Positions 1 to 20,508 of a stretch of DNA of 20,508 bases are shown piece by piece (position 1 is the stretch's first letter; each line of letters begins with the position of its first letter). The notes below the pieces were generated by a model. The model was not told the origin of the DNA, ran no database searches, and saw only the letters and a program-made list of their open reading frames with translations. The stretch comes from Archangiaceae bacterium (GTDB taxonomy: Bacteria > Myxococcota > Myxococcia > Myxococcales > Myxococcaceae). A program made the position numbers and the translations under genes. The stretch spans positions 1-20,508 of the forward strand of contig JAYVCD010000024.1 of assembly GCA_043750125.1 (NCBI GenBank), in the 5' to 3' direction.

Positions 1-368
1 TCGACCAGGCGCGGCGGGCAGGCGTGCTGGTCAACGCTGCCGACGTTCCGGACCTCTGCGATTTTTACGTCCCCTCGTTCGGCCGGCGCGGGCCGGTGAC
101 GCTCGCTGTGTCGACCGCGGGCCTGGCTCCGGGCCTGTCTCGCGCGCTCAAAGAACGGATGCTCGCCGCGGTGGGGCCCGAATGGGGAAGGCTGGCGCGG
201 CTGCTGGGTCGGCTTCGGCGACTCACGCCTCCCGGCCCCGCACGGACAAAGGCACTGAGCGCATTGATCGAAGGCGGCGCGGCGCAGCTGCTCGCCCGCG
301 GAGATCGCCCCGAGCTGTGGAAACGCATTCGGGCGATCTGGCCCGCTGCCCCAGGAGCCGCGCCATGA
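1..368 (+). CDS. Partial (5'-truncated) precorrin-2 dehydrogenase/sirohydrochlorin ferrochelatase (SirC/CysG N-terminal-like)
   Basis: Frame is open from the window edge (DQARRAGVLVNAADVPDLCDFYVPS...AVSTAGLAPGLSR), matching the VNxxDxPxxCDFxxP and A(I/V)STxGxxP motifs of CysG(B)/SirC; ATGA overlap with the next gene. Confidence 0.85.
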   Translation, partial: DQARRAGVLVNAADVPDLCDFYVPSFGRRGPVTLAVSTAGLAPGLSRALKERMLAAVGPEWGRLARLLGRLRRLTPPGPARTKALSALIEGGAAQLLARGDRPELWKRIRAIWPAAPGAAP

Positions 369-1138
369 AGCACCGCAGCCCCGGAATCGTGTACCTCGTG
401 GGAGCAGGTCCAGGTGACCCCGGGCTGCTCACGGTCCGCGCCGCCGACCTGCTCGGGCGCGCCGATGCCGTCGTCTATGATCGACTGATTCACCCCGAGA
501 TTCTCGCGCGGGCACGCAGCGGAGCCCGACTGATCTTCGCGGGCAAAGAAGGGGGCGGTGAACAGATGCAGCAGGAAGAAATCAACGGGGTGCTGATCAA
601 CCAGGCGCGGCTGGGCCGGTCGGTGGTGCGGCTCAAAGGCGGCGACCCATTCGTATTCGGGCGCGGCGGGGAGGAAGCGATCGCCTTGAGCGAAGCGGGC
701 ATCGCCTTCGAAGTGGTTCCGGGAGTCTCGAGCGGGTTCGCCGCTCCGGCCGCGGCGGGAATTCCCGTTACCCACCGGGGGGTCTCAGGCTCGGTCACGT
801 TCGCCACCGGACACCGCGCCGCCGACAACCCGAACTGGAAACATCTGGCCGGTGCCGAGACGCTGGTGCTCTTCATGGCCGGACGCAAGCTGGCCGAAGC
901 CACCGCGGCCCTGGTGAGGGAAGGAAAGTCCGCTTCGACCCCCGCCGCGATCGTCGAGGCCGGCACCTGGGAAGGACAGCGGGTGATCGAGGGAACTTTG
1001 GGCGACATCGCCGGGCTCGCGGCTGCCGCGCAGGTCGGCTCGCCGGCGCTGCTGGTCGTCGGCGAAGTGGTGCGGCTGCGCTCACAGCTGACCTGCCTGG
1101 CGAAGGAAGCCTCGGCGCGCACGGAGGCCTGTCGATGA
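365..1138 (+). CDS. cobA: Uroporphyrinogen-III C-methyltransferase (SUMT; CobA/CysG-A)
   Basis: Motifs [54 protein letters not shown]; start placed at ATG 365 (ATGA overlap with the upstream stop) rather than the ORF-track start at 182. Confidence 0.95.
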
Positions 1139-2043
1139 GCGGCGAACGGCTGACCCAGCTCAAGCAACTCGAGGCCGAGAGCATTCACATCATTCGGGAA
1201 GTGGCGGCCGAGTTCGCCCGCCCGGTGATGCTCTACAGCATCGGCAAGGACTCGCAGGTGATGCTGCACCTGGCGCGGAAGGCCTTTCACCCCGCTCCGC
1301 TTCCGTTTCCCTTGTTGCACATCGACACCACCTGGAAGTTCCGCGAGATGTACGCGTTTCGCGATTCCTTCGTCGCGACCCACGGGCTCAAGCTGCAGGT
1401 CCACATCAACAAGCAGGCGATCGCCGACGGGATCAACCCGTTCGACTACACCAGCCAGAAATACACCCACGCCATGAAGACGGTCGGGCTGCTCGCCGCG
1501 CTGGCCGAGCACAACTACGACGCAGCGTTCGGCGGAGCGCGGCGCGATGAAGAAAAATCTCGCGCCAAGGAACGGGTCTTTTCGTTTCGAGATCGCAACG
1601 GCCAATGGGACCCGAAGAACCAGCGCCCCGAGCTGTGGAACCTCTACAACGGCCGCATCGATCGCGGCGAGAGCATCCGGGTGTTCCCCCTCTCGAACTG
1701 GACCGAGCTCGACGTGTGGCAGTACGTGTTGACCGAGAAGATTCCGGTCGTCCCGCTGTACTTCGCGGCCGAACGGCCCGTCATTCTTCGCGACGGCAAC
1801 ATGATCATGGTCGACGACGATCGGATGCGGCTGCTTCCGGGTGAGAAGCCGGTGATGAAGCGCATCCGGTTCCGAACGCTGGGCTGTTACCCGCTCAGCG
1901 GCGCGGTCGAATCGTCGGCGACGACGGTGGCCGAGGTGATCGACGAGATGCTGGCCACCAACTTCTCAGAACGGCAGGGCAGGCTCATCGATCACGACGA
2001 AGAAGGGTCGATGGAAGCCAAAAAGCGCGAGGGGTACTTCTAG
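1135..2043 (+). CDS. cysD: Sulfate adenylyltransferase subunit 2
   Basis: [14 protein letters not shown]-loop [41 protein letters not shown]-terminal KKREGYF; ATGA overlap with cobA. Confidence 0.98.
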
Positions 2044-3663
2044 ATGACCGTTCTCGAGGCGAAGGAACGCGTCCGCCGCCAGGCGCAAGAGCTGCTGCGA
2101 CTGGTGGTGGTCGGCTCGGTCGATGACGGGAAGTCGACGTTGATCGGCCGGCTGCTCTACGAAGCCAACGGGCTGTACGACGATCACATCTCGCAGGTGA
2201 AGCGGGCCACCCGGCAGGTGGGCGAAGAAATCGACTTCTCGCTCTTCACCGACGGGCTGCGGGCCGAGCGCGAGCAGGGCATCACCATCGACGTAGCGTA
2301 CCGATCGTTCGTCACCGGCCGCCGGCGCTTCATCGTGGCCGACACCCCCGGGCACGTTCAGTACACCCGCAACATGGCAACCGGCGCCTCGACCGCCGAG
2401 GTCGCCGTGATCCTGATCGACGCCCGGCTGAAGGTGCTGCCCCAGAGCCGAAGGCATGCCTACCTCGCCTCGATGCTCGGCATCCGGCACCTGGTGGTGG
2501 CGATCAACAAGATGGATCTCGTCGCGTTCGATCGCGGAGTATTCGAGGCGATCCGCGCCGAGTTCGAGCCCTTCGTCGGCAGGCTCGGCTTCGAAGGCGT
2601 CACTTATTTTCCCGTCAGCGCACGCGACGGCGACAACGTCGTCACCGCGAGCGCCAGGACTCCCTGGCACACCGGCGGCACGCTGCTCGAGTTTCTCGAG
2701 ACGGTGACGGTCGGCGACTCACGCGCGCAAACGCCGCTGCGGTTTCCGGTGCAGTACGTGCTGCGGCCTGACCTTCGCTATCGGGGTTTCGCGGGCCAGC
2801 TCGCTTCGGGCACGGTGACCGTGGGCGATGAGGTGGTGGTGTTCCCTTCAGGCAACAAGGCGGTCATCGCGGGCATCGACACCTTCGATGGGCCGATTCA
2901 AAAAGCGTTCGCCCCGATGTCGGTGACGCTGCGGCTGACGACCGAGGTCGACGTATCTCGTGGAGATTTGATCGCCCACCCCACCCAGGCGCCGCGGGTC
3001 GTCAAACAGCTCGAGGCGAACGTGGTCTGGCTCAACGAACGGCCCCTGGAGAAGGGCCGCGAATACCTGGTGAAGCACACCACCCGCACCGTGCCCGCGC
3101 GGCTCGAGACGCTGCATTCTCGGCTGGATCTCGAGACCCTCAAGCCGGTGCCGGCCGACACGCTGGGACTCAACGACGTGGGGCGAGTGACTTTCCGTTG
3201 CTTGAGGCCGCTGTGCGTCGACACCTACGCCTCGGTGCGCGGCACCGGAGCGTTCATCGTCATCGATGCCCTGACCAACAACACGGTCGCCGCAGGAATG
3301 ATCGAGCAGGTCACCGCGGACTGCGACGCAGCGGTACGCGGAGGGTCGCGGGTCAGCCCCGAGGCACGGAAGAAGCGGCTCGGGCATGCCGGAGCGATCG
3401 TCTGGATCGAAGCCGAGCTGGGCAGCGTCTACGCGCTGGAAGAGCAGCTGTTTGCTGCGGGGCTGCTCACCGCGGTCGCCGTCGACAGCGCCCAGGTGGC
3501 GATCGCCGCCGCGGAAAGTGGGCTGGTCTGCTTCTGCGTCGGCGAGGGCGATGCGGCGTCGCGAAAACGGCTCCACAACGAGCTCGTGGCCTCAGGCGTT
3601 CGGGTCGTCGGGGTCGGGCCTGGCGCCACCCCGGCTGAAGTTCAGCGCGCACTGGGCGGCTAA
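2044..3663 (+). CDS. cysN: Sulfate adenylyltransferase subunit 1 (GTPase) with degenerate CysC-like C-terminal extension
   Basis: GSVDDGKSTLIGRLL, DGLRAEREQGITIDVAYR, DTPGH, NKMD, GAFIVID..TNNTVAAGMI; starts directly after the cysD stop codon. Confidence 0.95.
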   Translation: MTVLEAKERVRRQAQELLRLVVVGSVDDGKSTLIGRLLYEANGLYDDHISQVKRATRQVGEEIDFSLFTDGLRAEREQGITIDVAYRSFVTGRRRFIVADTPGHVQYTRNMATGASTAEVAVILIDARLKVLPQSRRHAYLASMLGIRHLVVAINKMDLVAFDRGVFEAIRAEFEPFVGRLGFEGVTYFPVSARDGDNVVTASARTPWHTGGTLLEFLETVTVGDSRAQTPLRFPVQYVLRPDLRYRGFAGQLASGTVTVGDEVVVFPSGNKAVIAGIDTFDGPIQKAFAPMSVTLRLTTEVDVSRGDLIAHPTQAPRVVKQLEANVVWLNERPLEKGREYLVKHTTRTVPARLETLHSRLDLETLKPVPADTLGLNDVGRVTFRCLRPLCVDTYASVRGTGAFIVIDALTNNTVAAGMIEQVTADCDAAVRGGSRVSPEARKKRLGHAGAIVWIEAELGSVYALEEQLFAAGLLTAVAVDSAQVAIAAAESGLVCFCVGEGDAASRKRLHNELVASGVRVVGVGPGATPAEVQRALGG

Positions 3664-3769
3664 GGCGGCGGGGGGAAGAGCGATCGCCCCTTTTGCTTCT
3701 GTTTTTCGCTTGAGGCAAAAATTACCCGCGATTTTTGCCTCGATTGAAACGTTGGAGCAAAAGCCGCCT
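3663..3769. repeat. Nested inverted repeat between convergent genes (possible bidirectional terminator or REP-like element)
   Basis: GAGGCAAAAAT (3712-3722)/ATTTTTGCCTC (3731-3741) perfect 11-bp stem; outer CTTTTGCT (3690-3697)/AGCAAAAG (3756-3763); outermost AGGCGGC (3663-3669)/GCCGCCT (3763-3769). Confidence 0.65.
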
Positions 3770-3793
3770 CGGGCACCCGGGGAGGGGACCGGA

Positions 3794-4366
3794 CTACCGG
3801 CGCAGGTCAAATCGGTAGCTTCGATTCTCGGTGAAAGCGCCGGTCAAGCGCGCCGCCCAGACCACTTCAGTGACACAGGCAGCAAAGGCGGGCAGCTCGG
3901 CCACGGTCTCTACGTCGACGATCTCATCCCCGGTGGTCTCGAGGGTGACCCAGCCAATCGGGTTCTCCAGCCCATGAGATCGCGCGCAGCCAGCGACTCC
4001 GGGTCCGAGCAACTGCCGCAGCACCGCTTGATGGTCCGGCCGGGTGCCCGACCCGACGACTCCGCAAATGCTGTCCCCTGTAATCCCACCCATCGAACAG
4101 CCATCGGTGCTGTAGCCAAAGCCTCCCGATGCGCCGCGCAGTTGGCCGACGGTCGAGGCCGCGGCCCTGGGGTGCGCCGATAAATAGCTCGTGACCCGCG
4201 AGACGGCGCGAGCGGTGAAGGCCGCTTCCCGGACTTCGTCGTCGGACAGCTGGGCCTCGATTTCTTTCAGGCCAATCGCCAGCCCCGGCATCCCCCTCGC
4301 GAGGTCGGGATCAATCGCGACCACCTTGCGGTAATCGCGGCCCCAGATCTTTCCGGTCAGCGTCAC
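3794..4366 (-). CDS. C-terminal segment of the VIT/vWA lipoprotein (probable frameshifted continuation of 4363-5754)
   Basis: Begins inside the upstream stop (GTGA) next to a C5 run; frame reads ...APTEVTLTGKIWG; contains AVSRVTSYL, resembling the (L/A)V(S/T)xxTSxL motif that follows the vWA domain in VIT-vWA proteins. Confidence 0.6.
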   Translation of the reverse strand: MTLTGKIWGRDYRKVVAIDPDLARGMPGLAIGLKEIEAQLSDDEVREAAFTARAVSRVTSYLSAHPRAAASTVGQLRGASGGFGYSTDGCSMGGITGDSICGVVGSGTRPDHQAVLRQLLGPGVAGCARSHGLENPIGWVTLETTGDEIVDVETVAELPAFAACVTEVVWAARLTGAFTENRSYRFDLRR

Positions 4367-5754
4367 TTCGGTGGGGGCCGCGCGGCGATCGCGGTGGAGC
4401 GCAGCGTGGCGCCTTCGATCAGCTCCTCGGGGACATCGAGCAGACTCGTGTCTCCCAAACCATTCGCTTCGATCTTGAAGTCATCGATTCGAATCGGGCG
4501 CACCAGGCCGAGCAGCGCATTCGCGGCCAGCTGAGGGTCTTCGGGGTGACCTTTGACCGAAAGAAAAACTCCACCGCTCGCGCCCGCGATGGGAGCCAGG
4601 GCGTTGTCGAGCTCTCGCTTCTCGGCAAGCTCACCGCTGCCATTTTCCGAAGCACGGGAAACGAGGTGGACGACGGTGTCGGGCGGCGCCTTGGCGAGCT
4701 CGGCGAGGGCGAGCTGATTGCAGAATCCAGTGCGCAGCTGCTGATCGGTGAAGAGGACGATTCGACCGACGCCTGGGACCTGGGCGAGCGCCTCGGCCGC
4801 AAGCCGCGCTCCGAGCTCGAGGTTGGACCCATTTCCGGGCGTCAGCTTTTCCTTCAGGAGGCCCGCCAGCCTGCCGGGCACTTCGCCGGCTGGAATGAAC
4901 TGACCAAACAGCCGCTGAGCGAATCGGCGGTAGAGCACGACCTCGACCTGGGCATCGGGCGCGTTCGCAAGGTAGGGGCCGAGCAGCTCGAGCTGGCCCT
5001 TGATCCCTTCCTCGCCCTGGCTGTGAGAGGCGTCGATGACGAAGACCACATTCGGCCGCGGAGCCGCAGCCTCGAGAATCTGAGCGGCGTCGAGCTCGAG
5101 CCGCCACATCGTGCGCTCGGGTCCGAGGCGGTACAGCGCCCACTTCGCGTCGGTGCGATCGATGGGCGTGCGGGGGATGCGAACCCGAAACACCGTCGGC
5201 TCTTCCTCGACGGCCACATCCGGAAGTCTCGACAGATCGAACGTCGGTACGGCCAGCGCCCAATCATCGGAGTCTTCGCGCGGGTAGTCGAAGACCCAGC
5301 CGCCGGCTTCGTAGACGGGGGGAAGCTGCAGCTCGTATTCGATCGAAACGGTAGCGCCCGGAGCGACTGCGAACAGCCGAAGCTCGAGCTGTTCGCCCTC
5401 GACCCACTGGAGCATCGCCGAGGTCGAAGGCTCGGCTTCCCCGGGTGCGATCAGCTCGGACCACCGCGACTCGGCCTCTTCGGCGCCGAGCAAAACCCCT
5501 TCAGAATCCACCCGCAGCGAGGTGACCACTGCCGCTTGGGGGACCGCGAGCAGATGGGTCAGCTCTTGATACTCGGCACTTTCGTTGCGCAGCTGGCGGT
5601 TGACGTTCAGCATCACGGCGCCGCGCTGAAGCCGAACAGTCACCCGATGCGACAGCTCGAGAATGGGCGGCGTCTGCGCTTGCATCCGTTCGAGATTTTC
5701 GGCCGAACAGGCGAGCAGGGGGGTGACTGCTGCGGCAATCAGGAGCTTGCGCAT
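4363..5754 (-). CDS. VIT (inter-alpha-trypsin-like) plus von Willebrand A domain lipoprotein, N-terminal segment
   Basis: ATG 5754 gives a lipoprotein signal peptide MRKLLIAAAVTPLLA-C; VIT-like beta region (VPQAAVVTSLRV, FAVAPGATVSIEYEL); vWA MIDAS NVVFVIDASHSQ, GSNL, IVLFTD. Confidence 0.7.
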   Translation of the reverse strand: MRKLLIAAAVTPLLACSAENLERMQAQTPPILELSHRVTVRLQRGAVMLNVNRQLRNESAEYQELTHLLAVPQAAVVTSLRVDSEGVLLGAEEAESRWSELIAPGEAEPSTSAMLQWVEGEQLELRLFAVAPGATVSIEYELQLPPVYEAGGWVFDYPREDSDDWALAVPTFDLSRLPDVAVEEEPTVFRVRIPRTPIDRTDAKWALYRLGPERTMWRLELDAAQILEAAAPRPNVVFVIDASHSQGEEGIKGQLELLGPYLANAPDAQVEVVLYRRFAQRLFGQFIPAGEVPGRLAGLLKEKLTPGNGSNLELGARLAAEALAQVPGVGRIVLFTDQQLRTGFCNQLALAELAKAPPDTVVHLVSRASENGSGELAEKRELDNALAPIAGASGGVFLSVKGHPEDPQLAANALLGLVRPIRIDDFKIEANGLGDTSLLDVPEELIEGATLRSTAIAARPPPK

Positions 5755-5760
5755 GCCGCA

Positions 5761-5787
5761 CGGACACCCGCGTGTACCGAAAGTTCC
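5761..5787 (-). promoter_or_regulatory. Candidate ECF (sigma-E-type) promoter for the VIT/vWA gene
   Basis: Minus strand reads GGAACTT-N15-GTCCG, ending 6 nt before ATG 5754, which has no Shine-Dalgarno sequence. Confidence 0.4.
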
Positions 5788-5869
5788 GGCCCGTCTTTCG
5801 ACTGCTCTGGCGAGAACCGGAACGTCGGCGATCAGCTTGAACGACTCTGAAATGTCGAAGGACAAGCTC

Positions 5870-6364
5870 TTAGCGCCGCGGACCGGTGTAGGTGCGTTTG
5901 CCGGTGCCAGCGAAGTTCAGAGTGACGCCGAGGCCCAGAGAGGTGACTCCCTCGTACGCGTACGCCACGTCGAGGGTCACGACATCGGCAGCTCGGGTGT
6001 CGTTGAGCTTGAGCACCGCTTTCCCCGAGCTGAACGTCACGGTGACCGTGGTGTTCCCATTGACGAAGACGCACTTCTGATCTGCCTTGACGTTGATCTC
6101 GGGGGACGCCGCCTTCTCGGTGGCTGTGCCCTCGATGACGCACGGGCTCGCATCGGTCTGCGCGGTCGTCATCACGTAGCCGGTCATGGCTGCGTTCGGG
6201 GTGACGGCGATCGTCCCGGTACCCATCGGCATCGTGGTCTTCGTGTTCGGCATCGTGTTGGTGTCCAGCCCGGTCAGCGAGAAGTTGTAAGAGCCGACCA
6301 GGGGATCGATTCCGGGACCGCACCCAACGAACAGCACGAGAGCAGCAAAAATGGCGAGGCGCAT
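5870..6364 (-). CDS. Hypothetical lipoprotein (Thr/Val-rich, probably beta-rich)
   Basis: Signal peptide and lipobox MRLAIFAALVLFVG-C; GC-rich third codon positions; two further Cys that could form a disulfide. Confidence 0.75.
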   Translation of the reverse strand: MRLAIFAALVLFVGCGPGIDPLVGSYNFSLTGLDTNTMPNTKTTMPMGTGTIAVTPNAAMTGYVMTTAQTDASPCVIEGTATEKAASPEINVKADQKCVFVNGNTTVTVTFSSGKAVLKLNDTRAADVVTLDVAYAYEGVTSLGLGVTLNFAGTGKRTYTGPRR

Positions 6365-6559
6365 CGCGACGTTCTAGTCGATGCGCCGGCCCCGCGCGGG
6401 GTCTACTTGCGACGGTAGAACGGGTCGATGAAGCCGCGCGGCGGGCCGTTGCTGATGCGCTGGCTTTCGTCGGCACTGCAGTGGTTCGAGCCGATGAAGG
6501 CGAGACTTTGGCTCGATTCGATCTGCGGCGGTGTTGGGTTTTGTGGTCTCCTCGCGCGG

Positions 6560-8974
6560 TTGATTTCGCGACCGCTGCTCCACAGCCTCTTCTTTCTCTC
6601 AGGCGCGGCCGCGCTGCTGTACCAGGTGATCTGGGTCCGTCAGTTCGGCAACCTGTTCGGTAACGGGGTGGGGTCGGCCGCGCTGGTCACGGCGATCTTC
6701 ATGGCGGGGCTGGGAATCGGTGGCTCCCTCGCAGGCCGGCTCGCAGATCGCCGACCGGACGACGCGCTGCGGCTGTACGGGTGGGTGGAACTGGCCATCG
6801 GCGGCTGGGGCCTGCTCGTCGCGTTCGCGCTGCCGATGTGCGGCGCGCTTTCGTCCGCGCTGTCTTCCTATGTGCAGGGCCCGGACTACTTCTCACTCAC
6901 GCTCGGGTCCTGGTTGGCCCGTGCGGCGATCGTCACCGTCCTGCTGTTGCCGTCGACGGTCTTGATGGGCGCGACGCTGACCCTGCTGCTGCGACACGTG
7001 CTGTTGGCGAAGGACGGGGGAACCGCCGAAGGTTGGCGCACCGGAGCGCTCTATGGGGCCAACACCGGAGGCGCCGCGCTCGGCGCGGTGCTCGCCGACT
7101 TCGTGCTCGTCCCCCAGATTGGAGCGCTCGGAGCCCAGCTCGTCGCAGTGGGGATCAACGTCGCGGTCGCGGCGATCGTGCTGGCCCGGGTACGTCGCCC
7201 AATCGCCCGCGAGGCGACCGTGGCGGCGCTCCCCTCTCCGCCCGTCGGTCAGGGGTGGGCCGGACTGGCGCTGGCGCTGTCGGGCTTCGCCGGCATGGGA
7301 CTCGAGGTGCTCTGGTTCCGATTCTTCTCGTCGGCGCTGGGAGGCTATCGCAGCGTCTTCGCACTGCTGCTCGCGGTCCTGCTGGTGGGAATGTGGGTGG
7401 GCTCGTGGCTCGCGGGCTGGGCGGCGCATCGGACCGGGCGCCCTGCCCTGCTTCAGGCGCTGGCCCAGACCGGGTTGGTGGCGGCAGCGCTGGGGCTGCT
7501 CGCGGGGCTGGACGTAGAGGCGGCGCGGGCGGCGATCAACGGGGCCACAGGCCGCGGTCAGGATCTCTTGAACCTGGTGCCGATGTTGAAGGCGGTCGCG
7601 CTGCCCGGGATCCTGATGGGCGCCGCGTACCCCCTGCTCAATGCACTGGTGCAGAGCTCGGGGCCCGAGATTGGTTCGTGCGCAGGCCGGCTGTACCTCT
7701 TCAACACGGTCGGCGCAGTTGCAGGCGCACTGGTGACAGGCTTCGTGTTGATCCCGGCGATCGGCGTTCAGCGCACCGTCCCGATCCTCGCGGGAATCGC
7801 GCTGATCGGGTTGGTCCCTTTGCTGCTCGCGGCGCGCACTCTGGCCCGCGGCGAGCTGCCTGCGCTGGGGCGGGCGCTGCCGATCTTCGTCGGCGTGGGG
7901 CTGATCGCAATCGGCGGGTGGTCGATGCGCCCGAAAGACGCGGTGCTGTTCTCTGCTTTCGTGCCCGGGTGGTCTGACGAAATCGAGCTGCTCGCCGCGC
8001 GCGAAGGACCCAACGAAGTCAGCGTCGTCGCGAAGTGGCCGGGCATCGGGCTCGCGTTGTTCACCAACGGCCACAACATGTCGGGCACCAGTCGCGGCAG
8101 CCAACGTTACATGCGGGCCATGGCCCACCTGCCGCTGCTGATGCTCGAGAAGCCGCACCGGGCGCTGGTGATCTGCTTCGGAGTCGGCAACACCGTTCAC
8201 GCCACTTCGCTGCACCCGGTCGAGAAGATCGATGTGGCTGAGTTGTCGCCCGACGTGCTCGCGCTGGCCCCGTACTTCAACCAGACGAACGAGGGCGTCC
8301 TCAAAGATCCGCGCGTCTCTACCTTCGTCAACGACGGGCGGCAGCACCTGCGAATGCAGCCAGAGAGCACGTACGACTTGATCACGCTCGAGCCCCCGCC
8401 GATCGCCTTTGCCGGGGTCGGAGCGCTGTATTCGCGCGAGTTCTACGCGCTCGCCAAAAGCCGTCTGACCCCCGGCGGCCTGCTGACCCAGTGGTTGCCC
8501 GCCTACCAGGTCACGCCGCAAGTCGCGCGCGCGATGGCCGCCAGCTTCGTCGCCGAGTTTCCCCACGCAGTGCTGCTGTCGGGACAGGGCGCCGAGCTGA
8601 TCTTGTTGGGGAGCAAAGGAGGCGACACCCGGCTGGTGCTGTCCACGATTCATCGGCGGCTCGCCGAACGCCCACGGGTGGCGGCCGACCTCGCTGCGTT
8701 CGAATTGGGCACCGACGATGCGCTGGTCGCGATGCTGGTCGCATCACCGGCCGAGCTTGCTTCGTACGTGGAAGGCTCGCCCCAGGTCACGGACGACCGC
8801 CCCCTCAACGAGTACGGCGCCCGCTCGAAGAAGCGGTGGTTCCAGCTCGACCCCCACCTCTTCCCAGCCGATGATCTGGCCGGCTGGTGCATTGACTGTG
8901 CGGACCACGTCGCCGCGCTCGAGCCCATGCGGGTGCTCTACCGTTCCCGGGCCTTCTTGAGTGGCGAGCGCTGA
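6560..8974 (+). CDS. Fused membrane (MFS-like)/spermidine synthase-like SAM-binding protein
   Basis: LFFLSGAAALLYQVIWVR N-terminus; duplicated TM units (GALYGANTGGAALGA / GRLYLFNTVGAVAGA); C-terminal ALVICFGVGNT, VAELS, NDGRQHL, YDLITLEPPP, LYSREFY, QWLP. Start uncertain: TTG 6560 preferred over the ORF-track start at 6428. Confidence 0.85.
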   Translation: MISRPLLHSLFFLSGAAALLYQVIWVRQFGNLFGNGVGSAALVTAIFMAGLGIGGSLAGRLADRRPDDALRLYGWVELAIGGWGLLVAFALPMCGALSSALSSYVQGPDYFSLTLGSWLARAAIVTVLLLPSTVLMGATLTLLLRHVLLAKDGGTAEGWRTGALYGANTGGAALGAVLADFVLVPQIGALGAQLVAVGINVAVAAIVLARVRRPIAREATVAALPSPPVGQGWAGLALALSGFAGMGLEVLWFRFFSSALGGYRSVFALLLAVLLVGMWVGSWLAGWAAHRTGRPALLQALAQTGLVAAALGLLAGLDVEAARAAINGATGRGQDLLNLVPMLKAVALPGILMGAAYPLLNALVQSSGPEIGSCAGRLYLFNTVGAVAGALVTGFVLIPAIGVQRTVPILAGIALIGLVPLLLAARTLARGELPALGRALPIFVGVGLIAIGGWSMRPKDAVLFSAFVPGWSDEIELLAAREGPNEVSVVAKWPGIGLALFTNGHNMSGTSRGSQRYMRAMAHLPLLMLEKPHRALVICFGVGNTVHATSLHPVEKIDVAELSPDVLALAPYFNQTNEGVLKDPRVSTFVNDGRQHLRMQPESTYDLITLEPPPIAFAGVGALYSREFYALAKSRLTPGGLLTQWLPAYQVTPQVARAMAASFVAEFPHAVLLSGQGAELILLGSKGGDTRLVLSTIHRRLAERPRVAADLAAFELGTDDALVAMLVASPAELASYVEGSPQVTDDRPLNEYGARSKKRWFQLDPHLFPADDLAGWCIDCADHVAALEPMRVLYRSRAFLSGER

Positions 8975-10122
8975 TGGCGCGCGGCCTGCTGCTGGCGGTC
9001 GTCTGGCTCAGCTCGACCGGCTGCTTCAGCGCCCGCTATCTGCTGCAGGCGGCCGGAGGGCAGTACGAGCTGCTTCACGTGGCGCGGCCGATTTCCAAAG
9101 TGCAGCTCGACCCGAAGGTCGCTCCGCGAACCCGACACCTGCTGGGGCAGGTTGCAGCGATCAAGAGCTGGGGCCAGACGCGCGGTCTGAAGCCGACGAA
9201 GAACTATGATCGCTACGCGGATCTTCACCGCTCGGCCGCGGTGTGGGTCGTGCAAGCGTGCCAGCCGCTGGCGTTCAACGTCCGGCGCTGGCAGTTCCCG
9301 ATCGTGGGCAGCGTGCCCTACCTCGGCTTTTTCCGTGAGGCCCCCGCGCGTGCTTATGCCGAGCAGCTGGCCCGGGACGAGGGGTTGGACACGGCGGTCA
9401 GAACCGCGTCAGCGTATTCCACGCTGGGCTGGTTCCGCGACCCGGTGCTGTCGACGATGATCTCGGAAGGCGACGAGGCCCTGGGAGATTTGGCCAACGT
9501 CATCCTCCACGAAAGCGTTCACGCGACCTTCTACCTGCCCAACCAATCGGCGTTCAACGAGAGCGCCGCCAGCTTCGTTGCCGATGGGCTGACCCTCGAG
9601 TTGCTCGACGAGACGTTTGGCAAAGGATCCTGGCTGGCGAAGGCATGGGCGAAGGACCAGCGCCGCGGCAAAGAGAGCACGAAAAGGCTTCACCAGACCT
9701 ACGAAGAGCTCGATGCGCTGTACCGGGGCGACCTTTCCGACGCGCAAAAGTTAATCGAGAAGGCCCGCATCCTTCTGGCCGTGCAGCGAGAGCTCGGCTT
9801 CCGGCGCCCCCTGAACAACGCGTTGCTTTCCGGAAGCAGGACCTACGACAGCAGCACCGAGGGCTTCGAACGGCTTTCGAAGAGCTGCGAGAGCTGGCCT
9901 CGATTGCTCGCGGCCTTCAGCACTCTGAAAGAATCAGACTTTTCCCACCCGCAGCAGGAAAACTTCGACCCCGTTCTCGATGCGTTGGCCCGGCGCGCCT
10001 GTCCCCCGGTCGAGGGCGGATCAACGCCAGCGCTAACGTCTCGAGCCGCTAAGCGCCTGGGACAAAGGGCTTGCCGTAGCATGGCCGGCGTTCGTCGATC
10101 GCCTCGCGGGCTTCAATGGTAA
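8974..10122 (+). CDS. Putative zinc aminopeptidase-family lipoprotein
   Basis: Lipobox-like LSSTG-C; YLLQAAGGQ, WQFPIVGSVPYLGFF, AYSTLGWFRDP, zinc motif HESVH followed by FNESAASFV; 1-nt TGATG overlap with the upstream gene. Confidence 0.85.
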   Translation: MARGLLLAVVWLSSTGCFSARYLLQAAGGQYELLHVARPISKVQLDPKVAPRTRHLLGQVAAIKSWGQTRGLKPTKNYDRYADLHRSAAVWVVQACQPLAFNVRRWQFPIVGSVPYLGFFREAPARAYAEQLARDEGLDTAVRTASAYSTLGWFRDPVLSTMISEGDEALGDLANVILHESVHATFYLPNQSAFNESAASFVADGLTLELLDETFGKGSWLAKAWAKDQRRGKESTKRLHQTYEELDALYRGDLSDAQKLIEKARILLAVQRELGFRRPLNNALLSGSRTYDSSTEGFERLSKSCESWPRLLAAFSTLKESDFSHPQQENFDPVLDALARRACPPVEGGSTPALTSRAAKRLGQRACRSMAGVRRSPRGLQW

Positions 10123-10132
10123 GCGGTACCGG

Positions 10133-12085
10133 ATGAGCGCCCCGGTTCAAGGCCCCCTCGTAGAACCTGCCCCAGCCCCATTGGCGGAAGGCCACGCGGC
10201 CTCGAGCAAAGTGAAGCTTCGGATCCTGGTGGTCGGGGCGCTGGGGATCGTGTTTGGCGACATCGGAACCAGCCCGCTCTACGCGATCAAAGAGTGCTTC
10301 AAGATGAAGGACGGGGTGGTCACCCCCCATGCAGTGGCCGTCACGCCTGACAACGTGCTCGGCGTGCTGTCGCTGGTCTTCTGGAGCCTCACGATCGTCG
10401 TGGCGGTGAAGTACCTCGGCTTCATCATGAAGGCCGACAACAAGGGCGAGGGCGGGATCTTCGCGTTGCTGGCGCTGATTCCCCAGAAGCTCGACGAGGG
10501 CAGCAAAGGAATGCGCAACGCGGTCGTGCTCGCGGCGCTGTTCGGTGCAGCCCTGCTCTACGGGGACGGAGTCATCACCCCGGCCATCTCCGTGCTCTCG
10601 GCCGTCGAAGGACTCGAGCTTGCGACCGAAGCGGCCAAGCCGTTGATCGTCCCGATCACGGTCGGCATTCTCCTGGCGCTCTTTTACGTCCAGCGGCGAG
10701 GCACGGCAGGCATTGGCGCGATCTTCGGGCCGGTCACCCTGATCTGGTTTCTCGCGATCGCGGTCCTCGGAATCCGCTTCATCATCGAGGAACCCGGGGT
10801 CTTGGCGGCGATCAACCCGATGCACGCGGTGAGCTTCTTCATCGAGAACGAAGGTCGCGCGTTTGGGGTGCTCGGCAGCGTGGTGCTGTGCATCACGGGC
10901 GGCGAAGCGCTCTACGCCGACATGGGTCACTTCGGCACCCGGCCGATTCGCATCGGCTGGTACACGATCGTCTTCCCTTCCCTGCTGCTCAATTATTTTG
11001 GCCAGGGCGCCTACCTGCTCGAGAAGGGGTACCACGCACGCCCGTTTTGGGCGCTGGTGCCTGAGCCGCTGCTCTACCCCATGGTGATCCTCGCCACCGC
11101 CGCGACGGTGATCGCCAGCCAGGCGCTGATCTCCGGAGCGTTCTCGTTGACCCGCCAGGCCGTTCAGCTGGGTTACTTCCCGCGCGTCACCATCATCCAC
11201 ACCTCGTCGAAGAACGAAGGGCAGATCTACATTCCGGAAATCAATCAGGCCCTGGCGATCGCCTGCGTGCTGTTGGTGATTGCGTTCAAGGAATCCGACG
11301 CGCTGGCTGCGGCCTATGGCATCGCGGTCACCGGCACGATGGGGATCACCTCGATCGTCTACTACTTCGTGGTCACGCGCCGATGGGGCTGGAGCCCCTG
11401 GAAGGCACTGCCGTTGGTGGCGTTGTTTCTCTCCTTCGACGTCGCGTTCTTCGGCGCCAACCTGCTCAAGTTTTTCGATGGCGGCTGGTTTCCGATCGCG
11501 CTCGCGGTTTCGATTTTTGCGCTGATGACGACCTGGAAGCTCGGGCGCCAGCTGCTCGGAGCACGGTTTGCCCAGACGCTGGTTCCGCTCGATCACCTGC
11601 TCGAGGACTTCGCGGCCAACCCTCCGCACCGGGTCCGCGGCACGGCGATCTTCATGTCGGGCTCGTCGGAAGGAACGCCTCCGGTGTTGCTGCATCACCT
11701 CAAGCACAACCAGGTGCTGCATCGCCAGGTGGTGCTGCTGTCGATCCTCGCCGCCGACATGCCGACCGTGCCGAAGGAAGATCGACTGGTGGTGCAGGAT
11801 TGCGGACAGGGCTTCTTCCGGATCATCGCGAAGTTTGGATTCATGGAGACCCCGAATGTCCCGGCGCTGTTGTTGCGCGCGCGTGATGAAGGGCTGGTCT
11901 GCGAGCCCTCGACGACGAGCTACTACCTGGGTCGCGAGACGCTGCTGACTTCTGGCAAATCGAAGATGAGCCGGTGGCGCAAGGCGCTGTTCTCTTTCGT
12001 CTCGCGAAACGCACTTCCTGCAACGTCGTATTTCGGCATTCCTCCCGGGCGGGTGGTCGAGCTCGGGATGCAGGTCGACCTCTAA
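10133..12085 (+). CDS. kup: KUP/HAK/KT family potassium transporter
   Basis: ALGIVFGDIGTSPLYA, ADNKGEGGIFAL, GDGVITPAISVLSAVEG, GGEALYADMGHF, SQALISGAFSL, GQIYIP, C-terminal RVVELGMQV. Confidence 0.97.
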   Translation: MSAPVQGPLVEPAPAPLAEGHAASSKVKLRILVVGALGIVFGDIGTSPLYAIKECFKMKDGVVTPHAVAVTPDNVLGVLSLVFWSLTIVVAVKYLGFIMKADNKGEGGIFALLALIPQKLDEGSKGMRNAVVLAALFGAALLYGDGVITPAISVLSAVEGLELATEAAKPLIVPITVGILLALFYVQRRGTAGIGAIFGPVTLIWFLAIAVLGIRFIIEEPGVLAAINPMHAVSFFIENEGRAFGVLGSVVLCITGGEALYADMGHFGTRPIRIGWYTIVFPSLLLNYFGQGAYLLEKGYHARPFWALVPEPLLYPMVILATAATVIASQALISGAFSLTRQAVQLGYFPRVTIIHTSSKNEGQIYIPEINQALAIACVLLVIAFKESDALAAAYGIAVTGTMGITSIVYYFVVTRRWGWSPWKALPLVALFLSFDVAFFGANLLKFFDGGWFPIALAVSIFALMTTWKLGRQLLGARFAQTLVPLDHLLEDFAANPPHRVRGTAIFMSGSSEGTPPVLLHHLKHNQVLHRQVVLLSILAADMPTVPKEDRLVVQDCGQGFFRIIAKFGFMETPNVPALLLRARDEGLVCEPSTTSYYLGRETLLTSGKSKMSRWRKALFSFVSRNALPATSYFGIPPGRVVELGMQVDL

Positions 12086-12140
12086 GTCCCATCGAGACGT
12101 GCGGCTCGGAGCGGAAGTTAGGTCAGCTTCAGCGCTCCAC

Positions 12141-12355
12141 ACGAGCACTGCAACCGGTCAAACGTCTTTGACCGCCTTCGGCAAATCGTTCTCGGGCTAC
12201 CCGACGGTGCGCTACGGGGTGTTCCTGGTCGTCGGAGCCCACTCCACCAACGACACGCTCGCCCAGGTCACCCAGGTGGAATCTCGTCGCCCGCGCTCAG
12301 CCAGGTGACGCTCAACGGAAAGGTCACCGGCCCCGTTTCACTTCACATTCAATGA
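12141..12355 (+). pseudogene. Probable relic of the 3' end of a deleted gene (two frames)
   Basis: Coding-like high-GC3 run (TAFGKSFSGYPTVRYGVFLVVGAHSTNDTLAQVTQVE), then a frame change near 12281 to PALSQVTLNGKVTGPVSLHIQ-stop (TGA 12353-12355), 1 nt from the convergent gene's stop; no convincing start or RBS. Confidence 0.45.
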
Positions 12356-12356
12356 A

Positions 12357-13232
12357 TCAGAAGGTGAGCGCGAGACCGACGTTCGGCTGAATCGTCGCCC
12401 CACCCAGGGTGCGCTTCTTCCCAAACAGCGTCGGGCTCGCCTCGGTGTTCCCCACGGTGAGTTCGATCAGACCACTCACCCGCCAGCCGCCAAACCGCAG
12501 CCCGAGGGTCGCCCCGTAGAACATCATGTCCACCTTCGCCTGGGTGCTGCTCTCTGGCTGGGTGCCCTCGGTGCAGTCGCACGGCTTGGCGAGGAAGGTC
12601 TGGCGCATCGTGGTGCGGCTGTAGAGGAACTTGGGAACGAAATAGACCCCGATGTGCGAGTTCCAGTCGGCGTTGAAATAGACGGGAACTTCGAGATCCC
12701 ACCGGTTGAACTCATCGAGGCGCACTCCGCCGAAGGCCCCGTCAATCTGGCTGCCGAGCATGTACTTCGAGAGCCCCACTCCGATCGCCACGTCGTAGGA
12801 ACGTCCCCGCGGCTCGTCCCAATCTTCCGAGTCTCCGCTGTGATGCACCCGCAACTTGGCGTCCGCGCGCATCGAATTGATGCTGTAGCGGAAGCCCACA
12901 TCGAGGTTCCGGATGATCCCCACCCGACCGTTGATCTCCCACACCGACGACGGAGGGAACATCGCCAGCGCGATCGCGGCGGTGCCAATCGCCTCTTTGT
13001 CGTCTCCGGTCAAAACGTAGGGGCGGTCGTTGGCATTGGCCATCGCGGTCCTCGCGCCAATGCGAATTCCTTCCGCGGCACTGTTGACCAGCTGACCTGC
13101 GGGAACGTGCACCCCGAACCCTCCCGTGATGCGCACCTGCCCGGGATTCAAGGTCTTGGCGGTCTGCAGCGACGACAAGTTGGTCGCACAACCCGCGAAT
13201 ATCGGCAGCAGACAGACGAGGATTTGTTTCAT
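12357..13232 (-). CDS. Hypothetical lipoprotein with outer-membrane beta-barrel-like C-terminal region
   Basis: ATG 13232 gives MKQILVCLLPIFAG-C (lipobox); many alternating amphipathic strands (LDVGFRY, YDVAIGVG, YGATLGLRFG); ends in VGLALTF with a terminal Phe. Confidence 0.7.
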   Translation of the reverse strand: MKQILVCLLPIFAGCATNLSSLQTAKTLNPGQVRITGGFGVHVPAGQLVNSAAEGIRIGARTAMANANDRPYVLTGDDKEAIGTAAIALAMFPPSSVWEINGRVGIIRNLDVGFRYSINSMRADAKLRVHHSGDSEDWDEPRGRSYDVAIGVGLSKYMLGSQIDGAFGGVRLDEFNRWDLEVPVYFNADWNSHIGVYFVPKFLYSRTTMRQTFLAKPCDCTEGTQPESSTQAKVDMMFYGATLGLRFGGWRVSGLIELTVGNTEASPTLFGKKRTLGGATIQPNVGLALTF

Positions 13233-13345
13233 GAAGAGTAGGTTGCCGCTCGAATCTGGAGCGATCACCGCCCCCTGCTCTTTTCCGAAACGAACTGCTC
13301 TTTAATCAGCGACCCGTTGAAGCCGGGCGGCGGAGTCTTCGAGCC

Positions 13346-14521
13346 TCAGCCGACGTTTGAAGAAGCCACCTGGGAGTGGCGCTGAAGCCAGAGCTCGAAC
13401 GTCGTCCCCACGCCCACCGTCGACTGGAGCGTGATTTCACCGCCCATCGCGTGAATCAGGTCACGGCAGATCGCCAGGCCCAGGCCCGTTCCCACCCCAA
13501 CCGGGCGGGTCGTGAACAGTGGCTCGAACACTTTCTGATGCAGCTCGCGCGGAATTCCGGCGCCGTTGTCTTTCACCCAGACCCGAATGCCCTTGTCGCC
13601 GGTGTCTTCCCAACCCACTTCGATCGCGCCCTTGCGACCGATGCCGTCCATCGCTTGCGCGGCGTTGACGATCAAATTCAGCAGCACCTGGGTGAGCTTC
13701 ACCTGGCCTCCGCGAACCTGAATCGGAGCGCCATTGAGGGTCATCTCGGCGCGGGTACGCACTTCAGCCCGGGCGATGCGCGCGGCGAACTGAGCGACCT
13801 CGGCCAGATCGCTGTGGTCCTCTTTGTCTTCCCCGCGGGCCTGGGTGCGGATCCCCAGCGCGAGCTGGCGAATCAGCTGGGCGCCTTTTTCGATGTCATC
13901 CAGAAGGCTCGGCATGTCGTCGAGCGAGGCGCCGACCTGCGCGTTGGGCGCGGTCAGCAGTTGAGCGCGGGCACAATTCGCAATTTCGATCATCTCGCCG
14001 CGCAGCGTCGAAACATTCTGGGTGAGGTACGAGACGGGGTTCATCAGCTCATGGGCAATTCCCGCCGAGACCTGCCCGATCGCGGCCAGACGTTCCGAGC
14101 CGAGCATCCGCAATTGAACTTCGCGGACCTTGGTCTGCAGCTCGTAGATCTTCAGCGCATCCTCGAGAGCAGCCGACAGCTCTTCTCGCACCCACGGCTT
14201 GACGAAGTAGCGCGAGACCTGCCCGCGGTTGACCGAGGCGACCACCGCCTGCATGTCTGAATAGGCGGTGATGATCATCCGCTGAATGTCGGGGAAGTCC
14301 TGGCGCACTTTTTCGAGCAGCTCGACGCCGCTCATCACCGGCATGCGCTGGTCGGTGATCAACACTCCGATGTCCGACCGGTTGCGCAGCACCTCGAGCG
14401 CGGCGGGGCCGCCCTGGCAGGTGATGACATTGAAGCGCATCTTGAAGCTGGCTTCGAAGACCTTGAGGTTGATCGGCTCGTCGTCGACGTAAACGACCGT
14501 GGGCCGATCAGTGGCTGGCAT
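13346..14521 (-). CDS. Hybrid response regulator-histidine kinase (REC-HisKA-HATPase)
   Basis: REC: VYVDDEP, LITDQRMP, IITAY, FVKPW; H-box GIAHELMNP; N-box LNLIVNAAQA; DNGAGI, FEPLFTT, GTGLGL. Start ATG 14521 has a GGAGAGG RBS and overlaps the upstream gene by 14 nt. Confidence 0.93.
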   Translation of the reverse strand: MPATDRPTVVYVDDEPINLKVFEASFKMRFNVITCQGGPAALEVLRNRSDIGVLITDQRMPVMSGVELLEKVRQDFPDIQRMIITAYSDMQAVVASVNRGQVSRYFVKPWVREELSAALEDALKIYELQTKVREVQLRMLGSERLAAIGQVSAGIAHELMNPVSYLTQNVSTLRGEMIEIANCARAQLLTAPNAQVGASLDDMPSLLDDIEKGAQLIRQLALGIRTQARGEDKEDHSDLAEVAQFAARIARAEVRTRAEMTLNGAPIQVRGGQVKLTQVLLNLIVNAAQAMDGIGRKGAIEVGWEDTGDKGIRVWVKDNGAGIPRELHQKVFEPLFTTRPVGVGTGLGLAICRDLIHAMGGEITLQSTVGVGTTFELWLQRHSQVASSNVG

Positions 14522-17192
14522 GATCCTCTCCCTGCTGCGGTTTGGCGTGCGGCAGTTTGACGGTGAACCGGGCGCCCAGACCGACCGTCGAGTCGACCGA
14601 GATCTGCCCTCCGTGCTTCTCGACGATCTCCCGGACGATGGCGAGGCCCAGCCCGGTGCCACTGCCCACGTCCTTGGTGGTGAAGAACGGGTCCCAGATG
14701 CGCTTGAGCACCCTGGGTTCGATGCCTGCGCCGTTGTCGCTCACTTCGACGGTAGCGTGGCCGTTGACGCGGCTGACTTTGACCCGCACCGCCCCCGACG
14801 GAGAAGCGGCCTGAATGGCGTTGTCGATCAGGTTGACCCAGACCTGGTGCAGGGCACCGGCTTCTCCGACGACGTTGACCGATTCGGTCGAAATGAGCTC
14901 AGAGATGAGCTCGACTCCCGTTCCCACTTTGTGAGACAGCAACTGCAGAGCCAGGCCGACGTTCTCGCTCAGGTTCACATCGCCGCGGGTGCCTTCCCCC
15001 GACCGACCCTGCTTGAGCAGTTGGTCCGAAATGTACTCGACCCGTTTGCTGCTCTGAATGGCGAGATCGATGAGCTCGATCATTTCGGGCGAGGCGCTGG
15101 GCATCAGCTCTTTGAGCGGCTCCAGCGCATTGATGATCCCGTTGAGCGGGTTGCGGATTTCGTGCGCCACTCCGGCGACGACCGCACCCAGGGCCGCCAA
15201 TTTTTCGCGCTGCGCCATCTGCGTCGCGAGCTTGCGCAGCCGAAGCTGCGAGTTGAGCCGGGCGCGCAGTTCCTCGAGATGAAACGGCTTCATCAAGTAG
15301 TCATCAGCACCCTTCTCGAAGCCATTGAGTCGGGTGTCGATCTCCGCGCGGGCAGTGAGCAGCACGAAGGGAATGTTGGAGAGAGCGGAATCGCCCTTGA
15401 TCGCCGCGCAGAGCTCGAGGCCATCCATCTCGGGCATCATCAAGTCCGAAAGGACGACGTCGGGCTGGTGTTGACGGATGAGCCGCAGCGCCTGAGCCCC
15501 ATCGCCGGCCTCGATGACCCGGAAGGTGAGCGCGAGATTCTTGACGATGAACCCCCGCAAGGCCTCGTTGTCTTCAGCGACGAGGAGAGTCGGCAGATCG
15601 CGATTGTCGTCTTCGGCGACGGCAAGCGGCGAGGCGGCGGCGGAATTCTCGCGATGAGAGGCCGCATCGAAGAGGACCAGCTCGGCCGCCGACGGCTTGA
15701 GCGCGACCGGCTTGGCGAGGGGGTCCAGGTGGCCAACGGGCAGCTGGACGGTGAAGCGCACCCACGCGCCGAGCTTCGATTCGGCATCGATGGTTCCGCC
15801 GTGGAGCTCGACCAGCTCACGCACGACCGGAAGCCCCAGACCGGTGGACCCGAAGCGTCGAGAACGGCTGCGGGTCGACTGGGTAAACCGACCGAACAAC
15901 GTGGGCAGTTCCTCGGCGGGCATTCCCTCGCCTGAGTTCTGAATCGAGAAGAACGGCCCTAGGTCGTTTTTGCCCGCTCGGACCTCGATCGTGCCGCCAT
16001 CGGGTGTGAACTTGATCGCGTTGGACATCAGGTTGAGAGCGACCTGCTCGAGGCGCTCGCCGTCAGCAGCGAGGGGAAGGCTCCCTTCCATCACCGTCGT
16101 GAGGGTGATCTTGCGAGCGCGCAAAGCAGGTCCCCAGGAACGAAGGATCTCGGTGAGCAGACGCACCAGGTCGACCGAGCCCATCGTGAGCGTCATCTTG
16201 CCGGCCTCGATCTTCGACAGGTCGAGCACGTCGTTGACCAGCTTCAGCAGCTTGTAGCCGCTGCGGGCCACCGCGTTGATTTCAGACGCCGCGTCGGGGG
16301 GGAGCCCCTTCGAGGCGGCCAGAACTTCGAGTGGGCCGAGCATCAATGTGAGCGGGGTGCGCAGCTCGTGTGAGGCGTTTCCGAAGAATTCTGTCTTCAA
16401 ACGATCAGCTTCCTTCAGCTGTTGCAGTGATTGTTCGAGCTGCCCAGTGCGTTCGGTGACTCTCTGCTCGAGCGTGCTGTTGGCAGACAGGAGCAAGACG
16501 TTCTTTGCTGCGAGCTCGGCCTGAGCAACTTCCAATTCGATGAAGTTTTGCTGAAGGCCTTCGTGAGCGGATTTGAGTTCACGTGCCGTTGCCAGCATCG
16601 TGAACGGCGCGAGGAATGCTCGGCGAAAGCGCATCCACCAACCACCACCGGGCGGTACGGAGACCAGATAGTGCGCCCCATTGTTTTCAGTGATCATCTC
16701 CACGGACGCTGCAGGAAGACCAAGGACGCGGGGCATCTCAATGTAGTTTCCCTTGCACATCAAAAAGAATTCGCGCGGGCGCTCGAAGCCTGGCAGCAGA
16801 TTCATCCCCAACCTCAACCGCAGCGGGCCGAGCTCTTCGAAAGCTGTTTCGACGCATGTAAATGCATCCTTGCCCGGGCCACTGCTGGTCTGTTCAAAAA
16901 TCCATCGATAAAAATCTGTCGCGGTAAAAAGTGTCCGCGCAACCAGAGACATGTAACGAAGGAATGGATTTCGAAAGGTTTCGCGACCCAAGTCCACCAG
17001 TTCTTCATCACTAAGGTGCTGCCCGGTATTGCGAAGAATTGTACAAAACGCTTCCCAGCCAATTCGCTCTTTTCTGTTTTTTAAATGAGCAACCGAAAAT
17101 CCGGTACCTTCGGACAAAAGCTCGGGCGCCAGGGATCGTCGCGCGAAGGCCACGAAAAACATTGGCAGCATTCGACAAGAAACTTCCTTCAT
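14508..17192 (-). CDS. Soluble hybrid sensor kinase with two kinase cores (input domain-HisKA-HATPase-REC-HisKA-HATPase)
   Basis: H-box 1 NASHELRTPL, NLMSNAIKF, GSTGLGL; REC LLVAEDN/LSDLMMPEMDG/LLTA/MKPF; H-box 2 VAHEIRNPL, NLIDNAIQA, DNGAGI, DPFFTTK, GTGLGL. Start ATG 17192 overlaps the KAS III stop (ATGA). Confidence 0.92.
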   Translation of the reverse strand: MKEVSCRMLPMFFVAFARRSLAPELLSEGTGFSVAHLKNRKERIGWEAFCTILRNTGQHLSDEELVDLGRETFRNPFLRYMSLVARTLFTATDFYRWIFEQTSSGPGKDAFTCVETAFEELGPLRLRLGMNLLPGFERPREFFLMCKGNYIEMPRVLGLPAASVEMITENNGAHYLVSVPPGGGWWMRFRRAFLAPFTMLATARELKSAHEGLQQNFIELEVAQAELAAKNVLLLSANSTLEQRVTERTGQLEQSLQQLKEADRLKTEFFGNASHELRTPLTLMLGPLEVLAASKGLPPDAASEINAVARSGYKLLKLVNDVLDLSKIEAGKMTLTMGSVDLVRLLTEILRSWGPALRARKITLTTVMEGSLPLAADGERLEQVALNLMSNAIKFTPDGGTIEVRAGKNDLGPFFSIQNSGEGMPAEELPTLFGRFTQSTRSRSRRFGSTGLGLPVVRELVELHGGTIDAESKLGAWVRFTVQLPVGHLDPLAKPVALKPSAAELVLFDAASHRENSAAASPLAVAEDDNRDLPTLLVAEDNEALRGFIVKNLALTFRVIEAGDGAQALRLIRQHQPDVVLSDLMMPEMDGLELCAAIKGDSALSNIPFVLLTARAEIDTRLNGFEKGADDYLMKPFHLEELRARLNSQLRLRKLATQMAQREKLAALGAVVAGVAHEIRNPLNGIINALEPLKELMPSASPEMIELIDLAIQSSKRVEYISDQLLKQGRSGEGTRGDVNLSENVGLALQLLSHKVGTGVELISELISTESVNVVGEAGALHQVWVNLIDNAIQAASPSGAVRVKVSRVNGHATVEVSDNGAGIEPRVLKRIWDPFFTTKDVGSGTGLGLAIVREIVEKHGGQISVDSTVGLGARFTVKLPHAKPQQGEDHASH

Positions 17193-18268
17193 CGACCCCA
17201 CCGCATGGTTTGACCCGTCCATGTAATGCCAGTTCCTCCGGTGTACATGGCGACCAAGTCTCCATCCTTGAGAGTACCTTCACGCTCTCCCATTCCAAGC
17301 ATAAAAGGGATGTTGCAGGCAGCAAGACTTCCGGTCCAAGCGAACGAGTCGAATGACTTAGCCCTTTTCAGACCCATGTATTCCTGCGTCACCTTGCGGA
17401 ACCAATAGGTGGATTGATGGGTGGCATAGAAATCGACATCCATGGGCTGATGGCCGCTTCGCAAGAGGGCTTCGTCGATCACTTCCTTGGCCAGGTCCGC
17501 AATCAGTAGCAACATGTTTCGGGCGCACTGGCGGTCCGGCGTGTAGAGGACCGTTCGATCGGCTTCCCACCATCGGGCGCCTGGTTTGCCACCCACCAAC
17601 GCCAGGTGAAAACTACCGTCCGTCCGGTGGGACCATGACAGCGCGCCCTTTCCCTCGGAAACGGGTCCAACGAGCACCGCCGTGGCTGCATCTCCAAACC
17701 AAGCGGAATGATGATCCTCTGGAAGGCTAATTGCTGAGCAAGTCGATGACTGGATGAGCAAAGCGTTACGCGCTTGACCAGACTTGATCATCTGCTCCGC
17801 CAGCGCGAATTGCACAAGAAAAGAGTTGCACGCTGAATGCGTGTCCAAAGACAAACAATTTCGATTGAGTCCCAACTGTCGATGCACCAACGGCGCGTTC
17901 GGAGTTAACAGGTGATCGGGCAACTGACTGAACACCATCAAAAGGTCGATGTCGGACTTCGCAACCCCAGACCGCTTGATTGCGTCGTCTCCTGCCGCAA
18001 CTTCCATGTCCGACGGGTTAACGCCCTTAGGCATGACTCTTCGTTCGATAGCGCCCTTGAACGCGTCGCCCTTGTAGCTGGCCATCGCCTCCAGCGTTCG
18101 ACGGGCTCCCTCGGTCTGAGCATCATCTTTTGAATGCTCTGGTCGCACGAGATTGGTGCGTTCTCCCCAGGAACGGACAACCGACTCGGGCCACCAATCG
18201 TTTTTCCTGATTTCCGAAGGAAGATGAATGCCAACTCCAAGAATGCCGACGGAAGTATTTGTGGTCAT
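17189..18268 (-). CDS. 3-oxoacyl-ACP synthase III (FabH/KAS III)-like condensing enzyme, atypical
   Basis: GILGVGIHLP, ERR, catalytic Cys in SACNSF, FGDAATAV, His in ATHQ, C-terminal GDLVAMYTGGTGITW; GSL occupies the position of the FabH GN(T/S) motif. Confidence 0.9.
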   Translation of the reverse strand: MTTNTSVGILGVGIHLPSEIRKNDWWPESVVRSWGERTNLVRPEHSKDDAQTEGARRTLEAMASYKGDAFKGAIERRVMPKGVNPSDMEVAAGDDAIKRSGVAKSDIDLLMVFSQLPDHLLTPNAPLVHRQLGLNRNCLSLDTHSACNSFLVQFALAEQMIKSGQARNALLIQSSTCSAISLPEDHHSAWFGDAATAVLVGPVSEGKGALSWSHRTDGSFHLALVGGKPGARWWEADRTVLYTPDRQCARNMLLLIADLAKEVIDEALLRSGHQPMDVDFYATHQSTYWFRKVTQEYMGLKRAKSFDSFAWTGSLAACNIPFMLGMGEREGTLKDGDLVAMYTGGTGITWTGQTMRWGR

Positions 18269-18272
18269 GAGT

Positions 18273-20045
18273 TCACGAAGCGAAGTTCTTCATCTGGGTG
18301 ACGCGCCCATGAATTGGGAACGCAGACTTGGGATCGAGCGCGATATCGAGCACCAGCGGCACGTCTGAGTTGAGCCAGTCAGCAGGGATTGCCTCAAGAT
18401 CGGCGACGGTACGAATCGAAAGTCCTCGCGCGCCCATAGCGCGCGCCATCGCGGCAAAATCATTCCGAGGCCCATGCATCACTCCACTGCGGCCGAACAC
18501 GCGCGACTGACCGGATTCAACCATTCTCATTCGGGCATCATTGAACACTGCGAAGACCACGCCGATGTTGCTCTGAACACATGTCGCGAGCTCGTTTCCT
18601 CCCATCTGAAATCCGTAATCGCCGCAGATCGAGACCACCGGACGTTCGGGCCGGACCACTTTGGCTCCGATGGCCGCTCCAATTCCCGAGCCCATCGAAC
18701 CCATGCCTGTCGATACGAGAAAGCCATCAGGGCGATCGATCTTCAGGTAGTGGAGCGCGAAGATTGTGTGCTCACCAATGTCACTGGTGAAAATCGTGTC
18801 TTCGGGACAAATGTCCTGCAGGCCGCGAATGACCCTGCCCGACTTGAGCGGCAATGAGTCGTCAATCATCTCCTGGGGATTCAGATATTTTACGCCCCCG
18901 TTGCTCGGCCCGGTCGGTTTGCGGCGAGTGACTTTGGCTACCAACGAACGCAGCACCAGATGCGACGGCCCGATCAGCCCATAATCGACTTGGTAGTTCT
19001 TCCCGATTTGCGCGCCATCGATGTCGATTTGAATGAACGTCTTCGAGGGCTGCAGCACGGGGCTCCAGCTGTTGGTGCCAGTCTCACCCAGTCCGCAACC
19101 GATGGCGATCAAGGTATCGATGCCATTGTCGAGGTAATGAGACGCTGAAGGGTGGCCTCCAAAACCGAATACACCCAGTGAGAGCGGGTCGCTCTCGGGG
19201 AAGAGGCCTTTGGCCCGAGGCGTGGTGCAGACAGGGATGTTGAGGGTCGCGGCAAGCGCACCGACCAGACGCACCGCTTCGGGGTGACGTGCACCCGAGC
19301 CGACGAGAATCAGAGCACGCTCACTTGTCTGCAATGCCGTGGCTGCCTCAGAGATTGTCTCCTCATCGAGTGCGAACTGGGTTGAGACCTGTGTCGCCGA
19401 CCGCATCGGCCGAACCTTCTCGTTGGCGATGTCGAGCGGCAGCGAGAGAAATACCGGACCTCGCCGCCCCGACAATGCTGTGGCCACCGCCTTGCGAATG
19501 ATGCTGGCAGCCGCACGGGGATTCGAAATCTCTGCGGAAAACTTGGTCACGCTGCGCACCATTCCGAGGATGTCGAGGTGTGAGCTGCTGCCTTCCTGCA
19601 ATGCCCCACGACCAAAATTGCGGCGAGGCACTTCGCCTCCGATTGCGATCATCGGAACGCCATCGGCAAACGCAGAAGCCAGCCCTGTCAGCGCATTGGT
19701 GATGCCCGGACCCGAAGTCATCAAAATGCATGGCAGGGTCCCGCCTACCTTCGAGTGCCCCATCGCCATGAAAGCGGCTCCCGTCTCGTGTCGGGTGTTG
19801 ATGATGCGCATCGAAGGATGATCAAGCAGAGCGTCGTAGATGGGGCAGATCGCGCCCCCGGGGATTCCATAGAACGTATCCACCCCGAGCTCCTCGAGGG
19901 TCTGCACGATGACGTCAGAAACTCGCGCCGTCGGGCGCTCGACCGGCGCGACCAATGCGACGGGTTTGACCAGCGCGATTTGTTTGATTTGTGCGATTGC
20001 CATAGGGGGGCTGATCGGTACCACTTTCTTTATCGGGAGTTCCAT
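18273..20045 (-). CDS. Thiamine-diphosphate-dependent enzyme (acetolactate synthase/acyloin synthase-like)
   Basis: GVDTFYGIPGG, RHETGAAFMA (catalytic Glu), TSGPGITN, GPVFLSLPLD, GMGSMGSG, ThDP motif GDYGFQM...FND. Start is ATG 20045 or ATG 20003; stop lies 4 nt before the KAS III start. Confidence 0.92.
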   Translation of the reverse strand: MELPIKKVVPISPPMAIAQIKQIALVKPVALVAPVERPTARVSDVIVQTLEELGVDTFYGIPGGAICPIYDALLDHPSMRIINTRHETGAAFMAMGHSKVGGTLPCILMTSGPGITNALTGLASAFADGVPMIAIGGEVPRRNFGRGALQEGSSSHLDILGMVRSVTKFSAEISNPRAAASIIRKAVATALSGRRGPVFLSLPLDIANEKVRPMRSATQVSTQFALDEETISEAATALQTSERALILVGSGARHPEAVRLVGALAATLNIPVCTTPRAKGLFPESDPLSLGVFGFGGHPSASHYLDNGIDTLIAIGCGLGETGTNSWSPVLQPSKTFIQIDIDGAQIGKNYQVDYGLIGPSHLVLRSLVAKVTRRKPTGPSNGGVKYLNPQEMIDDSLPLKSGRVIRGLQDICPEDTIFTSDIGEHTIFALHYLKIDRPDGFLVSTGMGSMGSGIGAAIGAKVVRPERPVVSICGDYGFQMGGNELATCVQSNIGVVFAVFNDARMRMVESGQSRVFGRSGVMHGPRNDFAAMARAMGARGLSIRTVADLEAIPADWLNSDVPLVLDIALDPKSAFPIHGRVTQMKNFAS

Positions 20046-20060
20046 AGGGTGGGTCCGATT

Positions 20061-20076
20061 TGCACAGTGCGTACCG
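20061..20076 (-). promoter_or_regulatory. Candidate sigma-54 (-24/-12) promoter of the ThDP/KAS III/kinase operon
   Basis: Minus strand CGGTACGCACTGTGCA has exact GG-N10-GC spacing and resembles TGGCACG-N4-TTGCW. Confidence 0.45.
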
Positions 20077-20149
20077 TTTGACCTGTGGGACTTGGACACA
20101 GGGATGACGCGACCTTGCTCGGGGTCAACTCGCCGAAGGGAAGGTCTGC

Positions 20150-20279
20150 GCTGACCCATTGGGGTCCCCTGACCCGTCAGCGCTGACCGCGATCACGTCA
20201 GGCTACCGCTCAGACGCTGGCAGGCCTGCAGTCCAAGCGGCTGCAAACACGTTGGCGCGCGCGCGATGAGTGGGTCAGC
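20150..20279. repeat. Cluster of CTGAC/GTCAG half-sites (possible activator or operator sites)
   Basis: CTGAC-N2-GTCAG (20169-20180), perfect palindrome GTCAGCGCTGAC (20176-20187), CTGAC-N9-GTCAG (20183-20201), GCTGACCCA (20150-20158)/TGGGTCAGC (20271-20279). Confidence 0.45.
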
Positions 20280-20342
20280 TGCGGCGGTGCCTACATTCCC
20301 ATGCACCCCCGACTGTCGACGCCCAACTGAAGCGCCATGACG

Positions 20343-20371
20343 TCGGGCGATGTGGGTTGAGACCCGCCCGA
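20343..20371 (-). terminator. Hairpin just downstream of the partial CDS (possible terminator; no U-tract)
   Basis: TCGGGCG (20343-20349)/CGCCCGA (20365-20371) with an inner GGGT-TGAG-ACCC stem; begins 5 nt after the TGA at 20377. Confidence 0.3.
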
Positions 20372-20376
20372 AACCT

Positions 20377-20508
20377 TCAGGCCCGCAGTGCGGCCGATTT
20401 CTTCCCGCCGGCCGCCCGGGCCTTCCTTTTCACCACGACGGGAGCCACCTCGACCTCGACTTCGACCAGGTCCGCTCCGCCAGGCTCTTTCACCCCGCCC
20501 TTCACCGC
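20377..20508 (-). CDS. 3' end of an unidentified gene running in from beyond the window (basic tail)
   Basis: Open frame from the window edge: AVKGGVKEPGGADLVEVEVEVAPVVVKRKARAAGGKKSAALRA-stop, with GC-rich third positions. Confidence 0.5.
   Translation of the reverse strand, partial: AVKGGVKEPGGADLVEVEVEVAPVVVKRKARAAGGKKSAALRA

Follow-up and report, generated by a model that had tools for sequence, protein, structure and literature searches.

A putative signal-synthase and receptor operon in Myxococcota with a co-replaced KAS III/sensor cassette

Gene content and layout of the operon

The window analysed here, 20,508 nt long, is an entire contig that ends at position 20508. Reading its ORFs directly, we found an operon of four co-oriented genes on the minus strand (13346–20045), encoding a ThDP enzyme, a KAS III-like enzyme (KAS) and two kinases, HK1 and HK2. 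The genes and the features discussed below are:

13346–14521, minus strand: HK2 gene, 391 aa; Response_reg at residues 9–119 and HATPase_c at 273–381 (Pfam)
14508–17192, minus strand: HK1 gene; HisKA + HATPase, Response_reg and a second kinase module (Pfam)
14532–15236, minus strand: HK1 second kinase module, HisKA-like + HATPase_c (Pfam; second HisKA, HATPase_c at residues 789–893)
15255–15584, minus strand: HK1 receiver domain (Pfam Response_reg, 6.9e-25)
15723–16397, minus strand: HK1 first kinase module, HisKA + HATPase_c (Pfam)
16449–18268, minus strand: co-replaced, putative specificity cassette; comprises KAS and the sensor region of HK1, ending where the DHp/HisKA helix begins
16563–17192, minus strand: HK1 N-terminal sensor domain, residues 1–210; predicted H-NOX-like fold, without a Pfam family
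17189–18268, minus strand: KAS III gene, 359 aa; ACP_syn_III and ACP_syn_III_C (Pfam)
18273–20045, minus strand: ThDP gene, 590 aa; three TPP_enzyme domains (Pfam)
20061–20075, minus strand: candidate sigma-54-type -24/-12 element, GGTACG-N5-TGCA; the start codon of the ThDP gene follows 16 nt downstream

The original prediction had described these genes as locked together, with a 4-nt gap followed by an ATGA and a 14-nt overlap, and the sequence bore this out. The ThDP and KAS genes are separated by 4 nt (18269–18272), the ATG of HK1 overlaps the KAS stop codon as ATGA, and HK2 and HK1 overlap by 14 nt; HK1 is translationally coupled to KAS. The gene identities that had been proposed, namely a ThDP enzyme and a FabH-like (KAS III) enzyme with a sensor kinase without TM segments and a REC-kinase, were likewise confirmed by Pfam and hydropathy, the sensor kinase being a hybrid double kinase. 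Alternative starts exist for two of the genes. A longer ThDP ORF from 20159 is possible, and the ATG at 20045 is conserved in the same-genus genome G004; for HK1 the ORF listing offers 17222, and homologues align from the M at 17192. Also as claimed, no ilvH/ilvC, acp/fabD/plsX, tailoring or export genes were found among the ORFs of the 20,508-nt window. The same ORFs include no CoA ligase or ammonia lyase for aromatic acyl-CoA and no resistance genes.

The candidate promoter was recognised with a -24/-12 consensus that we take to be that of sigma-54. It sits in a block of ~35 nt that is nearly identical in the window and G004, in an intergenic region that has otherwise diverged between them. 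The pattern occurred within 110 nt upstream of the ThDP gene in 5 of 28 loci, against a background of 17 matches in 1.1 Mb (both strands of the 28 loci). A sigma-70 scan returned 0 sites.

In HK1, the first kinase module contains a Pfam HisKA at residues 276–341 (904-aa ORF numbering) together with the earlier of the two HATPase_c stretches, and its H-box translates as SHELRTPL. The second module gave an AtoS/ZraS-type NCBIfam match over residues 663–897, with AHEIRNPL as its H-box. The best NCBIfam matches of HK2 were of the myxobacterial EspC/EspA type, far under the cut-off. No 19-residue Kyte–Doolittle window of HK1 or HK2 rose above 1.3, indicating that both kinases are soluble, and neither has a membrane-embedded sensor of the agr/comQXP kind.

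The two enzymes and the HK1 sensor domain

The ThDP enzyme contains TPP_enzyme_N, _M and _C domains (each E 1e-35 to 7e-38, Pfam) and is 74–77% identical to its counterparts in the same-genus genomes G004 and G002. It has the three-domain fold of AHAS without a biosynthetic AHAS score: its best NCBIfam match, TIGR00118, reached 382 bits against a cut-off of 538, and no AHAS equivalog in NCBIfam scored above its cut-off. The closest solved relatives are BbmA (8x3x, 3e-96) and CsmA (8x3z, 2e-86), ahead of AHAS. We regard it as a probable carboligase-type enzyme with an AHAS-like three-domain fold, CybE-like by context.

The adjacent KAS has a nucleophilic Cys, in the motif SACNSF, which aligns with the active-site Cys of FabH, and the His-Gln is retained. 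The position of FabH Asn274 is Ser in KAS and Ser, Gly, Asn or Thr in its relatives, and the N-terminal ~70 residues are family-specific and absent from FabH. KAS scored 136.5 bits against 249 for PRK09352 and 125.1 against 292.1 for TIGR00747; neither the Cys-His-Asn triad nor the above-cut-off scores of a housekeeping FabH are present. With the StlD/DarB dialkylresorcinol ketosynthase models it reached 30.6 of 450 and 29.3 of 550 bits. Its second-nearest Atlas cluster is cyanobacterial (score 0.97, a lead only), and a scan of genome contigs for CybE/CybF sequences returned only generic FabH. KAS is probably a KAS III-like enzyme that is CybF-like by context.

Could the pair simply be a housekeeping acetolactate synthase and FabH, beside the kinases by accident? 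In favour of this, a search of the rest of the genome, which is 89% complete, found no AHAS above the TIGR00118 cut-off, and no protein matched better than the ThDP enzyme of the window. Against it stand the scores of both enzymes and the variable Asn274 position. Moreover, neither a small subunit nor ilvC is adjacent, no ilvC scored above cut-off in the 89%-complete genome, two other FabH-like genes are present, and KAS occurs in only 12 of 41 related genomes. We therefore find this explanation scarcely credible; the clustering with housekeeping AHAS/FabH that the original prediction named as grounds for its own rejection was not seen.

A closer parallel comes from butenolide biosynthesis. 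According to the available text of PMC8777810, co-localised cybE/cybF homologues of marine myxobacteria, listed in its Table S6, are proposed to make deoxyenhygrolide butenolides; Plesiocystis pacifica and Enhygromyxa salina have only cybE/cybF homologues, without the rest of the cyb cluster, and CybB/CybC (ammonia lyase, CoA ligase) are absent from the Plesiocystis locus too. The mechanism of CybE/CybF is treated in PMC13288894 (available text). The window resembles CybE/CybF of cyanobacterin and their myxobacterial homologues, by architecture and context, in that a ThDP enzyme adjoins a KAS III-like enzyme, and it differs from the cyanobacterin cyb cluster in having no CybB/CybC-type ammonia lyase and CoA ligase and no tailoring genes. 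The available portions of the two papers make no mention of kinases beside cybE/cybF, whereas the pair in the window is accompanied by HK1 and HK2. From the architecture, one paper's statement and the Atlas lead, we infer a furanolide chemistry for ThDP and KAS.

Pfam searches with the HK1 sensor domain returned only a chance-level SKA2 hit (E 0.033), with no match to HNOB even at E ≤ 10 and none to Arabinose_bd, XylR_N or V4R. An AlphaFold2 model of the domain (pLDDT 84.5, pTM 0.79) adopts an H-NOX-like fold, matching H-NOX chains across the whole domain with Z 11.5–13.8; the best match was 6bde (Z 13.8, rmsd 2.9 Å, 166 of 185 residues; Foldseek E 5.7e-5). The model also matched the N-terminal drug-binding domain of M. 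tuberculosis VirS (8rcw, Z 11.9) and Bet3 (Z 8.4–9.4). DmpR and MopR were among the Foldseek matches, and the nearest Atlas features were XylR_N/V4R clusters, at a weak score of 0.80.

H-NOX genes are often found with histidine kinases, and their heme site is defined by a proximal His and a Y-x-S-x-R heme-propionate motif. Both the structural matches and the association with kinases would fit a true heme H-NOX gas sensor (NO/O2) that drives the kinases, with the two enzymes as unrelated passengers. This is very improbable. Apart from the missing HNOB match, the only invariant residue among 27 aligned sequences is W46, and these contain no His at ≥90% conservation and no Y-x-S-x-R motif. Heme-free relatives, the VirS N-terminal domain and Bet3, match as well, and the co-replacement with KAS described below would be left unexplained.

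The sensor domain thus resembles H-NOX (HNOB) sensors in its whole 180-residue fold and in its association with a histidine kinase, and differs in lacking the HNOB match and the conserved His and in being fused to a kinase or, elsewhere, to GerE HTHs. It also shares its fold with the VirS N-terminal domain, the XylR_N/V4R sensors (DmpR, MopR) and Bet3, heme-free proteins that bind hydrophobic ligands; as a group these have, as HK1 does, a small-molecule pocket in front of an output domain. Unlike HK1, they have other outputs, and they are only 8–14% identical to its domain, with no matching Pfam family. The sensor-domain family comprises 1999 cluster representatives at E ≤ 1e-3. The domain precedes GerE/LuxR HTHs in all six of the short proteins scanned, and HisKA, HisKA_3, PAS, GAF and DUF835 are found behind it elsewhere. 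Its fusion to LuxR-type HTHs and to other kinases suggests that it is a modular ligand sensor. As modelled, HK1 begins with a pocket domain that is H-NOX-like and heme-less, a bona fide fold for small-molecule binding.

Linkage and co-replacement of KAS and the sensor region

The original prediction had held that the ThDP–KAS III–kinase linkage should recur in other genomes, and a locus survey showed that it is conserved. Of 401 genomes drawn from across the phylum, 68 gave matches to a profile of the N-terminal sensor domain (N-domain). KAS followed by HK1, a putative synthase gene beside a receptor-type kinase, was found in at least 31 genomes from several families within the phylum, indicating that the arrangement is more than chance. 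The names attached to KAS homologues in the sources suggest that this phylum is Myxococcota; the full order ThDP–KAS–HK1(N-domain)–HK2 is present in G002, G011, G029, G004, G016 and G009. Among the best 30 N-domain loci, 26 have KAS directly upstream (one of them, L043, from the unpublished genome G220), 2 lie at contig ends and have partner contigs that end in ThDP–KAS, and 2 have no KAS. In 25 of 27 loci the HK1 start falls between -4 and +28 nt from the KAS stop, and in 17 of 27 HK2 is the next gene after HK1. N-domain kinases without KAS are found at L052 and L055, and L083 has a ThDP gene beside an N-domain kinase, again without KAS. Three loci (L066, L067 and L075) have KAS–HK1 without an adjacent ThDP gene. 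Neither enzyme accompanies 13 lower-scoring N-domain kinase loci or six loci in which the N-domain is joined to an HTH.

When the window was compared with same-genus G004, identity was 76% for ThDP, 33% for KAS, 31% for the N-domain, 83% for the kinase core and 81% for HK2. In sliding windows it ran at 70–96% up to the last residues of ThDP, was 12–56% across KAS and HK1 residues 1–248, and returned to 60–96% beyond residue 248, from the first kinase module on. The same boundaries were found in genus g13 between L025 and L063 (ThDP 89%, KAS 32%, N-domain 28%, kinase core 86%). Thus KAS and the sensor region have been replaced together, independently in two genera, to ~30% identity, with ThDP, the kinase core and HK2 conserved at 75–89%. 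In a third pair, L068/L073, KAS and the N-domain are the most divergent parts, and the ~60 residues after the N-domain are 83–86% identical. Base composition changes with the cassette as well: GC falls to 49–59%, and GC3 is 60.8% in KAS and 57.7% in the sensor region compared with 80–84% in the flanks.

Pairwise identities across 20 loci gave the same picture. KAS and the N-domain correlated with r = 0.82, and the partial correlation with ThDP and the kinase core removed was also 0.82, a value that 0 of 2000 permutations reached; r was 0.38 for KAS and ThDP and 0.45 for the N-domain and its own kinase core. Clades A and B are common to the KAS and N-domain trees; those of ThDP and the kinase core are ordered by genus, and clade A is rejected on both (AU p 2.8e-7 and 5.7e-6, respectively). 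Hence the comparison of synthase and sensor phylogenies called for by the original prediction came out in its favour, the two trees agreeing with each other and conflicting with the rest of the operon. Clear independent swaps number only two, among loci that are related to one another, and part of the co-variation could be linkage because a single recombination tract can carry the adjacent KAS and sensor. Adjacency is controlled for by the neighbours: co-variation is lacking between KAS and ThDP, as it is between the sensor and the kinase core fused to it. Together, these data show that KAS and the sensor region are inherited and exchanged as a single cassette, independently of ThDP and of the fused kinase core.

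The cassette might instead be hitch-hiking DNA within a BGC for an ordinary antibiotic butenolide of the enhygrolide kind, whose two-component regulators answer an unrelated cue. Enhygrolide A is antibacterial (PMC12395478, available text), and the Plesiocystis cybE/cybF homologues are the proposed deoxyenhygrolide genes (PMC8777810, available text). Besides, KAS and the sensor region are contiguous, and the deviant GC3 of the cassette is typical of imported DNA. This explanation is nonetheless quite unlikely given where the tracts end, since in two genera their edges fall at the start of KAS and at the sensor/DHp junction, and in L068/L073 divergence peaks in KAS and the N-domain and stops short of the conserved residues that follow. 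In addition, KAS tracks the sensor and not ThDP although it is adjacent to both, and KAS–HK1 is the most conserved junction, persisting where ThDP or HK2 has moved (L066, L067 and L075). The window also contains no resistance, export or tailoring genes.

A putative synthase–receptor module

The operon is best explained as a putative self-contained signal-synthase and receptor module of Myxococcota, an interpretation made in the original prediction and supported by both computational checks, linkage and tree agreement. Judging from family and context, the ThDP enzyme would couple two 2-oxo acids to an acyloin and KAS would move an acyl group from acyl-CoA onto it, using a predicted Cys-His active site without the Asn that FabH needs for decarboxylative condensation. 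A hydrophobic product would result, either an O-acyl acyloin or, after cyclisation, a butenolide/furanolide, as for CybE/CybF. This product may be bound by the H-NOX-like domain of HK1, and binding would alter HK1 autophosphorylation. From there the signal would run by way of the receiver and second kinase module within HK1 to the REC-kinase HK2 and, in many genomes, finally reach an HTH-REC regulator whose gene lies just upstream. The part of the signal that varies would be determined by KAS, with the sensor domain tuned to match, resulting in lineage- or strain-specific channels comparable to agr/comQXP pherotypes. We give slightly better than even odds (about 0.55) to the reading that the product of ThDP and KAS is a hydrophobic, furanolide-like molecule derived from an acyloin and that the KAS/sensor cassette sets signal–receptor specificity in the manner of agr/comQXP.

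The molecule may act between cells, in quorum sensing or kin recognition, or within its producer, and a cytoplasmic receptor beside its own synthase could equally report an internal metabolite. The H-NOX-like domain might bind the acyl substrate of KAS, a precursor or KAS itself, as a readout of amino-acid-derived 2-oxo acid and acyl-CoA pools rather than of a secreted signal, with the cassette halves co-varying through a common acyl class or through each other's surface. The soluble, cytoplasmic kinases, the translational coupling of KAS and HK1 and the absence of a nearby export gene are all compatible with such sensing, and the co-variation data fit it as well as they fit product sensing. 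The sensor domain also works without KAS in LuxR-type and other kinase proteins, which argues that a dedicated KAS-binding surface is not general to it, and transporters are not needed by hydrophobic butenolide-type molecules, which pass membranes without them. On balance we think substrate or enzyme sensing unlikely.

As a signal–receptor module, the operon invites comparison with known systems. The agrBDCA loci of staphylococci and the comQXPA loci of Bacillus are hypervariable in the gene that matures the signal and in the kinase's sensor part, which are swapped as one cassette, and are otherwise conserved. The window is like them in that a putative signal gene and a kinase sensor are swapped as a unit and the kinase core is conserved. 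The protein families are unrelated, and the agr/comQXPA signals are peptides read by membrane sensor domains, as against a putative lipophilic metabolite and a soluble H-NOX-like domain here. With CqsA/CqsS, LuxM/LuxN and PhcB/PhcS the operon shares a synthase gene beside a hybrid histidine kinase that feeds a phosphorelay. Those receptors are membrane proteins and their synthases PLP or methyltransferase enzymes, whereas the window has no TM segment, two enzymes and three kinase cores. Nostoclides, furanolides of Nostoc, are described in the available text of PMC9324945 as cell-density-linked mediators of gene expression whose receptor is not known and for which autoinduction was not seen in Nostoc. 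The resemblance is to a furanolide from a cyb-like subcluster (Nostoc punctiforme), the window's own product being only predicted; unlike the window with HK1 and HK2, the nostoclide system is presented there without mention of a kinase or receptor (PMC9324945, available text). No description of this ThDP–KAS–kinase gene combination was found in the literature. Since myxobacterial cybE/cybF homologues lying side by side have already been published (PMC8777810, available text), what is new is the kinase link and the cassette behaviour only.

More broadly, and as a doubtful possibility, Myxococcota may have an unrecognised family of private small-molecule languages, in which furanolide-like autoinducers made by ThDP and KAS are read by a heme-less H-NOX-like receptor and cassette exchange creates pherotypes. 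Myxobacteria are model social bacteria, and we know of no small-molecule signal of their own for which a synthase/receptor pair like LuxI/LuxR or CqsA/CqsS has been defined. The locus is a candidate for such a pair with built-in specificity variants, two cassette types occurring inside single genera. For the unannotated sensor-domain family, with its ~2000 cluster representatives, a first class of ligand would be established, opening a way into many orphan kinases and regulators of the LuxR type, and KAS/sensor pairs would be natural orthogonal signal–receptor sets, usable in synthetic biology. A receptor would be provided for furanolides and butenolides, which have until now mostly been seen as antibiotics or algicides, and furanolide mediators such as nostoclides would no longer lack a receptor type. 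If this is true, the H-NOX-like domain would be a new receptor class, shared with LuxR-type 'solo' regulators, and the pherotypes could serve kin discrimination among these social bacteria.

Operon organization and conserved linkage

The window is an entire 20.5-kb contig of a metagenome-assembled genome (G000) that is 89% complete, and the features of the locus are as follows.

Features of the operon and its surroundings
20061-20075, minus strand: candidate sigma-54-like GG-N10-GC element, GGTACGCACTGTGCA, 16 nt before the ThDP ATG
18273-20045, minus strand: ThDP-dependent enzyme gene (ThDP), first of four head-to-tail genes
17189-18268, minus strand: KAS III-like enzyme gene (KAS), 4-nt gap after ThDP
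14508-17192, minus strand: soluble kinase gene HK1, 894 residues, its ATG overlapping the KAS stop as ATGA
13346-14521, minus strand: REC-kinase gene HK2, 14-nt overlap with HK1
2-3663: tetrapyrrole methylase domain protein, PAPS-reductase-family protein and EF-Tu/CysN-type GTPase, of sulfate-assimilation type, at the contig start

Reading of the ORFs and junctions bore out the original prediction of four co-oriented genes joined by the 4-nt gap, the ATGA and the 14-nt overlap, and Pfam confirmed every domain that it had named. HK1 is a double kinase, in which an unannotated N-terminal region is followed by HisKA and HATPase domains, a receiver, and a second HisKA-like and HATPase module. As predicted from the lack of transmembrane segments, no hydrophobic segment is present in HK1 or HK2, and all H-boxes and receiver aspartates were found in the translations by eye. 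The prediction also held that no ilvH/ilvC or acp/fabD/plsX gene is adjacent. Indeed, the neighbours (a Kup potassium transporter, an aminopeptidase, a spermidine-synthase-like protein, sulfate-assimilation genes and a lipoprotein-like ORF) have no relation to the synthesis of branched-chain amino acids or fatty acids, and no precursor-supply gene was found near the operon among the ORFs of the window. The sulfate-assimilation-type genes are ordinary. The ORF at 12357-13268 (minus strand, 303 residues) matches no Pfam or NCBIfam family and carries a lipoprotein-type signal with a hydrophobic stretch ending in AGC. Its counterpart in G004, a genome of the same genus, is 75-77% identical and is separated from HK2 by ApbE, thioredoxin-like and DUF3570 genes; this ORF is probably outside the module.

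The candidate sigma-54-like element is inside a block conserved with G004 and would imply a very short leader and the need for an enhancer-binding protein. In 5 of 28 loci, a similar element occurs no more than 110 nt ahead of ThDP, with a background of 17 matches in 1.1 Mb. A sigma-70 promoter scan returned 0 sites, and the number of terminator-like sites (10) did not stand out from the background (7.6). Six DNA sequencing runs from two sediment-metagenome studies, two of these runs being possible sources of the contig, carry all or part of the window stretch, and no RNA run among those searched carries the locus. With reads at 85% likeness, kinase motifs drew hundreds of unrelated contigs, and identical low-depth cassette fragments were present in X3 and X4.

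Next, we examined the linkage in other genomes. KAS is present in 12 of 41 related genomes, and the order ThDP-KAS-HK1-HK2 is the same in G002, G011, G029, G004, G016 and G009. When 401 genomes sampled over the phylum were searched with a profile built on the N-terminal part of HK1, 68 of them matched. Among the 30 best loci of this search, KAS is directly upstream of the kinase in 26 (one, L043, from the unpublished genome G220). Two others are cut by contig ends, with a ThDP-KAS pair ending another contig of those genomes, and two are without KAS. Thus, the ThDP-KAS III-kinase neighbourhood is conserved. We then compared larger flanks of 27 loci holding both KAS and the sensor domain. ThDP adjoins KAS in 24 of these and HK2 directly follows HK1 in 17. 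What outlasts rearrangements (L066, L067 and L075) is the junction of KAS and HK1, and the distance from KAS stop to HK1 start is -4 to +28 nt in 25. In 13 of 28 loci, ThDP is directly preceded by a gene for a small REC protein, which is absent from the window and G004; the one scanned, from locus L027, contains HTH_17 and Response_reg domains.

Several variant loci were also observed. In L083 (G028:C6, 5153-10908), ThDP is followed directly by a hybrid kinase with the sensor domain and then HK2, with no KAS between, and contig C10 of the same genome (L089) holds three tandem short sensor-domain ORFs. G000 itself has a second, more distant ThDP and KAS III pair (319 and 193 bits with the profiles) inside a chemosensory cluster on contig C316 (L184:53-11474), in the order CheA-like, MCP, CheB, REC protein, ThDP, KAS III and di-iron desaturase/rubrerythrin-like protein. 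A further ThDP-KAS pair without the sensor-domain kinase, L022 (G009:C25, 7583-15905), has CheR and a CheA-like Hpt-HATPase-CheW-REC protein 1-2.5 kb away on the opposite strand. Genes for signal transduction, of more than one kind, seem to accompany ThDP-KAS pairs.

Exchange of the KAS and sensor segments

Sliding-window comparison with G004 revealed that ThDP is 70-96% identical right up to its last residues, whereas KAS is only 12-56% identical (12-46% past the first 30 residues) and the HK1 sensor region 0-43%, with about 100 extra residues in G004. Identity returns to 60-96% exactly from the first HisKA domain and continues through HK2. The divergent cassette (16449-18268, minus strand), comprising KAS and the sensor region up to the first HisKA domain, has a GC3 of 58-61%, compared with 80-84% for the kinase cores and the genes on either side. 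The same boundaries were found in another genus, g13, where loci L025 and L063 share 89% identity in ThDP and 86% in the kinase core vs 32% in KAS and 28% in the sensor domain (HK1 residues 1-210; N-domain); the replacement there was independent of that between the window and G004. The L063 cassette is of the window's type, with 57% identity in KAS and 41% in the N-domain vs only 43% in ThDP. These are the two clear independent replacements; a third pair, L068/L073, is milder, with divergence again strongest in KAS and the N-domain.

The original prediction had called for comparison of synthase and sensor-domain phylogenies, and the KAS and N-domain trees were found to agree with each other, against the ThDP and kinase-core trees. 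Clade A (window, L008, L021, L062, L063, L064 and L070) and clade B (L024, L025, L060, L027, L061 and L065) are common to the first two trees, and the G004 cassette is of the B type. In the ThDP and kinase-core trees the loci fall by genus, and clade A is rejected (AU p 2.8e-7 and 5.7e-6, respectively). The clades had been set from the KAS tree before this test on the ThDP and kinase-core trees, and the p-values overstate independence because the loci are kin. Among 20 complete loci, KAS and N-domain identities correlated at r = 0.82, and the partial correlation with ThDP and kinase core removed was also 0.82, a value reached by 0 of 2000 permutations. ThDP and kinase-core identities correlated at r = 0.72. 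Adjacency alone can make KAS and sensor segments travel together, but KAS identities do not track those of ThDP, the gene on its other side (r = 0.38), and N-domain identities do not track those of the kinase core in the same protein (r = 0.45), which makes pure hitch-hiking less likely. The same co-variation pattern would be expected if the domain sensed the substrate, or if the KAS and sensor proteins were in contact; a complex prediction for KAS and the N-domain scored 0.00, counting neither for nor against contact. Our key result, from these sequence comparisons, is that KAS and the sensor form one exchangeable cassette, in the same pattern as the pherotype loci agr and comQXP.

Within ThDP, the C-terminal third (window 18273-19000) is mostly 66-83% identical to G004, with one window at 30%, vs 70-96% in the first two thirds, and its GC is lower (56-60%). 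The imported tract may extend into the 3' part of this gene.

The enzyme pair and the sensor domain

Clustering of the enzymes with housekeeping AHAS and FabH had been named as an outcome against the prediction. ThDP scored 382 bits on the biosynthetic AHAS model (cut-off 538) and was under the cut-off on all other models, and KAS scored 125-136 bits on FabH models (cut-offs 249-292). These scores indicate that neither is a housekeeping enzyme. The best solved relatives of ThDP are deposited as BbmA (3e-96) and CsmA (2e-86), ahead of all acetolactate synthases; the names come from the PDB entries alone, no paper having been found in a literature search on them. In alignment with FabH structures and 11 relatives, KAS retains the active-site Cys and His-Gln, while at the position of FabH Asn274 the window has Ser and its relatives have Ser, Gly, Asn or Thr. 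This pattern would fit a KAS III that transfers acyl groups and does not decarboxylate malonyl substrates. Other FabH-like genes are present elsewhere in G000, and no AHAS above the TIGR00118 cut-off or ilvC above the TIGR00465 cut-off was found in this 89%-complete genome, which may reflect branched-chain amino acid auxotrophy, known in some myxobacteria.

Close KAS homologues are in Myxococcaceae and Myxococcales MAGs and Minicystis rosea (P0222, 52% identical), with annotations all generic or hypothetical, which puts the organism in Myxococcota. The second-nearest Atlas cluster to KAS is cyanobacterial and is the only direct lead to a pair of the CybE/CybF type; a genome-contig scan with the KAS alignment, which matched on the generic FabH motif, returned ordinary FabH in 80 of 80 loci (25-32% identity) and no CybF. 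Carbazole-type NzsH/NzsJ and xenocyloin-type chemistry were set aside, as there is no ACP, cyclase or second KAS here. According to PMC13288894 and PMC8777810, the ThDP enzyme CybE joins two 2-oxo acids into an acyloin, which the KAS III-like CybF O-acylates with an acyl-CoA and then closes into the furanolide core. PMC8777810 also describes Plesiocystis pacifica and Enhygromyxa salina as having just two co-localised genes of this kind, the cybE/cybF homologues, which it proposes as deoxyenhygrolide butenolide genes; the term histidine kinase does not occur there. The ThDP and KAS III pairing of these homologues is common to them and the window operon. By architecture and this published description, likening ThDP and KAS to a CybE/CybF-type pair is well motivated; a simple O-acyl acyloin is a possible product.

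The N-domain matches no Pfam family. A confident structure model, built from seven sequences (pLDDT 84.5, pTM 0.79), resembles H-NOX domains over their whole length (Foldseek E 5.7e-5; Z 13.8, rmsd 2.9 Å, 166 residues). Lower-scoring matches are VirS of M. tuberculosis, in its N-terminal domain, which binds drugs (Z 11.9), and Bet3 (Z about 9), with the phenol sensors DmpR and MopR lower in the Foldseek list. True H-NOX proteins ligate heme by a proximal His and Y-x-S-x-R. Although the predicted fold is shared, H-NOX-type heme ligation is not supported in the N-domain, since W46 is the sole invariant residue and no histidine reaches 90% in 27 aligned members. Among 1.84 billion cluster representatives, 1999 belong to the family at E<=1e-3, with the domain starting almost always at residue 2. 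The outputs behind it include HisKA or HisKA_3 kinases, PAS, GAF and DUF835, and a GerE/LuxR HTH in 6 of 6 scanned proteins of about 300-490 residues. From these varied outputs, the N-domain appears to behave as a modular small-molecule input domain.

One-component forms with GerE/LuxR HTH are found at L087, L088, L098, L095, L096 and L097. In five genomes with such proteins, KAS matches are FabH-like only (at most 191 bits) and without the family's N-terminal 70 positions; these proteins are possibly 'solo' receptors. In G034, the ThDP-KAS pair has a LuxR-type protein nearby that was ruled out as an N-domain relative (hhalign probability 0.1). Most other HK1s carry, after the sensor domain and before the first HisKA, a segment of about 100-120 residues that is absent from the window and G002 (894 residues in the window, its 16449-17192 region compared with L024:8354-9373, vs about 1000 in most others). 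The segment is GAF-like by eye and had no Pfam match in L024.

A candidate synthase/receptor-kinase module

The original prediction was of a quorum-sensing-like synthase/receptor operon, and our comparisons established a conserved, translationally coupled arrangement, a ligand-binding fold and cassette behaviour. ThDP and KAS would make a hydrophobic acyloin-derived ester or butenolide/furanolide, and KAS would set the part of it that varies and derives from the acyl group. This product would be bound in the H-NOX-like pocket of HK1, and the signal would then pass via the HK1 receiver and second kinase to HK2 and a DNA-binding response regulator. A cytoplasmic receptor fits a membrane-permeant signal and an internal metabolite sensor equally. 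Alternatively, the operon may serve to produce an antibiotic under regulators of its own. As a point against the signal reading, nostoclides, the sole furanolides with a demonstrated mediator role, did not autoinduce (PMC9324945).

The ThDP/KAS III pairing in myxobacteria is already in print. In the open papers searched, no description was found of this gene combination, of its link to kinases, of the sensor family with the H-NOX-like fold or of an exchange of the cassette, and 'furanolide' and 'histidine kinase' were not found together. By analogy with the pherotype loci, we rate the operon as a putative synthase/receptor-kinase module with specificity cassettes, built of unrelated parts.

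Follow-up and report, generated by a model that had tools for sequence, protein, structure and literature searches.

The gene for a KAS III-like condensing enzyme and the adjoining N-terminal sensor domain of a soluble hybrid histidine kinase share one history, and that history conflicts with those of the ThDP carboligase gene and the kinase core, both of which follow genus. A preliminary description of this DNA had placed the end of a divergent block at the first H-box of the kinase, with a conserved kinase core beyond it, and it is apparent that the KAS III-like enzyme and the input domain do change together in this way. Its further suggestion, that the synthases and the sensor input were exchanged or diverged jointly, is borne out for the KAS III-like enzyme and the input domain, whose trees are congruent and reject the genera, but not for the ThDP enzyme. 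The latter lies outside the block, in that the ThDP tree follows genus and congeners remain 70–80% identical in this enzyme as far as the C-terminus.

The window, that is, the whole stretch of 20,508 nucleotides that was analysed, contains a minus-strand operon with the gene order ThDP carboligase, KAS III-like enzyme, soluble hybrid histidine kinase and REC-kinase. The same operon was found again across Myxococcales genomes. The host is an uncultured myxobacterium, its genome being designated W here; each genome used for comparison represents one species, and most are metagenome bins. The relevant features are as follows.

18273..20048, minus strand: ThDP-dependent carboligase of the acetolactate-synthase superfamily (Pfam TPP_enzyme N, M and C all match)
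17189..18268, minus strand: KAS III-like condensing enzyme, 359 aa (Pfam ACP_syn_III, E 1e-14; ACP_syn_III_C, E 1e-13)
16371..18268, minus strand: exchanged, putatively specificity-determining cassette of KAS III, sensor domain and linker (congruent KAS and sensor trees, recurrent boundaries)
16557..17192, minus strand: N-terminal sensor domain of the kinase, aa 1–212 from the ATG at 17192 (start from the conserved M-x-E-V-S-C motif and the ATGA overlap)
16371..16556, minus strand: S-helix, a coiled-coil linker leading to the H-box (the low-GC3 block has its 3′ end here)
16368..16370, minus strand: codon CAC for the phospho-acceptor His of the first H-box, SHELRTPL (GC3 change point immediately 5′)
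14508..16370, minus strand: conserved kinase core with HisKA, HATPase_c, receiver, second HisKA and second HATPase_c (Pfam)
13346..14521, minus strand: receiver-histidine kinase, 391 aa from the ATG at 14521 (Pfam Response_reg, HATPase_c)

The ThDP reading frame is open to 20159, and alignment with the congeners suggests M38, at 20048, as its likely start. The KAS stop codon and the kinase start codon overlap as ATGA, and the first 14 nt of the receiver-histidine kinase gene (protein identity to congeners 76–79%) are shared with the end of the hybrid kinase gene. Pfam matches in the hybrid kinase comprise two HisKA stretches (the second His is at 15162–15164), two HATPase_c domains and one Response_reg domain, which is the composition of a HisKA-type hybrid histidine kinase. 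A search of this kinase for transmembrane segments found none, and neither the gene list nor the Pfam scan revealed a transporter or exporter in the operon. The KAS gene is situated directly upstream of the sensor-kinase gene in 25 of the 28 genomes examined; among the others, the ThDP gene is followed directly by the kinase gene in G028, with no KAS between them, and neither enzyme is encoded within 1.8 kb upstream of the sensor-kinase in G275.

Base composition and block boundaries

A drop in G+C content near the SHELRTPL codons had been proposed from hand counts of seven 60-nt lines. All seven counts were exact on recount, the His codon, CAC, is located at 16368–16370 as claimed, and the step itself was recovered from third codon positions. 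In the kinase gene, the maximum-likelihood GC3 change point falls after codon 284 (16371), with GC3 values of 0.577 on its 5′ side and 0.818 on its 3′ side. The log-likelihood ratio (LLR) of 28.1 was reached by none of 2000 permutations, and the 2-log-likelihood interval is 16314–16401. When in-frame third positions of five genes (2532 codons) were analysed, a single major cut was obtained, between 16371 and 16368 (LLR 54.7; GC3 0.635 upstream vs 0.819 downstream). A weak second cut lies inside the ThDP gene at 18735 (LLR 5.8; 0.698 vs 0.601; reached by 13 of 500 permutations). The major step does not represent an assembly join, because runs X1 and X2 each yielded a 4710-base contig that matches 16208–20508 without differences and spans both the step and the boundary in protein identity described below.

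By gene, GC3 is 0.68 for the ThDP enzyme, 0.61 for KAS III and 0.74 for the hybrid kinase as a whole, with values of 0.44–0.69 within the sensor domain. Six of the eight other genes, from cysD to the REC-kinase, have values of 0.79–0.86, and the remaining two are lower (0.74 for a 5′-open cysG-like ORF and 0.76 for orf500). The G+C content of 16501–17500, 0.533, is in the lowest 0.03% of the 11,653 1-kb segments of the 6.17-Mb genome, only 14 of which have a G+C content of 0.56 or less. It is mainly in seven genomes (W, G002, G003, G004, G331, MFD06435 and G163) that the GC3 of KAS and sensor dips below that of the core. Five of these belong to g1 or g13, genera whose KAS and sensor trees are at odds with the flanks; the remaining two each stand alone as single genomes. 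The ThDP GC3 is also 0.68 in G003, and the low value in that genome and in W is not explained by import of the cassette, because the ThDP gene follows genus.

Protein identities delimit the same block. KAS identity to the congeners is 33–68%, vs 79–82% for the kinase core. In the order ThDP, KAS, sensor and core, identities to W are 75, 68, 52 and 82% for G002, 83, 51, 48 and 79% for G003, and 78, 33, 31 and 82% for G004. The contrast is sharpest in two pairs of genomes: G002 and G004 are 88% identical in the core and 89% in ThDP, with 34% in KAS and 27% in the sensor, and the corresponding figures for G331 and G016 are 86, 88, 32 and 28%. In both pairs, identity drops at the start of KAS and returns some 20–40 residues before the H-box, so that the junction of ThDP and KAS and a point about 25–40 codons before the H-box are boundaries common to independent pairs. 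In W, the boundary in protein identity is at about 16478, where STLEQRV begins. The linker codons of 16371–16478 have a GC3 of 0.58, vs 0.78–0.83 in the congeners, despite their conserved protein sequence. Third-position identity at codons for identical amino acids is approximately 0.55 across the conserved core; synonymous sites are thus saturated, and the 3′ breakpoint is therefore placed by composition alone.

Among 5.8 billion proteins, the closest KAS is 76% identical, and no donor was found; a cultured organism, Minicystis rosea, has a KAS III of 52% identity. A scan of metagenome contigs with the KAS protein found nothing, and one with alignment A5 returned 25 loci, none of which exceeds 51% identity across the greater part of the protein; these scans gave no close relative of the cassette together with its flanks. 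A scan of genome contigs with the KAS alignment, which was swamped by Bacteroidota FabH genes, gave three useful loci among the 80 listed, and a word-indexed search with the sensor region gave 7 proteins.

Phylogenies of the cassette and its flanks

Separate phylogenies were constructed, with 25–28 loci per tree. G271 and G184 were left out (the former is unpublished; the latter is a weak match, with no KAS or sensor by tblastn), L021 is a duplicate of G277, and G002b and G003b, which are pieces split off by contig ends, were kept apart from their partner pieces. The KAS tree is without G275 and G028, which have no KAS, and the ThDP tree is without G275, G277 and RA128. It is apparent that the KAS tree is in accord with the sensor tree, and that neither is in accord with those of the core and ThDP. 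Seven genomes (G004, G009, G268, G272, G016, G332 and G333) form one clade in both the KAS and the sensor trees, with support of 100/100, and the arrangement (G331,(W,G002)) was likewise recovered in both. The kinase-core and ThDP trees, in contrast, which are quick trees, recover genera g1 and g13 (SH-aLRT 100 and 95–100).

Monophyly of g1 was rejected by AU tests for KAS (p 1.9e-10) and for the sensor (p 5.7e-5), as was that of g13 (p 2e-27 and 3e-13, respectively), the dlnL values against genus monophyly being 253 and 234 for KAS and 137 and 87 for the sensor. Conversely, the kinase-core data reject the seven-genome class as a clade, with a dlnL of 1091. The class label needs six changes on the core and ThDP trees, and only one on each of the KAS and sensor trees; no recombinant separating KAS from sensor was therefore seen among the 28 genomes. 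Partial Mantel tests on 24 loci gave r = 0.84 for KAS and sensor given the core, a value reached by none of 5000 permutations, and r = –0.08 for KAS and core given the sensor. The arrangement is that of agr- and comQXP-type loci, in that a synthase and a receptor input domain vary en bloc with a conserved kinase core. The collection contains one genome per species, and the polymorphism is seen within genera g1 and g13.

The enzymes and the sensor domain

Three ThDP-enzyme Pfam domains place the first enzyme in its superfamily. Its score against the model for the large subunit of acetolactate synthase (NCBIfam acolac_lg, TIGR00118) is 381.6, under the cutoff of 538.35. Its closest solved relatives are BbmA (8x3x, E 4e-96) and CsmA (8x3z); a literature search turned up no paper on these proteins or their reaction. 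The pairing of a ThDP enzyme with a KAS III-like enzyme is also that of carbazole biosynthesis (NzsH/CqsB3 with NzsJ/CqsB1), a likeness by enzyme type alone. The operon differs from carbazole clusters in that the gene list and Pfam scan revealed no carbazole synthase/cyclase, dedicated ACP or aminotransferase near its enzymes.

The KAS III-like enzyme is the synthase half of the exchanged cassette. It has the Cys147, His284 and Asn319 triad of the KAS III (FabH-like) condensing enzymes; in 24 KAS sequences, His284 is invariant and the other two residues are at least 90% conserved. Its scores against FabH models are well below the cutoffs (136.5 vs 249 for PRK09352; 125.1 vs 292.1 for TIGR00747), and by these sequence comparisons it is assigned to a divergent subfamily of KAS III-like enzymes, most records of which are from Myxococcota, and not to the housekeeping FabH. 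Makers of bacterial signalling molecules are known with the KAS III fold, namely PqsD/PqsBC (quinolones), PpyS (photopyrones) and DarB (dialkylresorcinols). The receptors for those signals are LysR- or LuxR-type regulators, not kinases. Among solved relatives of the operon enzyme, PqsC (E 1e-15) and PqsD (E 3e-13) are much more distant than FabH (E 2e-31), and the StlD/DarB model gave a score of 30.6 vs a cutoff of 450.

At E ≤ 0.001, the sensor domain family comprises 1968 cluster representatives (50% identity), and at E ≤ 1e-30 it comprises 488; no significant Pfam match was found. Arabinose_bd (PF12625) matches 3 of 26 sensors weakly (best E 0.0038), and it does not match the window's own domain. 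An AF2 model of the latter (pLDDT 90) was compared with solved structures. Three H-NOX structures gave Z scores of 13.7, 13.3 and 12.7, the best over 166 residues with an rmsd of 3.0, and Foldseek matched the model to H-NOX with an E value of 3e-5 and TM scores of 0.5–0.59. The N-terminal domain of Mycobacterium tuberculosis VirS (residues 4–208), an AraC-family ligand domain whose structure was solved with small-molecule ligands according to the title of the entry, gave a Z score of 11.7 over 170 residues at 14% identity. Values for the phenol sensors PoxR/DmpR (6.7–6.9) and for CdpR (6.1) were lower. The domain is accordingly modelled as a ligand-binding fold of the type common to H-NOX and the VirS N-terminus.

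H-NOX proteins commonly control histidine kinases. The operon sensor differs from them in being fused to the kinase itself and in the absence, from 26 aligned sensors, of a conserved column for the haem-ligating (proximal) His; only S5 and W46 are invariant in that alignment, and no column that is at least 90% conserved is occupied by His. Most homologues have an insert of approximately 125 aa between the sensor and the DHp domain. A Pfam scan of the N-terminal 373 aa of the G004 protein detected no match for it at E ≤ 0.01; that it is a GAF domain would be a guess.

A putative ligand/receptor module and its alternatives

The explanation that we favour, with slightly more confidence than doubt, is that the operon encodes a self-contained small-molecule ligand/receptor module, the KAS III, sensor and linker cassette of which is swapped as a unit by recombination. 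The ThDP carboligase and the KAS III-like enzyme would make a small lipophilic compound, probably derived from an acyloin. This would be sensed in the cytoplasm by the H-NOX/VirS-N-like pocket domain of the hybrid kinase, which would feed the receiver-kinase relay. KAS III would be the specificity-determining synthase. Conserved sequence on either side, at the end of the ThDP gene and in the kinase S-helix/H-box, would anchor the replacement of the cassette (approximately 16371–18268), and inheritance of the kinase core and of the ThDP enzyme would be vertical. Replacement as a unit would thus yield discrete synthase/sensor classes common to several genera. The resident cassette of W may derive from an unsampled donor of lower G+C content and not yet be ameliorated, which would account for the GC3 step at the His codon.

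On this reading, the KAS product would be the ligand of the sensor and would be transmitted from cell to cell, and the classes would not cross-react; the product would then be a diffusible signal, and the classes might constitute pherotypes within species. Since the kinase has no membrane segment and the operon no transporter, a role between cells would need a membrane-permeant product. A bolder proposal, put forward tentatively and with more doubt than confidence, is that the operon is the first dedicated autoinducer system with a small-molecule signal in the Myxococcota, in which a ThDP-made acyloin scaffold would receive interchangeable acyl groups from KAS III, matching H-NOX-like kinase sensors would detect the products, and the cassettes, traded across genera, would amount to chemical dialects.

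In agrBDC and comQXP loci, the synthase, the signal and the receptor input domain form a divergent block, and the kinase core stays conserved. The agrBDC loci of Staphylococcus, the comQXP(A) loci of Bacillus and the present operon are alike in that a signal-making gene (putatively so here) and the N-terminal input half of a kinase vary as a block, with conservation of the catalytic half and the flanking genes, one breakpoint inside the kinase gene and a block phylogeny that conflicts with that of the host. They differ in that agr and comQXP(A) have ribosomal peptide signals, membrane-embedded input domains and polymorphism documented within species, whereas the operon has a KAS III-like synthase, a soluble H-NOX/VirS-N-like sensor, a ThDP gene outside the block and classes seen between species and genera only. 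The pherotype concept for ComQXPA is presented in PMC4408185.

Were the product an acyloin, the operon would have the alpha-hydroxyketone class of signal and a hybrid-kinase receptor in common with CqsA/CqsS and LqsA/LqsS. Both CqsA and LqsA belong to the PLP-dependent acyl-CoA transferases, and the sensors of these systems are membrane proteins. Scans with Pfam and NCBIfam models found nothing in the operon that resembles those systems by sequence.

The en-bloc swap of a signal synthase and only the input half of its receptor kinase is the hallmark of the peptide pherotype systems of Firmicutes. That an equivalent arrangement should be made up of unrelated components suggests that it is a general evolutionary means of keeping communication channels private. 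A literature search turned up no such synthase/receptor pair for the Myxococcota, a social and predatory phylum. The recombination boundaries also mark where such a kinase can be cut for re-targeting, and G002/G004 and G331/G016, with two deep classes on near-identical backbones, are natural swap experiments.

It is unlikely, if by no means negligible, that the pair is cognate but cell-autonomous, with the kinase sensing a product or intermediate of its own pathway and autoregulating a small biosynthetic cluster, so that there would be neither an intercellular signal nor pherotypes. The solubility of the kinase and the lack of an exporter in the operon are consistent with this, as is the nature of the nearest non-haem structural relatives, which are intracellular ligand domains of transcription regulators (VirS, PoxR/DmpR and CdpR). 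Diversifying social selection on signal/receptor pairs, however, produces classes and repeated replacement in agr and comQXPA. The cross-genus classes and repeated whole-cassette replacement seen here fit such selection, repeated replacement would be less readily expected of simple product feedback, and lipophilic acyloin-type products would be expected to cross membranes unaided.

Two further explanations are improbable, and to a similar degree. According to the first, KAS III and the sensor co-vary through contact, the KAS III-like protein being a regulatory partner of the kinase and not the maker of its ligand. Both tight co-inheritance and translational coupling through an ATGA overlap are typical of interacting pairs; the conserved catalytic triad, on the other hand, argues for an active enzyme, as far as can be judged from sequence, and the sensor is modelled as a pocket-type ligand-binding fold. 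According to the second, a neutral recombination hot spot moves the block by contiguity, with KAS and sensor functionally unmatched. Any imported segment carries its neighbours along, so co-inheritance alone is no proof of functional pairing. The DHp region, moreover, shares exact words with many other kinase genes in the sample (depth of approximately 184–257 in 16012–16262, vs approximately 8 elsewhere) and would thus be a ready recombination anchor. Against this, the boundaries lie at the same functional borders, the start of the KAS gene and the sensor/DHp junction, in three comparisons, and the class label changes only once on each of the KAS and sensor trees, no recombinant between the two having been seen in the 28 genomes.

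Finally, very little weight can be given to a metagenomic chimera with its join in the conserved core of the kinase, or to a block that evolved fast in place: the genome is a bin of 460 contigs, and Logan contigs break at 16208–16226, 16006–16035 and 15126–15133, where high-depth shared words occur, but the 4710-base contig that spans the step and the identity boundary is error-free, depth is alike on both sides in four runs (7.6 vs 8.1–9.2 in X1, approximately 4 on each side in X3 and X4) and the architecture recurs in 25 of 28 genomes, so that the chimera was rejected, as was fast divergence in place by the AU tests against genus monophyly. The 765-aa kinase call that spans the junction and the same KAS were each found on two contigs, the longest of 100,368 bases.

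Operon layout and the step in composition

The window constitutes the complete contig C24 of a genome bin of 6.17 Mb (64.9% GC, 460 contigs). Five of its genes are considered here.

18273-20159 (likely start 20048), minus strand: ThDP-dependent enzyme
17189-18268, minus strand: KAS III-like enzyme
14508-17222, minus strand: hybrid histidine kinase, 904-aa ORF
13346-14521, minus strand: receiver-kinase
12357-13268, minus strand: lipoprotein-like ORF

The ThDP stop and the KAS start lie just 4 nt apart, the KAS stop codon and the kinase ATG at 17192 overlap as ATGA, and the receiver-kinase gene shares its first 14 nt with the 3′ end of the hybrid kinase gene. The ATG at 17192 is most likely the kinase start, because homologues begin at a conserved M-x-E-V-S-C motif. 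A public gene call (P0124, 765 aa) uses an internal Met approximately 130 codons downstream of this start, so that 16803-17192, the 5′ end of the kinase gene, lies outside it. The gene caller was probably thrown off by the unusual, GC-poor composition of this 5′ part, and annotations of this family may therefore often be without the sensor, the N-terminal input domain of the kinase. The receiver-kinase and the lipoprotein-like ORF adjoin in this genome (W; 12357-13346) and in its congener G003; in the congener G004 (region L009, 1081-4674), DUF3570 and ApbE genes lie between their homologues.

The preliminary description had placed a step from lower to higher GC near the SHELRTPL codons of the kinase, using counts in 60-nt lines. 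All seven counts were exact on recount, the phospho-acceptor His codon is at 16368-16370 as described, and a GC3 profile contains the step, with a change point after kinase codon 284 (window 16371; 2-log-likelihood interval 16314-16401; observed value reached by none of 2000 permutations). Over 2532 codons from five genes there is a single major cut, between 16371 and 16368 (LLR 54.7), with a GC3 of 0.635 upstream versus 0.819 downstream. Ranked by GC among 11,653 1-kb windows of the genome, 16501-17500 falls in the lowest 0.03%. The ThDP gene (GC3 0.68) lies inside the low-GC3 block; a weak second cut occurs within it at 18735 (0.70 versus 0.60; LLR 5.8, reached by 13 of 500 permutations).

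Phylogenetic conflict within the operon

In all, 28 genomes were found to carry a sensor-kinase like that of W; they came from 41 related genomes searched at the DNA level, 363 genomes of the order screened with a sensor profile, and the regions fetched. The order-wide search gave matches in 59 of the 363 at E ≤ 1e-5 and in 22 at E ≤ 1e-50, including W and the unpublished G271, which was left out of later analyses. Weaker matches (E 1e-23 to 1e-25) were seen in ORFs of approximately 300 aa that are not kinases (e.g. in G295, G310, G311 and G312); these may be AraC-type regulators sharing the ligand domain. A KAS III gene lies directly upstream of the sensor-kinase in 25 of the 28 genomes. In G028 (L188, 5434-7954) the kinase comes straight after the ThDP gene, with no KAS III between, in G275 (L176, 1-2507) neither KAS III nor ThDP enzyme was found in the 1.8 kb upstream, and the locus of G020 is split at contig ends.

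Identity (%) between loci; the core is the HisKA/HATPase_c/receiver remainder of the kinase. The last two pairs show the sharpest contrast.
Pair; ThDP; KAS; sensor; core
W and G004; 78; 33; 31; 82
W and G003; 83; 51; 48; 79
W and G002; 75; 68; 52; 82
G002 and G004; 89; 34; 27; 88
G331 and G016; 88; 32; 28; 86

Trees were built by careful search for KAS (26 rows) and the sensor (28 rows), and by quick search, with SH-aLRT only, for the core and ThDP. The KAS tree has two deep clades (100/99), and G004, G009, G268, G272, G016, G332 and G333 form a subclade (100/100). The identical seven-genome clade is present in the sensor tree (100/100). W groups with G002 in both (KAS 96/95; sensor 100/94), with G331 added at 83/90 and 86/95, respectively. 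The core and ThDP trees, on the other hand, recover the genus of W, G002, G003 and G004 (g1) at 100 in each and that of G016, G331, G332 and G333 (g13) at 100 and 95; G002 and G004, and likewise G016 and G331, are sister pairs in both.

AU tests rejected monophyly of g1 and g13 for KAS (dlnL 253, p 1.9e-10 and dlnL 234, p 2e-27) and for the sensor (dlnL 137, p 5.7e-5 and dlnL 87, p 3e-13). For the core, the seven-genome class, as defined from the KAS tree, was rejected as a clade (dlnL 1091). The class label changes once on the KAS and sensor trees versus six times on the core and ThDP trees. Partial Mantel tests on 24 loci gave r = 0.84 for KAS and sensor given the core and r = 0.71 for ThDP and core given KAS, each reached by none of 5000 permutations, counts that overstate independence because the genomes are related to one another; r was −0.08 for KAS and core given the sensor. 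The conflicts between trees carry more weight. It is apparent that the KAS and sensor trees agree with each other and contradict those of the core and ThDP. Of the low-GC cassette as first proposed, the joint change of KAS III and sensor was thus borne out, but membership of the ThDP gene was not supported: its tree follows genus, and its identity to congeners is 70-80% up to the C-terminus.

GC3 dip relative to the kinase core.
Genome; KAS; sensor
W; −0.20; −0.25
MFD06435; −0.20; −0.22
G163; −0.25; no value
G004; −0.13; −0.05
G002; −0.12; −0.08
G003; −0.08; −0.10
G331; −0.09; −0.06

The dip is absent from most other genomes, and five of the seven that have it (W, G002, G003, G004 and G331) belong to g1 or g13, the genera in which the KAS and sensor trees contradict the flanks. 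These dips are consistent with a recent origin of the segment in lower-GC donors, but no such donor was identified; 76% was the highest KAS identity seen in a large protein collection. The ThDP gene (18273-20048) also has a low GC3 in W and G003 (0.68, versus 0.87 in G002 and 0.89 in G004), although its phylogeny follows genus; despite the low GC3, the C-terminal domain in W is closest to that of G003 (79%).

Limits of the variable block and properties of the encoded proteins

KAS identity to congeners is low from the first residues, and kinase identity rises at approximately residue 240 of the 894-aa form (window ~16478), the start of the conserved S-helix. The 36 codons from 16478 to the His codon encode conserved protein in W, with a GC3 of 0.58 versus 0.78-0.83 in congeners; by composition, therefore, the imported piece extends to the H-box. 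The independent pairs G004/G002 and G016/G331 have identical limits, with collapse at the KAS start and recovery 20-40 residues before the H-box. Most homologues carry an insert of ~125 aa between sensor and DHp, without a Pfam match, which is missing from W, G002, G003 and G028. In G016/G331 its divergence equals that of the sensor, and on this sequence comparison it is therefore assigned to the variable block. Its position corresponds to 16478 in the window, and it occupies ~7955-8440 of L009 and ~6710-7200 of the fetched region L016.

The sensor model is confident (pLDDT 90, pTM 0.82). Its structural matches, with Foldseek also used for comparison, are H-NOX domains (Z 13.7, 13.3 and 12.7), the ligand domain at the N-terminus of VirS, an AraC-family regulator (Z 11.7), TRAPP Bet3 (Z 8.8) and the PoxR/DmpR phenol-sensor domains (Z 6.9 and 6.7). 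No His is conserved among 26 aligned sensors, so H-NOX-type haem ligation is unlikely. The sole Pfam match was to Arabinose_bd, weakly and in 3 of the 26. Against 1.84 billion cluster representatives, the sensor profile matched 1968 proteins at E ≤ 0.001 (488 at E ≤ 1e-30), mostly N-terminally in proteins of 850-1030 aa. The kinase has no membrane segment (Kyte-Doolittle maximum 1.29 over 19 residues), and 14508-16370 encodes two complete HisKA/HATPase cores on either side of a receiver domain (second His at 15162-15164). The hybrid kinase followed by a further receiver-kinase makes an unusually long relay; no DNA-binding output gene was found near the two.

Both Pfam domains and the Cys-His-Asn triad are present in the KAS III-like enzyme, whose score is nevertheless far below FabH cutoffs. 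Relatives of this enzyme are a large and very diverse group (the 120 proteins listed range in identity from 76% to 45%), and the named ones among the matches listed are Myxococcota, including Minicystis rosea (52%). The ThDP enzyme is a member of the acetolactate-synthase superfamily but does not reach the family cutoff; the closest relatives of known structure go by the names BbmA and CsmA, on which a literature search found no publication.

Proposed mechanism and alternatives

The carbazole pathway (PMC7466098) offers a precedent for the mechanism proposed. By analogy, a scaffold shared by all classes would come from the vertically inherited ThDP enzyme, KAS III, as the interchangeable partner, would add a class-specific acyl part, and the co-transferred pocket domain would sense the product and set the activity of the kinase relay. 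The order in which the enzymes act, the product itself and its transit from cell to cell are inferred.

The KAS III/sensor cassette has, as seen here in sequence, the same genetic logic as the agrBDC and comQXP(A) pherotype loci. Unlike these, it consists of unrelated parts, occurs in a different phylum and is common to several genera. Pherotypes are defined by within-species polymorphism, signal secretion and cross-specificity, and the cassette is a candidate for such a system. A version built from these parts was not found described in a literature search whose coverage excluded most subscription journals.

The joint inheritance of KAS III and sensor could also reflect a cognate pair acting solely within the producing cell, direct contact between KAS and sensor, or neutral co-transfer of adjacent DNA. 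An artefact of assembly was rejected, given an error-free contig across the step, matching depth and the same join in every relative. The stretch 13000-20508 was compared with Logan contigs from four runs, all of one study; in X1 and X2, possibly the samples of origin, one 4710-base contig spans 16208-20508, including the GC3 step and the protein-identity boundary, with zero differences. Contig breaks occur further 3′ (16208-16226, 16006-16035 and 15126-15133), where exact words of the DHp/CA stretch are common to many other kinase genes in the sample; depth is ~184-257 in the bin 16012-16262 versus ~8 elsewhere, with several alternative joints there. On either side, depth is alike in each of the four runs. 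The KAS protein and the junction-spanning 765-aa kinase call were each found on two contigs, the longest of 100,368 bases.

Elsewhere in the window, an 848-aa ORF (6428-8974) has a spermidine-synthase domain confined to residues 560-687. AT skew falls as low as −0.43 within 6501-7500, a strongly negative value that suggests a long hydrophobic N-terminal part in this ORF.
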